Assembly (NCBI GenBank): GCA_020057295.1
Contig: JAGVGF010000006.1
Location: 1-64,000, forward strand
Direction: 5' to 3'
From: an archaeon
Lineage (GTDB): Archaea; Nanobdellota; Nanobdellia; Woesearchaeales; UBA9642
DNA length: 64,000 nt
The translations under genes were made by a program, and so were the position numbers. Under the pieces are notes generated by a model. That model worked only from the letters and a program-made list of their open reading frames with translations, did not search any database and was not told where the DNA came from. Shown piece after piece: positions 1-64,000 of this stretch. Numbering within the stretch: the first letter of the stretch is position 1; every line of letters begins with the position of its first letter.

Positions 1-1482
1 CAACTGATCACTATAAGAAGAACCAGACTGAATCTGCAACAACTGACCACGAACATCCTCAACCTGAGAATTAACAGAATTCAACTTCTGCAACATCAAC
101 TGATCCTTAGACTCTACAGACTCACCCAATTGATCTATCTTCGAACTATATTCAGAAATTCTGCTACTAGAAACTTCCGCTAACGATTTAATTCTAGAAT
201 CCAACTCAGAAAACTTAGAAGAATCCATAGTTATATTAGTAACACTAACAGTTGATGGAGTTATATTTGATGGAATAGTAATTGATGAATCAACATTTGA
301 TGAAGCACCACTAGCAGGATTAGTCACATCTTGTAGGGGAATATTAGTTGTCTTAACAGAACGTTCTAAATTATCAGATGATTTTTCGACATTCGATTGT
401 TCTCCAAAAGTAAATAATACATTATCATTAGAATTATTATTTAATGATAAAACAGGTTTATTTTCTGATTCAGACATTTTAGATATTTTTTTAGAACTGG
501 ATTTAGGTTTAATTTTTGATTGTTCTTTAATTTGTGTATATAATTGGTGTATATCATAGTATACTATTTTCTTTTTTGAAGAATCCATAGAATTATAAGA
601 TTTCAATGCTTCAGCATACTTGCCTCTGGAGGCATCTACGTCAGTATTTAAAAGATTATAAGATTCATTTATTAACTGATACACCTTAGACATCAAAGGA
701 TCTTTATCTTCCTCTGATGTTTCAAAAAGTTTGGCTTGCTCAGCAGTATTAATCAAACTATGTTTTTCATCTACATTTTGAATAGATGATTTTGTCTGCA
801 TGGATGTTTTTATCGATTGTGAAACATTATTCTCGCCTTTAAGTTTTGATAATTGAGTATCTATGGAACCGTAATTTTTTGGATCAAATATATCTTCAGA
901 AGATTCAACAGCATCAACACCAGAAACTTCATCATCAGATATCTGAGAATTTGTTTCAGTATTTATCTTACGCGGCATTGAAGCGTATGCTCTACGAATA
1001 TTTTCTGGAACTTCAACATTAGAAGTTACTGATTGTTCTTTCTTATCAGACAAATCTTCTGAAGATTCTATAATTTGAGTTCTGTCTATGTTAAATAATT
1101 TTTCTATGACGTTCTTTTTTTCTTCATCAATTTCTTCAGCTATTAATGATTGAATTATTAATTCTAATTGTTTAAGATAATTCTTAATTTCATCTTGTGT
1201 CATTTCTCTATCTACAAGATATTCTTGTTCTGATAATCTGCTCAAATAAGTGTCTATACCTTCCTTAACAACAGTTTTTATGTATATTTTTTTTAATTCT
1301 TCAGATAATTCTTCGTAAGCAAATTCGTAATCTATCTTAAGATATTCTGAGAAGAAACCTTTAACAAGCATGTAAACTTCTGATTCTTCGATAAAATTTT
1401 TATTTAAAGAATCTTCTATCTTATTAACATACTTTTTCTTGAGAAGAGCCTTACGTTGACTCTCTGGCACCCCTTTTTCCAT
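1..1482 (-). CDS. Hypothetical helical/low-complexity protein, 3' end outside window
   Basis: Not in ORF track; ATG at 1482 (MEKGVPESQRKALL...), sampled stretches down to position 1 read in frame; divergent from MoxR; Ser/Glu/Lys-rich linkers. Confidence 0.85.
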   Translation of the reverse strand, partial: MEKGVPESQRKALLKKKYVNKIEDSLNKNFIEESEVYMLVKGFFSEYLKIDYEFAYEELSEELKKIYIKTVVKEGIDTYLSRLSEQEYLVDREMTQDEIKNYLKQLELIIQSLIAEEIDEEKKNVIEKLFNIDRTQIIESSEDLSDKKEQSVTSNVEVPENIRRAYASMPRKINTETNSQISDDEVSGVDAVESSEDIFDPKNYGSIDTQLSKLKGENNVSQSIKTSMQTKSSIQNVDEKHSLINTAEQAKLFETSEEDKDPLMSKVYQLINESYNLLNTDVDASRGKYAEALKSYNSMDSSKKKIVYYDIHQLYTQIKEQSKIKPKSSSKKISKMSESENKPVLSLNNNSNDNVLFTFGEQSNVEKSSDNLERSVKTTNIPLQDVTNPASGASSNVDSSITIPSNITPSTVSVTNITMDSSKFSELDSRIKSLAEVSSSRISEYSSKIDQLGESVESKDQLMLQKLNSVNSQVEDVRGQLLQIQSGSSYSDQL

Positions 1483-1636
1483 ACTGTGTCTATTCAAATC
1501 AAGAGATATTTAAAGGTTTTTATTTTTAAGCGTATTGCTAAGCTTATAAAAACAAAATATATTTAAATACGAGAATAAAGGATATGTTATTCATAATTTT
1601 AAGTTATCAAAGTAATACAGTCAACGCATAAAAGGG

Positions 1637-2665
1637 GTGTATATGGTTAAGTCTACTAAGGGTTCTGATTATAAGAATCCTAGAAAGAATGAGATGGATA
1701 TTCTTGTTAAGGAATATCAGCAACAATTCATTAACATTAGAAGAGAAGTTGGGAAGATTGTTGTTGGACAAGACTTAATTATTAATTCTCTCATCGAAGC
1801 ATTATTATGTAATGGACACGTTCTTGTTGAAGGTGTTCCAGGTATTGCTAAAACTTTAACAGTAAGAACTTTATCTATTGTTACAGGAGGTCAATTTTCT
1901 AGAATACAATTTACTCCAGATCTTCTACCTACAGATATAATTGGTATAACAACTTACGAAGAAGGCAGAGGATTTTATTCTGTTAAGGGTCCAATATTTG
2001 CAAACTTCTTATTAGCAGATGAGATTAATAGGGCTCCGCCTAAAGTACAGTCAGCACTTTTAGAAGCAATGCAGGAGCGTCAAGTAACTATTGGTAAAGA
2101 ATCATTTGCATTACCAATACCTTTCTTTGTAATGGCTACGCAGAACCCTATTGAAAGTCTTGGTACATATAAACTTCCAGAAGCACAAATTGACCGTTTC
2201 ATTTACAAATTACAGATGAAATATCCTAATATTGATGATGAGTTAAAAGTATTACACCAAAATAGTACATTAACAAATATGGATCAGTTTGACATTCAAC
2301 AAGTTATGAATCCTGAAATAATACTAAAAGCACAAAGAGATGTTAAACGAGTATATATGGATAAGAAAGTCGAGAGATATATTGTAAGTATTGTTGATGC
2401 TACAAGAAATCCTGAAAAATATGGTATACAAACTGGCAAATATATAGAGTATGGTACATCTCCTAGATCTAGTATCGCACTATTTATTACTTCTAAAGCT
2501 CATGCATTAGTTAAAGGTAAACCTTATGTTACACCAATGGATGTTAAAGAAGTTGCACACAATGTCATGAGGCATAGAATTATACTTAACTATGAAGGAC
2601 AAGCAGAAGAAATATCAGCAGATACAATAATTGAAGAGATATTAAAGAAGGTTCCAATAGTATAA
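1637..2665 (+). CDS. moxR: MoxR family AAA+ ATPase
   Basis: Walker A EGVPGIAKT, RIQFTPDLLPTDI, DEINRAPPKVQSALLEAM, ATQNPIE. Confidence 0.95.
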   Translation: MYMVKSTKGSDYKNPRKNEMDILVKEYQQQFINIRREVGKIVVGQDLIINSLIEALLCNGHVLVEGVPGIAKTLTVRTLSIVTGGQFSRIQFTPDLLPTDIIGITTYEEGRGFYSVKGPIFANFLLADEINRAPPKVQSALLEAMQERQVTIGKESFALPIPFFVMATQNPIESLGTYKLPEAQIDRFIYKLQMKYPNIDDELKVLHQNSTLTNMDQFDIQQVMNPEIILKAQRDVKRVYMDKKVERYIVSIVDATRNPEKYGIQTGKYIEYGTSPRSSIALFITSKAHALVKGKPYVTPMDVKEVAHNVMRHRIILNYEGQAEEISADTIIEEILKKVPIV

Positions 2666-2736
2666 ATATAATATTTTATAATACGATAAATAAGTTGAAA
2701 CGATTTTAATGAAAAAAACTATATTCATGTTCTAAA

Positions 2737-3636
2737 ATGGCTATTAAAAGTTTTGAGGCAGACCTCGTACCAAGAATTAGAAAATTAGAAGTTTACGCTA
2801 AGCAGTCAGTACTTAACGAATTAATAGAGGGTAATTGGACCGCATCATTCAAGGGTCACGGTATGGAGTTTTCTGGATATAGAGCGTACACTTATAACGA
2901 TGATGCGAGTATAATTGATTGGAAGGCTTCGCTTAGAAGTAAATCATTGCTTGTTAAAGAGTATGAAGTTGAAAAAAGTGTAAGCATATATTTTATGCTC
3001 GACGTCAGTAATAGTATGTTATTTACTAGTACTAAGAAGTTGAAAGCAGAGTATGCAGCTGAAGTTGTATCGTCATTAGCATTTACAATGTTAAGAACTG
3101 GCGATGCCGTAGGCTTAAGTATGTTTAATGATAAATTAGTAACTAAACTTCCACTTAATCTTGGCCGTAAAATGCATCACATGATGGTTAAGGATTTATC
3201 TAATGTTGATAATTATGGAGGTAATTTTAATTTTAATAATTCAATGAAATTATTATTTACAGCTGTAAAGAGTAAAGCCGTACTAGTTATAGTTTCAGAC
3301 TTCATAGGATTAAGTGATGATTGGTATAAAATGTTGAGACTTGCATCACAACGTTACGAAGTTATTGGTATAATGATTCGCGATCCTAGAGATAGAGAAC
3401 TTCCTAATGAAAGCGGACAGTATTATCTTGAAGATCCTTATAGCGGAGAAAAATTGTTAATTGATGTAAAAAAATATGCGGCAGCGTATAAAAAATATGT
3501 AGAAAATGAAGAAGCATCCATAGAGAAACATTTCAGAGCCACAAGAAGCGATTTACTAAGATTAAGTACAGATAAAGATTTTTATTATCCTGTAGTAAGA
3601 TTTTTTAAGAAGCGTGCTGTAACACATAAAAGTTAG
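2737..3636 (+). CDS. DUF58 domain protein
   Basis: G-x-G-x-EF...R-x-Y...D...IDWKAS motif, LDVSNSM, IVSDF; follows MoxR. Confidence 0.9.
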   Translation: MAIKSFEADLVPRIRKLEVYAKQSVLNELIEGNWTASFKGHGMEFSGYRAYTYNDDASIIDWKASLRSKSLLVKEYEVEKSVSIYFMLDVSNSMLFTSTKKLKAEYAAEVVSSLAFTMLRTGDAVGLSMFNDKLVTKLPLNLGRKMHHMMVKDLSNVDNYGGNFNFNNSMKLLFTAVKSKAVLVIVSDFIGLSDDWYKMLRLASQRYEVIGIMIRDPRDRELPNESGQYYLEDPYSGEKLLIDVKKYAAAYKKYVENEEASIEKHFRATRSDLLRLSTDKDFYYPVVRFFKKRAVTHKS

Positions 3637-3643
3637 GTGAATA

Positions 3644-4603
3644 ATGGTATATTTCAGTTTTATACATCCGGAATATTTATGGTATTTACTTAGTGTTCCA
3701 TTACTAATTGTTACACATTTTGCATTACTTAGATATATCAAACATAAAGCGTTAAGATTTGCAAACTTTGTAGCAATGAAGCGTGTTAGTGAAGGTAAAA
3801 TTATTGTACGTAACAGCACAATACTTGCATTAAGAGTATTGACTGTATTTTTACTTATAATGGCCATTGCAGGTACAACATATTGGTATAAAGGTTTAAG
3901 TTCTGAAAGTGATTTAGTTATCGCTATTGATACCAGTTCTTCGATGACTGCTAAAGATTTTAGTCCTAGTAGACTTGATGCTGCTAAAGATTTTAGTAAG
4001 AAGGCTGTTCAAGAGTTTAAGGGAGAATCTAATATAGGAATTGTAACTTTTTCAGGTGTTGCAGTCATAGAACAATTGCCCAGTAAGGACAAGAGTAAAG
4101 TATTGAACACTATTGACTTAGTAGATTATTCACAAGTAGGTGGTACAGATATACCAGGGGCAATAATTACTGCTACAAATTTACTAATCCCCGCAGAAAA
4201 AGGAAAAAATATTATATTAATAACAGATGGAAGTAATACTGTTGGCGGGACAGTAAGAGATCCAATAACAGCAGGTGTTAAATATGCTAAAGATAACGGA
4301 GTAATAATATATACTATAGGTATAGGATCAGATATAGGACCTTTAGGATACCTCCCAGAATATTACAATATTAGTGCAGTATATGATGAAAATACGTTAT
4401 TAAGAATTGCTAATGAAACTAGTGGCAAATATTATTATGCAGGTACAAATGCAGAATTAGATAAACAAATACAAGAATTAATGAGTAATACTGAGGAAGC
4501 ATATTTGCATATAGATTTAACGTTAGGATTGCTAATTATATCGCTTTTACTAATATTCATAGAATGGGGATTAATAAACACAAGATTTAGATCAATACCA
4601 TAG
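3644..4603 (+). CDS. BatA-like VWA membrane protein
   Basis: N-terminal F..P..L.LL..P TM segment, MIDAS DTSSSM, GGT, LITDG, C-terminal TM. Confidence 0.9.
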   Translation: MVYFSFIHPEYLWYLLSVPLLIVTHFALLRYIKHKALRFANFVAMKRVSEGKIIVRNSTILALRVLTVFLLIMAIAGTTYWYKGLSSESDLVIAIDTSSSMTAKDFSPSRLDAAKDFSKKAVQEFKGESNIGIVTFSGVAVIEQLPSKDKSKVLNTIDLVDYSQVGGTDIPGAIITATNLLIPAEKGKNIILITDGSNTVGGTVRDPITAGVKYAKDNGVIIYTIGIGSDIGPLGYLPEYYNISAVYDENTLLRIANETSGKYYYAGTNAELDKQIQELMSNTEEAYLHIDLTLGLLIISLLLIFIEWGLINTRFRSIP

Positions 4604-4705
4604 AAGTACTACTCTACAGTTACGAAAATAGTAATCTTTATAAACCCTACATTATTTCTAAGTACAGAATATCTAATATCTATATAGATTAATCAATATA
4701 ATAAA

Positions 4706-5671
4706 ATGCAAACACATATTCAAACAAATCCTGGCAATAGCTATATTCCTATAAATCCCTGGCTAGATGCAAAACCAATAGATTACATTGTTAAAGGAAA
4801 TTTTAGAGTAAGAAATTATGGTGAAACACACTTTTTTCCAAAACAAAGCCTTAGAGAAGGCTTAAAAGAAGTAATAATATTCAAAGAAAATAATAAAAAA
4901 TACGAAATACCAAACGGAAGTGTATGGGTATATGACAGAAGCAGGGGATATATTCCAGAAATACTTCGTGAAGATGTCGGTTGTGGAATAACAGGATACA
5001 TTATAGAACAATTAAACTATTCTCCAAAAGATGTTAGAGAAATACTTAAATCTATAAGAGATACAGGCATAAGAATTGGCAGAGGCAATCATTTTATAGA
5101 TTTTTGCACAGCACATCCAAAAGCTACAGATAGTAATATGCTATTTCTACATTCAGATTTTCATTTTGATCACAAACATCCCATATCCTTTGAGGGCGCT
5201 AAAGCAATGGAACAAGAATCTAAAGATCGAAGACGTGAAAGTATAGAAAAAATAATTAAGGGATTAGATATAAAAGGAGAATTTTATAATGATTGGACAC
5301 ACAATACTGTAGAAGTTGGTGAAGAACAAACTATATATCGTAAAGGCGCAATAAATATTCAGTCAAGTAATGGAGAAGGAATATTAGCACTTAATCCTTT
5401 TGAAGGCTTTTTCTTTTATGCAAGTAAATGGGGAAATTATCATGGATCCATGCAGCACGGTACTGGAAAAAAAGCTGCAAAAAAATTTGATAAATCAAAA
5501 CTAGAAATTATAAGAACCGGTAATGTAGAGGGATTGGTTATTGATAGAACAAATATGCCTGAAGACGTACATAAATATTATAACGAATTCAATGCATTTT
5601 ACGAAACATTCTGTAAAGAACAATTAAGCATAGGATATTCTAGACCAAAATTAGTAGTATATACTGGTTAA
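4706..5671 (+). CDS. Divergent compact RtcB-like RNA ligase
   Basis: Ordered RtcB motifs: PNG, DVGCG, GRGNHF, LHS, THN, YRKGA, SMQHGTG. Confidence 0.7.
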   Translation: MQTHIQTNPGNSYIPINPWLDAKPIDYIVKGNFRVRNYGETHFFPKQSLREGLKEVIIFKENNKKYEIPNGSVWVYDRSRGYIPEILREDVGCGITGYIIEQLNYSPKDVREILKSIRDTGIRIGRGNHFIDFCTAHPKATDSNMLFLHSDFHFDHKHPISFEGAKAMEQESKDRRRESIEKIIKGLDIKGEFYNDWTHNTVEVGEEQTIYRKGAINIQSSNGEGILALNPFEGFFFYASKWGNYHGSMQHGTGKKAAKKFDKSKLEIIRTGNVEGLVIDRTNMPEDVHKYYNEFNAFYETFCKEQLSIGYSRPKLVVYTG

Positions 5672-6567
5672 GCAGCTATTTTAGAAAATTTTCTCTTAAA
5701 TTCTTCAAATCCTTCGGCGGATTCCAAAGGAATAATATGAATATTTGTTTCTTTAGATTCATCAGATAATAACAAATTATAATGATCAAAATTTAAAGTA
5801 TCGTCGCTATGTAATGCATACATTATATTTGAACGATTTCTATGAGTCAAACCACAATCCAATGTATTCATAGCTGTCAAATATTGAAGATAAATCAGTT
5901 CTTTTTTGGGTATTCCAAAATGATAAATTAATTCACCTTTATCACCTGCTTTTTTTTCTCTAAGAGGCAAAATCTTTATTTCAGCAACAATTCTGTTTAC
6001 TAAAGCATTTGCTTTGCGAGTTATACTATCACTTAATTCCACAAGTGACGCGGAATTTTTAAGAAATATATCCAAAATTTGGTAAGCTTCTAATATTTTT
6101 ATAGTAAATTTTTCTACATCATCTGTTGTCCAATCAGAATGCTTTTCAGTAATATATGAGCACTCTGACAATTTATTTTTTAATTCTGATAACACGCCTA
6201 ACAAGGTTTTTTGTAAATTCACAGCATTTTGTGTAACATCATCCAATTCTAATTTTTCATCCTTAGACAATTTATTTATTTCTTTGGAGTCGAACAATCG
6301 ATGCTGATCATATATTTTACCAAAATACATTTTTATTTTCTGAAAGGAAACACCTAATTCTACAATCTTATGTTCATCCTTATTTAATGATTTATCAGAA
6401 ATATTTTTAGCATTAATTTTCTGTTCAAATAACACAGCGTACCTACTAACTAAGGAATCTATTTCGCTAACAAGTTTTTGAATTTCTTCAAAGTTTTGAA
6501 TCAATTCTTCTGTGCCTAAGAATTTATCCTTCATAAATTGCTGTCGCATATATCTAAAAATGTGCAT
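5668..6567 (-). CDS. Hypothetical protein (helical N-terminus, small globular C-terminus)
   Basis: 299-aa ORF, no recognised motif; convergent with RtcB-like gene, 4-nt overlap. Confidence 0.7.
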   Translation of the reverse strand: MHIFRYMRQQFMKDKFLGTEELIQNFEEIQKLVSEIDSLVSRYAVLFEQKINAKNISDKSLNKDEHKIVELGVSFQKIKMYFGKIYDQHRLFDSKEINKLSKDEKLELDDVTQNAVNLQKTLLGVLSELKNKLSECSYITEKHSDWTTDDVEKFTIKILEAYQILDIFLKNSASLVELSDSITRKANALVNRIVAEIKILPLREKKAGDKGELIYHFGIPKKELIYLQYLTAMNTLDCGLTHRNRSNIMYALHSDDTLNFDHYNLLLSDESKETNIHIIPLESAEGFEEFKRKFSKIAA

Positions 6568-6599
6568 GTATGCAAATTAATTCTAGAATTTAAAAATGT

Positions 6600-7028
6600 T
6601 TACGTTGCAAACAGATAATCTCTAATATAACTTAATGTTACACCCACTATACTACAAAGAACTATACCCCAAATAATATCTACTAATAATATCGTTAACG
6701 ACCAATCTTTTAACATAGAATAATTGGTTAATTCATAAAAACCATACAATAATAGTCCAAATAGTGCACTATATGCTATTCTCGGGCCCAAATCTTCACC
6801 AACAGGTATTCTAGGCAATATTAATAATACAAATCCTAAAGATATAAGAATATATGTTAATCCTGCAGCAAATATATTTGGCTTAAATGCATCATTGCTC
6901 ATTCTACCTAAAGTTGATAATTCTGTCTTATAGAAACCGTTCAATATCACACCTAACACAAGCATATCTAGTGCAATAATTATTATTAAACCAGCAATGA
7001 ATAGTTTAATATCGCCTGACTGAGACAT
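6600..7028 (-). CDS. DUF2177-like membrane protein
   Basis: 4 TM; G..LYGFYELTNYS...W.....VDI.WG pattern. Confidence 0.8.
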   Translation of the reverse strand: MSQSGDIKLFIAGLIIIIALDMLVLGVILNGFYKTELSTLGRMSNDAFKPNIFAAGLTYILISLGFVLLILPRIPVGEDLGPRIAYSALFGLLLYGFYELTNYSMLKDWSLTILLVDIIWGIVLCSIVGVTLSYIRDYLFAT

Positions 7029-7085
7029 GATACAAATTAAGTAGGGGAGTATATAAATTTAATGTGAAAATACCTTTACACACAA

Positions 7086-7301
7086 TCATGTTCTTTCTAC
7101 AATATCATCAAGATTTTCTCCTGTAGCCAATACAATCAACGCAACAAATAGAAACAACAAGCCTATAAAATCAGTGATATCTGGAGTGTTCCACGTTCCT
7201 ATAATCGCTCCTGTAATAGTATTATTCTGTCCTATAAAAAAAAACATGCCTAGAGAGAAGAATATCACACTAAGAGCCCTAAAAATGTTTCTCCTACCCA
7301 T
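7086..7301 (-). CDS. Small 2-TM protein with ITGAII motif
   Basis: Two hydrophobic segments flanking NTITGAIIG. Confidence 0.7.
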   Translation of the reverse strand: MGRRNIFRALSVIFFSLGMFFFIGQNNTITGAIIGTWNTPDITDFIGLLFLFVALIVLATGENLDDIVERT

Positions 7302-7364
7302 ATATTCATTTCAGTAATTTACACATTATAAATATTTCTTTTTAATTTAGAAAAAAAGATTATA

Positions 7365-7437
7365 AGCCCCCGGCGAGAGTTGCACTCGCGACCTTTAGAT
7401 TACAAGTCTAACGCAATAGCTACTATGCTACGGGGGC
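7365..7437 (-). tRNA. tRNA-Thr(UGU)
   Basis: Acceptor GCCCCCG/CGGGGGC, anticodon arm TTAGA-CTTGTAA-TCTAA, T arm GCGAG/CTCGC, U73; no encoded CCA. Confidence 0.93.
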
Positions 7438-7534
7438 ATAGTATAGTTCATAGAACCCACAAATGTTTTATAAATGTTACGCACGGCGTAACAGCTTCGA
7501 ATATAATGAGAAGATATTATTGTTTATTATAGCG

Positions 7535-7633
7535 TTATTCCCATTCGTAATTGCAATCTTTACACAAGTATTTGTACATGTTTGAATGTAATTCTTCTAT
7601 AACATTATCACTGTCGCATATTGGGCAGAACAT
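7535..7633 (-). CDS. 32-aa zinc-ribbon microprotein
   Basis: MFCPICDSDNVIEELHSNMYKYLCKDCNYEWE*; CPxC...CxxC; TATA-like TTTAAATA about 25 nt upstream on minus strand. Confidence 0.75.
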   Translation of the reverse strand: MFCPICDSDNVIEELHSNMYKYLCKDCNYEWE

Positions 7634-7675
7634 ATAGTAATATTGGTGTTTCGTATTTAAAAATATTTCTTTAAT

Positions 7676-7738
7676 AAACTTTATAAATTAGTATCGATTG
7701 CGATATATCGTGTGAGATATATCTACATAGATATAGTA
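7676..7738 (+). promoter_or_regulatory. Promoter and tandem palindromic operators of the PadR operon
   Basis: TTTATAAA at 7680-7687; CGATATATCG 7701-7710, AGATATATCT 7715-7724, degenerate AGATATAGTA 7729-7738. Confidence 0.6.
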
Positions 7739-7754
7739 TATAAAAAATATAAAG

Positions 7755-8264
7755 GTGTGCATGCTTAAGAATCAGCTTAAATTAATAGTTTTAAAAAAAC
7801 TTGAAGACAAAAGTCTTTCAGGATATGATTTAATTAAAGAGATATATAATTCTACAGGAACATGGAAACCAAGTTTTGGTTCAATGTATCCTTTGCTTAA
7901 GGAATTACATGCAAATAAATTAGTAACTGTCAAAATAAGCAATAGAAAAAAGGTATATTCTATAACTCCTTTAGGTAGAAAAACTCTTAAGGAAACTCTT
8001 GCTGCAAGTCAGGTTGTTATCGAGACTATGGCACGAGAGTTTAAAATGATGGAAAATATATGCAACACACATGAGAAGAAAAATTTAGATGTGCTGCTTA
8101 GAAAAATTCATAGTGATAAAGCAATATTTGGGAATGTTAACGACGAAATGGATAGATTTCAAAGAATTACGATGCACCTATTAACACACGGAAAATTTGA
8201 ATCAAAAGAAACAGAGATTAAAAAAATATTAAACGATACAATAAATAAATTAAAAAAAGTTTAA
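7755..8264 (+). CDS. PadR family transcriptional regulator
   Basis: SGYDLIKEI...WKPSFGSMYPLL...RKKVYSITPLG. Confidence 0.92.
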   Translation: MCMLKNQLKLIVLKKLEDKSLSGYDLIKEIYNSTGTWKPSFGSMYPLLKELHANKLVTVKISNRKKVYSITPLGRKTLKETLAASQVVIETMAREFKMMENICNTHEKKNLDVLLRKIHSDKAIFGNVNDEMDRFQRITMHLLTHGKFESKETEIKKILNDTINKLKKV

Positions 8265-8284
8265 GAGAATAGAGATAAAATAAA

Positions 8285-9016
8285 ATGACTGAACGCAAAC
8301 CAATTATTGAATTGAAGGATGTCTGGAAAATATATCAGATTGGAGAGGTAAAAGTTGAAGCACTTAGAGGATTAAACCTTAAAATTTATCCTGGAGAATT
8401 TGTTGCTATTCAAGGACCTTCTGGATCAGGTAAAAGCACCGCTATGAATATGGTTGGATGTTTGGATATTCCGTCAAAAGGGCATGTATATCTTGATGGT
8501 CAAGACATTTCTAGACTTAAAGAATCAGATCTTGCACAAATCCGCGGTAAAAAAATTGGATTTATATTTCAGAAATTTAATTTAATTAATACATTAAGTG
8601 CTGCAGAAAATGTTATGTTACCATTAACTTTTTTGGATGTTCCGGAAAGTAAACGTATCGAAATAGCTGATAAAATGTTAAGAATGGTCGAGCTAGATAA
8701 TAGGACTGAACATAAGCCTAATGAATTATCTGGTGGACAACAACAAAGAGTTGCAATAGCAAGAGCACTTGCTGTAAATCCTGATATAATACTTGCTGAT
8801 GAACCAACAGGAAATTTAGATAGTAAATCTGGAGCTACAGTGATGGGTTTCTTAGATAAATTGCATAAACAGGGTAAAACTATTGTAATGGTTACTCATG
8901 ATGATGATTTGGCACAGTATGCTGAACGTATTGCTGTACTTCGGGATGGCGAAATTGTGGAGAAAATTAATCATACTAGAAAACACGGTAAACTCTTCAA
9001 AGAGTCTAATGAATAA
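8285..9016 (+). CDS. ABC transporter ATP-binding protein (LolD/MacB type)
   Basis: GPSGSGKST, LSGGQQQRVAIARAL, ILADEPTGNLD, VTHD. Confidence 0.96.
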   Translation: MTERKPIIELKDVWKIYQIGEVKVEALRGLNLKIYPGEFVAIQGPSGSGKSTAMNMVGCLDIPSKGHVYLDGQDISRLKESDLAQIRGKKIGFIFQKFNLINTLSAAENVMLPLTFLDVPESKRIEIADKMLRMVELDNRTEHKPNELSGGQQQRVAIARALAVNPDIILADEPTGNLDSKSGATVMGFLDKLHKQGKTIVMVTHDDDLAQYAERIAVLRDGEIVEKINHTRKHGKLFKESNE

Positions 9017-9048
9017 GATATAATATTTATAAAACACAAGGTGATAAA

Positions 9049-10293
9049 ATGAATAAGAACATAATGTTTATTGTAACAATGTTATTTGTACTATTAATAG
9101 TACCAATAGTAAGTGCTGAGGTAGGAATAGATCTTACATTAAGTAAATACGAACCATTTCCAGCATCTCCTGGACAGGTTGTAAAAGTATGGCTATTAGT
9201 GCAAAATACAGGAGATACTGACGCTAAAGATGTAGTAATACAATTAGCGCCTCAAGCACCATTTAGTTTGTACAATCAGGCTAGTGATACTAAAACCATT
9301 CCTATACTGGGTGCACAAAAAGATTACTTAATCGACTTTAATGTAAAAGTTGATGATAATGCAGCACAAGGATATAACAATTTAAAAGTTAAGTATAGCT
9401 ATGGCGCAAATCCTTCAATGCAAGATAGAAATTTACAAATATATATTCAGGCAAAGGATGCAACATTAGGAATTGAAAGTGTTAAAGTTGATCCTGCTGA
9501 GATTAGTCCTGGTAGTGATGGTAAAATAACTATTACTGTAAAGAATAATGCACCAGCATCAATGACTGATTTAACTCTAAAATTACAATTGCAAGCAATA
9601 GTTGGATCAACAGTTGTTGATTTACCATTTGCTCCAATGGACTCGAGCGTAGAACATAAAGAATATCTATTAGAGCCAGGAAAAAGTGCAGACTTCACAT
9701 ATACTTTAAGAGTATATCCTGATGCTGTATCCAAGGTCTATAAGATACCATTTAGTTTAACATATTACGACAGTATTGGTACACAACGTAATAAAACTGA
9801 CTTTATTGGCGTAGTTGTCAATAGCGTTCCTGATCTTTCTGTGTTAATCGATAAGACAGATCTTTCAGAACAAGTTAAAACAGGATCAGTAACATTAAAA
9901 ATTGTTAACAAAGGTTTGAGTGATATTAAATTTCTGAACATAATAATGCGTAGCAGTCAAGATTATGAATTATTGTCAAATTCTGACACTACATATGTTG
10001 GTAATTTAGTATCTGATGATTATCAAACTGCCGAGTATAAAATTAATGTCAAAACAACCAAGAACCAATTAGCAATACCAATAACAATACAATATAGAGA
10101 TGCTAACAACAAATATTACGAGAAAAATGTTAATGTTGCATTGAATCTTATTGATAGCAATAAATTAAATCCTACAAAAGGCGTTGCAGGCTATTCATGG
10201 ATAACTATAATAGTTGTCTTATTGATTATCGGCGGTATTTGGTACTACTTCAAAAACAAAAACAAGAAGAATAAGAAAGGTCAAATATACTAA
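9049..10293 (+). CDS. COG1361-type S-layer/Ig-domain membrane-anchored protein
   Basis: Signal peptide, three beta-rich repeats (P..PG..V...N.G), C-terminal TM plus Lys tail; inside ABC operon. Confidence 0.8.
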   Translation: MNKNIMFIVTMLFVLLIVPIVSAEVGIDLTLSKYEPFPASPGQVVKVWLLVQNTGDTDAKDVVIQLAPQAPFSLYNQASDTKTIPILGAQKDYLIDFNVKVDDNAAQGYNNLKVKYSYGANPSMQDRNLQIYIQAKDATLGIESVKVDPAEISPGSDGKITITVKNNAPASMTDLTLKLQLQAIVGSTVVDLPFAPMDSSVEHKEYLLEPGKSADFTYTLRVYPDAVSKVYKIPFSLTYYDSIGTQRNKTDFIGVVVNSVPDLSVLIDKTDLSEQVKTGSVTLKIVNKGLSDIKFLNIIMRSSQDYELLSNSDTTYVGNLVSDDYQTAEYKINVKTTKNQLAIPITIQYRDANNKYYEKNVNVALNLIDSNKLNPTKGVAGYSWITIIVVLLIIGGIWYYFKNKNKKNKKGQIY

Positions 10294-10381
10294 TAATTCT
10301 TTTTTATTTTAATTATTTTTATTTTAATAAGCATTCATTTAATTTTTAAAAATATTTTTTAATTAATATGTTAGTGATAAA

Positions 10382-11617
10382 ATGTTCAAAGACTACTTCA
10401 AACTAGCGTGGGAAAATATTACACATAGAAAGGTTAGATCATGGCTAACGATTATAGGTATAGTCATAGGAATAGCAGCCGTTGTTGCGCTTATAAGTTT
10501 AGGACAAGGTGTAAAGAAAGTTATTACAGATGAATTTGCAAAAGCTGGTACTGACAAAATATATGTGTTACCGGGAGGAGGACTTTCCTCTGGACCGCCA
10601 GGAAGCGTTAAAGGACTACAACCCTTAACAGAACACGACACTGAAGTTGTAAGAAGAACTAAAGGAGTGAGAGAAGCCACAGGAATATTACAGAAACCTG
10701 GAAAAATAGAGTATAATAAAAAAATATATTTCTCGTCAGTTGTTGGAATGCCACTTGATGGAACTCAAAAATTACTTGAAGAAGCATATAATTTCGAATA
10801 TACTGTTGGAAGAGGATTAAAATCAGGAGACAAATATAAATTAGTTATTGGTAGTGATCTTGCTAAAGGTAAAACACTCGGTAAACCATTGACTGTTGGT
10901 GATAGATTAAAGATTGAAGGTCAAGAATTTGAAGTTATTGGGCAATTAAAATCCATGGGTGATCCAGGTATTGATGGCGCAATAGTTATTCCTAAAGAAA
11001 CGTCACAGGAATTGTTTAAAGTCAATTATCCTCAAGGACATGAAGAGTCACAAATAATTGCACGTACAGAAATTGGGGAAGATCCTTCTGTTATTGCTGA
11101 AAATATTAAAAGAGAACTTCGTAGAAGTCGTGATGTTAAAGAAGGTGAAGAAGATTTTTCTGTTCAAACTACTGAACAATTGTTAGCATCATTTGGAGTG
11201 ATACTTGATGCATTATCAGCAATAGTTATAGGAATTGCTGCTATAAGTTTATTTGTAGGCGGTGTTGGTATAATGAACACAATGTATACAGCAGTATTGC
11301 AAAGGACTAATGAGATTGGTGTAATGAAAGCTATAGGCGCGAAAAATTCTCATATATTAACCATATTTCTAATAGAATCAGGAATGCTAGGATTAATTGG
11401 TGGAGTGATAGGATTATTAATTGGAATGGGTCTTAGTTCATTAATCGCATTTGTTGGTAGAACATTCTTAGACACACAATTATTATACGCATATTTCCCT
11501 TGGTATTTAATACTTGGAGCATTATCATTTGCATTTATTGTAGGAGCACTATCAGGGATATTGCCTGCAATACAGGCATCGAGGCAAAGTCCTGTAGAGG
11601 CATTACGTTACGAGTAA
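10382..11617 (+). CDS. MacB/FtsX-type ABC permease
   Basis: RSWLTIIGIVIGI, GGVGIMNTM...R.EIGVMKAIGA, PVEALRYE. Confidence 0.95.
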   Translation: MFKDYFKLAWENITHRKVRSWLTIIGIVIGIAAVVALISLGQGVKKVITDEFAKAGTDKIYVLPGGGLSSGPPGSVKGLQPLTEHDTEVVRRTKGVREATGILQKPGKIEYNKKIYFSSVVGMPLDGTQKLLEEAYNFEYTVGRGLKSGDKYKLVIGSDLAKGKTLGKPLTVGDRLKIEGQEFEVIGQLKSMGDPGIDGAIVIPKETSQELFKVNYPQGHEESQIIARTEIGEDPSVIAENIKRELRRSRDVKEGEEDFSVQTTEQLLASFGVILDALSAIVIGIAAISLFVGGVGIMNTMYTAVLQRTNEIGVMKAIGAKNSHILTIFLIESGMLGLIGGVIGLLIGMGLSSLIAFVGRTFLDTQLLYAYFPWYLILGALSFAFIVGALSGILPAIQASRQSPVEALRYE

Positions 11618-11627
11618 GGAGAATAAG

Positions 11628-12842
11628 ATGATTTTAGATTATTTAAAATTGGCTATTGAAAATATTTTACATCGTCAACTTAGAGCATGGCTTACTGTTC
11701 TTGGAATAGTTATTGGAATAGCAGCAGTTGTAGCATTAGTAAGTTTGGGTCAAGGTCTACAATATACTGTTGAACAACAATTTGTAAAAATAGGTGCAGA
11801 CAAAATAACCATACAAGCTAAGGGAGTTCAAGGAGCTCCTGGAACAAGTTCTGGAAATACTATTTTAACAAAAGATGATTATGATGTCGTACGAAAAAGT
11901 TCAGGAGTCTACGGTGTAGTAGAAGTATTAGCCAGATTTGGTAAAATAGAATTTAATAAAAAAATAAAATATACTTATGTTAGAGGATTACCGCTTGATG
12001 ATACAAAGAATATTTATCTCGAAACAGGAGTGTACGATGTTGACCAAGGAAGATTCCTTCGAAATGGAGATAAAAATAAAGTCGTTGTTGGATCAGAATT
12101 TGCTAAAGAGGTAAATTTTGGAAAACCTATAATAGTAAACGAAAAAATAAAGATTAATGATAAAGAATATACTGTTATAGGAATATTCAAAGCAGGAGGC
12201 AATCCAGGAATATCACAGGCAGTAGTGATGACTCTAGATGATGCTAGAGAATTGTATAGCGAACCAGATGAAGTAAGTATGATGCAAGTTAAAGTTAATG
12301 ATGCAAAAGATATTGATAAAACAGTTGAAAATATAAAAAAAGATTTACGAAGACATCGTAATGTTAAAGAAGGTCAAGAAGATTTTACTGTTCAATCTAC
12401 AAAACAATTTATAGAATCATTTCTAGTTGTGTTCAATGTTATTACTGTTCTTCTAGTTGGTCTTGCATCAATATCACTACTAGTTGGAGCGATAGGAATA
12501 GCTAACACTATGTATACAGCAGTATTAGAAAGAAATAGAGAAATAGGTGTAATGAAAAGTATCGGCGCTAGAAATTCTCAAATATTAACCATATTCTTAA
12601 TAGAATCAGCATTGATAGGTTTACTAGGAGGTATTATAGGTGTAATATTAGGAGCTATAATAAGTAAAGGTGCAGAAATTGCTATAGGTGGATTTTTGGG
12701 ACCTGGATTTTTTATGGTATTTTTACCATGGTGGTTATTAGTTGGAGCTGCAATGTTTGCACTAATTATTGGAACAATTTCAGGAATCCTACCAGCAAAA
12801 CAAGCTTCATCGTTAAATCCTGTAGACGCGTTAAGAGGATGA
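11628..12842 (+). CDS. MacB/FtsX-type ABC permease (paralogue)
   Basis: Same motifs as upstream permease. Confidence 0.95.
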   Translation: MILDYLKLAIENILHRQLRAWLTVLGIVIGIAAVVALVSLGQGLQYTVEQQFVKIGADKITIQAKGVQGAPGTSSGNTILTKDDYDVVRKSSGVYGVVEVLARFGKIEFNKKIKYTYVRGLPLDDTKNIYLETGVYDVDQGRFLRNGDKNKVVVGSEFAKEVNFGKPIIVNEKIKINDKEYTVIGIFKAGGNPGISQAVVMTLDDARELYSEPDEVSMMQVKVNDAKDIDKTVENIKKDLRRHRNVKEGQEDFTVQSTKQFIESFLVVFNVITVLLVGLASISLLVGAIGIANTMYTAVLERNREIGVMKSIGARNSQILTIFLIESALIGLLGGIIGVILGAIISKGAEIAIGGFLGPGFFMVFLPWWLLVGAAMFALIIGTISGILPAKQASSLNPVDALRG

Positions 12843-12871
12843 GTCATAAAAATTATAAATAACAACATACA

Positions 12872-13549
12872 ATGTATATCATGAAACAAAAATTTTACGA
12901 CAACAAAAAATTATTGCTTGAGCTAATACCATTATTACTTGTTTTATGTACATTCATAATTGCATGGTACGTTTATCCAATACTTCCAAACAAAATTCCT
13001 TCTCACTGGAACGCTGCAGGACAAGTTGATTCGTACAGCCAGAAAGCGAGTATTTTTGTTCTTCCAATAATATTTTTAGTAGTATTAATATTATTGTTTG
13101 TGCTACCAATACTAGAGGTATTTAGAGATAATATGTTGAAGATATATACATATTATTATTGGTTTAAGATACTCTTCGGAGTATTTTTTACAGTACTATT
13201 TATCTCTACGATTTTGCCAAATTTTGGTTATAACATTAATGTTGCAAAAATAGTTATGTTAATGATAGGAATATTATTCACAGGCTTGGGAATAATACTA
13301 CCTAAGCTTAAGAGAAATTTTATATTCGGTATAAGAACCGGATGGACTTTAAGTAATGATAAAGTTTGGGAGAAGACACACAAAGTTGGAGGGATATTAT
13401 TTTTAATATTAGGTATAATAACAATAATAATATCGTATTTATTAGCTCTTGAAGTATTATTTTATATTTTTATAACACTAACTATATTAATAAGTGTTTT
13501 CCTTGTATTTTATTCATATTATCTATACAGAAATATTGTGAAAAGGTGA
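12872..13549 (+). CDS. SdpI family / DUF1648 membrane protein
   Basis: LP..IP.HWN..G.VD; N..FGIRT.WTLS...W.KTH. Confidence 0.88.
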   Translation: MYIMKQKFYDNKKLLLELIPLLLVLCTFIIAWYVYPILPNKIPSHWNAAGQVDSYSQKASIFVLPIIFLVVLILLFVLPILEVFRDNMLKIYTYYYWFKILFGVFFTVLFISTILPNFGYNINVAKIVMLMIGILFTGLGIILPKLKRNFIFGIRTGWTLSNDKVWEKTHKVGGILFLILGIITIIISYLLALEVLFYIFITLTILISVFLVFYSYYLYRNIVKR

Positions 13550-13555
13550 GTTAAG

Positions 13556-14128
13556 ATGAAATTGTCTGGATGGATTTGGTTGATTGTTGGAATAATAATT
13601 TCTCTAGTTTCAGGATATGTGTATTGGTTCATTCCAAAGGATGGCAAACCAAATATGGCAATGGCATTTTTCTTTTTTATAGGGATAATATTTATACTTG
13701 TAGGAATAATTAAACTATTTTTTAAAAGTATGAGTGAAAAAAAATCAATGATGGACTCTATAGAAAAACCTGAATCTGAAATTGCTGAAAAGACTATTGT
13801 AATAAATACTCCTAATGCTATTGATCAGGCTGTCAATCAAATGGCTCAAACACAACAGACTGGTTCGCAAATTCCTACTCAAACTCAGCAACGAGCACAC
13901 ACGCAATCTAATACAAAACATAATAATACATTCTATAAAACGCATGAATATAAAGGTCCTGTACGTTCTGTACCATCAACAAATACACAGAATAGTCCTC
14001 AACAAGCACATCACGCTACACCACATCATGTACAAAATTCTGAACATGGTCTTAAATGTAAAAAATGTGGCGATGTTAATGCAGGTCATGCTAATTATTG
14101 TCACAAATGTGGGAATAGACTAAAATAA
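13556..14128 (+). CDS. 2-TM protein with C-terminal zinc ribbon
   Basis: Two TMs, Gln/Thr/His-rich linker, CKKCG...YCHKCG. Confidence 0.85.
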   Translation: MKLSGWIWLIVGIIISLVSGYVYWFIPKDGKPNMAMAFFFFIGIIFILVGIIKLFFKSMSEKKSMMDSIEKPESEIAEKTIVINTPNAIDQAVNQMAQTQQTGSQIPTQTQQRAHTQSNTKHNNTFYKTHEYKGPVRSVPSTNTQNSPQQAHHATPHHVQNSEHGLKCKKCGDVNAGHANYCHKCGNRLK

Positions 14129-14165
14129 ACAATATTTTTAAATACTAATTCTCGTTAGTATCATT

Positions 14166-14858
14166 ATGAATACTCTTGAGGCCATAAACAATAGGCGTTC
14201 TGTGCGTAGATACTTGGATAGGCCTGTAGAGTTTGAAAAAATTACGACAATTCTTGACGCTGCAAGAAAAGCTCCAACTGCAGGCAACTTACAGGACTGG
14301 AGATTTATTATAGTTTCTGATCGTGGATTAATTAAACAAGTCGCGTCATATTCTATTGAACAATATTGGATTCAAACCGCACCACTGCTAATTATAGTAT
14401 GTGCTGTTCCTGAAAAACATGAAATGTATTACGGCCTTAGAGGTAAAAGATTATATAATATTCAAGATTGCGCAGCAGCAATACAAAACATTCTGTTAGC
14501 ATCAACAGATTTAGGATTAGGAAGTTGTTGGGTTGGCGCTTTTGAAGAGGATAAATTAAGAGCATTATTCGGAATTCCAGTAGAAGTAAGACCTCAAGCA
14601 TTTGTTACACTAGGATATAGCGATGAAGTTCCAAAAGATAGACAACTTGTACCAATCGAAAATATAGTATACTTCAACAGATACGATGCTAAGGTTGAGA
14701 AACTACACATACTATTAAGAGATTATGCAGTTGAATGGCAGAAACAAGGAGAAAATATTAAACACGGTACCAGAAGACACTTCAAAAGAATAGGCGAAGA
14801 ATTACAGAGAATAGGAACTAAAGTAAAAGAAAAATTACAAAAGAAGAAGAAAGTTTAA
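14166..14858 (+). CDS. Nitroreductase family protein
   Basis: RRSVRRY, APTAGNLQDW, GLGSCWVG, TLGY. Confidence 0.92.
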   Translation: MNTLEAINNRRSVRRYLDRPVEFEKITTILDAARKAPTAGNLQDWRFIIVSDRGLIKQVASYSIEQYWIQTAPLLIIVCAVPEKHEMYYGLRGKRLYNIQDCAAAIQNILLASTDLGLGSCWVGAFEEDKLRALFGIPVEVRPQAFVTLGYSDEVPKDRQLVPIENIVYFNRYDAKVEKLHILLRDYAVEWQKQGENIKHGTRRHFKRIGEELQRIGTKVKEKLQKKKKV

Positions 14859-14903
14859 GATTTTTCTAGAAATTAAAAATTATAAAAAAAATAAAAATAC
14901 AAT

Positions 14904-15392
14904 TTAGAACTCTTCTGAGTCTTGTGTTGTATCGTACTGTTGTTCAGGTTCTTCTGTTGTTTCGCCTTCTGGTGCTGATTCTGTGCCTGCTTCTTCTGTT
15001 GTTTCTGCTGCTGGTGCACTAGTTGTTTCTGCGCCTGCTTCTTCAAATGCTCCTATTACTTCAGCGAATGCTACTTTCTTTGCTACCTTTTTGATTCTGA
15101 TTTTGACTTTGTCCTGAACTTTTGTTCCTGGAACAAATATTACGAATCCTTGCTTCTTAGCAACACCGTCGCCTTTCTCTGCAACTGATTCTATGACAAC
15201 GCTTAACTCTTCGCCCTCTTTAACAGGTACGAATCCGCTTCCGCCGCCGCCACCGTAACTTCGACCGCCACCGCCGCCACCATAGCCGCCGCCACTACTT
15301 CGACCGCCACCGCCACCGCCGTAACCGCCACTACTTCGACCGCCACCGCCGCCGAAACTTCTTCTTTCTCCTCTATCTCTTCCATATTCCAT
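14904..15392 (-). CDS. TRAM-domain RNA-binding protein with Gly-rich N-terminus and acidic tail
   Basis: PVKEGEE..V.IE....KGDGVAK..GFVIFVP; start moved to MEYG, behind GGTGT SD-like motif. Confidence 0.88.
   Translation of the reverse strand: MEYGRDRGERRSFGGGGGRSSGGYGGGGGGRSSGGGYGGGGGGRSYGGGGGSGFVPVKEGEELSVVIESVAEKGDGVAKKQGFVIFVPGTKVQDKVKIRIKKVAKKVAFAEVIGAFEEAGAETTSAPAAETTEEAGTESAPEGETTEEPEQQYDTTQDSEEF
15240..15354 (-). repeat. Intragenic GC-rich tandem repeats encoding GGGGGRS(S/Y)G units
   Basis: Three copies of acttcgaccgccaccgcc on + strand. Confidence 0.85.
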
Positions 15393-15602
15393 TTCATACA
15401 CCTTTAAGTTATTGGAGTATATCACTGCCTAGAACAAGATAACAATCTCTAAATTTTATTTAGAATTAGTACACATTGCCCTAACATAACATTGACTCCT
15501 ATACAACCTACTAATACATCATCTTTTATAAATTTTATGAAGAAAAGCTTTAAATATAAGCATTCACAGGAACAATTATAATAATTCAAAAGGTGATTAA
15601 GA

Positions 15603-16169
15603 ATGGGTAGAGATGAAAGTTCAATAACAAAATCGACATTAAGTCCTGAGGATTTAATCAAACAATTAAAATCAGACATGAAATCATATAACGAAATTCT
15701 AGATGGATTTAGCGCATGGCTAAAGACAAGAAAAGTGCATAAGGATACAGAAGTATTAACAAATATGGCTAAAAAGATATCTGATGATACAAACAGATTA
15801 AAATTAGGCATAGCTGGTCAAGATTACAGATTTCATGAAGAAACAATAGAGGCGGGGAAAAAATTTTCTAATTTTTGTGCAGAGATTAAGAAAAAATTTC
15901 CTAACTACACTTACGAATATCAATCCAGCCAGAATATTTGTACAGGGGTAAGAATAATAGAAAAAAGATCTTTTAGAAAAGATATCAATGTAGCAGAAAT
16001 CTGGGTATCAATAAGAATCTTTGATGATAGAGTAAGTACCGATACGTATTTAAATATAAAAAGAGATAACAAATATAACGAACTAAAAACAGATTTAATA
16101 ATGAATCTAGTAGAAAAATTTGGAAAAAATCCTGTGTTAGTGGAATCTGATGAAGTTAGGTTCAGATAG
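15603..16169 (+). CDS. Hypothetical protein, paralogue of 16576..17151
   Basis: QLKSDMKSYNEIL...KKISDD vs QLKEDLKTFSEIL...KKISDD. Confidence 0.8.
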   Translation: MGRDESSITKSTLSPEDLIKQLKSDMKSYNEILDGFSAWLKTRKVHKDTEVLTNMAKKISDDTNRLKLGIAGQDYRFHEETIEAGKKFSNFCAEIKKKFPNYTYEYQSSQNICTGVRIIEKRSFRKDINVAEIWVSIRIFDDRVSTDTYLNIKRDNKYNELKTDLIMNLVEKFGKNPVLVESDEVRFR

Positions 16170-16205
16170 AGTTAGGAAAAATAATAATTCAAAAGGTGAT
16201 TAAGA

Positions 16206-16544
16206 ATGGGCGGATTTCCAGAAGGGACAAATATCATAGAAGAAAATGTTAGAGCTATAGGAACTCAGATCAAAAATGATTTCCGAATGTTTGATGTTGC
16301 AATTCTAAAAGATAGTTTTAGTATATCTAAAACAACAGGATATTTTTGGAATAGAAAAACTACACAATTAGCAGAATTTGTTGTATCACAGGAAGGAGAT
16401 AAACTCGTTATAAAATTTGCAATAATAAATGATAATACATTAGATTATGTGAAAAGCAGAGTGATATTTTTATCACAACAATTATTTAAACAGAATCCTA
16501 CATTAATAGAAGGCAAACCTCTAGCTAGGGGAATGATGGGTTAA
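16206..16544 (+). CDS. Hypothetical protein (C-terminal-domain-only paralogue)
   Basis: DYVKS...QQLFKQNP resembles neighbours' C-termini; strong SD. Confidence 0.75.
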   Translation: MGGFPEGTNIIEENVRAIGTQIKNDFRMFDVAILKDSFSISKTTGYFWNRKTTQLAEFVVSQEGDKLVIKFAIINDNTLDYVKSRVIFLSQQLFKQNPTLIEGKPLARGMMG

Positions 16545-16575
16545 GTATTATATTAAAAAATAAAGGTGATTAAGA

Positions 16576-17151
16576 ATGAGTGCAACAGATGGAATAGAAC
16601 CAAAAGATATAGCAACCAGTAAAATAACTCAATTGAAAGAAGATCTTAAAACATTTTCAGAAATACTACAAGGCATAAATGTTCAAGTTAAGGCAGTCGA
16701 TAAAGATAAAGGTATTAGTGCGCAAGATACTAAAATCGCTGAATTAACTCGACTCGGTAAAAAAATAAGCGATGATGCGTACGAGCTAAATTCTGCAATT
16801 ATAGCTTTAGATTTCGAAGCTAAAAAACAAAATAGAGAATTAGAAGTAAAAATGGAAAATATTAGAGCTGTTCTACGTCAATTCGAACATCAAATTAAAG
16901 GATTTGAAATAGAAAATAATGTTCATGAAGGACATCCTAGCATAGTATTAAAAACTTCTTCAGGATTTGTCTTTACACAAAAAAGAACCGTCTTAAGTCT
17001 TTCAGTGCCAAAAGCAGGCGAAAAACCTCAAGTATTCTTATGGATAGACGGGGATCCTAAGTGGGATTATATAAAGAAAAGTGTTACTGAAGAGATTCAA
17101 AGACAATTTAGAGTAGATCCTATAATTACTATAGGCCAATATAGCAATTAA
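16576..17151 (+). CDS. Hypothetical protein, paralogue of 15603..16169
   Basis: Shared N-terminal helix and C-terminal DYIK...F..DP motif. Confidence 0.8.
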   Translation: MSATDGIEPKDIATSKITQLKEDLKTFSEILQGINVQVKAVDKDKGISAQDTKIAELTRLGKKISDDAYELNSAIIALDFEAKKQNRELEVKMENIRAVLRQFEHQIKGFEIENNVHEGHPSIVLKTSSGFVFTQKRTVLSLSVPKAGEKPQVFLWIDGDPKWDYIKKSVTEEIQRQFRVDPIITIGQYSN

Positions 17152-17246
17152 AAGTATAAATTTTCTTTTCTATTTTTTATATTTGAAATATAAGAATAAA
17201 GTATATAAAGAGAAATACTCGTTTACAAATAGAAAGAGGCGAGAAT

Positions 17247-19280
17247 GTGAGTGAATTATTTAAGATTATTCAAGTTACTCCAAATGATACTACGAAAATT
17301 CTAATCAAAGAAATATTTACTATAACAGTCACTCTACAATTGTTGAATCAAAAGATAGATGAAAAAGAATTTCTAAAAGATATAGATTTAGAGTTATGGA
17401 CCGACCTTAAATGTGATGAGAGTAAAAAAGTTTTCAAAGAAGATATTCAAGGATATGCTGCAAAATTAAAATTTCACAACAGAACAAACGATATATTTAC
17501 TTTCGAAAGAACATTCATCCCTAGCGAAGCAGGATTCTTTAAATTTATGGTAAGACACAAATTTAATAATTCAATAAATTGGGGATGGTTTCAAACAGAA
17601 AGTGGAAAGAAAGAAATAGAAATTCATGTCGAACCTTCTTGGTCTAGTAATACAGTAATCTATAACGCATTCGTAAGACAATTTGGTGCAATAGATAAAA
17701 ATAATGACGGAGTTATAAATCCTGGTGAGGGAGGAACTTTTAATGACTTAATTAAAAGAATGTCATATTTCAAAAAATTAGGTATAAATACTATATACTT
17801 AAATCCTATACAATCAGCTGGAGAAATATTCAAGTACAGAACTGAAGAGAGAAATTATTATGAGAATAATTTAACTAATCATTTACCTGTTCATATGCAT
17901 CCAGGAAGTGTATATTCTATTAAAGACTATAAATCAATAGATCCTGAATTAGGATTAAATGAAAATATTCCCGACACGGACCAGTATCATGAATTTAAGA
18001 GATTCTGTAAAATTTGTCATAAAAATGGCATAAGAGTAATTCTAGATATAGTTTTTGATCATACTTCAAGAGATTCGTTCATACAAAGACTTCATCCTGA
18101 ATGGTTCATCTATAAAAAAGATCCTATGTCACTAGAGGGAGAATTTATTACACACGATCATCCTGATGCAGATAAATATTGGGGTAAACCTGAACACGCA
18201 TTTAGCCCTTACGATCATGGAGTATTCTGGACAGACTGTATAATGTTAAACTGGAATTATTATTATAGTCTAGATACGCTTGCACCTGATAAGAGTAAAC
18301 CTCCAAGGAATCCATCTATCGAACAGATGAGGGATTATTTCAAAAATGTATTAATATATTGGATAAAAAATTATGGTGTTGACGGATTTAGATTAGATGT
18401 ATCATATGCTGTTCCTGCTGAATTTTGGCATGATGCAATACTTGAATGCAGAAAATCTGCAAAAAATATTTGCGAAGAAAGAGAGAAACATCCACGAGCA
18501 CAAGAAGTTGCACCTTTAAGTCCTGACATATTATTTATCGGAGAAACTTATGTAGATAAAGTAAATGAGCTACAGAATTGTGGTATAAGTGCTCTTAATG
18601 GAGATTTTTCCTCAAAGGTGTATACTGTTGAAATGCTTAAAGGTTACTTAGATTATGCATATAACATTTCAGGAAATTTCTTTCCTAATGGTTCTAGATG
18701 GTTGTTATTTCCTGAATGTCATGACTTTAATAGATTACCAAAGAAATTTGAAGGATCATTAAAAAATAAAGATTCTGATGTGAAGTTGAACAAATCGCGT
18801 TGGGTTTTAGCCGCACTTCTTCCAGGAATACCGATGCTACACAACGGGTATGAAGTTGTTGAACATGAAAATGTAAGTGTACAAACTTATTCTACGATAA
18901 ATTGGAATTCTGAAAAGAATATTTCAGCGTATATTTCAAAAGTTAATCATATCAGAAATAAATATGTTGCATTTCAGAAGGGAAAATATATCTTTGTTGA
19001 TAGCGAACAGGGAACCACTAATTCGGCACAACTTTACTCATTCATAAGATATCACCAATCTGAAAATGAAATCGAAGCATTCTTAGTTGTCGTGAACATG
19101 GATTTTAACAATAAAGTCGACGGCATTAAAATCGATTTACCAAACATACCTGGTTTCGATTTAAATAAAACTTACGAACTTACAGACTTGTTGATTGGAG
19201 AAATTCATAAACGTGAAGGCAAATTCTTAACTATAATTTTAGGTCCTGGAGAGAGTCACATCTTCAAAATAAAGCAATAA
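17247..19280 (+). CDS. GH13 alpha-amylase family glycosyl hydrolase
   Basis: LGINTIYLNPI, ILDIVFDH, GVDGFRLD (nucleophile), IGET (acid/base), ECHD, PGIPM. Confidence 0.92.
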   Translation: MSELFKIIQVTPNDTTKILIKEIFTITVTLQLLNQKIDEKEFLKDIDLELWTDLKCDESKKVFKEDIQGYAAKLKFHNRTNDIFTFERTFIPSEAGFFKFMVRHKFNNSINWGWFQTESGKKEIEIHVEPSWSSNTVIYNAFVRQFGAIDKNNDGVINPGEGGTFNDLIKRMSYFKKLGINTIYLNPIQSAGEIFKYRTEERNYYENNLTNHLPVHMHPGSVYSIKDYKSIDPELGLNENIPDTDQYHEFKRFCKICHKNGIRVILDIVFDHTSRDSFIQRLHPEWFIYKKDPMSLEGEFITHDHPDADKYWGKPEHAFSPYDHGVFWTDCIMLNWNYYYSLDTLAPDKSKPPRNPSIEQMRDYFKNVLIYWIKNYGVDGFRLDVSYAVPAEFWHDAILECRKSAKNICEEREKHPRAQEVAPLSPDILFIGETYVDKVNELQNCGISALNGDFSSKVYTVEMLKGYLDYAYNISGNFFPNGSRWLLFPECHDFNRLPKKFEGSLKNKDSDVKLNKSRWVLAALLPGIPMLHNGYEVVEHENVSVQTYSTINWNSEKNISAYISKVNHIRNKYVAFQKGKYIFVDSEQGTTNSAQLYSFIRYHQSENEIEAFLVVVNMDFNNKVDGIKIDLPNIPGFDLNKTYELTDLLIGEIHKREGKFLTIILGPGESHIFKIKQ

Positions 19281-19340
19281 TTGACAAAATCATCCTAAAA
19301 CATTAAATTTATGCAGTTCTCAAAGCCTTAAAATCCACAA

Positions 19341-19392
19341 AATATATAAATAAGTTCAACTCACCACATCTTAGTTGACTTAAGGTCAACTA
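19341..19392 (+). promoter_or_regulatory. Promoter and palindromic operator upstream of grpE-dnaK
   Basis: TATATAAA at 19343-19350; TAGTTGAC-N5-GTCAACTA at 19372-19392. Confidence 0.6.
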
Positions 19393-19419
19393 CAAGCATG
19401 ATTATTTTAATATTTAAAG

Positions 19420-19968
19420 GTGATTTATATTAAGAACGACAAAAATTCGCATAAAGAAGAGATAAAAATTGAAGTGCCTAAAGAGCAGATTATTGATCCT
19501 AAAGATGTTAAAATTGACGAATTAACAGACACTCTAAAACGTTTACAGGCAGAATTTGAAAATTATAAGAAACGTGTAGATAAAGAACATGTTCAAAACA
19601 TTAAAACTTCCAATGCCAAATTAATTAAAGATTTACTTGCAATATTAGATAGCTTTGAACTAGCATTGAGAAATAATCAAGAAGAAAATCACGAGATATC
19701 TAAATTCAGAAAAGGTTTAGAATTAATTTACACACAATTATATTCAACTCTTGAAGATTATGGACTAAAAATAATCGATACTAAAAATCAGAAATTTGAT
19801 CCATACAAACATGAAGTGTTAATGGTTAAAGAATGTAGTGAACAAGATGATGTAATATTGCAAGAATTTCAGAAAGGATACATACTAAATGATACAATCA
19901 TTAGACATTCAAAAGTTATGATTGCGAAACATACAGAAGATAAAAAACAATCAGAAAATAAACAATAA
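19420..19968 (+). CDS. grpE: Nucleotide exchange factor GrpE
   Basis: RLQAEFENYKKR, FDPYKHE, QKGY.L...IRHSKV. Confidence 0.95.
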   Translation: MIYIKNDKNSHKEEIKIEVPKEQIIDPKDVKIDELTDTLKRLQAEFENYKKRVDKEHVQNIKTSNAKLIKDLLAILDSFELALRNNQEENHEISKFRKGLELIYTQLYSTLEDYGLKIIDTKNQKFDPYKHEVLMVKECSEQDDVILQEFQKGYILNDTIIRHSKVMIAKHTEDKKQSENKQ

Positions 19969-19986
19969 AATATTACGGGTGATATA

Positions 19987-20352
19987 ATGGGTAAGGATGA
20001 AGAACAAAAAATAAATTTTGTAATCAATGACGGAGACAGTTTCTACGCTAATGAAATTAGCATAACATTTGGACCTGCACAATTTTCTGCAGATTTTAAA
20101 AATATCAGTCCAAGAGTTGATATGAGAGGACAAGATGGTTCAAAAACATTCGCATTAAAACATAATGTGGTAATAATGGAACCATTCCAAGCAAAAAATT
20201 TCATCAAGGTATTAAATGACGCTATTGTAAGATATGAAAAAGATTTTGGTACAATAGAAATGCCAAAACAATTGAAGGCAGCTGAAAAGAAATTCAAGCT
20301 AGACAATAAGCCATCAAAAAACACGCCAAGTGTTCCATCATATTTCGGATAA
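19987..20352 (+). CDS. DUF3467-like protein
   Basis: FYAN...F..DF...V.M.P..AK....L...I..YE..FG.I. Confidence 0.7.
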   Translation: MGKDEEQKINFVINDGDSFYANEISITFGPAQFSADFKNISPRVDMRGQDGSKTFALKHNVVIMEPFQAKNFIKVLNDAIVRYEKDFGTIEMPKQLKAAEKKFKLDNKPSKNTPSVPSYFG

Positions 20353-20421
20353 GGTAAATAATAGATATTAAAAATTTAAAATAAAAGACAAAAAAAACAA
20401 ACATAATCGGAGGGGATTATT

Positions 20422-22329
20422 ATGAGTAAAATTATAGGTATTGATTTAGGAACAAGCAATTCAGCAGCAGCAGTATTAGAAGGTGGTAAGCCTAAAATTA
20501 TTCCATCAGCAGAAGGTGCAACAATGTACGGAAAAGCATTTCCTAGTGTTGTAGCATTTACGAAAGATGGACAATTATTAGTTGGAGAGCCAGCACGAAG
20601 ACAAGCAGTGAGCAATCCTGAAGGAACCATAATGGCTGCAAAAAGAAAGATGGGCACAGACTATAAATATAAAATAAATGGAAAAGATTACACACCACAA
20701 CAAATATCAGCATTCATTCTACAAAAGATTAAGAAAGATGCGGAAAGCTTCCTTGGAGAAAAAATCGAAAAGGCAGTAATTACAGTTCCTGCATATTTTG
20801 ATGATAATCAAAGACAAGCGACTAAAGACGCTGGAACAATTGCAGGATTAGAAGTTGTAAGAATAATCAACGAGCCAACAGCAGCAGCATTATCATACGG
20901 TTTAGATAAGGCACACGCACATAAAGTGATGGTGTTCGATTTAGGTGGAGGAACTTTAGATGTTACAATAATGGAGTTCGAAGAAGGAGTTTTCGAAGTT
21001 AAGAGCACATCTGGAGATACACAACTTGGCGGAACAGATATGGACAATGCAATTGTAGATTATCTTTCTAAAGAGTTTAAGAAAACAGAAGGAATAGATA
21101 TAAGCAAAGATAAAGTAGCAATGCAAAGATTAAGAGAAGCTGCAGAGAAAGCAAAGATAGAATTATCAACAGTAATAGATACTGAAATAAATTTACCATT
21201 CTTGACAGCAGACCAAAATGGTCCAAAACACTTCACACACAAATTAACAAGAGCAAAACTTGAACAAATAATTGAGCCAATAATTAAGAGATGTAAACAT
21301 CCAATAGAACAAGCAATCAATGATGCAAAATTATCCTTTAAGGATATTGAAAAGATAATCATGGTTGGCGGACCAACAAGAATGCCGATTGTACAAAAAT
21401 TCGTTGAAGATGCAACAGGAAAGAAAGTAGAAAGAGGAGTAGATCCTATGGAATGTGTTGCATTAGGAGCATCAGTACAAGCAGGAGTACTTGCAGGAGA
21501 AGTTAAAGACGTTCTATTATTAGATGTTACACCATTAAGTCTTGGTATAGAAACTCTTGGAGGAGTATGTACAAAATTAATAGAAAGAAATGCAACTATC
21601 CCAACAAAGAAAAGCCAAATATTTAGTACAGCAGCAGATAGTCAAAATGCTGTAACAATACACGTATTACAAGGAGAAAGACCTATGGCTTCAGACAATA
21701 AAAGCTTAGGAAGATTCGACTTGATAGGAATTCCACCAGCACCAAGAGGCATACCACAGATAGAAGTATCTTTCGATATTGATGCAAACGGAATCGTTCA
21801 TGTTGCTGCAAAAGATTTAGGAACAGGCAAGGAACAAAGCATAAAAATTACAGCATCACAAAAATTAAATGATGCAGAGATAGAGAGAATGCGTAAAGAA
21901 GCAGAAGTACATGCAGAAGATGATAAGAAAAAGAAAGAAGAAGTAGAAATAATCAATCAAGCAGACACTCTAGTATACACTGCAGAAAATTTATTCAACG
22001 ACATGAAAGGTAAAGTTTCAGATACTAAACTTGATGATGTCAAAAAAGATGTTGAAGGTTTAAAGAAATTATTACAAGAAGAGAAGAAGAACGTAAACGA
22101 CATTAAAACTAAACTTGATGAAGTAAATAAAAAGATTCAAGATATGAGTGTTGAAATGTATCAGAAGGTTTCTGAAGAACAAGCAAAAAAACATGAGGGA
22201 GCTAATGCTGAATCGACTACAAACGAGCAATCAGAAGATGCATCTCCTAGCGATGATAATGTTGTTGATGCAGAGTTTACAGAAAAATCTGGTGAAGAAA
22301 CAGGAAAAAAGAAGAAAAACAAGAAATAA
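20422..22329 (+). CDS. dnaK: Chaperone DnaK
   Basis: [36 protein letters not shown]. Confidence 0.99.
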
Positions 22330-22394
22330 ATCACATTTTTCCACAAACTTAAAAAAGCCTTAAGCCACTTTAGTATAAAAAAGTAGGTTTTAAG

Positions 22395-22754
22395 GTGAGC
22401 ATAATGGATAATAACGATTTACAGTTGTTAGAAATTAGAATTGAAAGAATTAAAGCAGAAATTGGCGATACATCTATAGGATTATCGTTACTTGGAATAT
22501 TTTTCCTAGCATTAATACCGCTGTTTTATAGCATTATAGGTATTTATGGTTTCACATTGAAAGATATTGAAGTGCCATTAGCAATTTCAGTAACGATAGT
22601 ACTTATGGCTACAATATTTACGATAGTGCATTGGGATAATAACAAGAAAAAGTTGGAAAAAGTATATGCAGAAAAAGAAGAAATGATTAAAAACATCCAA
22701 TTGCAACAACAAGTGTTGGCTGTCGCTCAATCTGCCTTAAAGAAGAAAAAATAA
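22395..22754 (+). CDS. 2-TM hypothetical protein
   Basis: Two TMs and coiled C-terminus, between dnaK and dnaJ. Confidence 0.7.
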   Translation: MSIMDNNDLQLLEIRIERIKAEIGDTSIGLSLLGIFFLALIPLFYSIIGIYGFTLKDIEVPLAISVTIVLMATIFTIVHWDNNKKKLEKVYAEKEEMIKNIQLQQQVLAVAQSALKKKK

Positions 22755-22779
22755 TTTAATTTTATATAAGTGATTTGTT

Positions 22780-23871
22780 ATGGCTGAAAAAGATTACTAT
22801 AAGATTCTAGGCGTAGCTCGCAACGCGACTAAAGAAGAAATAAAGACTGCATATAAGAAGCTAGCAAAACAGCATCATCCAGATGTTAATAAGGATGCTG
22901 GATCTACTGAAAAGTTTAAAGAAATTAATGAGGCAGCATCAGTACTTGGTGATGATGCTAAGAAACAACAGTATGATCAATACGGTTCTGATTTTGAACG
23001 TAAATATCATCAAGATTTCTCTAGAAGTTATCAAGGAGCAGATTTTGAAGATATGGATTTTGGTGACGTTTTTGAAATGTTCTTTGGTGGCGGATTTAAT
23101 ACTGGCAGAGGACATAGGAGAGCAAGGGGAAGAGATTTAAGGTATGATACAACTATTACTTTGGAAGAAGCTGCAGTCGGCGTTAAAAAGAGTATTAATT
23201 TAGAGAAACCAGAAACTTGTGAAGATTGTGAAGGTAGAGGAGGAGATGATTACGATACATGTAATGATTGTAATGGTCAAGGTGTAAAGAAAGTAACTCA
23301 AAGAACCCCTTTCGGAATGTTTTCATCAGCAGTTACGTGTAAAAAATGTCAAGGTCATGGTGAAGTTATAAAAAATGTTTGTAGTACATGCAAAGGTAAA
23401 GGTATTGTTACAAAGAAAAAAACTTTAGAAGTTAAAATACCAGCGGGTGTTGATAGCGGTGCACAATTAAGATTACAAGAAGAAGGAGAAGCAGTAAAAG
23501 GCGGAACAACTGGAGATTTATATATATTCATTGATGTTAAGAAACATAAATATTTTGAAAGAGCAAATGATGATATTGTACTGGAAATTCCTATAAGTGT
23601 TACTCAAGCAATTCTTGGTGATGAAATAGAAGTTCCAACACTTGACGGCAAAGCGGTATTGAAAATTCCTGAAGGTACACAGCCAGAAACCATATTCAGA
23701 ATGAAGGGTAAGGGAATACAACATCTAAATCAGCACGGTATAGGAGATGAACTTGTAAAAGTTAAAGTTGAAATACCAGAAAAATTAACCAGAAAACAAG
23801 AAGAATTAATCAAAGAATTTGATAAAGAGTCTGGCAAAAAGAAAAGTATTTTTGATAAATTATTCAAATAA
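22780..23871 (+). CDS. dnaJ: Chaperone DnaJ
   Basis: HPD motif, four CxxCxGxG repeats. Confidence 0.98.
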   Translation: MAEKDYYKILGVARNATKEEIKTAYKKLAKQHHPDVNKDAGSTEKFKEINEAASVLGDDAKKQQYDQYGSDFERKYHQDFSRSYQGADFEDMDFGDVFEMFFGGGFNTGRGHRRARGRDLRYDTTITLEEAAVGVKKSINLEKPETCEDCEGRGGDDYDTCNDCNGQGVKKVTQRTPFGMFSSAVTCKKCQGHGEVIKNVCSTCKGKGIVTKKKTLEVKIPAGVDSGAQLRLQEEGEAVKGGTTGDLYIFIDVKKHKYFERANDDIVLEIPISVTQAILGDEIEVPTLDGKAVLKIPEGTQPETIFRMKGKGIQHLNQHGIGDELVKVKVEIPEKLTRKQEELIKEFDKESGKKKSIFDKLFK

Positions 23872-24055
23872 AACACCTAACACTTCTTAGTACTACTGTT
23901 TGATAATTAATTCTTATTTATTTTCTATTATCTACAATAGTGCATTTTTAATCGTTTTTTTAGAGTATTTTTCACTCGCCGATAGAAAACTTTAAATACT
24001 ACTTATGTATTAAGTCAAACATAAAAAAATGTTTTCAATATGAGGGTGGTTTGAA

Positions 24056-25309
24056 ATGAAGAGATTATTATCTATCATGAGTGTTTTTTCTATATTAATA
24101 CTGTTATTTGTTATGACTGGCTGTGAGCCTAAAGTCAATGTTCCTCCAAATGTTACACTTGAGGGTGCAATAATTAGTTCGGGTAACACAACTGTCGCAC
24201 TTAATGAGACAGAAATAAAACCTAATGAAAATAATACAAGTAGTAATGTAAGTGAAACTTCAGAATATGAAAATGCCGCTTACACTATAACAGCTACTGA
24301 AGGAGATTTAGTTGTATTAAAATTAAAAGCAGTAGACCCTGATGGTTTACCATTAACGTATTATTATAGTGCACCATTTAACGATAAAGGATTATGGCAA
24401 ACAACTGATGGAGATGTAGGAAAGTATCTAGTAAAAGTTACTGCTGCAGACCAATTCATCAATACATCAGCAGATGTTTTAGTAGTTGTTAATCCAAGTA
24501 ATAAGGCACCAGTAATAGACTGTCCTGAAGACATTAATGTTAGAGAAGGAGAAACAGTAGACTTAGACTGTAAATTCTTCGATAAAGAAAATGATCCTAT
24601 AGTTGTAGAATACAGTGGATGGATGACTAGTCCAACATACACTACAGGATTTGAGTCAGCTGGAACTCACAAAGTATTTGTTAGAGCTTCAGATCCAACA
24701 CATAATGTTACAAAGACCATACTTGTAAATGTTGAAAATGTTGCAAGAGCACCAATATTCTTACAACACTTTAAGGATATGACAGTTACAGAGAGCGATA
24801 TCGTAACACTGAATCCAAACGTTACAGAACCAGATCAAGGGGAAATTGTAATAGTAAAATATTCAGAACCATTTGATTCAAATGGTGTTTGGAAGACTAA
24901 GATAGATGATGCAGGAGTATATCCTATATCGGTTGTAGCAACGTCACAAGGATTATCCACTAAGGAAACATTCACATTGACTGTTAAGATGCTAACAACA
25001 CCACCAGTAATGGCTTTAATACCAAACATGACAGTATCTGAAGGAGACACAGTAACAATAAAGCCAGAAGCAAAGGATAGACAGAATAATCCAATAACAT
25101 TTGAATACAGTGGATGGATAAGCGATTCCTCATACACTACAACATACGATGATGCATATCCAAAAGGTTGTGATAAACCTGGATGTACTGCAACATATAA
25201 GATCACCGTAAAGGCAAGCAACGGATTATATGATGTATCACAAGATGTGTATGTGACTGTAAAGGATAAGAACAGACCACCAGTATTCGTCTGGCCTACA
25301 TCACCATAA
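24056..25309 (+). CDS. Lipoprotein-like surface protein with tandem Ig/cadherin-like repeats
   Basis: Lipobox-like MTGC; N.AP repeats, DPDG; internal duplications YS.PF...G.W.T and EYSGW....YTT. Confidence 0.8.
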   Translation: MKRLLSIMSVFSILILLFVMTGCEPKVNVPPNVTLEGAIISSGNTTVALNETEIKPNENNTSSNVSETSEYENAAYTITATEGDLVVLKLKAVDPDGLPLTYYYSAPFNDKGLWQTTDGDVGKYLVKVTAADQFINTSADVLVVVNPSNKAPVIDCPEDINVREGETVDLDCKFFDKENDPIVVEYSGWMTSPTYTTGFESAGTHKVFVRASDPTHNVTKTILVNVENVARAPIFLQHFKDMTVTESDIVTLNPNVTEPDQGEIVIVKYSEPFDSNGVWKTKIDDAGVYPISVVATSQGLSTKETFTLTVKMLTTPPVMALIPNMTVSEGDTVTIKPEAKDRQNNPITFEYSGWISDSSYTTTYDDAYPKGCDKPGCTATYKITVKASNGLYDVSQDVYVTVKDKNRPPVFVWPTSP

Positions 25310-25436
25310 ACTTGTTGAATAAACAAGAATTTTTTAATTCTTTTTTTATTATATTTTTATAAAATTTTATCTAATTCTAATTTTTTAATTCATATATTTG
25401 ATTAAATTTATATAATTCTAATAAATCATCATCGTT

Positions 25437-26039
25437 ATGAGTAAATTAGAAGATTTAGAAGCTGTAAAATCTAAGATTCTTACTGAAATGAAGTGTCCAT
25501 TAAAAGATGCTGCAAAAAACTTAGTCTTTGGTAAAGGAAACCCTGATGCTAATATAATGTTTATAGGAGAAGCACCAGGAGCACAAGAAGATGAACAAGG
25601 GATACCATTTGTTGGATCAGCAGGCAAAGAATTAGATAAACTCCTTCGAAGCATTAATTTAACTCTTGATGATGTATATATCGCTAATATATTGAAATAT
25701 CGTCCTCCAGAGAATCGCGACCCTACGGTTGATGAGATATACAGGCACACACCTTATCTTATTGAACAAATAAAGATTATAAAGCCTAAAATTATTTGTA
25801 CTCTAGGAAATTATTCTACTAAATTTGTATTGGCACAATTTAATATTCCAAATATGAAGAAAATTGATGGGATAACTAAACTTCACGGCAAAGTAAATAA
25901 TATACTTATTGATGAAATGAATTTCATGGTTATACCATTATATCATCCAGCAGCAATGTTATACAATCCCAATCTCAGGCCGATATTAGGAAAAGATTTT
26001 CTTGAAATGGAAAAAGTGTTGGTTCAAAAAAGAGAATAA
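25437..26039 (+). CDS. udg: Uracil-DNA glycosylase family 4
   Basis: GEAPG..ED..G.PFVG.AG, RPPENR.P, YHPAA. Confidence 0.93.
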   Translation: MSKLEDLEAVKSKILTEMKCPLKDAAKNLVFGKGNPDANIMFIGEAPGAQEDEQGIPFVGSAGKELDKLLRSINLTLDDVYIANILKYRPPENRDPTVDEIYRHTPYLIEQIKIIKPKIICTLGNYSTKFVLAQFNIPNMKKIDGITKLHGKVNNILIDEMNFMVIPLYHPAAMLYNPNLRPILGKDFLEMEKVLVQKRE

Positions 26040-26093
26040 CTACAAAGCGTATAATAAACAAATATTTAAATAGGATATTGCCATAATCACTGT

Positions 26094-27083
26094 ATGATTG
26101 AATATTTTTATAAACACAATAACAAACATGTTGTTGGTAATTCAAAAGATTACGCGCAATTCAAAAAGGATATTTCTACAAAAGGGTTCTTATGTTTTAT
26201 GGTACAGAAACCTACTGATATAGATATTAAAAGTTTATGTAAAGACTACGGTTTTGATGAGAGACCATTCAGAAAATTTGGAAACGAAACAAGATCATTA
26301 AGATATAACTTTAATCCCTTAACATTCACATTTACAGATTATTACACTATAAATGGTAAAGTTAAAACATCACACTTGCTGTTTATCATTAAAAATAATT
26401 TATTAATTCTAGTCGTTTCGGAAAATTCTAAGTATTATAGTGAATTATTCCATAAAGTTGTAAGTAATGCTCGTGCAAAAAAGAAACACTCTGAAGCGTA
26501 TATATTGTACGAATTTTTACATCAAGATGCTAAAGAAAATTATGATGTTTTGGAAAGCATGGATGATAAAGCCTCTGCACTTGAAAAAAAGGTTTTAAGT
26601 AATGTACGAAATGATAAGGAAGTAATTCATGAAATTGTTTCTTTAAAGAAGGAATTAGTACAAATGTCTAAAAGATTATGGGCATCTTCTAAAGTAATAT
26701 TCACTATTAAAAAAGATTTAACATCAATCACATTAACTAAAGATGAAATGTCATTACTGGACGATATTTATGATACCTTTTTGCATCAGATAGATCTAAT
26801 TGAAACTCAAAAAGAAACAATAACAGATTATCTTGAGATATTTACTACAACAATATCAAACAGGTTATCAGCAACATCTAATGAGTTAAATATGGTTATG
26901 AAAAAAATGGCTGCATTGACTATAATCATAATGGTTCCTACACTTATTGTAGGAATTTATGGAACTAATTTTCATAATCTTCCAGAAATAACATGGAAGT
27001 ATGGATATTTTTATATGTGGATATTTATGGTAATAGGATCAGGATTAACATATTACTTCTTCCATAAGAGAGGATGGGTTTAG
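26094..27083 (+). CDS. corA: CorA family divalent cation transporter
   Basis: N..MK....I...PTLI.GIYGTNF..LPE..W.YG; two C-terminal TMs. Confidence 0.9.
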   Translation: MIEYFYKHNNKHVVGNSKDYAQFKKDISTKGFLCFMVQKPTDIDIKSLCKDYGFDERPFRKFGNETRSLRYNFNPLTFTFTDYYTINGKVKTSHLLFIIKNNLLILVVSENSKYYSELFHKVVSNARAKKKHSEAYILYEFLHQDAKENYDVLESMDDKASALEKKVLSNVRNDKEVIHEIVSLKKELVQMSKRLWASSKVIFTIKKDLTSITLTKDEMSLLDDIYDTFLHQIDLIETQKETITDYLEIFTTTISNRLSATSNELNMVMKKMAALTIIIMVPTLIVGIYGTNFHNLPEITWKYGYFYMWIFMVIGSGLTYYFFHKRGWV

Positions 27084-27121
27084 ATCTGGATTATAAAATG
27101 TTTATGTGAGACATAGAGATT

Positions 27122-27388
27122 ATGGACTTCGATAAATGGTCGTTTGAGAAGAAGAAAGAATTTTTAAAATCTTTAAGACATAAGAATGCTGATCAAATCT
27201 ACGCAGTATTCAAAAAAGAAGGTTTAGAAATACATAAGGGTGCTGAAGGTGAAGATTTTATTATGATGACACCCTCAGGGCATCAATACTATTTCGCTGT
27301 CAAGCCACTTCTAGCAACAAAAACAGACATTCAGAAAAAAATGAAAGAAAAGTATAAACACAAATATTTTCTTATAGTGAGAGAATAA
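27122..27388 (+). CDS. Hypothetical protein
   Basis: 88-aa Lys-rich ORF in gene-dense run. Confidence 0.6.
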   Translation: MDFDKWSFEKKKEFLKSLRHKNADQIYAVFKKEGLEIHKGAEGEDFIMMTPSGHQYYFAVKPLLATKTDIQKKMKEKYKHKYFLIVRE

Positions 27389-27450
27389 ATTTGTAGAATA
27401 TAAATTTACAAATTAAGAAAATTTATAATATCAAACCTTAATACAAAAAT

Positions 27451-28299
27451 ATGAAAATGTTAGTGTGCGGAGACTTTCACGGAAGTTTTCCTATTAAATT
27501 TAATAAGATAATTAAAAAAGAAAATGTAGAGTTAGTTATTTCTCTTGGAGACTATCCTCCATTTCATTATAGAAAATTATGGTTCAAACATTGCTACGGA
27601 AAAGATGTTGAATTATGGGAAGTTATTGGAAAAAGAAAATATAAAAAATTGATCTTTGATGATTTAAAACATGGAGAAAATTCTCTGAAATATTTAAATA
27701 AACTCGAGGTTCCTGTTTTTACTGTTCTTGGAAATATGGATTATCCTGACCCCAACGATGTGGCAGATACAGATAAAAAAAGAGTTAAATCAATGCCAAA
27801 CTGGGATCGTGCAGATAACTTTTCTAATTTGCTAAAAAAATATTCTAACATTAAAAGATTCGATTACAAGGCTCTAAAATTTGGCGAGTATGTATTTATT
27901 GGAATGAGAGGACACAGTTACCCAGGACGTCCAAAGAGTAAAGGATTCAGAAAACATGCAAAAATTCTTGATGCATTATTTAAAAAATTCAAAAAGGAAA
28001 ATAAGGCTAGAAAATTAATTTTTGTTTCACACATCGTCCCATATAATACCAAACTTGACAAGATAGGAAAACATGCACCTAAGATTGCCCGTGGAAAGCA
28101 TTATGGATCAAAGCTCACAAGACGAATAATCGAGAAACATAAACCAATACTAGCACTCGGAGGACATATCCATGAATGTGTTGGAAAAATAAAGATGGGC
28201 AAGACCACAGTAATAAATCCTGGAGCAATACATGAAGGAAAAGCAAGTATTGTTAATTTGGAGAACGGAAGAATTAAAAATATCAAGTTTATAAGATAA
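27451..28299 (+). CDS. Calcineurin-like metallophosphoesterase
   Basis: DFHG, GD, GNMD, SH, GHIHE, NPG. Confidence 0.9.
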   Translation: MKMLVCGDFHGSFPIKFNKIIKKENVELVISLGDYPPFHYRKLWFKHCYGKDVELWEVIGKRKYKKLIFDDLKHGENSLKYLNKLEVPVFTVLGNMDYPDPNDVADTDKKRVKSMPNWDRADNFSNLLKKYSNIKRFDYKALKFGEYVFIGMRGHSYPGRPKSKGFRKHAKILDALFKKFKKENKARKLIFVSHIVPYNTKLDKIGKHAPKIARGKHYGSKLTRRIIEKHKPILALGGHIHECVGKIKMGKTTVINPGAIHEGKASIVNLENGRIKNIKFIR

Positions 28300-28372
28300 A
28301 TTTATAAATAATTATTTGTTTCTATTATCATAAAAAATTAATTAGTAAAATAAGTTAATAGAAGGTGATTTT

Positions 28373-28606
28373 ATGGCATGGGGTTTTGGATTAAAGGCAA
28401 TGTTTGTAACGATTATAGCATCATTCTTTCTAGTTATAATGGGAATGTTATACTTCATGTTCACATTATGGATTGTGAAGGTTGGAGCAAGTTTTATACT
28501 ACCTGAAATGTGGAATGCAGGAAAGATAGATGGCAGTTATATGGTGATAGCAGCAGCATTAATCAGCGCAGGTAGCATGATTGCAAGTTCAATGCAAAGA
28601 CAATAA
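28373..28606 (+). CDS. Small 2-TM membrane protein
   Basis: GGTGA SD; two hydrophobic segments. Confidence 0.75.
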   Translation: MAWGFGLKAMFVTIIASFFLVIMGMLYFMFTLWIVKVGASFILPEMWNAGKIDGSYMVIAAALISAGSMIASSMQRQ

Positions 28607-28646
28607 GAAATTGCTATTTGATTAATGTGATTTTTTATTAATATTT

Positions 28647-29291
28647 TTATTTTTCAATTTCTGAAGTTTGCGTATCATCAGGCATAGGAACTAATAATCT
28701 TCCAAACATTTGTAATGGTGAATCATACTCGTGTTCTGGAGTTAAAATATGATCACTTGGATGGAAACCTATCAACGGACTTGAAAATCCTAAGTTTGTT
28801 ATTCTACCGCCTTGAGCTGGATCAACAGGTCTGACTATATATTGCATTATACTTTCTTCAAGCTTAGTAGATTTTGGTTGATAATACTGTATTCTTCCAT
28901 CAAGTTTATGACTGATAAATATTTCTTCAGGAGTTAATTGCATCATTCTATGAATATCCTCTTTAGAATAATCTAGTAATTTACCGGCAAGTTTTTTCTT
29001 AAAGCCATATTGTGCAGCGCTTCTGAAAAATGTTTCACCATCTTTATACACAATCATTCCAACATTTTGTATGGGATTAACCTGATTATTATGTAATACT
29101 GAACATGCTGCTTCTATACCATCAGCAGGTAAATGCTGATCTATTAAAAGAACCGCTTGGTTTGGTGATAATAAAAGATAATTAACATATGTGTTGCCTA
29201 AATTCACAATTTTTTGAGTAACTTCATATTGTTCTCTTAATCTATCTATAAGATATTCACTCATTTTTCGTTTTTCATTTTGAGTTATCAT
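28647..29291 (-). CDS. Hypothetical protein
   Basis: 214-aa ORF with GGTGT SD-like motif; downstream of Lrp. Confidence 0.7.
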   Translation of the reverse strand: MITQNEKRKMSEYLIDRLREQYEVTQKIVNLGNTYVNYLLLSPNQAVLLIDQHLPADGIEAACSVLHNNQVNPIQNVGMIVYKDGETFFRSAAQYGFKKKLAGKLLDYSKEDIHRMMQLTPEEIFISHKLDGRIQYYQPKSTKLEESIMQYIVRPVDPAQGGRITNLGFSSPLIGFHPSDHILTPEHEYDSPLQMFGRLLVPMPDDTQTSEIEK

Positions 29292-29323
29292 TTGAACACC
29301 TTTTATAAAATTTTTATAAATTA

Positions 29324-29794
29324 TTAATTAAGCAATAATCTTGTGTGTGTTTCATCAGACAAGAATCCTTCTCTCTTCAAATCTTCTAGTATAAATACTT
29401 CTTGTCTTAATTCTATCTTGTATTTTTCTAATAGTTCTGTAAATCTTTGTAAATCAGCCATATCTCTGAATATTGCTTCAATCATATAGTCATAGCCATT
29501 ATTTATTCTTAATACAGAGTTTATATTTTCATTAGTCATCAAAAAATCTCTAAATTCTTCTCTTGACTCTTTAGATATCTTAAATAACATATTGATTTTA
29601 ATATCGAATCCTAATTTTTTAAAGTTTATTAATGTTGTATGTTTATGTATTAACTCTCGCTCATACTCTCTTAGCTTGTCGAATATCGTACTAACAGGAA
29701 TTTTTGTATGCCTGCTAATTGTTGTAAGATTTTCTCTAGCATTTCTACGAAAATAAGTCATTAACAGTACATCTTTCCTGTTTTTTAGTTCCAT
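29324..29794 (-). CDS. Lrp/AsnC family transcriptional regulator
   Basis: NAR..LT.IS.....STI HTH, I.F.KLG linker, RAM domain G.DY. Confidence 0.9.
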   Translation of the reverse strand: MELKNRKDVLLMTYFRRNARENLTTISRHTKIPVSTIFDKLREYERELIHKHTTLINFKKLGFDIKINMLFKISKESREEFRDFLMTNENINSVLRINNGYDYMIEAIFRDMADLQRFTELLEKYKIELRQEVFILEDLKREGFLSDETHTRLLLN

Positions 29795-29828
29795 ACGAAT
29801 CCCTCCGTACTACTACATTTTCGCATTA

Positions 29829-30040
29829 TTATAACAACATACTGTTATAATATAAAGAGTACGTGCTTCAGGATTATATATCCTCCTTATAAGAAAATCC
29901 TGAATGCTTCAGAAAAATCCTGAAACAGACACCTATCAGTACACAACATATGGTATGTTTGTGCTAAAATATATCAAATAAAGCTGTTTTAGGTCTTGAA
30001 ACATAAATGTTTAATCAAAATCCTGAAACAGTCTTGAACA
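29829..30040. promoter_or_regulatory. Divergent intergenic region with repeated binding motifs
   Basis: AATCCTGAA at 29896, 29916, 30019 and inverted at 29867; palindrome TTATAACA-N6-TGTTATAA 29829-29850. Confidence 0.65.
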
Positions 30041-30077
30041 GCATAACCTTTAAAAACAACATTCTCCTATAAGCACT

Positions 30078-31670
30078 ATGCGTGATACAGAAGAAGTTAT
30101 CTTAAACATATTCAAGAATAATTTAAGCAAGGAATTAAATACAGAATTCTTAGTTAAAGAAATATACACACAAGAGTATAAAGAGATTGAAGAATTACTA
30201 AATAGTACAGATCGTACAAATGTCCATAATGGTAAACGTAGAAAGTTTCAACTACACAGAAAAATATTATACTATATAAACAAACTTATAGAAAGCGACA
30301 TAATAAAAGTTTCTAAAACCGTTGATAAGGGTGAAAAATATTTTGTTCTAAAAACTGAGGAAGGAGATACAATAATAGAAAAGGGTTACAGAAAAATAAT
30401 AATAACTAAGCCTACACTCTCAACAACACAAATTGAGCAATATGAAAGCAAAGGCGTAATGAGAAAATATAGAGAGGATTCATGGATTAATAGATTTAAT
30501 TCTATACTGTTAGAATGCTCAAAAAATTCTGAATCAAGCAGATTGTACAATTTAGTTAAAGAGTGTTTGACAGATGTTAATGATACAGTTGCATTAAACG
30601 AATTTGAATATGTATTAAGAGAAATGAGCGAGAAGGAAATCACAGATTTTCTTAATAAAATATGTAGAGATACAGAAAGCTATGATAAAAATATGTCTAT
30701 AATATTAAACATAGCAAGCGTTAATAATAAGATATATCATTTTATTGACGAATACACTAACATTAATCCTAAATTTGTTAATGTAATATTTAATATAAGC
30801 AATAAAGATTTACAAAAGAATTCGAAAATCATAGAACATATAATCAAAGAATTTTCTAAACAAAAAATAAAGATTAATATAAAAAATAATGATTTAAGCA
30901 TTGCGCCTTACTTTAAGGGAAAGGCAGGAATATACAATTTTGATGATGAAGATTGGGATGTGTATACAAAAAAATTCAGAGGAAACGTTATCGGTGTAAG
31001 TTGTTCACAGTCACAAATAGCTATAAGTATCAACAGATTTTTTGAAGTATATCATACTGACGTAGAATTCAGACATGCAGTACTTAATGCCGCAAAGACA
31101 TTACTAACAGCAAATAATATTCAACGACGCAAATCTAACGAATATTTTAGAAACATAAACACTCTTAACAATCCTAATGCTGCAGATTTTTATAAATTCA
31201 GCAGAAATTATATAAGATTTTGGAACTATGATTGGCATAAAGACATTCAAGAAAATAATAATTTATTTGAACTTATAAAAAGTACAAAAGAGTTAGTGGA
31301 TAATTTTTGTTATAGTGAAGAAACAGTCTATAAGAGTTGTGGCATACCGATAAGATTTAAGATAGCTTTCAGTAGCGCATTCAGAAATTTTGATCCGAAA
31401 TTTATGGGTGAGCGTGATTATAAAAAAGCCACAGTTAAGAGAGCAGAAGATTATTATACTGGTGAGATGAAGAATTTTATAGTAATTAGAGAAAAAATGT
31501 TCGAAATATTCGACGGTGGAGATAGATTAAGAATTTTTAGAACCAGCGATTTTGAGACTACGGACATAATACACGAATTTAGTATTTTATTGAATACATA
31601 CAAAATTCCGCTATTCACTTACGATTTTAGTGGATTGCGTGGAATGGTAAAATTAACAAATTTCCTGTAA
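30078..31670 (+). CDS. Hypothetical protein with N-terminal winged-helix-like domain
   Basis: RKILYYINKLIESDIIKVSKTVDKGEKYF resembles wHTH recognition helix and wing; rest unassigned. Confidence 0.75.
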   Translation: MRDTEEVILNIFKNNLSKELNTEFLVKEIYTQEYKEIEELLNSTDRTNVHNGKRRKFQLHRKILYYINKLIESDIIKVSKTVDKGEKYFVLKTEEGDTIIEKGYRKIIITKPTLSTTQIEQYESKGVMRKYREDSWINRFNSILLECSKNSESSRLYNLVKECLTDVNDTVALNEFEYVLREMSEKEITDFLNKICRDTESYDKNMSIILNIASVNNKIYHFIDEYTNINPKFVNVIFNISNKDLQKNSKIIEHIIKEFSKQKIKINIKNNDLSIAPYFKGKAGIYNFDDEDWDVYTKKFRGNVIGVSCSQSQIAISINRFFEVYHTDVEFRHAVLNAAKTLLTANNIQRRKSNEYFRNINTLNNPNAADFYKFSRNYIRFWNYDWHKDIQENNNLFELIKSTKELVDNFCYSEETVYKSCGIPIRFKIAFSSAFRNFDPKFMGERDYKKATVKRAEDYYTGEMKNFIVIREKMFEIFDGGDRLRIFRTSDFETTDIIHEFSILLNTYKIPLFTYDFSGLRGMVKLTNFL

Positions 31671-31703
31671 GTTTAAATTAGTAAAGGAGTATGATAGAAG
31701 TAC

Positions 31704-32345
31704 ATGATAATAAACGAAAAGAACTGTATGGATGCGTGGAAGAAATCTTTAAAGCATATTATAGATAATGGTGCAGACTTTAAGGATAGAGATGAAAGAA
31801 TTTGTAGGGAAGTCTTGAATCTTATAGTTAATATTGAACATCCAGAAACTGATTATGACGCACCAATAGATTCTATGCGTAAATTTGAATGGATATATCC
31901 TTCAGTTGAGGAATTATCATCAATAATACTTAATAAAGAAGATTTAGCAATATATGAATTTAGTTATGGCCCTAGAATATTTAATTTTTTAGGTAAAAAA
32001 GATCAGATCAATGATTATATTATACCATTGTTGAAAAAAGATCCTAATAGTAGACGTGCAGTGATATCATTGTTTAATCCTGCAACTGATTCCGACATAT
32101 TAAACAAGAGCGTCCCTAGTTTATTATTCATATATTTTAAAATCAAAGACGGTAAGTTAAATACTACTTGCTTTATTAGAAGTAATGATTTCTTTATAGG
32201 TTGGCCGGGTAACATTTATCAAATATATTTACTACAAAAATATGTTGCTGATAAATTAAATACTAAAACAGGAGCATTATCCACGATATCATGTAGTGCA
32301 CATATATTTCAAGAAAATCTCGAAAATATAAATAAAATATTATAA
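31704..32345 (+). CDS. Thymidylate synthase-like protein (short archaeal type; catalytic Cys replaced by Ser)
   Basis: SYGPRI, DPNSRRA, VPSL (normally PC), RSND...P.N, SAHIF. Confidence 0.85.
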   Translation: MIINEKNCMDAWKKSLKHIIDNGADFKDRDERICREVLNLIVNIEHPETDYDAPIDSMRKFEWIYPSVEELSSIILNKEDLAIYEFSYGPRIFNFLGKKDQINDYIIPLLKKDPNSRRAVISLFNPATDSDILNKSVPSLLFIYFKIKDGKLNTTCFIRSNDFFIGWPGNIYQIYLLQKYVADKLNTKTGALSTISCSAHIFQENLENINKIL

Positions 32346-32435
32346 AGAATATATCAAAAAAAATAATATTAGAAATCACTAATTCTCGAGTGTAAAACAA
32401 AAAAGTTTATAAATAAGTTGCCGCAGTTGTGAATT

Positions 32436-32624
32436 ATGACAAAGAAAGAATATCAAGACGGAGAAGAACCTCCAGTTGATGAATTTGAATCTAATCCTGA
32501 AAGTTTAAGGGATGCTGACGCAATTACTGATGCAGAAGAAGCATTCATGGAAGGATACGAATCAGGAATGGATGAGGAAGAAGAAGAGGAAGAAAAAGAA
32601 AAAGTCGATGAATTTGATATATAA
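32436..32624 (+). CDS. Small highly acidic protein
   Basis: 62 aa, D/E-rich, EEAFMEGY; TATA-like element upstream. Confidence 0.75.
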   Translation: MTKKEYQDGEEPPVDEFESNPESLRDADAITDAEEAFMEGYESGMDEEEEEEEKEKVDEFDI

Positions 32625-32697
32625 TCCTCTACAGTAACACTGTTTCTAGACTACATTTAAGAAGCTTGTCAAGATATAATTTTTAAGAAAAATTTAA

Positions 32698-32976
32698 TTA
32701 TGATTCTAGTCCGAATGAATCTGTAAATTCTGCAATCATCTTGTATTTATTCAAATAATCAAAGCCTTTCTGTGTCAAAGAATATGTTTTGCTATCGCCT
32801 TGAATATTTTCTAATATAAAATCTTTACCCATTAACTCTTTCAAGTATTCTTCCATCATTTGATGAGAAAGGTTGCTCTTATAAAGAATATGGGTTGGCT
32901 TAATACGATTGTTTTTGTCATGTACTGCCTTCAATATATCGTAGATTATTCTTAATCTATCACGTTTTTTTGCCAT
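32698..32976 (-). CDS. Winged-helix transcriptional regulator (archaeal HTH_45-like)
   Basis: KRDR..IIYDIL...KPTHILYKSNLS...YL..L...YSLTQKG; start placed at MAKKR. Confidence 0.88.
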   Translation of the reverse strand: MAKKRDRLRIIYDILKAVHDKNNRIKPTHILYKSNLSHQMMEEYLKELMGKDFILENIQGDSKTYSLTQKGFDYLNKYKMIAEFTDSFGLES

Positions 32977-33661
32977 TTTTACGCTTTTGTTTCTGTTTTC
33001 CAACCCTTAATATAAATAATAAATTAACCAACACCAGTATGTAAGCTATTAACTCTAATATGTGTCCTATAACATAATATGTTGAATTATCCATAGCAAA
33101 TATAAATTGTAAATATGCTATAAATAATAATATCATTGCAATAAGTACAATTAGTGATGTAGACTTACGCGTAGCCCAATAATTTCTTAGATAATAATAA
33201 ACTATAAATCCGAGCAATACTGCAGATAACATGTATAATAAAAATGTCTTATAAGGACTAAAATATAAGGCTGAAAATACGAGCAAGAATAACAGTATAA
33301 ACGTCTGTAAACTATAGATTCTTAATGCAACATATGCTAAAAGTAATAATCCTATGAGAAATAATATTGCGTGTACATAGATTCCGAACAGATTTAATAA
33401 ATATACGTCCTGTAATTTTATCAATCCACAAATATCATCATCCAATCGCGCCATCATTATAAAATTTAATACAGATTGAACAATATAAGATGCTGCTATG
33501 AAAAAGAATGCTAATGAGAATAATTTTATATTACGTTCTCCTGATATCTTATAGATTTTCCAAGCATAAAAGCTTACTAGTAGAGTGATTACAGCAAATA
33601 ATACTTCTAATAGTATATCATATCCAAAGAACCATTGTGGTGTTATAAAGACGTTACCCAT
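32960..33661 (-). CDS. About 7-TM membrane protein overlapping the wHTH gene
   Basis: Seven hydrophobic segments; GH..E motif in last TM. Confidence 0.8.
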   Translation of the reverse strand: MGNVFITPQWFFGYDILLEVLFAVITLLVSFYAWKIYKISGERNIKLFSLAFFFIAASYIVQSVLNFIMMARLDDDICGLIKLQDVYLLNLFGIYVHAILFLIGLLLLAYVALRIYSLQTFILLFLLVFSALYFSPYKTFLLYMLSAVLLGFIVYYYLRNYWATRKSTSLIVLIAMILLFIAYLQFIFAMDNSTYYVIGHILELIAYILVLVNLLFILRVGKQKQKRKNGKKT

Positions 33662-33765
33662 ACTTATAGAGTAATTGGACTGTTTTTATAGTTTATGGAA
33701 ACGGCCTACATAAATATATATTGATAACAACACAACAATACATCTATATTGGCTTAAATATTAAC

Positions 33766-35694
33766 TTAATCCATATCAAATGTTAAAGATTTGCTTCTTA
33801 TATTAGAGACCATTTTCTGGATAAATGCTTCTTTGCTAACACCAAACTTGACTTTACCATCAAGTGTTCTGACCGCTAGTGTATGATTTTCCATTTCCTT
33901 ATCACCAATAGTAATCATTAAGGGTATTTGTAGCAACTGTGCATCCCTAACTTTTTTAGGAGTACTTTCTGTACGTTCATCGACTTCTACACGAATACCG
34001 TGTCTATGCATTTCTGCTTGTAAATCTTTACAATACGCAGTATGCCTATCAGCTATAGGTAACAATTTAACTTGAACAGGACTAAGCCATAAAGGAAATT
34101 TACCAGCAAAGTGTTCCGTCATTATTCCAAAAAATCTTTCAAGAGATCCTAATATCGCTCTATGAATCATAACGGCATACTGCTTCTTACCATCATTATC
34201 AACATACATTGTCTCAAACCTTTGTGGCAAATTAAAATCAAGTTGACATGTTGGACACTGCCACTTTCGTCCTAATGCATCTTCTATATCTATATCAATT
34301 TTTGGACCATAAAATGCTCCGTCACCAGGCTTAACTTCATAAGGTATATCTGCCTTCTTCAATGCACTTGCAAGTATTCCTTCAGCCTGATCCCACAACT
34401 CTTTAGTTCCAAGCGACTTTTCTGGTTTCGTAGACAAATAATATTTTAATTTAAAATTAAATACTTCATTCCATACATATTTAATAAATTCTAGTACGCC
34501 AAATACTTCATCTTCTATCTGATCAAATCTACAAAATATGTGTGCATCATCTTGTGAAAATTTTCTAACTCTGACCATTCCTGTTAATGTCCCGGAAAAT
34601 TCGTTTCTATGCAATGAACAGAAATCTGCAATTCTTATAGGCAAATCCTTGTAACTTTTTACATCTCTATTATATATTAAACAGTGCGATGGACAATTCA
34701 TGGGTTTTAATGAAAATTCCTGACCCTCAATATCAAGTACAAACATATCGCTTCTATAATGTTCCCAATGTCCAGATGTTTCCCACAATTTTTTATTGTA
34801 CATTTGAGGAGTTATTACCTCTTTGTATCCTCTCTTTTGATATTCAGATCGTATAAAATTTAGTAATTCATTATATATTATCGTTCCGTTAAATAGAAAA
34901 AAAGGCGCTCCTGGAGAATATTCGTGAAAATAAACGAGATTCAAATCCTGTGTTAATTTTCTATGATCTCTCTTTTCCGCTTCTTCGAGTAATTTTAAGT
35001 AAGCATCTAAATCTTTCTTTTCAATAAATGCTGTACCATAAATTCTTTGAAGTTGTTTGTTATTACTATCTGCTCTCCAATATGCTCCAGCTACTTTCAT
35101 AAGCTTAACTGCTTTTAATTTAGAAGTTCTTGGAACATGAGGTCCTCGACATAAATCAAAGAATTCTCCTTGTTTATACATAGAAATTTTTTCAGTAGCA
35201 TCATCCATTGCTTCAATCATTTCAACTTTATAGTCATTTGTTGCAAACAATTTTAATGCATCACGCTTGGATAATTCTTCTCTATAAACCGGCAAATCTT
35301 CTTTAACGATTTTTTCCATTTCTGCCTCTATTGCTGCAAAGTCGTTAGTACTAAAAGTTTTTTCAGAATCAATATCATAATAAAACCCTTCCTCTACAAC
35401 TGGACCAATAGTTAATTTAATGTCAGGATACATTCGAGTTAATGCTTGCGCAAGCAAATGCGCACTACTATGTCTTATAACTTCTAATCCTTCTTTGTCT
35501 CTTCCAGTAATTATTTGTAACTGTGAATCTCCAGAAATTTTAGAGGACATGTCAACTAATTTGCCATTGACTTTTGCTGCTAACGCGGCCATTGCAAGTC
35601 TCGGACCAATCTTTTCAGCAATCTCCATAATAGAAGTTTCCTTAGGATACTCTGCTACATTACCATCAGGAAAAGTTATTTTAACAACACTCAT
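33766..35694 (-). CDS. thrS: Threonine--tRNA ligase (bacterial-type)
   Basis: TGS domain, HSSAH and DLCRGPH editing motifs, KPMNCP, GAFYGPKID, HRAILGSLERF. Confidence 0.98.
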   Translation of the reverse strand: MSVVKITFPDGNVAEYPKETSIMEIAEKIGPRLAMAALAAKVNGKLVDMSSKISGDSQLQIITGRDKEGLEVIRHSSAHLLAQALTRMYPDIKLTIGPVVEEGFYYDIDSEKTFSTNDFAAIEAEMEKIVKEDLPVYREELSKRDALKLFATNDYKVEMIEAMDDATEKISMYKQGEFFDLCRGPHVPRTSKLKAVKLMKVAGAYWRADSNNKQLQRIYGTAFIEKKDLDAYLKLLEEAEKRDHRKLTQDLNLVYFHEYSPGAPFFLFNGTIIYNELLNFIRSEYQKRGYKEVITPQMYNKKLWETSGHWEHYRSDMFVLDIEGQEFSLKPMNCPSHCLIYNRDVKSYKDLPIRIADFCSLHRNEFSGTLTGMVRVRKFSQDDAHIFCRFDQIEDEVFGVLEFIKYVWNEVFNFKLKYYLSTKPEKSLGTKELWDQAEGILASALKKADIPYEVKPGDGAFYGPKIDIDIEDALGRKWQCPTCQLDFNLPQRFETMYVDNDGKKQYAVMIHRAILGSLERFFGIMTEHFAGKFPLWLSPVQVKLLPIADRHTAYCKDLQAEMHRHGIRVEVDERTESTPKKVRDAQLLQIPLMITIGDKEMENHTLAVRTLDGKVKFGVSKEAFIQKMVSNIRSKSLTFDMD

Positions 35695-35802
35695 TCAAAT
35701 CACCCACGCAATACAACTGCGTATAATAGCAAAAATAGTCGAGATTTTAAAAGTTTATTATTATATTGAGAGTTTATCTAATAATAGATGTTATAATAGA
35801 TA

Positions 35803-36009
35803 TTATCCTCTTCTGTTCATTCGATGTTTACGAAAAAATAGATTTAGAAATAACAATATAAAAAAAATCACTAATGACACAATCATTCCTATCTGCAGTT
35901 CTGTCATATCAGAGAACTTTTTTCCACTGGTGGAAAAAACATATAGCAGCAAAGTAAATATTAAGAAGAATAAAATCATAAAAAAATATATTAGTTTACG
36001 TGTATTCAT
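35803..36009 (-). CDS. Small 2-TM protein
   Basis: Two hydrophobic segments, basic tail. Confidence 0.6.
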   Translation of the reverse strand: MNTRKLIYFFMILFFLIFTLLLYVFSTSGKKFSDMTELQIGMIVSLVIFFILLFLNLFFRKHRMNRRG

Positions 36010-36034
36010 AAAATATAAAAAATATTTTTATAAA

Positions 36035-36232
36035 TTATTTCTTATCAACTTTGTACATGAACGTATTTCTCTTGCCTGTGTTCTTGTACTTGATTATATT
36101 CGTCTTACGTAATTTTTTAAGACTCATAGTTACTGAGCCTATAGAAACTTTTAATTTTTCAGAAATTTCTCTAGATGTAAACCATTTACCTTTGTTTTTA
36201 CATAAAAAGTCGTATACTTCCTGTTGACCCAT
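36035..36232 (-). CDS. Small HTH DNA-binding protein
   Basis: MGQQEV..FL....W.TSREI...L.VS..SV..SL.KL. Confidence 0.85.
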   Translation of the reverse strand: MGQQEVYDFLCKNKGKWFTSREISEKLKVSIGSVTMSLKKLRKTNIIKYKNTGKRNTFMYKVDKK

Positions 36233-36249
36233 TATAATAACCCCCGTTA

Positions 36250-36309
36250 ATACATGAAACTCATGTATAAAATATATGTTCTAAAATACATGAAACCAAG
36301 CATGTATTT
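36250..36309 (-). promoter_or_regulatory. Two related palindromes upstream of the HTH gene
   Basis: ATACATG-N5-CATGTAT 36250-36268; AAATACATG-N8-CATGTATTT 36284-36309. Confidence 0.6.
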
Positions 36310-36460
36310 AAGCTTTTCCTTTTCACTCGATAGTTATAGCATATGCAAAAAAAGACATCGTCAATATAATCGTCTTTTTTGCACCCTAAAAATGATAAAA
36401 TCATTTTTATGGTTTATAAATGTTGATTTATAAAGAATAAGCACAAAATAAGACGAAAAA

Positions 36461-36712
36461 TTAACGTTTAGGTTTAGTAAACAAGTTTACAACAACTTCA
36501 TAATCACTTTTTTTTACGTATAAGCTATTCATGCCATCAGATTGAAGTTCACTATCATGCTCAACTCTAAATGGAATGTTATTAGCTTGAAGAACAGCAA
36601 CCAAGTCTTTATCATGAGAATCCATACCAAACAATCCCGCATTTTCAATTAGCGTATATTGTATCCATCCTTCAGAATCCATTTTTTCCATCAATTTAGT
36701 TTTTTTATCCAT
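36461..36712 (-). CDS. Hypothetical protein
   Basis: Start moved to MDKKTK behind GGTGA; L..N.IPF...LYV...D pattern resembles small DUF2007-like domains. Confidence 0.65.
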   Translation of the reverse strand: MDKKTKLMEKMDSEGWIQYTLIENAGLFGMDSHDKDLVAVLQANNIPFRVEHDSELQSDGMNSLYVKKSDYEVVVNLFTKPKR

Positions 36713-36720
36713 AAAATCAC

Positions 36721-36855
36721 CTATAATACAAATCCTAAAACAATTGCTACTAATCCTACAGCAATAATAGCATATGCTATCCATAAATCCATACTTAAAT
36801 TTTTGAAATAATCAGAAAAACCATCAGAATCCAATGTTATTTTCTTATCTGCCAT
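36721..36855 (-). CDS. 44-aa single-TM microprotein
   Basis: MADKKITLDSDGFSDYFKNLSMDLWIAYAIIAVGLVAIVLGFVL*; tightly packed between neighbours. Confidence 0.7.
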   Translation of the reverse strand: MADKKITLDSDGFSDYFKNLSMDLWIAYAIIAVGLVAIVLGFVL

Positions 36856-36856
36856 C

Positions 36857-36988
36857 TTAATTCACACTTAAAGCTTTCATCGTCTTATTGCCACAATGTG
36901 GACATACCCATTCCTGAAATATACTATTACCAGAATTTAATTTTCCAGCCTTCTTCAATTCAGATTTACACTTTGAACATACTTCCAT
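36857..36988 (-). CDS. 43-aa zinc-ribbon microprotein
   Basis: MEVCSKCKSELKKAGKLNSGNSIFQEWVCPHCGNKTMKALSVN*; GAGGTGA SD. Confidence 0.8.
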   Translation of the reverse strand: MEVCSKCKSELKKAGKLNSGNSIFQEWVCPHCGNKTMKALSVN

Positions 36989-37075
36989 ACTATTCACCTC
37001 TTGAATCTTAGAAAGACTTGTTTATATAGTTTATTAATTGAAAATTATAATAAAGCCATACTAATAATTTTATAA

Positions 37076-38170
37076 TTATCGTAGATGTATCTCAATTATA
37101 TCTCTATCCTGTAACTTGTGATCTAACATAAATCTTTGTCCAGGAAATTTTGAACTTTTACCCCAAACTCTACAGAATTTGAATTTTGAAACAAAATCTT
37201 TATGTAACTTATTACATATATCTTCAATTTTTGAATTTCTAGCTATAATTAACGGAATTTTTAGGTCTGCCTCTTTGCTTGGTTCCTTCAAATATATTCT
37301 TATTAAATCTAATTTTTCAAATATCAATTCTTTTAACTGCTCAATATAGATTTTGTCCTTTGCACTAATTGCTAAATCTGCTTTTAACTCAGTAACAATT
37401 TTTTCAACTTGTTTTTCTGTTGCTAAATCAATTTTATTTACAACAATGATTGCAGGAATATATTTTTTATTACCCTCTAAAACATCAATAAATTCATCAA
37501 CATCGATATCAGTTCTTATAATAATATCGGCATTATTTATCTTAAATTCTTTACATACAGATTTTATTGTTTCCTCATCAATCTTGGTCAATTTTACTGT
37601 ACTAGCAACCTTTATTCCACCATGCGAACCCTTAACTATCCTAACTTCCGGTTTCTTTTTATTTAATCTTAAGTGCGAATCATATATCTCTTTTTTTAAC
37701 ACGTCATAATGCTCAGGAGCATTCACATCAATAATTAATAGTGCTAAATCGGCAGATCTCATTACGGACAATACTTCCTTACCTCTTCCTGTTCCAGCTG
37801 CTGCACCTTTAACAATTCCTGGAACATCTAATATCTGAATTTTTGCATCACCAAAATGCATTATTCCAGGAACAACAGTTAATGTTGTAAATGCATAAGC
37901 AGCAGTTTTAGACTCTGCATTTGTTAAATCATTTAACAGAGTAGATTTTCCAACTGATGGAAATCCTACAAGAATTACTGTTCCATCGCCTGTTTTTCTA
38001 ACATCATAACCTTCCATCTTCTTGCCGCCAGAACCACGAGTTTCACGTTTTTCCTTAAGCTTGGCAAGTTTAGCCTTCATTAAGCCGACGGCATGTTGTG
38101 TACTTTTATTATATTTAGTCTTAGCAATTTGTGCTTCTATCTCTTGAATTTCTGAATTATATTCTACCAC
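37076..38170 (-). CDS. drg: DRG/OBG family GTPase with TGS domain
   Basis: GFPSVGKST, YAFTTL, DVPG, NKID, VWGKS. Confidence 0.95.
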   Translation of the reverse strand: MVEYNSEIQEIEAQIAKTKYNKSTQHAVGLMKAKLAKLKEKRETRGSGGKKMEGYDVRKTGDGTVILVGFPSVGKSTLLNDLTNAESKTAAYAFTTLTVVPGIMHFGDAKIQILDVPGIVKGAAAGTGRGKEVLSVMRSADLALLIIDVNAPEHYDVLKKEIYDSHLRLNKKKPEVRIVKGSHGGIKVASTVKLTKIDEETIKSVCKEFKINNADIIIRTDIDVDEFIDVLEGNKKYIPAIIVVNKIDLATEKQVEKIVTELKADLAISAKDKIYIEQLKELIFEKLDLIRIYLKEPSKEADLKIPLIIARNSKIEDICNKLHKDFVSKFKFCRVWGKSSKFPGQRFMLDHKLQDRDIIEIHLR

Positions 38171-38253
38171 AATGATGAATATTCTTAACTTGTTTTAAAG
38201 TTTTCGCGTTTAGAAGGATAAAATTTAAATATAACGTCTCCTAAAACCATTAT

Positions 38254-39198
38254 ATGAAAAAGGGGTACTCAATAATAATCATCTTTTCTATACTATTATT
38301 ATCTTTAAGAATAGTTAGTGCAGCTTATTCTTGTATGGATGGATCATCAGATACTCCTTGCGTGTGTGGTCATACTCCAAACTCTGCTCAAGGATACGGA
38401 CAAGTAATCATTGGTGGCGGTAATGTTTCTATAATATCATGCGATAATATTGATGATGATGCCTGCCCAGAAGATTTTATGGATCCAGTAACTAGACAAG
38501 TTGGTAATTGTAGTAGTTGTCCTGACCCTGATTGTACAGCAACAGTCAATGGAGGAGTGTTAGAAGACAGAACAGGTGCTCCTGTTGAGAAAGCTGTAAT
38601 AACTGGAAATCCTATTAAGTGGAATCAGAGTGCAAATCTTGAGCGTAGCAATTTGTCAACAAATGCTCAGGGTAACTTTACGCTTACAGCGTTAACTGGA
38701 ACATATTTTTTCAGTGCATCAAAAGGTGCTTATGATACTCAATTAATAGAAGCAACAGTTATAAGAGGAAAAACAGCAAGCATATATTTCAGATTAATTA
38801 ATGGTACATGTCATTCAGATTGTACAAACAGTTATGGTAGATGTAATCAGGCATGTGATGGTGTAAACTTTACTGATGGAATGTGTAGATTCTATAGTAC
38901 AGGAGCATCACCATTAAGGAATGATGCTGGTGCAGTAATATTTGATGGTAGCATAGCTTCTCAATGTAATAATAGAATGTTGAATACAGAAATAAGATTA
39001 GGTCAAAAAAATGCCACGGCAGCATATTTTATCAAATGTAATACCAATACAGCACCATACAGCAACGCACCGTACATTAAATACTATGCTACAGCCTCAA
39101 CAGATACTGGCACAATAAAGAATTTGATTAAAGTTGAAAAAATAGCCAAATATAATGATATACCTGTAAGAGTTGTTATAGCATATTGGCAATCATAA
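38254..39198 (+). CDS. Secreted Cys-rich protein with carboxypeptidase-regulatory-like beta domain
   Basis: Signal peptide, many Cys, G.V....G.P...A.I...TNAQGNF...GTY...ASKGAY. Confidence 0.7.
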   Translation: MKKGYSIIIIFSILLLSLRIVSAAYSCMDGSSDTPCVCGHTPNSAQGYGQVIIGGGNVSIISCDNIDDDACPEDFMDPVTRQVGNCSSCPDPDCTATVNGGVLEDRTGAPVEKAVITGNPIKWNQSANLERSNLSTNAQGNFTLTALTGTYFFSASKGAYDTQLIEATVIRGKTASIYFRLINGTCHSDCTNSYGRCNQACDGVNFTDGMCRFYSTGASPLRNDAGAVIFDGSIASQCNNRMLNTEIRLGQKNATAAYFIKCNTNTAPYSNAPYIKYYATASTDTGTIKNLIKVEKIAKYNDIPVRVVIAYWQS

Positions 39199-39277
39199 TT
39201 GTAAACATTAACTTTAGCAAAATTTTTATACCAAATTCTATAGTTAGACACAATATTAGTAAAAAATGGGGTGAAGT

Positions 39278-39796
39278 GTGTTTAAGAGATTAAAAAAGAA
39301 AGGCTACTACTTCGTTATTGATGCGCTAATAGGAGCCACAATTATTTTCTTGTCATTAATGATTATATTAAATAGTGGTTCAAGACCTACAAAGGTGCAG
39401 TATAATTATGAAATGGCTGAAGAATATACTTCATTTATTATTAATACTAAAATGGAAGATTTAAACAGCGAATTGGTTCTACAAATGATTAATGACGGAC
39501 GTATTAAAGATACAAGACATAGTATTATAGAACAAGTTGACGAATTTGATTATAAGTCGATGAGTTCCGATGCTACAGCATTGGTTCAGAACATTACAGA
39601 ACCATTAATACCACAAAAATACGGATTTTCATACACGTTAATTAAAGGTGTCACACGAACACTAATTTACAGCAGGGCTTCTCCTGATATAAATAATGCT
39701 AAAATAGTTATTGCATCAAAAAAGATTACATTTCTTCAAATTGATAGTAGCACAATGTTTGGACCTGCACTTGTGGAGATTAAAATATGGGCATAA
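39278..39796 (+). CDS. Minor pilin-like protein (class III signal peptide)
   Basis: KKKG|YYFVIDA followed by hydrophobic helix. Confidence 0.7.
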   Translation: MFKRLKKKGYYFVIDALIGATIIFLSLMIILNSGSRPTKVQYNYEMAEEYTSFIINTKMEDLNSELVLQMINDGRIKDTRHSIIEQVDEFDYKSMSSDATALVQNITEPLIPQKYGFSYTLIKGVTRTLIYSRASPDINNAKIVIASKKITFLQIDSSTMFGPALVEIKIWA

Positions 39797-40815
39797 TATT
39801 AAACAATAAAGGTAAAATGAAAAAAAAGGCAATATTGTTCTCTCTTATATCTGTATTGATGTCTATATTGTTTATAACATTATTTTCTCAAACATTTAGC
39901 ACAGTATTAGAAGATAGGATACCCGGAAGCAACATCAGAATAAAAGTTATTGATGTATACACAAGAAATTTTGAAAATTATGCTTCTGAAAGTATAAAGA
40001 TATCAACATACAGGGTGTTAGAATCTTTAACATCGCGTGGTTCTAGTCAAGGATTTTATACTGATCAAAATGATTTCAATAGAAAATTTTACAATTGCAT
40101 GACTTGTGGAACATTTGATTGTTCAGGGTCAGTATTACAACAATGTCCTATGGGCACTTCAGGTTATGATTTAAATTCTAGAATGAAAAATATTTCCGAC
40201 TTATCATTAGCACAATTAAATATTAAGACAGAATATAAGATACACAATGTAACAATAAGACAGGATTACCCTTTCGAGGTCGAAGTTACAATAAATATCT
40301 CATATAATATAACAGATAACAGCGGTAGCGGATATTATGCTAAATGGATAAAAAATAAAGTGATAACTCAAAGTGTATCCATAATAGGATTAACAGATCC
40401 TTTGGCTAATATTAGTAGTTATGGAAATGTGTCAAGAAAAATTACAAAATATAACGGTGTATGTGTTTTTAATGAAACTTGCTGGAATCTCGCTAACACA
40501 ATTACATTCTATAATAGTAATGATTATAGATACTATGTTGGAGGAGTAGGATTTTTACAGAGATATTGGAATGATCTCACACCATCATCATGTTGTGGAC
40601 TGGAACGTATAATGCATCCAACAGAATTCAAAATAGCATTCCCAGTTTACAGAAATAATAGTTATATAGACCATTATTATTGGAATGGCACAAATAATTG
40701 CTCTTTTGGAAAAATACTAAATTATACGTTCAATGGAGATAGTGTAAGTTTAGATGAAGAAACAGCTGCAAGGTATAAAATCAGTGCATATGGAACAGAG
40801 TTTTGTAAACCTTAA
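39787..40815 (+). CDS. Large minor pilin/adhesin-like protein
   Basis: KKKA|ILFS + hydrophobic helix; I.GL.DP, CGLE, SYIDH motifs. Confidence 0.65.
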   Translation: MGIILNNKGKMKKKAILFSLISVLMSILFITLFSQTFSTVLEDRIPGSNIRIKVIDVYTRNFENYASESIKISTYRVLESLTSRGSSQGFYTDQNDFNRKFYNCMTCGTFDCSGSVLQQCPMGTSGYDLNSRMKNISDLSLAQLNIKTEYKIHNVTIRQDYPFEVEVTINISYNITDNSGSGYYAKWIKNKVITQSVSIIGLTDPLANISSYGNVSRKITKYNGVCVFNETCWNLANTITFYNSNDYRYYVGGVGFLQRYWNDLTPSSCCGLERIMHPTEFKIAFPVYRNNSYIDHYYWNGTNNCSFGKILNYTFNGDSVSLDEETAARYKISAYGTEFCKP

Positions 40816-40892
40816 ATCAAGTACTACTATATAATAATCAACAAACTTTTTATAGGCTCCTGGAGAATGTTTTTAAGCATAATCATTGAAAA

Positions 40893-41348
40893 ATGGGTGA
40901 AGAGGTAGTTAGAACAGGGGTGGATGATCTCTTAGACTTGTTAGCGCGTAGTGCTAAGATTCCACTTACTGAAGCTGCAGCTAAGTTAAAGGTAGATGTA
41001 GGAGTAATCCAGGCATGGGTAGATTTCTTAGTTGAAGAAGGTATAGTAGGCATAGAATACAGATTTACTACACCTTACATATATCTCAATAAAGCTGTTA
41101 ATGCTAAAAAAGTCGAAGAACTAGATAAAGAAGAGAATTATAATATACAATTTTTTAAGAAAAAATTCTGGGAAAAGGCCAAATCTAATAACATACCTGA
41201 AAGTCAAATAGAAATGTTGTGGAAAAATCATATAGTTCAAGCATTAGATATTCAAAAGAAATATTTCTATTTTGAGTCACAACGTAGGAAATTACAGAAA
41301 GCAGATGAGTTATGGAAAGAATATAGGGAGTTAATACAATACACTTAA
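40893..41348 (+). CDS. wHTH-like protein in pilus locus
   Basis: TGVDDLL.LL...I...EAA..L.V....I..W...L.E.G. Confidence 0.7.
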   Translation: MGEEVVRTGVDDLLDLLARSAKIPLTEAAAKLKVDVGVIQAWVDFLVEEGIVGIEYRFTTPYIYLNKAVNAKKVEELDKEENYNIQFFKKKFWEKAKSNNIPESQIEMLWKNHIVQALDIQKKYFYFESQRRKLQKADELWKEYRELIQYT

Positions 41349-41349
41349 T

Positions 41350-43173
41350 ATGGAATTAGAACAATATTTGGAACGCGACATAATAACATTCTTAGATAGT
41401 AAAATGGATAAGGATGAAAAAAATGTAATTGATAGAGAGGAAGATTACGGATTATATTTAACAAGAGATTACCTTAAAGACATATCTTATGCATTAGATA
41501 ATGATGAATTAACTAAAGCAAAAAAATTATTCGATGAATTGAAAATAAACTATAGCAGACTTCCTAAAAATAGTGTAGAGCGTAAAAAGATTTATTCTAT
41601 ATTAGAAAAAATGTATGAAAAAATACAAAATTATGTTAAAATCAAGGAAGGAAAAATAGAAATTATAAGACAGGGCGATAGTGAAATATTTAAGGATAAA
41701 ACAGATAAATTTACAGAGCTAAATACCGGATCACCAACCGTTGAAGAGTCTAAACCAGAAGTATCCATGCCTGTAAAGCAACAACCAGACAATACAGTAA
41801 GACCTCAGAAACATAAAAATGTTGAAGAAGATAAAATATTCGTTACAAGTAAAGGCAAGATAATTAATTCTAAAAGTTCTACAACACCTATAGAATCTAA
41901 TATCACAGAAAGCAGTATAAAGAATTCAAAAAAGGATAATATAAAGTATTATGATGAAAAAACAGAATCTGAAAAAGAAGGCGATATTAGTAGCTTAAAT
42001 GTTTTTGTTAAAAGTAAATCGGAAACTCCTATTTTTAATCAATCTTCAAGTAATATCACAGAGAAAGAGAATAAACATTTAATGCGTAACGAATATAGAG
42101 AACATTCATTTAAGGAAATTCCTAGAACTCCAAGATATTCTGAGGAGAAATCTCTGGATTTAGAACATCTAAAAAACGACATAATAAATAAAACAGTTGA
42201 ACAGGTTGAAAAATTAAAGACACACATTACTGAAAAATTGTTAGATGAGATTAAGAAAAAATTAGAAGAAGAGAACAACATACAGAATCAGAAAATCGAG
42301 CAACTAAAACAAGAAATAGTCGCTCAAGCAATGAATGAGATACGTAAAAAAATTGATCAGGAGAAACGTTCAGAAACTCATAAAATTGATTTAATAAAAA
42401 ACGAGATACTTAGTGAAGTATTCGAAAAAGCACAGACAATGATTGCTATTAATGATAAACAACATAATGCTGATCCGAACAATCGTGTTGTTGTTGAACA
42501 TTATCGTATTGAAAGTCCTACATTAAATATACCCGCTCTTGATCGCAGCGATATCATAAGATTTACTAAACCATTAAAAGCTGAAGAGCATAATAAGAAA
42601 GAAAACACTAGCGATATTAAGAATAATTTGATAGATATCAACAAATATTCTGATAATCAATTACAGATAGTTTATGAACAGGCAGTATACCATATGTTTA
42701 ATGATAAGTATGAGGATGCTGCTAAACTTTTTAGAAAAATAATTAATTTACAACCAAATAATAAAGCTGCAAGAATTAGATTACAAGAATGTTTAGACAA
42801 GGAACCAGAGCTAATGAATAATACAGAAGTTGCTGATGATAAAATTATTCAGCCACTAATTAAGATACAGAAGACCGCACATCATAAGGATCCAGTAATT
42901 AAAGAGTATGATGTTGAAGATTTTAAAAGCGACATGACTGAACATGCACATAAAATGACGAAGAAAATCGAAGAAATTCATAAGAACAGGCTTAGACATA
43001 AATATTCTGATGAAGAAATACAAAAATTATATGAGGAAGCCATATATACAATGTTCCAAAATAATTATGGAGAAGCCAAGGAACTTTTTGAAAAATTATT
43101 AGAGATTAGGCCTGAAAATAGGGCTGCTAAGATTAGATTACAAGAATGTTTAGAGGCGATGAGTAATGCTTGA
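41350..43173 (+). CDS. TPR/coiled-coil protein
   Basis: Two related TPR-like units KYSD...YE.A.Y.MF...Y..A..LF.....P.N.AA.IRLQECL. Confidence 0.8.
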   Translation: MELEQYLERDIITFLDSKMDKDEKNVIDREEDYGLYLTRDYLKDISYALDNDELTKAKKLFDELKINYSRLPKNSVERKKIYSILEKMYEKIQNYVKIKEGKIEIIRQGDSEIFKDKTDKFTELNTGSPTVEESKPEVSMPVKQQPDNTVRPQKHKNVEEDKIFVTSKGKIINSKSSTTPIESNITESSIKNSKKDNIKYYDEKTESEKEGDISSLNVFVKSKSETPIFNQSSSNITEKENKHLMRNEYREHSFKEIPRTPRYSEEKSLDLEHLKNDIINKTVEQVEKLKTHITEKLLDEIKKKLEEENNIQNQKIEQLKQEIVAQAMNEIRKKIDQEKRSETHKIDLIKNEILSEVFEKAQTMIAINDKQHNADPNNRVVVEHYRIESPTLNIPALDRSDIIRFTKPLKAEEHNKKENTSDIKNNLIDINKYSDNQLQIVYEQAVYHMFNDKYEDAAKLFRKIINLQPNNKAARIRLQECLDKEPELMNNTEVADDKIIQPLIKIQKTAHHKDPVIKEYDVEDFKSDMTEHAHKMTKKIEEIHKNRLRHKYSDEEIQKLYEEAIYTMFQNNYGEAKELFEKLLEIRPENRAAKIRLQECLEAMSNA

Positions 43174-44659
43174 AACAAGTTATCCTACACAATTTGAAGA
43201 GACTAAAAAAGACAAGAAAGTAGAAACATACCTTGATAAGTATAAACTAAAGATTAACGATATACTTGTTGAAATTAATATAGTTCTTTATGAAGATGAG
43301 CCTACACCAAAGTATATGGTTTCATTAACTAATATAAGCGATGCTACTAAACTTATACTGGAAAAAATTAGACAAGAATTTATCTCTAGAGTAGATTCTA
43401 AACAGATTGAAAATGCAAATAATGCCAATGAAAGTAAAGATAAATTTCAATCGGAAATCACAACGCTTATTAAAAAATATTTTCCATCAGCCAACGAAGA
43501 AACAACTAACATGTTAGTAAATTATATTATACAAGAAAATCTTGGATTAGGAAAAATTGAAATATTATTGAAGGATATATTTTTAGAAGAAATTGTTGTT
43601 AATAATCATTCTGAAGCGCTATGGGTATATCATAAAAAACACGGATGGTTAATGACTAATATTAAATTAATAACTGAAGCTAAGATCAGACATTATGCTA
43701 CGATGATTGGTAGAGAAGTTGGTAAAGAAATTACTACATTAAGTCCATTAATGGATGCACACTTAAGTACAGGAGATAGGGTAAATTCTACACTATATCC
43801 TATCTCGAGTAAGGGTAACACAATTACAATAAGAAAGTTCTCCGCAGACCCTTGGACAATTACTAAATTCATTAAAGATAATACATTATCTGTCGAAGCT
43901 GCAGCATTTATATGGTTGGCTGTACAGAATGAATTATCAGTACTTGTTGCAGGAGGTACTGGTTCTGGTAAGACAAGTATGTTGAATGTTGTTGCAAATT
44001 TTTTCCCGCCTAATCAACGTATATTAAGTATTGAAGATACTCGAGAATTGACTCTGCCAAGTAATTTACATTGGGTTCCTATGGAGACAAGACTTCCTAA
44101 TCCTGAAGGTAAAGGAGAAATTACGATGCTTGACTTGCTTGTTAATAGTTTAAGAATGAGACCAGATAGAATATTAGTCGGAGAAATTAGAAGACAAAAG
44201 GAAGCGCAAGTAGTTTTAGAGGCAATGCACACCGGACATTCAGTATACGCAACTATTCACGCTAACAATGCTGATGAAGTTATTGTTAGATTAACTAATC
44301 CTCCTATTGATATTCCTAAACCAATGATTTCTTCACTTTCAATAATAATTGCACAGTCTAGGAACAGAAGAACTGGTAAGAGAAGAACATTACAAATCGC
44401 TGAAGTAACATCAACTGGTGATGCACGCATATTAATGCAACTAAATGTTGGTGAGGATAAATTAGAAAAAATGAGTGATTCCGAGGCAGTACTCGAGAGG
44501 CTAAAACTTTACACAGGTTTGAGTGCTGAAAATATCGCTAAAGATTTAGAGCAAAAAACTAGAATATTGAAATGGCTTGTCAAAAATAATATTGAAAACG
44601 TTGATAAGATTGGTGCAGTAATGTCAAGATATTATTTAGGAAACTTAAAAATAGATTAA
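43166..44659 (+). CDS. Type IV pilus assembly ATPase (CpaF/TadA/VirB11 family)
   Basis: GGTGSGKT, SIEDTREL, LRMRPDRILVGEIR, TGHS..TIHA. Confidence 0.95.
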   Translation: MLETSYPTQFEETKKDKKVETYLDKYKLKINDILVEINIVLYEDEPTPKYMVSLTNISDATKLILEKIRQEFISRVDSKQIENANNANESKDKFQSEITTLIKKYFPSANEETTNMLVNYIIQENLGLGKIEILLKDIFLEEIVVNNHSEALWVYHKKHGWLMTNIKLITEAKIRHYATMIGREVGKEITTLSPLMDAHLSTGDRVNSTLYPISSKGNTITIRKFSADPWTITKFIKDNTLSVEAAAFIWLAVQNELSVLVAGGTGSGKTSMLNVVANFFPPNQRILSIEDTRELTLPSNLHWVPMETRLPNPEGKGEITMLDLLVNSLRMRPDRILVGEIRRQKEAQVVLEAMHTGHSVYATIHANNADEVIVRLTNPPIDIPKPMISSLSIIIAQSRNRRTGKRRTLQIAEVTSTGDARILMQLNVGEDKLEKMSDSEAVLERLKLYTGLSAENIAKDLEQKTRILKWLVKNNIENVDKIGAVMSRYYLGNLKID

Positions 44660-44726
44660 ATTATAAGAAATTCACAATCAATAGTAATGTTAAATCATTA
44701 AAAAAAAATATTTTTTGAGGTGTTAG

Positions 44727-45536
44727 ATGGGGTTTGCGCAAAGTTTGGCATTACAGATGCCAGACTTGAAGGATAAAATAAGAAGCGCAGGTATACATAA
44801 GAAACCTGCGGAATTTGTTGACGAATCATTAAAAAATGCTTTCTTCATGTCAATAATGATTAGTGTTCTATCAATATTTTTAATACTACAAAATGAACTC
44901 TCCATATTGATGGTTTTTGTAGTATTTATAATAAGTTTTGCAATATTATTTTTTTTAATGCTTAAAAGATTAGACGTAGCTATCAGTAAAAGGGAAAAAG
45001 AGATTGACAAAGATGTTTTGTTTGCTGGAAGATTTTTACTTGTAAAATTGAACAGCGGCAAACCTTTAATTAACGCATTATTTGATGCATCCCAAAGTTA
45101 TGGCGTTGCAGGCAGTTATTTCCAAGAGATTGTTGAAGATATAAAAATGGGCACCCCATTAGAAGAAGCTTTAGAAAGAGCATATAAGACCACTCCTTCG
45201 AAAAGATTTAAAAAAATATTATTTCAGATTAATAATGCATTAAAAATTGGTGTAGATGTATCTCAACCACTAGAAGCAATATTACAAGAGATATCGGGTG
45301 AACAATTACTCGAAATTCAAAAATATGGTAAGAAATTAAATTCTGTAATAATGTTTTATTTATTGCTAGCAATTGTTGTACCATCACTAGGAATAACATT
45401 ATTTAGCATAGTCGCATCTATGATGTCGCTAAAACTTGATTTAATAGCATTTGTTGGAATATTGGCCGCATTAGTTATTGTGCAATTCATATTTATTGGA
45501 ATGATAAAAGGAATCAGACCTAATTTGAACATTTAA
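44727..45536 (+). CDS. T2SS-F/TadB-like platform protein
   Basis: TMs plus SG..L..AL...G..LEEAL...TPS. Confidence 0.88.
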   Translation: MGFAQSLALQMPDLKDKIRSAGIHKKPAEFVDESLKNAFFMSIMISVLSIFLILQNELSILMVFVVFIISFAILFFLMLKRLDVAISKREKEIDKDVLFAGRFLLVKLNSGKPLINALFDASQSYGVAGSYFQEIVEDIKMGTPLEEALERAYKTTPSKRFKKILFQINNALKIGVDVSQPLEAILQEISGEQLLEIQKYGKKLNSVIMFYLLLAIVVPSLGITLFSIVASMMSLKLDLIAFVGILAALVIVQFIFIGMIKGIRPNLNI

Positions 45537-45584
45537 TTAAACAATCATTAATAAAATTAAAAAATTTAGATATTGGAGACGTAA

Positions 45585-46625
45585 ATGGTTTTATTTGCTG
45601 AAGAGTTCGGAAAGGCATTCATATTCAAAAAGTTCAGACCTAAGATTAGAAGTTTCTTTCTAAAAGCAGGATATGAAGATGTACCTTACGAATTATTTGG
45701 AATATTATTCTATATATCATTAGTGCTAACATATTTTATCTACATATTAGCTATATATCCAAAAATCACAACACTTCCAGATAACGGCGGATTAACTTTG
45801 ATGTTGTTAACTTTTATAAGTTGGGTAATTGTTCAGATAATAATTCTATTTACTATTATTATGTATATGTATATTAGTCTGAATATTAAAGTATATTCAA
45901 GAACTAAAAATATAGAATACATTTTACCAGATTATTTGCAGATTGTGTCTTCAAATTTGAAAGGAGGACTATCTTTTGAGAAGGCGTTATGGTCTGCTAT
46001 CAAACCAGAATTCGGCGTTATAGCTAAAGAAATAACCATGGTCTCCAAGAAAGTAATGACAGGAAATGACTTGGTTGAAGCTTTAGAGGAATTTACTGAA
46101 AAATATGATTCACCGATTCTTAAAAGATCTTTTGATTTAATTATTGGAGAAGTCGAGAGCGGTGGTAAAATTGCAGAAATAGTTGATAGAGTTATTGATA
46201 ATATTAGAAAAACTAAAGCATTAAAAGAGGAAATGAACGCGGCAACTACTACTTACATGATATTTATCGGAGCTATAGTTATTGTTATCGCTCCAGGATT
46301 ATTCGCGCTATCATATTATTTATTGCATGTAATGATTGGTTTCAGTTCACAATTATCTTCGCTTAATAGTGCCAACATGCCTATCAGTTTTTCTTCTGAT
46401 AGTGTGAAACCTGAAGATTTTAAGACATTTGCCATAGCAGCCGTAATTATTACTTCATTTTTTTCATCATTAATAACTTCGCTTATAGAAAAAGGAGATT
46501 TTAAAGGAGGAATTAAATATATTCCAGTATTTATGGTTTCATCAGTATTATTCTACTTTATATTTTTAGCAATATTCGGATATTTTTTCGGAGGAATAAC
46601 TCCTACAGGAGCAGGATTAACTTAA
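45585..46625 (+). CDS. T2SS-F/TadC-like platform protein
   Basis: LPDYL...SN..GG.SFEKAL....PEFG; multiple TMs. Confidence 0.9.
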   Translation: MVLFAEEFGKAFIFKKFRPKIRSFFLKAGYEDVPYELFGILFYISLVLTYFIYILAIYPKITTLPDNGGLTLMLLTFISWVIVQIIILFTIIMYMYISLNIKVYSRTKNIEYILPDYLQIVSSNLKGGLSFEKALWSAIKPEFGVIAKEITMVSKKVMTGNDLVEALEEFTEKYDSPILKRSFDLIIGEVESGGKIAEIVDRVIDNIRKTKALKEEMNAATTTYMIFIGAIVIVIAPGLFALSYYLLHVMIGFSSQLSSLNSANMPISFSSDSVKPEDFKTFAIAAVIITSFFSSLITSLIEKGDFKGGIKYIPVFMVSSVLFYFIFLAIFGYFFGGITPTGAGLT

Positions 46626-46719
46626 AATATAATTGCATAACATTGTTAATATCAAATAATAAGAAATAATCAAATTATAAATGTAAAAATTTATAAAATA
46701 CTAAACCAAAGGTGTAATC

Positions 46720-47181
46720 ATGTATAATAAAAAAGGTCAAGCAGCCATTGAATTTCTAGTTACATACGGTTGGGCTATAATGGCGGCAATGATTGTTATT
46801 GCAGCATTAACATATTTTGGAGTTACAAACCCTGCTACATCTCTTCCTGATAAATGTATATTCTCTAACGGTTTTGATTGTAAAGATTTTAGATTAACAG
46901 CTAGTCAAGCACAGCTTCAATTAACTAATGGTTTGGGACAAACCATGTTTACACTTTCATCAAAAACTACAGAAAATGGAGTTGCATGCACAATAAATGG
47001 TGCAGCCAGTATAGGACAACTAGATCCTGAAGAGACTATGAGCGTGGTATGTAGTACTCTTCCAAATGCTCCTTTTAATGTTCGTGAAAAAGGGAAAGTC
47101 AAAGTTTCTATTAATTATTTAAAAACTGTAGGCGGATATAATCAAGTATCATTAGGAGAATTATATGCCATAGTGCAGTAG
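46720..47181 (+). CDS. Type IV pilin
   Basis: KKG|QAAIEFLVTYGWA class III signal. Confidence 0.9.
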   Translation: MYNKKGQAAIEFLVTYGWAIMAAMIVIAALTYFGVTNPATSLPDKCIFSNGFDCKDFRLTASQAQLQLTNGLGQTMFTLSSKTTENGVACTINGAASIGQLDPEETMSVVCSTLPNAPFNVREKGKVKVSINYLKTVGGYNQVSLGELYAIVQ

Positions 47182-47200
47182 AGATGAGTAAAAATTCAAA

Positions 47201-47647
47201 ATGATTAAATTAACTAAAGGTCAAGCAGCATTAGAATTTATGCTAACATACGGATGGGCATTACTTGTACTTGGGGCACTAATTGCTGGATTAGCATATT
47301 TTATGCCTCATCCTAAGTCATTATTACCAGATAAGTGCGTATTCGGTGCAATAACACCATGTTTAGGTGTACAATTAACAGATGCAGAACTAATAATGGT
47401 GTTAAGAAATAGTGCAGGTCAAACATTATACGATTTTAATGCTACAACCATAATGCCTAAAAATGTTAAATGTAATGTTATGGGATTATCACAAGCAGAT
47501 ATACCTGTAGATCAAAGATTTAATATCACATGCAATAATGCTATCTTAGGTTTTAAAGATGATACTAGAGTTAGGATATTAATAACATACAAAAAAATTA
47601 GGGGCGGATTAGACCAAACAGAGATAGGTGAAGTATATGCGAAATAG
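47201..47647 (+). CDS. Type IV pilin
   Basis: KG|QAALEFMLTYGWA. Confidence 0.9.
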   Translation: MIKLTKGQAALEFMLTYGWALLVLGALIAGLAYFMPHPKSLLPDKCVFGAITPCLGVQLTDAELIMVLRNSAGQTLYDFNATTIMPKNVKCNVMGLSQADIPVDQRFNITCNNAILGFKDDTRVRILITYKKIRGGLDQTEIGEVYAK

Positions 47648-48131
47648 GGGTCAAGCAGCAATAGAATTTCTAGTTACATACGGTTGGGCTATATTAGGAG
47701 TTTTGATAGTTATAAGTATGCTTGGATATTTTGGAATATTTAATACTCAAAGATATGTCAATGATGTATGCTATTTTGGTGATCAAATGACGTGTGAAGA
47801 TTATATATTATATAATGATTCATGGACTAATGTTACTCTAAGAAATAATTTTGGTGTAGCAGTAAGCATTAATGGAGTAACAGCAAAATCTGATTATGGG
47901 ACAGTGAGTTGTTTAAGTTCAATTCCAACTACAGGAAACGCTATTCCAAGAACCAACATACCTCCAAGTAATACTTTTGAATTAAGCTGTAAAATATATG
48001 ATATTGCAGGTGCAAGATTACCAATAAATAATAAAATAAGGTATAGAATGATTGTGGAATTTAATAGAACTGGATCAAATAATGCTCATAATCAAACAGG
48101 AGATTTAACAGTAACCGTACAGAAAAAATAA
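47637..48131 (+). CDS. Type IV pilin
   Basis: RG|QAAIEFLVTYGWA; start placed at MRNR behind GGTGA. Confidence 0.9.
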   Translation: MRNRGQAAIEFLVTYGWAILGVLIVISMLGYFGIFNTQRYVNDVCYFGDQMTCEDYILYNDSWTNVTLRNNFGVAVSINGVTAKSDYGTVSCLSSIPTTGNAIPRTNIPPSNTFELSCKIYDIAGARLPINNKIRYRMIVEFNRTGSNNAHNQTGDLTVTVQKK

Positions 48132-48297
48132 TACCATAATATACGCAGAGACATTTATCTTTCACAAATCAAAATATTTATAAACAATTAACGATTACCT
48201 TGATTAACGAAATCGTTCTAAGATTTAATGATCAAGAAGTAATTGGAAAGCAAAGGCGATAAACATTGTTAAAATGTTGAAAAGTAAAGGTGATTAC

Positions 48298-48921
48298 ATG
48301 GAACAGATTAAGACAGGAACAACTACACTAGGTCTAGTATGTAAGGATGCTGTAATACTTGGTGCAGATAATCGTATTACTGCAGGAAGTTTTATTGCAG
48401 GTAAAGATTTTGATAAAGTTATACAAATCAATGAAAATATTGCTGTAACTGTTGCTGGTTCTGTGAGTGATATTCAGATGTTTGTTAAAATGTTTAGAGC
48501 AGAATTAAAATTAAAGAGTATGAAGACTAATAGAACTATAAACGTTAAAGAAGCAGCAAATTTTGCTGCAAGAATAAGCTATGAAAATGCTAGATCATAT
48601 TTTCCAAGCATCGCGCATTTACTAATTGGAGGATATGATAATACGGGTCCAAGAGTTTATGAAGTTCATATGGATGGATGTATACTAGATATTAAAGAGT
48701 ATGTAAGTACTGGTTCTGGTAGTATAATTGTTTATGGAGTATTAGAAAATTCTTATAAAGAAAATATGAGTGTTAAAGATGCTGAAGATTTAGCTGTTAA
48801 AGCTATAGGAGCTGCAATGCAGAGAGATTCAGGTTCAGGTAATGGTCTTATTGTAATGACAATAACTAAAGGAAGTATTAAAAAAACTGTGCAGAAAAAG
48901 GTTTCTGGAAATCTTGTATAA
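48298..48921 (+). CDS. psmB: Proteasome subunit beta
   Basis: KTG|TTT propeptide junction, GADNR, GSGS, RDSGSG; start at MEQIK behind GGTGA. Confidence 0.96.
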   Translation: MEQIKTGTTTLGLVCKDAVILGADNRITAGSFIAGKDFDKVIQINENIAVTVAGSVSDIQMFVKMFRAELKLKSMKTNRTINVKEAANFAARISYENARSYFPSIAHLLIGGYDNTGPRVYEVHMDGCILDIKEYVSTGSGSIIVYGVLENSYKENMSVKDAEDLAVKAIGAAMQRDSGSGNGLIVMTITKGSIKKTVQKKVSGNLV

Positions 48922-48976
48922 ACATTTTAAGTTATACAATTAAATAAATATAGTGATAGAATTATAGGTGATATAA

Positions 48977-50878
48977 GTGACTAGTGAAATAGTTAAAGAG
49001 ATATTAAAAAGTATACCGGAAGGTAAAATTAGTGATGTAAATTTTGAAGGCGCAAACATTGTTCTTTATACAAAGAAGAAAGAGTTCTTTTTAGATAACG
49101 GCGGTATAATCAAGGGGATTGTTGATGTTATTAAAAAACGTGTAGAATTAAGACCTGATCCAAGTATTTGTCTAGAAATAGAAAAAGCTGAAAAGGCTAT
49201 ACGTAAAGTAGTTCCTGAAGAAGCAAAACTTGGTAATGTAATATTTGATCCTCAAAGATCTATAGTAATTATTGAGTGTGAAAAGCCAGGAATGGCTATT
49301 GGTAAAGACGGTGAAATACTACAAGATATCAAAAAGAAAATTTTATGGGTTCCAGTTATTAGAAGAACTCCTGCAATAAAATCTCAACTTATTGAAAATA
49401 TTCGTGAAGTATTATATCAGAATAACGATTATCGTAGAAAATTCTTACACAAGACAGGAGAGAGAATATATAATGGATGGTTACGTCGACAGAAAAAAGA
49501 AGAATGGGTCAGATTAACATATTTAGGAAGCGGTAGAGAAGTAGGCAGATCATGTATATTACTACAAACTCCAGAATCAAGAATATTGCTTGATTGTGGA
49601 ATGAACATGGGTGCTGATACTCCAGAAACAATGTATCCATATATGGAAGCTCCAGAATTTAATATTTCACAACTTGATGCGGTAATTATTTCACACTCAC
49701 ATCTTGATCATTGCGCGTTAGTTCCTTACTTATTCAAGTTCGGATATAGGGGACCTGTATATTGTACAGCTCCAACACGAGATATAATGGCATTACTACA
49801 ATTAGACTTTGTTAAAATCCAACGTGAAGATGGTAAAGAACCAATATACAATAGTGATGATGTTAGAGAAATGGTTAAACATACAATAACATTAGAATAT
49901 GATGAAGTTGCAGATATAACTCCAGATATTAGAATTACAATGTATAATGCTGGACATATTCTTGGTAGTGCAATGGTTCATATACACATTGGTAACGGAT
50001 TACATAATTTATTATATAGCGCAGATACAAAATACGCTAAAACATCTATGCTAAGTCCTGCAGTAACTCAATTTCCTCGTCTAGAGACTTTAATGATTGA
50101 ATCAACTTATGGTGGTAAAGATAATATTATGCCACCAGCATTAGAAGCAGATGAGTTGCTTGGTCAAAGTATCGGAGAAACAATAAAACGTGGCGGTAAA
50201 GTTCTTATTCCAGTTCTTGGTTCAGGAAGAGCTCAAGAAGTTATAGTGTTAATGGAAAGATTAATCAGAGAGAAGAAAGTTCCTGATGTTCCAATATACA
50301 TTGATGGAATGATATGGGATGTTACAGCGATACATACAGCATATCCTGAATATTTGAATAATGATGTTAGACAACAAATATTTACTAAAGATAATAATCC
50401 ATTCTTAATGCCAAATCTTAAAAGAGTAGGCAGTCAAAAAGAGAGAATACAAATCATTGAAGAGACAGGTTCATGTGTAATACTTGCAACTTCAGGAATG
50501 CTTGTTGGAGGACCATCAGTTCAATACTTCAAAGCCTTAGCAGACAATCCTAAAAATAGTTTAGTATTCTCATCGTATCAAGCTGAAGGATCACTTGGTT
50601 CAAGAGTTCAACGTGGAGAAAGAGAATTCATGTTTAAGAGCGGTCAGCAGGCTGAAGTAGTTAAAGTAAATATGGAAATATTTAAGTTAGAAATTTCTGG
50701 ACACTCTGACAGAAAAGAATTAATGAATTTTGTTGGAAGATGCAATCCAAGACCTAAAAAAATAATAATTAATCACGGCGAGAATTCCAGATGTCTAAAC
50801 TTTGCAAGTTCTATACATAATCAGTACAAGATAGAGACTGTCGCACCAAGAAATCTAGACGCTATCAGAATAAGATAG
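48977..50878 (+). CDS. fttA: aCPSF1 / FttA beta-CASP ribonuclease with KH domains
   Basis: N-terminal KH (FEGA, KPG.AIG), EVGRSC, SHSHLDH, AGHILGS, ESTYG, SGHSD, NHGE. Confidence 0.96.
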   Translation: MTSEIVKEILKSIPEGKISDVNFEGANIVLYTKKKEFFLDNGGIIKGIVDVIKKRVELRPDPSICLEIEKAEKAIRKVVPEEAKLGNVIFDPQRSIVIIECEKPGMAIGKDGEILQDIKKKILWVPVIRRTPAIKSQLIENIREVLYQNNDYRRKFLHKTGERIYNGWLRRQKKEEWVRLTYLGSGREVGRSCILLQTPESRILLDCGMNMGADTPETMYPYMEAPEFNISQLDAVIISHSHLDHCALVPYLFKFGYRGPVYCTAPTRDIMALLQLDFVKIQREDGKEPIYNSDDVREMVKHTITLEYDEVADITPDIRITMYNAGHILGSAMVHIHIGNGLHNLLYSADTKYAKTSMLSPAVTQFPRLETLMIESTYGGKDNIMPPALEADELLGQSIGETIKRGGKVLIPVLGSGRAQEVIVLMERLIREKKVPDVPIYIDGMIWDVTAIHTAYPEYLNNDVRQQIFTKDNNPFLMPNLKRVGSQKERIQIIEETGSCVILATSGMLVGGPSVQYFKALADNPKNSLVFSSYQAEGSLGSRVQRGEREFMFKSGQQAEVVKVNMEIFKLEISGHSDRKELMNFVGRCNPRPKKIIINHGENSRCLNFASSIHNQYKIETVAPRNLDAIRIR

Positions 50879-50967
50879 ATGATTTTTGACATAATGATAA
50901 TGGAAACATAATTCTTCGTCCCATACTAATAGTAAGATTTATATAGTGGTTTTTATAGATTTAATGT

Positions 50968-51501
50968 ATGGCGATAAAATTAGGCGAACCATTTCCTATT
51001 CTTAATATTCCTCTGACTGTAAGATATAGAGGCGTCTTCGATTATGACGGACTTTATAAGATGATGCATGCGTGGCTAGTCAGTAAAAGATTCGTGTTTC
51101 ATGAAGAAAGTTATAAGGATAAGGCTTCCACTCCAGCAGGTAACGAGATTCAGGCTAAATGGAAGGGAGAGCGTAAAGTTACAGAATTTATCAAAGAATA
51201 CATAAGAATAGAATTTCATTTATGGGATTATGCTGAAGTTGAAATAATAAAAGACGGAAGAAAAATTAAGAGCGGAAAAGCGAGGTTAGAAATAAAGTTT
51301 TTTGCAGATTTAGAATTAGATTACAGTCAGAGGTTCGCTGGCGATGATTTTTCTAAAAGGTTAGGAAAATTCTACGTTGAGAAAATCATATACTGGGATT
51401 GGCGTATAAAATATGCTAATGCTTTAGAATATTTAGTTTATGATCTACACACTAAAGTGAAAAAGTATTTAAACATGGATACTGGTAGTAGTGCATATTA
51501 A
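50968..51501 (+). CDS. Hypothetical protein, paralogue of next gene
   Basis: YRGVFD..GLY.....W...K.F vs YEGVFN..ELY.....WF...GY. Confidence 0.8.
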   Translation: MAIKLGEPFPILNIPLTVRYRGVFDYDGLYKMMHAWLVSKRFVFHEESYKDKASTPAGNEIQAKWKGERKVTEFIKEYIRIEFHLWDYAEVEIIKDGRKIKSGKARLEIKFFADLELDYSQRFAGDDFSKRLGKFYVEKIIYWDWRIKYANALEYLVYDLHTKVKKYLNMDTGSSAY

Positions 51502-51510
51502 CGGTGAATT

Positions 51511-52011
51511 ATGGCTGAAATTAAGACATTAATCGATGGCAAATCTTTATCTTACGAAGGAGTATTTAATATTAAAGAATTGTATAAGATTATTGATACA
51601 TGGTTTAAGGACAGAGGATATGATAAACAGGAAATTAAAAACTGGGAAGATGTTAGTGAGAACGAGAAACAGATAGTTCTAGAGATAATACCTTATAAGA
51701 AAATTTCAGACTATGCAAGAATTGACATTAGAATATTTATGATATTTTCTAGACTTTCAGAGATTGAAGTAGAAAAAGATAATTTAAGATTTAAAATGAA
51801 CAAGGGTCGTGCAGAATTCTACTTCGACGCATATGTAGTCACAGATTATGAGAATAAGTGGCAAACTAGACCCATATTTTTCTTTATAAAAAACATTATT
51901 GAAAAATTTATCTACAGAATGTACACTGTAACATATGATTCTGAAGCCATAAGAGATACTACAGAAATAGAGAACGAAATAAGAAGTTTCCTGAACATGC
52001 AAAGATTCTAG
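51511..52011 (+). CDS. Hypothetical protein, paralogue of previous gene
   Basis: Shared pattern including K.(T/S)...I.I, G, DY, ..I..FLNM. Confidence 0.8.
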   Translation: MAEIKTLIDGKSLSYEGVFNIKELYKIIDTWFKDRGYDKQEIKNWEDVSENEKQIVLEIIPYKKISDYARIDIRIFMIFSRLSEIEVEKDNLRFKMNKGRAEFYFDAYVVTDYENKWQTRPIFFFIKNIIEKFIYRMYTVTYDSEAIRDTTEIENEIRSFLNMQRF

Positions 52012-52067
52012 ATTCTATCATTACCTTTAAAAACCGATTATTATTCTTTAATATTAATAGTATTACT

Positions 52068-52149
52068 GCCGTGGTGGCACAACCTGGTACTGCGCAAGCC
52101 TGGAAAGCTTGTTTCGAAAGATTTCCCGGTTCAAATCCGGGCCACGGCG
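52068..52149 (+). tRNA. tRNA-Ser(GGA)
   Basis: GCCGTGG/CCACGGC acceptor, CAAGC-CTGGAAA-GCTTG, variable arm, CCCGG-TTCAAAT-CCGGG, G73. Confidence 0.95.
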
Positions 52150-52225
52150 TATATATTTTCTATAAACACATTCAACTCAATACATTTTAGGAATATTTAA
52201 AAACGACATCTAATACAGCTTCTAT

Positions 52226-52924
52226 GTGATAGATACCATTAATCCTAAATGGGCAATTAATAAGAAGAAGATAGATATAATATTTATTATAGCCATAGTT
52301 TTATTATTATGGTTAACTGTAATTTCCGCGTTTATTAGTCCAGAATCTGTTAAAGACTGTATATTTGCAATCCTTGTTATGGGTATATTTTATACAGTAC
52401 AGAAAAGATATCACGTACCAATAATTATAATAATCATAGCAATATTACCATTTTTCTTTCACCTATGTGGTGTGATTTTCTTATTCTACGAGGAATTAAT
52501 ATTGGGTATTGGTTATGATAAAATAATACATTTTGTAAACGCATTTTCAGGAACCATTGTCGCTTTTTATCTTTTAATAGCACACTCTAAAAAAATGCCT
52601 TTATTAAAAGTTTTTGCTGCAATATTAATAGTTGTGGGAATAGGTGCAATAGTTGAGAATATAGAATTTATTGGATCAAAATATCTTGACATGAAAGGAC
52701 CAACAATCTTAAGTCAAGACAGTTTTTCAGCTAGTGTAAAAAATTCAATACTAAAAAGATTCACGTTATCAGAACAAGTACAAATAGATATGATAGAACA
52801 AGATACGCCCTGGGATATGTTATTTAACACTATAGGTACAATAGCAGGAGCATTAGTCATCTGGATGTTATGGCATGTTGATAAGGAATATCTTAAAGAA
52901 AGAACACATGTTCACGAAGAATAA
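52226..52924 (+). CDS. Polytopic membrane protein (DUF2238/VanZ-like)
   Basis: YDK..HF, E..EF, DT.WDM.FN..G motifs. Confidence 0.75.
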   Translation: MIDTINPKWAINKKKIDIIFIIAIVLLLWLTVISAFISPESVKDCIFAILVMGIFYTVQKRYHVPIIIIIIAILPFFFHLCGVIFLFYEELILGIGYDKIIHFVNAFSGTIVAFYLLIAHSKKMPLLKVFAAILIVVGIGAIVENIEFIGSKYLDMKGPTILSQDSFSASVKNSILKRFTLSEQVQIDMIEQDTPWDMLFNTIGTIAGALVIWMLWHVDKEYLKERTHVHEE

Positions 52925-53008
52925 CTTCTGACAAGCAATAATTAATTACTAAGTAAGGTATCGTTTTCTATACCGCACATATTTAAATTATTGTGCTTTA
53001 CTGTATAT

Positions 53009-53719
53009 ATGAAGAACGTATTATATTATAAATTTGTGAAATTGCAAGATTTAGAAAAATTACAATCAAATCATGAAAATGTTTGCAAGAAACTAAATCT
53101 ACTTGGAAAAGTAATTCTCGCACCAGAAGGTATAAATGGATGTTTATCTGGAGAAGAAAACAACATTGAAGCATATGTTAAATTTATTAAAAAAGAATTT
53201 TCTATAAAAGATATAGATATAAAAATAACAAATACGAAGGAACATAATTTTAGAAAGCTTTGGATAAAAATAAAGCCACAGATTATTGGAACTAAGAATT
53301 GGAATGCTAATATAGAGAATACTGCAGAGTATATTGAGCCTTCTGAATTAAAGAAATTACTTGACAACAAAGAAGAAGTATATATTATTGATGCACGAAA
53401 TAACTATGAATATGATTCAGGACATTTTTCAAATGCACTTTATCCTAATATTAAAACATTTAGTGTATTTCATGATCTAATTAAGGATTTAGAGCACTTA
53501 AAAGACAAACAAATTGTGACGTATTGCACTGGAGGAATTCGTTGTGAGAAGGCATCAGCATTCCTAAAAGAGAATGGATTTACTAATGTTAAACAACTTC
53601 ATGGCGGAGTAATCAATTACGCTAAAAAGAATGGTTCATCACATTGGGAAGGCAAATGTCTAGTATTTGACAATAGGAATGAATTAGATATGGATGATAT
53701 AAAGAATTTTTCGGATTAG
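53009..53719 (+). CDS. trhO: TrhO/UPF0176 rhodanese-domain tRNA U34 hydroxylase
   Basis: LYYKF, A.EGING, D.RN.YE...GHF, YCTGGIRCEKAS, L.GG...Y, W.GKC.VFD.R. Confidence 0.88.
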   Translation: MKNVLYYKFVKLQDLEKLQSNHENVCKKLNLLGKVILAPEGINGCLSGEENNIEAYVKFIKKEFSIKDIDIKITNTKEHNFRKLWIKIKPQIIGTKNWNANIENTAEYIEPSELKKLLDNKEEVYIIDARNNYEYDSGHFSNALYPNIKTFSVFHDLIKDLEHLKDKQIVTYCTGGIRCEKASAFLKENGFTNVKQLHGGVINYAKKNGSSHWEGKCLVFDNRNELDMDDIKNFSD

Positions 53720-53875
53720 AGTAAACAATCAACTATTTTAACTTCTGTTCAAATCTGTTACGTTACGCGTAACATTTATAAATCATCTAAAATTCCCTAT
53801 ACTATACCCGTTAGGCATACAGTCAATGATTCTATTGACCGCTGTCTGTTCACTACAATCATGTAGGAGGGCCAC

Positions 53876-54532
53876 ATGAATAAAAAAGAATGCTTAGAAG
53901 TAATACAAAAGTTAAGGAAAGATAATCCTAAGAAGAAATTTGTACAGATGGTAGACTTAATCATAAATCTACAAGATTTAGACTTTAAGAAGCCAGAACA
54001 TCAGATTGATTTCTACATAACATTACCACATAATACTGGTAAGCAAAAGAAAATTGCAGCATTAGTAGATGTAGATTTATTTGATGAAGCAAAGGCTAGT
54101 TGTGATATGGTCATTCCATTGTATCAATTTGAAGAGTATGCAAAAGATAAGAAAAAAATCAAGAAGCTTGCAAAGCAGAATGATTATTTTATTGCACAAT
54201 CAACATTAATGGCTAAGATTGCAGCAACATTCGGTAGAGTTTTAGGTCCAAAGAATAAAATGCCTAATCCAAAAGCAGGATGTGTTGTATTACCAAGAAC
54301 TAATCTTAAACCATTATATGATAAATTACAAAAGACAATAAGAATATTAGCAAGAAATAAACCAATAGTACAACTAACTATAGGCAAAGAAGACATGACT
54401 GATGAACAGCTAGCAGACAACTTGTTAATAATATACGATCAATTAATACATCATTTACCTAAAGAAAAAAATAATCTGAAAAACATTTTCATCAAGACCA
54501 CAATGGGTCCTGCAATGAAGGTGGAGGTATAA
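53876..54532 (+). CDS. rpl1: 50S ribosomal protein L1
   Basis: F.Q.VDL.INL, GRVLGP..KMP.P, IKTTMGP. Confidence 0.96.
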   Translation: MNKKECLEVIQKLRKDNPKKKFVQMVDLIINLQDLDFKKPEHQIDFYITLPHNTGKQKKIAALVDVDLFDEAKASCDMVIPLYQFEEYAKDKKKIKKLAKQNDYFIAQSTLMAKIAATFGRVLGPKNKMPNPKAGCVVLPRTNLKPLYDKLQKTIRILARNKPIVQLTIGKEDMTDEQLADNLLIIYDQLIHHLPKEKNNLKNIFIKTTMGPAMKVEV

Positions 54533-54533
54533 G

Positions 54534-55415
54534 ATGACACTTAGCGACTCCACGGTAAAAGGTAAAGGCAGAGCGCATGTATCTGATGCTAAATTAAAGG
54601 CTGTTCAAGATATTAAAGATGTCATTGAACATTATCCTGTTATTGCAATCATAAATTTAGAAAATCTTCCAGCAAGACAATTGCAGAAGATGAAAACTAA
54701 ATTAAGAAAAGATTTAGAGATAAAGGTTGCAAAGAAAAGCGTAATTGAACATGCACTACAGCTTTCTACTAAAAAAAATATAGGAAAATTATCAGAATAT
54801 CTTGTTGGTAGTCCAGCATTATTATTAAGTAAAGAAAATCCGTTTAAAGTTTACAAATTATTAAAACAGAGTAAAAGTGCAGCAGCAATAAAAGCTGGAC
54901 AAATTACTCCTAAAGATTTAGTACTACCGGCTGGTCCAACACCATTCGCTCCAGGTCCAATAATCGGAGAGCTTGGAATGTTAAAAATCAAAGCAGGAAT
55001 CGAAGCTGGTAAAGTAGTTATTAAGGAAGATGCACATGTCGCAAGTAAAGGCGATGTTGTTAACGACAAATTATCATCATTATTACAAAGACTAGGAATA
55101 GAACCAATGGAGATAGGTTTGAATCTTGTCGCAGCATACGAGAATGGCGAGATATTAGTAGGAGATGTCTTGGATATTGATGAAAAAGTATTCATGGAAA
55201 AATTACAGACAGCAGCTAGAGATGCATTAAATTTAGCAGTTGAAGTAGCATATCCATCAAATGATACAATTACATTACTGATACAGAAATCATACAGAGA
55301 AAGTAAAGCAATAGCATTAGAAAGAGATATATTAGCAGACGCAGTAGTAGAGCAAATATTATCTAAAGCTGATGCACAAGCAAATGCTGTATCGGAAATA
55401 GTCAATAAAGAATAA
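54534..55415 (+). CDS. rpl10: 50S ribosomal protein L10 (P0)
   Basis: AGPTPF.PGPI, L.RLGIEPM.IGL. Confidence 0.96.
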   Translation: MTLSDSTVKGKGRAHVSDAKLKAVQDIKDVIEHYPVIAIINLENLPARQLQKMKTKLRKDLEIKVAKKSVIEHALQLSTKKNIGKLSEYLVGSPALLLSKENPFKVYKLLKQSKSAAAIKAGQITPKDLVLPAGPTPFAPGPIIGELGMLKIKAGIEAGKVVIKEDAHVASKGDVVNDKLSSLLQRLGIEPMEIGLNLVAAYENGEILVGDVLDIDEKVFMEKLQTAARDALNLAVEVAYPSNDTITLLIQKSYRESKAIALERDILADAVVEQILSKADAQANAVSEIVNKE

Positions 55416-55478
55416 GTTGACAATAATATTTAAAAAAATACAGAATATAACAAGATTATATTTTTGGAGGTACATAAA

Positions 55479-55781
55479 ATGGAGTACGTATATGCCGCAA
55501 TGCTTTTACACAAAGCAGGACACAAAGTAGATGAACAACACGTTAAAAAAGTATTAGAAGCAGCAGGCGCAAAGGTCGATGATGGCCGAGTAAAGGCACT
55601 AGTTGCAGCATTAGAAGGTGTTAATATTGACGAAGCAATAAAGAATGCAGCAGTCATGGCAGCACCTGTAGCAGCAGTAGCAGCAGAACATAAGCCAGCA
55701 GCAGCAAAGAAAGACGATAAAAAAGAAGAAAAACAAGCTGAAGAGCAGTCAGCAGCAGGCTTAAGCGCATTATTCGGATAA
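55479..55781 (+). CDS. rpl12: 50S ribosomal protein L12 (P1)
   Basis: [11 protein letters not shown]...GLSALFG. Confidence 0.97.
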
Positions 55782-55858
55782 AACCGAAAATATTTTTTAT
55801 TTTAATACTATTTTTAACAAATATTTTTTATTAAATTGTTTAAGGTGAATTACCTAAA

Positions 55859-56746
55859 ATGTTGGATGAATCAGAAATTTCAAAGTTATTAGCAGAGTAC
55901 AATAGTGTTAAGACAGAAGTTAGAGATTTAAGAAATAAGATTAATTTTCTTGACAGAAAAAAAGAAGAACTATTTAGAGAAAAGAGAAAAATTTCTTCAG
56001 ATATTCATTCTAGAATAAGAGTTGCTAAAGATTCTAAAGATAAACGTAACAATTTAACTGAAGCTGTAAAAAACACAAAACATTCTAAGGAAGAGATTGA
56101 AGCAAAAATTATCGTATTAGACGAGGAAGTAAAGAAATTACGTGAAGAGAAATCTAAGGTTTTACAGAAGAGCGGTGTTGAAGATCCTATGATGTTAAAG
56201 AAAAACATCAAAAAATTAGAATTCAAAATTGAAACTGAAGGTTTAACATTTGAGAAAGAAAAAGAGATGATGAAAGTTCTTTCTAAGATGAAGAAGCAGT
56301 ATGAAAATACAAAATCTATAAGTGATATCGAGAATAAATTAGGTTCTAAATTCCGTGAATTAAGAGATTTAAGAACAATGATAGATATGACTAAGAAGAT
56401 TGTTCAAGTATCGGCTAAAGAATCACAAAAACATCACGTTGAATTAATCGAATCATCCAAAGAGATTGATGAACTAAAGAAAAAAGAAGATGATTTTGAA
56501 GGCAATGCAAACAAGTTTAAAGCAGAAATATCAGAGCTGAATCAAGAATTAGATAAAAAGTTTGAATTAATGAACTCATTAAAACAGAAATTAACAGATA
56601 ACAATGTTAGATTAAAAGAAGATCAAGAAAAATCTAATCACGAGATATTGAAGCAAAAGGATGAACAAGTCCAAGAAAAAATTAAGACAGGAAAGAAATT
56701 AACAACAGAAGATTTATTAATTCTACAGCGAACAATGAAAAATTAA
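55859..56746 (+). CDS. Archaeal coiled-coil protein (COG1340-like)
   Basis: Heptads, LE...ET......KE, SQ..H, GKKLTTEDLL. Confidence 0.8.
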   Translation: MLDESEISKLLAEYNSVKTEVRDLRNKINFLDRKKEELFREKRKISSDIHSRIRVAKDSKDKRNNLTEAVKNTKHSKEEIEAKIIVLDEEVKKLREEKSKVLQKSGVEDPMMLKKNIKKLEFKIETEGLTFEKEKEMMKVLSKMKKQYENTKSISDIENKLGSKFRELRDLRTMIDMTKKIVQVSAKESQKHHVELIESSKEIDELKKKEDDFEGNANKFKAEISELNQELDKKFELMNSLKQKLTDNNVRLKEDQEKSNHEILKQKDEQVQEKIKTGKKLTTEDLLILQRTMKN

Positions 56747-56823
56747 GTTATATTATACATTCTCAAAATATATTATAATCTTATTTTATCAAACTTTTTA
56801 AATTCTAATTATTAATCAATAAC

Positions 56824-57231
56824 ATGACATGCCCATTCTGCGATGTTAAAACACACGTTAAGAAAATAGTTAAGGATTTTAAATATTGTAGAGTAATATT
56901 TTGTAACCCAAGATTAATGCCTGGACATCTTTTAGTTATACCAAAAAGACATGTAGAAAAATTATCTGAATTAGATCAGAAAGAGCTTAAGGAATTAATC
57001 ACTGTTCTAATAAACTATCAGGAAAAATTATTGAAAATAAGTCCTGGATGTGACATAAAGCAACATTACAGTCCATATCTAAAAGAAGGTAGATTGAAAG
57101 TTAGACATCTACATCTTCAACTCCAACCAAGAAGAAAAAATGACGCATATTACAAACATGCAAAACTTGCATCGTTATACAAAAATATTACAAATAAAGA
57201 AATAAAAGATGTGATGAAAAAATTAAAATAA
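56824..57231 (+). CDS. HIT family nucleotide hydrolase/transferase
   Basis: CPFC, PGHLLVIPKRH, HLHLQL.PR. Confidence 0.9.
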   Translation: MTCPFCDVKTHVKKIVKDFKYCRVIFCNPRLMPGHLLVIPKRHVEKLSELDQKELKELITVLINYQEKLLKISPGCDIKQHYSPYLKEGRLKVRHLHLQLQPRRKNDAYYKHAKLASLYKNITNKEIKDVMKKLK

Positions 57232-57296
57232 GAGTAAATCGAGATAAGTAGTTATCTTTATCAAAATTTATAAATTCTATTAGCATTATTAGAAGC

Positions 57297-58055
57297 ATGA
57301 CACTATACTTTATAGGTATCGGACTATGTGATGAGAACGATATAACTGTTAGAGGTCTAGAAACTGTCAGAAAATGCGATGTAGTTTATTTAGAGAAATA
57401 TACTTCTGTGCTTCAATGTCCTATTGAAGATTTGGAAAAATTATATCATAAAAAAATTATTCTTGCAGATCGTGAACTTGTTGAAAGAAGAGCCTATGAA
57501 ATTTATGAAGGCGCTAAAGATAAAAATGTTGCTTTCTTAGTTGTCGGAGATATTTTTGGCGCTACAACACATACAGATTTGATGTTAAGAGCTAAAGAGA
57601 ATGGTGTTGAATGTGAATTTATTCACAATGCATCAATAATTAATGCTGTAGGTATTGTGGGATTAGAATTGTATAAGTATGGAAAAACAACAAGCATTCC
57701 ATTCGCAACAGAGAGTTTTAAGCCAGAGACACCCTATGAAGTCATTAAGATGAATCGAAAAGATGGATTACATGCTTTAGTTTTGCTTGATTTAAGACCT
57801 GATGAAAGTAAATTTTTAACAATCAATGAAGCTATAAGATACTTATTACACATTGAAAATAATCGTAAAGAAAATGTATTCACTGAAGATACCGTATGTG
57901 TTGGATGTGCACGTATAGGATGTAAAGATTTTAAGATCAAAATTGGTAAGGCTAAAGATTTACAGCATGAAGATTTCGGCAGACCATTACATTGTCTAAT
58001 TATACCCGGAACATTACACTTCATCGAAGAAGAAGCACTAAAACAGTGGGAATAG
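57297..58055 (+). CDS. dph5: Diphthine synthase
   Basis: LYFIGIGL, YLE.YTS, GD...ATTH.DL, GL.LYK.G.T, GLH.L.LLD. Confidence 0.95.
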   Translation: MTLYFIGIGLCDENDITVRGLETVRKCDVVYLEKYTSVLQCPIEDLEKLYHKKIILADRELVERRAYEIYEGAKDKNVAFLVVGDIFGATTHTDLMLRAKENGVECEFIHNASIINAVGIVGLELYKYGKTTSIPFATESFKPETPYEVIKMNRKDGLHALVLLDLRPDESKFLTINEAIRYLLHIENNRKENVFTEDTVCVGCARIGCKDFKIKIGKAKDLQHEDFGRPLHCLIIPGTLHFIEEEALKQWE

Positions 58056-58089
58056 TAACCTATTTAAATACGGATTATTATAATCTATC

Positions 58090-58578
58090 ATGTTTAAAAG
58101 AGGTTCGAGAATGCGTCTTAAACGCAGATTCTATAAGAGAGGTATTTCTCCATTAATAGCTACTGTTCTATTGATAGCTTTCGCTGTATCTATTGGTACA
58201 ATGATTATGAATTGGGGAAAAGATGCTGTGGCTGTCGGTGATTGTACAGAAGCTAAACTTGAAACTCAAGTGATTAATTCTAAACCATTATTTTGCTATG
58301 ATACATTAAACAACAAGGTTAATGTAATGGTCAAGAACGTTGGGAGTGTAGATGTTACTAGATTGAAGATGCGTGTAATAACTCCTGATTTTAATACTGA
58401 AGATAGAGAAATAGTTGATAGTAGTATCAAAGCAGGAGATATTAAAACTAAAAATATTGATTATACTAAAGCTGGAAAATTCCGTGTAGAAATAATACCT
58501 GTAATCACTGTTGGCGGAAAAGAAAAAATTTGTTCTGAAAAATACATATTTGTAGATGATATAGATCGATGTAACTAA
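58090..58578 (+). CDS. Archaeal pilin/archaellin-like protein
   Basis: KRG|ISPLIATVLLIAFAV class III signal. Confidence 0.88.
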   Translation: MFKRGSRMRLKRRFYKRGISPLIATVLLIAFAVSIGTMIMNWGKDAVAVGDCTEAKLETQVINSKPLFCYDTLNNKVNVMVKNVGSVDVTRLKMRVITPDFNTEDREIVDSSIKAGDIKTKNIDYTKAGKFRVEIIPVITVGGKEKICSEKYIFVDDIDRCN

Positions 58579-58622
58579 TTCTAAATAACTTTATAAAAAC
58601 ATCTAACATAACAATTAGTGAT

Positions 58623-59411
58623 ATGGAACTCCGTTTAAACATTAATAAGACTATTGAACAGAATGCCGAAGTGTACTTTGAGAAAGCCAAAAAGTATAAG
58701 AAAAAAATTCCTGGAATATTAAAGACCATAGAATTGTATAAGGATAAACTTTCCAAAGCACAATCAGCGTATGATACTGAACAATCTAAACCTAAAATTG
58801 AAAAGATTAAGAAAGAATGGTTCGAAAAATTCAGATGGTTTATATCATCTGATGGATTCTTAGTTATTGGTGGAAGAGATGCAACTACTAATGAGATTAT
58901 AGTTAAAAAATATATGAATAAGAATGAGATAGTATTTCATACAGAATTGCCGGGAAGTCCATTTGTAGTAATAAAAAATCCTGATAATCAGAACATACCC
59001 GAACAAACTATCAAAGAATCCGCAGAATTCTGCGCAAGTTTTAGTAAGTCTTGGAAGTCTGGAAGAACAACAGCAGAAGTATATCACATAACTCCAGAAC
59101 AGGTTAGTAAAGAAGCACCGGCTGGAATGGCCGCTCTTGCTAAGGGATCGTTTATGATTAATGGAAAAAGAAATTATGTGAGTCCTGCATTAAATCTTGC
59201 GATATGTAATATTGGCAGAATAATGGCAGGTCCTGTTTCAGCTGTAAAAATACAATGTGAAGATAAGGATTTAAAATATGTAGAAATAATACAAGGTGAA
59301 GATAAATTAAGTGATGTCGGTAAGAAAGTACAGAGAATAATCGGTGGAGAATTGGATGATATAATAAGAAATCTTCCATCAGAATGTGCAATCAAAAAGG
59401 ATAAGAGGTAA
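58623..59411 (+). CDS. NFACT RNA-binding domain protein (short Rqc2/DUF814-like)
   Basis: NA..YFEKAKK, WFEKFRWF.SS...IGGRDA..NE, FH...GSP, GSFMI.G. Confidence 0.9.
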   Translation: MELRLNINKTIEQNAEVYFEKAKKYKKKIPGILKTIELYKDKLSKAQSAYDTEQSKPKIEKIKKEWFEKFRWFISSDGFLVIGGRDATTNEIIVKKYMNKNEIVFHTELPGSPFVVIKNPDNQNIPEQTIKESAEFCASFSKSWKSGRTTAEVYHITPEQVSKEAPAGMAALAKGSFMINGKRNYVSPALNLAICNIGRIMAGPVSAVKIQCEDKDLKYVEIIQGEDKLSDVGKKVQRIIGGELDDIIRNLPSECAIKKDKR

Positions 59412-59415
59412 AGAA

Positions 59416-59676
59416 ATGGATAAAGTATTCAAGGAACTAAGGAAGGAATCAAAAATTTTAGCCCCGAATATAATTATTGGGAAGAATGGTTTAACAGATG
59501 GTGTAATTAGAAATATAAATTTCGAATTAAATAAACAAAAAATTGTAAAGATAAAGATTCTCAAAAGTTATATTGATACGGCAGGGAAAGATAAGACTTT
59601 TGCAGATATAGCAGAAAAAACTGGTGCAAAAGTAGTTCAAAAAATAGGTTTTACGATAAGTTTAACAAAAAGGTAA
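59416..59676 (+). CDS. YhbY/CRM domain RNA-binding protein
   Basis: P...IGKNG......I...L....VKIK...IG; start placed at MDKVF. Confidence 0.88.
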   Translation: MDKVFKELRKESKILAPNIIIGKNGLTDGVIRNINFELNKQKIVKIKILKSYIDTAGKDKTFADIAEKTGAKVVQKIGFTISLTKR

Positions 59677-59768
59677 CTTATAGACAAGAGATAAGAGTAT
59701 TCATTCAAGCGTAAGGTTTATAAATATGTGTTTCTAAGGATATTATTGCGTAGATGTTAGTCTCTTTA

Positions 59769-59886
59769 AAAAGAGGATATTTGTTTAGTAGGCTCATACA
59801 GATGTTTAATTGAGTGTTCAGCCGAGTTCATTGTAGCTAGACATGATTTCGAGAATTCGCTAGCAACTAAACAAATATAAAAGAGG
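59769..59886. mobile_element. Candidate MITE-like insertion or structured leader RNA
   Basis: AAAAGAGG at 59769-59776 and 59879-59886 flank 102 bp bounded by ATATTTGTTTAGT / ACTAAACAAATAT. Confidence 0.45.
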
Positions 59887-59891
59887 ATATT

Positions 59892-61385
59892 ATGGCTGAT
59901 GATAAAAAGGAAGAAAAAAGCCCTATCGAACTAGTTGGTCAAGAGTGGAATTGGGCTGAAGAAGAATTTGAAGATAATAAAGATGTATATGTAAAGACTA
60001 ACTATCCCGAGCCTCATAGAAAGTTTAGGATAATTTACGAAGCATTCTCATTATCTATGGAAGAAACATATTATTGGATACTTAATGCTTTACAACAAGA
60101 TATGGCGTATCCTAAAGTTGAAAAGATAACAGACATGTTTTCTAGTGCAGAACACAGTTCGATATTTGGTCAAGCATCACAAAGATTAAGCATACAACAG
60201 GATCGTATACAAAATCTACTCGCTACTGTTGGTAAAATGGTTAAAGATGTTTTTGCTCTGGTTAGAGAATTAAGAATTATTGATGAAAGAATAGCTGCTT
60301 ATGATGCATGGAATAAGGAACACAGCAAGTCTGCAGATTCTACTTTAAAACAATTATATATTGACTTTGTAGAAAGTCAAGGCGGTCAAACCAAACCATC
60401 TTCAATATATGGTTTAGCGCAAAATTTAGGTTACGTTACATTACCAGATTTCTATTTTAATACTCGTGTTTTTAAAAAAGAAGATGTCGATAAGACTGTT
60501 GATGCACTATCTACCAATAGCAATCTTAAAAATGTTTTAAGAAGAAAATTATTCGAGTTCATTGTGTGGAAGGAAGAGACTGAAAAAGAAATTAGAAATA
60601 GGAGAACGTTTAGTTTACAATATTTAAGGCAACATTGGGCTGTTATCAAAATGTATATGGGATGGTTAAAGCCTTATTTAAGAAATGTTAAAAGACTTAG
60701 TATGAATGATCAGCAGATGCTTGGCCCAGAAATAATTTCTGCATTTGAAACTGCTGCTTTAGAAATTGAAATATTAGCTTATGATCCAACAAAAGCTAAA
60801 AAAGATGTTAGTGGATGTATATTAATAAATTTCAAATATTTTGTCAAGCCATCATTAAGTTATCAACAGCCAGAAAGTTATCAGAGAGGTCCAATACATG
60901 TTGGTAAGGTAGATATAACTATGAGAAGTTATGGTTGGTCACAGGCTGAAGTCGATGCGTATAAAAATTATCGTAGCAAGGAAGAGATGGACTTACTAGG
61001 AATTATTGACGCATCATTAAAGGCTGCAATGGATACGTTATCTGAGGATTTAGAAAAATATCTTGCACAAGCCGGAGAGGAAGAATTCAAGAAAAAATTT
61101 GAGGAAAAAGCTGCAGCAGAAAGTAAGGATGATAGAATATTTATTTACAAATTTTTAAATATAAAGACTGTAAAGAAAAAACAACACGGTGCTAGTGCTG
61201 CCGAACCGTTTATTGCAATATTTATGGGATTCGGAGAAATATTGGGAGCATTTCTTCCATCAAAGGTCGAGCAGATTAAGGTCACAATTAGTGATAAAAA
61301 TGATAAGGCAAAAAGTGATGCGTCTGGTAAGTTAGTAAAATTATGGGGAATATATAAAAAGTCTCATCAAATGCTTACATGGTAA
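59892..61385 (+). CDS. Hypothetical protein, largely helical
   Basis: 497-aa ORF with GAGG SD; no recognised family. Confidence 0.85.
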   Translation: MADDKKEEKSPIELVGQEWNWAEEEFEDNKDVYVKTNYPEPHRKFRIIYEAFSLSMEETYYWILNALQQDMAYPKVEKITDMFSSAEHSSIFGQASQRLSIQQDRIQNLLATVGKMVKDVFALVRELRIIDERIAAYDAWNKEHSKSADSTLKQLYIDFVESQGGQTKPSSIYGLAQNLGYVTLPDFYFNTRVFKKEDVDKTVDALSTNSNLKNVLRRKLFEFIVWKEETEKEIRNRRTFSLQYLRQHWAVIKMYMGWLKPYLRNVKRLSMNDQQMLGPEIISAFETAALEIEILAYDPTKAKKDVSGCILINFKYFVKPSLSYQQPESYQRGPIHVGKVDITMRSYGWSQAEVDAYKNYRSKEEMDLLGIIDASLKAAMDTLSEDLEKYLAQAGEEEFKKKFEEKAAAESKDDRIFIYKFLNIKTVKKKQHGASAAEPFIAIFMGFGEILGAFLPSKVEQIKVTISDKNDKAKSDASGKLVKLWGIYKKSHQMLTW

Positions 61386-61440
61386 ATTTGTAGAATATAA
61401 CATAAAAATAAGAAAAGTAAAAAACTAATTATAATATAAA

Positions 61441-62169
61441 ATGGTAAAAACTGCTAATGATGTTATGGATATTACTCCTTTAGAGAGAATGGATAAATTA
61501 GAAGATATAGAGACAGAGAAACGTGGAACGATTGCTTCTAAAAAGAAAGAGTTTGAAGAATTAGAAAAAAATACAAAAAAAGGATTAGAAGAACTAGATC
61601 AAAAGAAACGTAAAGAATTTGAAGAATTAGACAAGAGAAAACAAAAAGATTTAGATGAACTAGATAAGAAACGTAAAGAACTCAAGGATTTAGAGGATAA
61701 AAAATTAAAAGAAATTGAAGAGACTGAAGCGCTAATTGAGAAAAGTTTTCAAGAATTGATGCGTCATAAAAGAATATTATTAAAAGAAGAGGATGACAAG
61801 GATCAAGATCGAAGAAAAACTAGCGCCGCAGAGATTAACTTAGAAGAGGTCGCAAATACAGCGCCGAAAATTGTTCCTGAAGGCGTGCATATGAATTATA
61901 GTAAATTTTTTGAGAACTTGCAAGCCCCACAAAAGTTTTACGAAATTAATAATCCATCATTTTATGAAGGATTAACTGGTTTAAGAAATAAAGCTGCTAC
62001 AGGACAGATTACTCCTGAAGAAGAAATGTTTGTTGAAAAACTTCGTAATCAATTCGAACAATTTACACAAAATCAACAGTATACTGAAAATGATCAGAAT
62101 CAATATATTAAGAGATCTATGAGTGTTATCGATCAAATTGGTAAATACCATAAGATGAGGAGCGACTAA
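61441..62169 (+). CDS. Charged coiled-coil protein
   Basis: 11-residue E/K repeats (KKEFEELE..., RKEFEELD...). Confidence 0.8.
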   Translation: MVKTANDVMDITPLERMDKLEDIETEKRGTIASKKKEFEELEKNTKKGLEELDQKKRKEFEELDKRKQKDLDELDKKRKELKDLEDKKLKEIEETEALIEKSFQELMRHKRILLKEEDDKDQDRRKTSAAEINLEEVANTAPKIVPEGVHMNYSKFFENLQAPQKFYEINNPSFYEGLTGLRNKAATGQITPEEEMFVEKLRNQFEQFTQNQQYTENDQNQYIKRSMSVIDQIGKYHKMRSD

Positions 62170-64000
62170 ATGGCTATATTTAATATAGATTATTTTAATA
62201 CTTTAGATCGCGGATATTATAGTGCTCAAACAATGAAAGATGCTAAGGAAGCTGGTACGTTTGTTGATTTTCCACAAGATGCTGGTCCAGGTACAAAATT
62301 AACTGCTAAAGAAATTGGTACTACGATGGCTCCAGATACGTATCCATTACAAGAATTACAGGCTAAGATAAGGACTGGAGCTGCAAGATTAGAGATTGGT
62401 TTTGCTGGTGCAGGTAAGAGTGGTTTTGGCGGAAGGGGAGCTACACCAGAAATATTAGGAAAACTTGAAAGAGAACAGTTTAGAGAATTACAAAAGGTCA
62501 GTGATGTTAAAGTTACTACACACGCCACATTTGGCAAACAAGGACTTTCTGGATTAACACAACAAGGATTCAGTGAGGATGAAGCTCAAAAAACTTTAAA
62601 AGAAATAAACAAAGCAATAGATTTTGCTGCAACAGCAACTCGCGGTGGAGCGGTAGTATTTCACGCTGGCGAATGGCAGAGACCTATAATGGATGCGGGC
62701 GAAAAGAATCCAGATAAAACTTCAGCACGTGAAAGAGTTTTCAGCGAGTATGAAAACGAATATCAAAAGGCTCCAATATTTTTAGCTGATGAACGTACTG
62801 GACAAATAATGGCATTAAATAGAGATATGAAATTCTATTTCCCAAAAGAAAAACGTGATCCAAAAACAGGCATGGTATACGTTGAAACAGCACAAGATGG
62901 CACTCCTATAATAGAAGAGATGGATTATGGTCACGCATTAGGTCATATTAAACAACGTTATAAAGATAAACCTGAAATTCAAGGTAAGAGTGATGCTGAA
63001 ATACTATTATATGGTTATAGGGAACAACAATTGAAAGAAGCTAAAGGTACAGCTTTAAGATATACGGAAAATTTAGATAGTTTCAAGAAAAAATTAGAGT
63101 ATGTACAGGATCAACTCAAATTACAAGAAAAAATGTGGAATAATACTTCTGAAGAGGATCGTTGGAAATTACAGGAAAAGGATCCTAACATCCCAACGAT
63201 TTATAGACCTGTAAAAGATATTTTAGCTGAAGAAGAAAAAAATCTTAGACATCAAATTGAAGGAGTACAAACTACGGCAGCTGCAGCTCAGGAACAGTAT
63301 AAAAAGATTGAAGAGGAACAGAAGAGATTTAAGCCTATTGAAGAAGTTGGTATAAAGAGAACAGCAGATACTTTAGCCAAAGCAGGTATAAAGGCAATGA
63401 TTACTTCAGATCAGTATAAAAAAGATTTAACTGAACCAATATTTATCGCTCCAGAAAATGTCTTCCCAGAATTTTATGGTTCACATGCAGATGAAATGAT
63501 TAGAATAATACAAGATTCTAGAAAGACAATGGCTGATAAGTTAAAAAGGCAAGGATATAGTGCTGAAGACGCTAAAAAGAAGGCAGAAACACATATTAGA
63601 GCTACACTAGATACAGGTCACTTGAATAATTGGCGTCAACATTTTCAGGCTAAAACCGATGAGAATGGTAAGGTTTTAGAAAATCCTGAGCAAGTTGATA
63701 AGAGATTTAAGAAATGGTATCTTGAACAAGTTCAAAAGATGGTTGATAAGAAAGTTTTAGGGCACATACATTTAACAGATAATTGGGGTTATGATGATGA
63801 ACATATTACACCAGGTCAAGGTAATACGCCTACAAAAGAAGCTGTTAAAATTTTAGAGGAAGCTGGATTTAAAGATTTCATTGCTGAAGTTGGAAGCTTT
63901 AATTCTAATACAGTATTACAAGATACATTAGCAGAATTAGGTAGTCCAGTATATGCACTTGATAAGAGAATGACATTCGGAAAATTACGTCACGGACATT
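62170..64000 (+). CDS. Endonuclease IV / xylose isomerase-like TIM-barrel protein with large insertion, 3' end outside window
   Basis: Not in ORF track; ATG at 62170 (MAIFNIDYF...), open to window end; TTHA, VVFHAGE, PENV, LDTGH, HIHLTDN, DEH, IAE. Confidence 0.85.
   Translation, partial: MAIFNIDYFNTLDRGYYSAQTMKDAKEAGTFVDFPQDAGPGTKLTAKEIGTTMAPDTYPLQELQAKIRTGAARLEIGFAGAGKSGFGGRGATPEILGKLEREQFRELQKVSDVKVTTHATFGKQGLSGLTQQGFSEDEAQKTLKEINKAIDFAATATRGGAVVFHAGEWQRPIMDAGEKNPDKTSARERVFSEYENEYQKAPIFLADERTGQIMALNRDMKFYFPKEKRDPKTGMVYVETAQDGTPIIEEMDYGHALGHIKQRYKDKPEIQGKSDAEILLYGYREQQLKEAKGTALRYTENLDSFKKKLEYVQDQLKLQEKMWNNTSEEDRWKLQEKDPNIPTIYRPVKDILAEEEKNLRHQIEGVQTTAAAAQEQYKKIEEEQKRFKPIEEVGIKRTADTLAKAGIKAMITSDQYKKDLTEPIFIAPENVFPEFYGSHADEMIRIIQDSRKTMADKLKRQGYSAEDAKKKAETHIRATLDTGHLNNWRQHFQAKTDENGKVLENPEQVDKRFKKWYLEQVQKMVDKKVLGHIHLTDNWGYDDEHITPGQGNTPTKEAVKILEEAGFKDFIAEVGSFNSNTVLQDTLAELGSPVYALDKRMTFGKLRHGH

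Follow-up and report, generated by a model that had tools for sequence, protein, structure and literature searches.

A gene pair in the genome of a member of the archaeal order Woesearchaeales encodes two altered enzymes of the dNTP pathway: a 530-aa protein that, as modeled, joins a winged helix to a ten-stranded barrel of the ribonucleotide reductase (RNR) type, and a 213-aa homolog of thymidylate synthase (TS). This shifts the picture drawn in an earlier note on this DNA, which had described a single pseudo-enzyme next to an unassigned protein. The interpretation that we favor, while putting its chances at somewhat under even, is that these two former dNTP-pathway enzymes form a nucleotide-sensing, DNA-binding complex. 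No description of this gene pair was found in print. The pair is located in the window, i.e., the whole 64,000-nucleotide stretch of contig JAGVGF010000006.1 that was analyzed, within which the following features were placed.

29324..29794, minus strand: gene for an Lrp/AsnC-family regulator (156 aa), divergent from the pair, with a PF01037 match.
29795..30077, no strand assigned: shared divergent promoter region with operator-like repeats, based on repeat counts and orthologous spacers.
30078..31670, plus strand: the 530-aa ORF, position confirmed.
30078..30392, plus strand: N-terminal winged helix-turn-helix (wHTH) domain (residues 1 to ∼105 of the 530-aa protein), based on a fold match of the AF2 model.
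30414..31670, plus strand: RNR-type ten-stranded α/β barrel, residues ∼113 to 530, without the radical machinery, based on a fold match.
30906..30938, plus strand: predicted finger-loop hairpin, residues 277 to 287 (PYFKGKAGIYN), based on strand order in the model.
31326..31355, plus strand: VYKSCGIPIR loop, residues 417 to 426, with the Cys421 codon at 31338-31340, based on conservation and the predicted complex.
31704..32345, plus strand: short archaeal-type TS homolog (213 aa), with the Ser139 codon at 32118-32120, based on PF00303 and TIGR03283.

These placements reproduce the ORFs of the earlier note, including the 33-nt gap between the stop of the 530-aa ORF and the beginning of the TS-homolog ORF. 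The TS-like gene follows the 530-aa gene in 96 of 97 genomes, the single exception being cut by a contig end, and a divergent Lrp homolog is frequent upstream of the 530-aa gene, where it was seen in 73 of 92 loci (this count being limited to loci with at least 700 bp of upstream DNA); the gene linkage is conserved. The module is found in 101 of the 401 genomes sampled from the order (DPANN archaea), i.e., in about a quarter of them. It is present in a single copy, was detected in all sampled members of many families, such as f1 (7/7), f7 (4/4), and f30 (4/4), and looks to be vertically inherited within families. One copy of the module, in genome G014, contains an internal stop. The locus neighbors are housekeeping genes (UDG, CorA, and ThrRS), with no mobile-element genes among them, and a PADLOC search with five proteins returned no matches. 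These features, together with the single-copy, family-inherited state of the genes, argue against a nucleotide-depleting or base-modifying module directed against viruses, an idea that had been raised from the sequence and gained no support here. Phage TS-family enzymes make modified pyrimidines, and the accessory, patchy distribution of the module within the order would be in line with such a role. However, the nucleophile that base modification needs is missing (see below), and a defense or DNA-modification function appears very improbable.

The 213-aa protein belongs to the TS family, scoring 71.3 bits against PF00303 (cut-off, 24.3), and its score of 143.4 bits against TIGR03283, the model for the archaeal short-type TS, is under the equivalog cut-off of 174.55. 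In profile alignments, its Pro138-Ser139 falls onto the P-C or A-C of the catalytic Cys in solved chains of TS and CMP hydroxymethylase, which confirmed the reported replacement of this Cys by Ser; the other motifs of the TS homolog are present as claimed, namely, SRR (residues 116 to 118), RSND (residues 159 to 162), the dUMP-type Asn170, and His200-Ile-Phe202. Among the query and 120 homologs, position 139 is occupied by Ser in 93 sequences, Gly in 24, Ala in 3, and Cys in 1. In the 96 linked TS-like partners from 96 genomes, the respective counts are 51 for Gly, 32 for Ser, 6 each for Ala and Cys, and 1 for Pro, so that the residue is small (Gly, Ser, Ala, or Cys) in 95 partners and the catalytic Cys, whose retention by homologs would have spoken for an ordinary enzyme, is absent in 90 and kept in only 6. 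At least 25 changes at this position were mapped on the tree of the partners. Given that Gly or Ala replaces the nucleophile in 57 of the 96, a Ser nucleophile cannot be general, and the notion of Ser139 as a new nucleophile is not supported for a position at which Gly, Ser, Ala, and Cys replace one another so readily.

Most of the TS-like pocket is retained in these 96 partners: R159 in 95, S160 in 93, R117 in 91, E36 in 90, H200 in 89, D162 and R91 in 88 each, and N170, Y88, and R118 in 85 each; the equivalence of these residues to E. coli residue numbers is assumed. They include the phosphate clamp, made up of an Arg pair contributed by the second subunit (R117 and R118) and the Arg-Ser of RSxD (R159 and S160), and the uracil-reading Asn (N170). 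The Cys-keeping partners in G515 and G243 retain all 12 pocket residues, and the pocket has been eroded in some lineages, with 3 to 7 of the 12 residues lost in G262, G511, and G156.

Public databases annotate the TS-like homologs as “thymidylate synthase (methanogen type),” which would make the protein an ordinary ThyA that either uses Ser139 as its nucleophile or is unaffected by the exchange, the upstream gene being unrelated. The clear placement of the protein in PF00303, with TIGR03283 as the nearest model, agrees with these names, and no other ThyA or ThyX was found in 4 of the 18 module-bearing genomes in a 61-genome sample (G006, G014, G031, and G046). However, this reading is already disfavored, by the Gly or Ala residues at the nucleophile position, by the subthreshold TIGR03283 score, by the almost invariable linkage to the upstream gene, and by the presence of a ThyX-type gene in this genome, and it has hardly any chance of being correct. 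Furthermore, Cys-bearing relatives with the short TS core carry the MtrA-like (PF04208) and pterin-binding (PF14251) domains, whereas a domain-profile search of the 213-aa protein revealed no MtrA-like, pterin-binding, or other cofactor-binding domains. The TS-like protein shares its family, its core fold, and the pocket Arg, Ser, Asn, His, and Tyr residues with the archaeal short TSs (TIGR03283) and with the MtrA-like + TS + PterinBD-DUF4346 fusions, but it lacks the catalytic Cys (in 90 of 96 cases) and the pterin-binding accessory domains, is always paired with the RNR-like protein, and contains a family-specific W63-x-Y65-P66 motif. Its best solved sequence match is the CMP 5-hydroxymethylase MilA (PDB 5b6d; E value of 1.9e-16 with the family profile), which has the TS-family core in common with it but is larger and keeps the Cys aligned to S139. 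MilA works alone, with folate. Judging from its sequence, the TS homolog cannot be a canonical enzyme.

The check for a separate ThyA or ThyX turned up the ThyX-type protein (39.6 bits), and a class II-type RNR whose finger motif reads NPCSE is encoded in the genome as well. The suggestion that this organism is likely to scavenge nucleotides therefore did not hold; with an RNR and a ThyX-type enzyme of its own, the organism does not depend on the pair as a housekeeping route. There was no match to NrdD (PF13597) in this genome, and the best match to the NrdG-type activase model TIGR02495, a 338-aa frame, scored 50.3 bits against a cut-off of 131.15.

The AF2 model of the 530-aa protein (pLDDT, 88.4; pTM, 0.75) confirmed by fold the N-terminal wHTH previously recognized in it, residues 1 to ∼105 matching winged-helix domains with VIA Z scores of 8 to 10.6, and revealed the RNR-type barrel that had been missed when this protein was described as unassigned. 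The fold match thus provides a winged-helix DNA-binding domain, as expected of a one-component regulator. The recognition region of the wHTH is highly conserved in the family, with H60, R61, L64, Y65, G85, and K87 each kept in at least 193 of 214 proteins. The best Foldseek matches of the barrel are class III RNRs (E value of 4.9e-9; TM score of ∼0.5). VIA comparison with the class III RNR 8p23_A aligned 370 residues at an rmsd of 3.3 with a Z score of 25.2, compared to 16 to 23 for other RNR classes and 9 to 17 for other glycyl-radical enzymes.

No sequence link from the 530-aa family to RNRs was detected in searches against PF13597 and PDB chains; neither PF13597 nor the ATP cone was matched by any of 76 family members, and hhalign gave a probability of only 0.1% against the genome's own RNR and a nonsignificant 1% against 12 NrdD proteins of relatives. 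The latter profile alignment, nonsignificant as it is, is colinear and lines up the PYF, xGG, and PxFT...FS motifs. The family consists of at least 240 clusters at 50% identity and has no Pfam model. The R[VIT]xG[FYW] pattern, which we take to be the glycyl-radical motif, is found in the last 80 residues of none of the 214 family proteins, as opposed to 7 of the 12 NrdD controls, and a zinc-site CxxC in the last 100 residues is likewise absent from all 214 but present in 11 of the 12 controls. In the model, the hairpin of residues 277 to 287 falls between barrel strands 5 and 6 and is predicted to be the finger loop on the basis of strand order rather than a residue-level structural alignment; its glycines G281 and G284 are conserved in 214 and 212 of the 214 proteins, respectively, which would put Gly where RNRs have the radical Cys, and even the most frequent Cys column of the finger region reaches no more than 14 of 214. 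The barrel contains the invariant polar residues D169, R380, and N383, and the best-conserved Cys of the family is C421 (208/214; present in 91 of 97 loci), accompanied by G422 (212/214) and P424 (208/214).

The 530-aa protein has the ten-stranded α/β barrel and, as predicted from strand order, the central finger hairpin in common with class III NrdD (PDB 8p23, 9d3x, 4u3e, and 1h78) but differs from it in having no sequence match, glycyl-radical tail, zinc site, or conserved Cys in the predicted finger loop, in carrying a winged helix instead of the ATP cone at its N terminus, and in the absence of an NrdG above the cut-off in the genome. The same domain order, a winged helix followed by an NrdD-type barrel, is seen in the archaeal wHTH (DUF7347) + ATP-cone + NRDD proteins, and wHTH-NRDD clusters in the ESM Atlas are the nearest named clusters by language-model features, a lead with scores of 0.81 to 0.84. 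However, those proteins match PF13597 and often carry the ATP cone, and the 530-aa family has neither. A search for PF24038 across the order yielded only unrelated small wHTH genes, none of them at the module locus.

The two proteins are predicted to bind each other, with C421 on the cofactor side of the TS-like pocket. Three runs, using alignments built within this analysis, gave complex scores of 0.65, 0.79, and 0.64 (median, 0.65), compared to 0.00 for the best of three controls; in benchmarking, 116 of 157 solved complexes and 2 of 215 mismatched pairs attained the score mark. At least 75% of the contacts were common to the runs, and partner pLDDT was at least 88. The expected error of the predicted complex is lowest for the contacts that C421 makes with the TS-like residues G166, G169, P66, N170, and P168, and the interface also takes in residues 138 to 140, D162, and the family-specific W63-x-Y65-P66. 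Conservation of the 530-aa protein is higher at the interface than in the remaining barrel (0.594 versus 0.433; not reached in any of 5,000 permutations). The TS-like interface showed no added conservation outside the canonical active-site wall (0.541 versus 0.543).

The near invariance of C421 and its contacts with G166, G169, N170, and P66 bring up the main, if doubtful, alternative, a composite enzyme in which C421 of the RNR-like subunit acts in trans, as the nucleophile or a second catalytic thiol, on a pyrimidine nucleotide held in the TS-like pocket. Its chemistry would not be folate-dependent methylation, because the C421 loop would occupy the cofactor site. The Lrp protein would then regulate the operon, and the winged helix would have been inherited from wHTH-NrdD ancestors or serve in autoregulation. 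The more specific proposal of a split active site, in which the catalytic thiol has migrated to the RNR-derived barrel and a novel cofactor-independent reaction of pyrimidine nucleotides is tethered to DNA by the winged helix, is likewise doubtful. The residue at position 139 stays small as if room were needed, Y88, E36, and H200, which have catalytic roles in TS, persist, the barrel is lined by invariant polar residues, and metabolic operons typically have a divergent Lrp gene beside them. In addition, at least 1 of the 12 TS pocket residues has been lost in all 6 pairs without C421, compared to 37 of the 90 pairs with it, a purely descriptive comparison among related, nonindependent genomes. 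However, Cys is missing from both positions in 6 of the 97 pairs, and the 6 pairs with the TS Cys also keep C421, so that there was no clean swap. Moreover, the predicted contacts center on the cofactor-side wall of the pocket and not on position 139, and there is no obvious candidate for the reaction, for a second substrate, or for a radical source.

The 156-aa product of the divergent gene is recognized by PF01037, the ligand-binding RAM (AsnC_trans_reg) domain that follows an N-terminal HTH in Lrp/AsnC regulators (residues 72 to 120, 33.2 bits with a cut-off of 25), and NCBIfam Lrp-type models cover residues 11 to 136 with scores far under their cut-offs. The spacer had been described as repeat rich, and the number of copies of AATCCTGAA is indeed far above expectation: four lie within 29864-30031, at 29867 (minus strand), 29896, 29916, and 30019, and the entire window contains 10, compared to 0.91 expected, a number attained in none of 100 shuffles. 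This spacer, which also contains the palindrome CTGAATGCTTCAG at 29900-29912, is the sole site in the 1.2-Mb genome with at least three AATCCTGAA copies inside 200 bp. Orthologous spacers from other families have the same layout, CTGAA-N3-4-TTCAG followed by CCTGAAAC-type half-sites, with a TATA-like box just downstream. At least three CTGAA half-sites within 300 bp upstream were found in 62 of 75 loci versus 9.9% of 485 background windows. In Lrp-less loci, the mean number of these half-sites is 1.74 versus 4.43, and 6 of 19 such loci still have at least three; because the motif density falls in these loci, the operators could belong to Lrp alone. A search for the CTGAA-type motif upstream of other genes in this genome found none and hence no regulon.

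The reading that we favor retains the idea of a dUMP/dTMP-pool sensing regulatory module put forward in the earlier note. In this sensor complex, subunit A would combine the winged-helix DNA-binding domain with an RNR-type barrel devoid of the glycyl-radical tail, of the zinc site, and of a Cys in the predicted finger loop, and subunit B would be a short archaeal TS core that can do without the nucleophilic Cys while retaining the phosphate clamp and the uracil-recognizing Asn. According to the complex prediction, the conserved SCGxP loop of A fills the cofactor (pterin/folate) side of the pocket of B, so that the two subunits together would enclose a pyrimidine 5′-monophosphate in a shared chamber. 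Occupancy of this chamber would alter DNA binding by the winged helix, making the complex a sensor of the nucleotide pool rather than an enzyme producing dTMP, with its operon placed behind the conserved CTGAA-type operator array shared with the divergent Lrp gene. We infer that the ligand is dUMP- or dTMP-like and that it controls DNA binding, as well as which protein reads the operators; the stoichiometry is presumably 2:2, because both parent enzymes are dimers. This proposal is consistent with the loss of radical parts from a protein whose fold is nearest to class III RNRs, in a genome that yielded no NrdD and no NrdG above its cut-off, with the conserved binding residues of a TS-like protein that lost its nucleophile, with the gene linkage, the predicted complex with its clean controls, and the conserved interface of A, with the conserved wHTH recognition region and the operator-like repeats seen across families and in some Lrp-less loci, and with the separate housekeeping RNR and ThyX-type protein. 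It is weakened by the lack of a regulon, by the adjacent dedicated regulator, which is more typical of a metabolic operon, and by the conservation of the catalytic-role TS residues and of the polar D169, R380, and N383 in the barrel. These residues look catalytic rather than merely ligand binding, as does position 421, which is almost always Cys instead of varying among small residues, and 6 of 96 partners keep the TS Cys, in G515 and G243 in an otherwise intact pocket.

Some other role, whether structural, chaperone-like, that of a decaying remnant pair without nucleotide function, or anything else unlisted, is unlikely. Both parent activities have been lost, and the further erosion in G262, G511, and G156 and the internal stop in G014 could be signs of decay, but both proteins are full length and conserved over at least 240 clusters at 50% identity, with clear constraint on the residues of the pocket and of the loop.

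Two known systems offer parallels to the sensor complex. The herpesvirus BORF2, an inactive RNR large subunit solved with APOBEC3B (PDB 7rw6), matches the 530-aa protein with a Z score of 17.9 (7rw6_C) and is likewise an RNR-fold partner of an enzyme domain acting on nucleotides or bases; it reportedly binds APOBEC3B at its active site. However, BORF2 is a viral protein from a eukaryotic setting, has no winged helix, and has a deaminase for a partner instead of a TS fold, and there is no sign of common descent of the two proteins past the RNR fold. NrdR, the bacterial ATP-cone repressor of RNR genes, is a single protein consisting of a zinc ribbon and an ATP cone. Its coupling of a DNA-binding domain to a nucleotide-binding module from RNR biology resembles the arrangement proposed here, but this, as well as the comparison with archaeal one-component regulators with enzyme-derived sensors, is an analogy in the mode of action, and no homology is expected.

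RNR and TS, which catalyze the two committed steps in the synthesis of DNA precursors, belong to the best-studied enzymes. The inseparable pair described here is encoded by derivatives of both that have lost their defining chemistry and whose products are predicted to interlock via what were once their active sites. As a sensor, the pair would be the first candidate in archaea for a regulator devoted to the dNTP pool, two enzymes having been recruited together into a single receptor; as an enzyme, it would catalyze a novel reaction in which one protein provides the nucleophile in trans. In either case, the public annotation of the TS-like genes as “thymidylate synthase” is probably wrong, which would affect metabolic reconstructions of whether these symbionts make dTMP.

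The window corresponds to contig 3 in a genome of 1.2 Mb (6 contigs, ∼30% G+C, rated 100% complete), and the homologues of its genes are named in the sources as Woesearchaeota or Nanoarchaeota archaea. The three open reading frames singled out in the earlier note were found where it had placed them, with the gene for the thymidylate synthase (TS)-like protein starting 33 nt after the stop of the gene upstream:

29324-29794 (-), Lrp/AsnC family protein, 156 aa (PF01037, 33.2 bits)
29795-30077, spacer, shared promoter region
30078-31670 (+), protein A, 530 aa, winged helix-turn-helix (wHTH) and ribonucleotide reductase (RNR)-type barrel
31704-32345 (+), protein B, 213 aa, TS-like

This pair is flanked by ordinary genes, encoding a family-4-type UDG, CorA, a metallophosphoesterase, and threonyl-tRNA synthetase, and no conserved neighbors other than A, B, and Lrp were seen among the loci compared. 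A 214-aa ORF (28647-29291, -) located between Lrp and the upstream genes had no match in Pfam, NCBIfam, or PADLOC and no counterpart beside the module in other genomes. Directly downstream of B, there is an extremely acidic 62-aa ORF (32436-32624, +), which is not a conserved neighbor of the pair across 14 extended loci; one further copy of AATCCTGAA, a repeat of the CTGAA-type motif of the spacer, is found there at position 32493. Full-text literature searches, judged at the level of search results, revealed nothing on this pair.

The linkage of A and B is obligate. The co-occurrence that the earlier note set out for checking holds for A and B in 96 of 97 loci, in which B directly follows A on the same strand; in the single locus without B, the contig edge falls inside the A gene. 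This set contains one locus per genome, the window included, and leaves out genomes G355 and G491, both flagged as unpublished and included in the tally of 101 genomes given below, as well as genomes with an incomplete A gene or one divided between contigs (G012, G014, G037, G047, G162, G169, G409, and G512). Among 61 sampled genomes of the order, all 15 close homologues of B have the A gene directly upstream. The A family is represented in 53 of the 301 genomes of a phylum-wide sample, 52 from the same order and 1 from another order of the class, and in 101 of 401 genomes (74 of the 282 high-quality ones) when the order was sampled more widely. No A-B fusion protein was detected among the 113 and 150 relatives listed, and a search for longer proteins containing B produced only two MtrA-TS-PterinBD fusions and no A-B fusion, which is weak evidence. 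The pair seems to be eroding in some lineages: locus L091 of genome G262 lacks C421 of protein A and 3 of the 12 TS pocket residues, locus L148 of G511 has lost 7 of these 12, and L139 of G156 also falls among the loci with 3-7 of them lost. The copy of the 530-aa gene at G014:C158:249-1892 contains an internal TAA.

Protein A has no Pfam or NCBIfam match, and a Pfam scan of 76 family members returned nothing consistent. Its AlphaFold2 model, built on 76 homologues (pLDDT 88.4, pTM 0.75), retrieved class III RNRs as the top Foldseek hits (E 4.9e-9). An independent all-against-representatives structure search gave a Z score of 25.2 to 8p23_A (370 residues, rmsd 3.3), scores of 16-23 to other RNR classes and 9-17 to other glycyl-radical enzymes, and, for the first ∼105 residues, 8-10.6 to winged-helix domains. 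A is therefore a wHTH domain joined to an RNR-type barrel. At the sequence level, no link between the A family and RNRs was found by PDB profile search, hhalign, Pfam scan, or exhaustive protein search: the profile search against PDB sequences gave a chance match only (E 0.64), hhalign probabilities were 0.1% for the genome's own RNR and 1% (not significant) for 12 NrdD proteins of related archaea, and when 1.84 billion proteins were searched exhaustively with the family profile, the best 150 of 240 matches were all full-length A-family members. The nonsignificant hhalign alignment of A with NrdD is colinear and stops where the zinc and glycyl-radical tail of NrdD begins. The nearest named clusters by language-model features, archaeal proteins combining wHTH, ATP-cone, and NrdD (0.81-0.84), provide a lead only. 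PF24038 (DUF7347) was likewise rejected: across the order, this family matched only small unrelated wHTH genes.

The C-terminal motifs typical of NrdD are missing. A glycyl-radical motif in the last 80 residues was found in none of the 214 full-length A-family members versus 7 of 12 NrdD controls, and a CxxC motif in the last 100 residues in none of the 214 versus 11 of 12. In the predicted finger region, Cys occurs in at most 14 of 214 sequences at any column, and the hairpin assigned as the finger loop (from the strand order) contains the invariant glycines G281 (214/214) and G284 (212/214). These two are among the most conserved residues of the family, together with D169, G422, R380, C421 (208/214), P424, K87, and Y286.

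Protein B matches PF00303 with 71.3 bits; its nearest model is TIGR03283 (short archaeal type), which it matches at 143.4 bits, below the cut-off of 174.55. In alignments with TS and CMP hydroxymethylase chains of known structure, its Pro138-Ser139 fall on the catalytic Cys, so that the Ser noted earlier is indeed at the position of the nucleophile. Its conservation, a question raised in the earlier note, is partial: among the query and 120 homologues, the residue is almost never Cys (93 Ser, 24 Gly, 3 Ala, 1 Cys), but it is not Ser throughout, and in the 96 linked partners it is Gly in 51, Ser in 32, Ala and Cys in 6 each, and Pro in 1. On a quick maximum-likelihood tree, the residue at 139 has switched at least 25 times, and Cys turns up in four scattered places; what the position requires is therefore small size rather than a thiol or hydroxyl group. 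Elsewhere, the nucleotide pocket is mostly retained (of the 96 partners, R159 in 95, S160 in 93, R117 in 91, E36 in 90, H200 in 89, D162 and R91 in 88 each, and N170 and Y88 in 85 each). That B is an ordinary TS is extremely improbable. Cys34 was rejected as a relocated nucleophile, being conserved in only 81 of 96 partners and located outside the predicted interface with A. Taken as a pair, A and B both derive from enzymes, and both are without the chemistry characteristic of their respective families.

In the same order, short TS cores that have the Cys are joined to MtrA-like and pterin-binding domains, which the linked B proteins lack; on the quick tree mentioned above, the linked TS-like proteins are separated from five such fused cores (SH-aLRT 91). 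In related archaea, the Cys-bearing short TS proteins (loci L020-L029 and L032; proteins P0371 and P0372) consist of an MtrA-like domain, then TS, then PterinBD-DUF4346 (PF04208, PF00303, and PF14251). This architecture suggests that the archaeal short TS core depends on additional domains for pterin binding.

The pair is not the housekeeping nucleotide route. The genome encodes a class II-type RNR of 995 aa with the finger motif NPCSE, no NrdD, and no NrdG above the cut-off. The separate ThyA or ThyX raised in the earlier note exists as a tandem ThyX-type protein of 591 aa (PF02511, 39.6 bits). The 61-genome sample contains 18 genomes with the module: ThyX is present in 9 of them and a different, Cys-bearing gene of the ThyA type in 5, and neither was detected in the remaining 4. 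The RNR (contig 2, L048:700-3687, -) has a Cys-rich, zinc ribbon-like C-terminal tail with several CxxC motifs. The ThyX-type protein (contig 6, L002:1303-3078, +) comprises two ThyX-like halves, the second with the RHR motif, and this tandem form (two Thy1 matches in one frame of 450-630 aa) is also seen in many other genomes of the order. Just upstream of its gene, L002:214-558 and 822-1142 (+) encode two paralogues of ∼110 aa, which both contain two CxxC...CxxC zinc-ribbon motifs and look TFS/RpoM-like by eye. In six related genomes, the glycyl-radical part of the NrdD model (its last ∼35 positions) matches a separate frame of 40-85 aa beside an NrdD that ends at about position 530; this NrdD is either split or has a recoding or frameshift site:

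G005:C1:6227-8004
G010:C45:23101-24875
G016:C1:336835-338710
G008:C40:1620-3349
G023:C147:20526-22278
G033:C23:14350-16159

A physical complex of A and B via their former active sites is supported by structure prediction. Controlled predictions scored 0.65, 0.79, and 0.64 (median 0.65), with 0.00 for the best of three controls; among benchmark pairs, 116 of 157 solved complexes and 2 of 215 mismatched pairs attain that mark, a calibration that applies approximately here, as the predictions used alignments of A and B built for this analysis. The runs shared at least 75% of contacts, with partner pLDDT of at least 88. The predicted interface joins barrel residues 340-372 and 413-426 with residues 63-74, 79-88, 136-140, and 162-173 of B, with C421 making the contacts of lowest expected error (to G166, G169, P66, N170, and P168). 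By equivalence to E. coli TS, the contacted residues form the folate-site wall, including the uracil-reading Asn; W63 of B aligns with the folate-site Trp region of canonical ThyA. Within the barrel of A, conservation is higher at the interface than elsewhere (0.594 vs. 0.433; 0/5000 permutations), and the B side shows no excess conservation beyond the active-site wall.

The main rival explanation is a composite enzyme that uses Cys421 in trans. The predicted contacts of this residue are compatible with such an arrangement, and all six pairs without C421 (of 97) have lost at least 1 of the 12 pocket residues, versus 37 of the 90 with C421, a descriptive comparison of related, nonindependent genomes. 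A clean swap of Cys between the partners was rejected: all six TS-like proteins with Cys139 have C421-bearing partners, and six pairs have neither Cys. We regard the composite enzyme as possible, if doubtful.

The regulatory region of the pair is conserved. The 283-bp spacer contains four copies of AATCCTGAA and a CTGAA-N3-TTCAG palindrome, and at least three copies within 200 bp occur in this spacer and nowhere else in the genome. Orthologous spacers from other families show, by eye, the palindrome followed by CCTGAAAC-type half-sites that end a few bases before a TATA-like box. Of 75 loci, 62 have at least three half-sites in the 300 bp upstream, compared with 6 of 19 loci without an Lrp gene and 9.9% of 485 background windows; the candidate operator therefore belongs to the operon's promoter and may be read by Lrp, the winged helix of A, or both. 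A divergent upstream Lrp gene is present in 73 of the 92 loci with enough DNA but was not found with a single-sequence query in 19. A wider regulon was rejected, as the AATCCTGAA, CTGAA-palindrome, and CTGAAACAG patterns are not clustered elsewhere in the genome. Two motif copies at 2309 and 2408 are inside a 342-aa ORF, MoxR-type AAA ATPase-like by eye.

The anti-viral role entertained in the earlier note gained nothing from PADLOC, which returned 0 matches, and a defense or DNA-modification function is very improbable. Roles of some other kind are rather unlikely. The leading reading, at a little short of an even chance, is that A and B may form a nucleotide-sensing DNA-binding complex.
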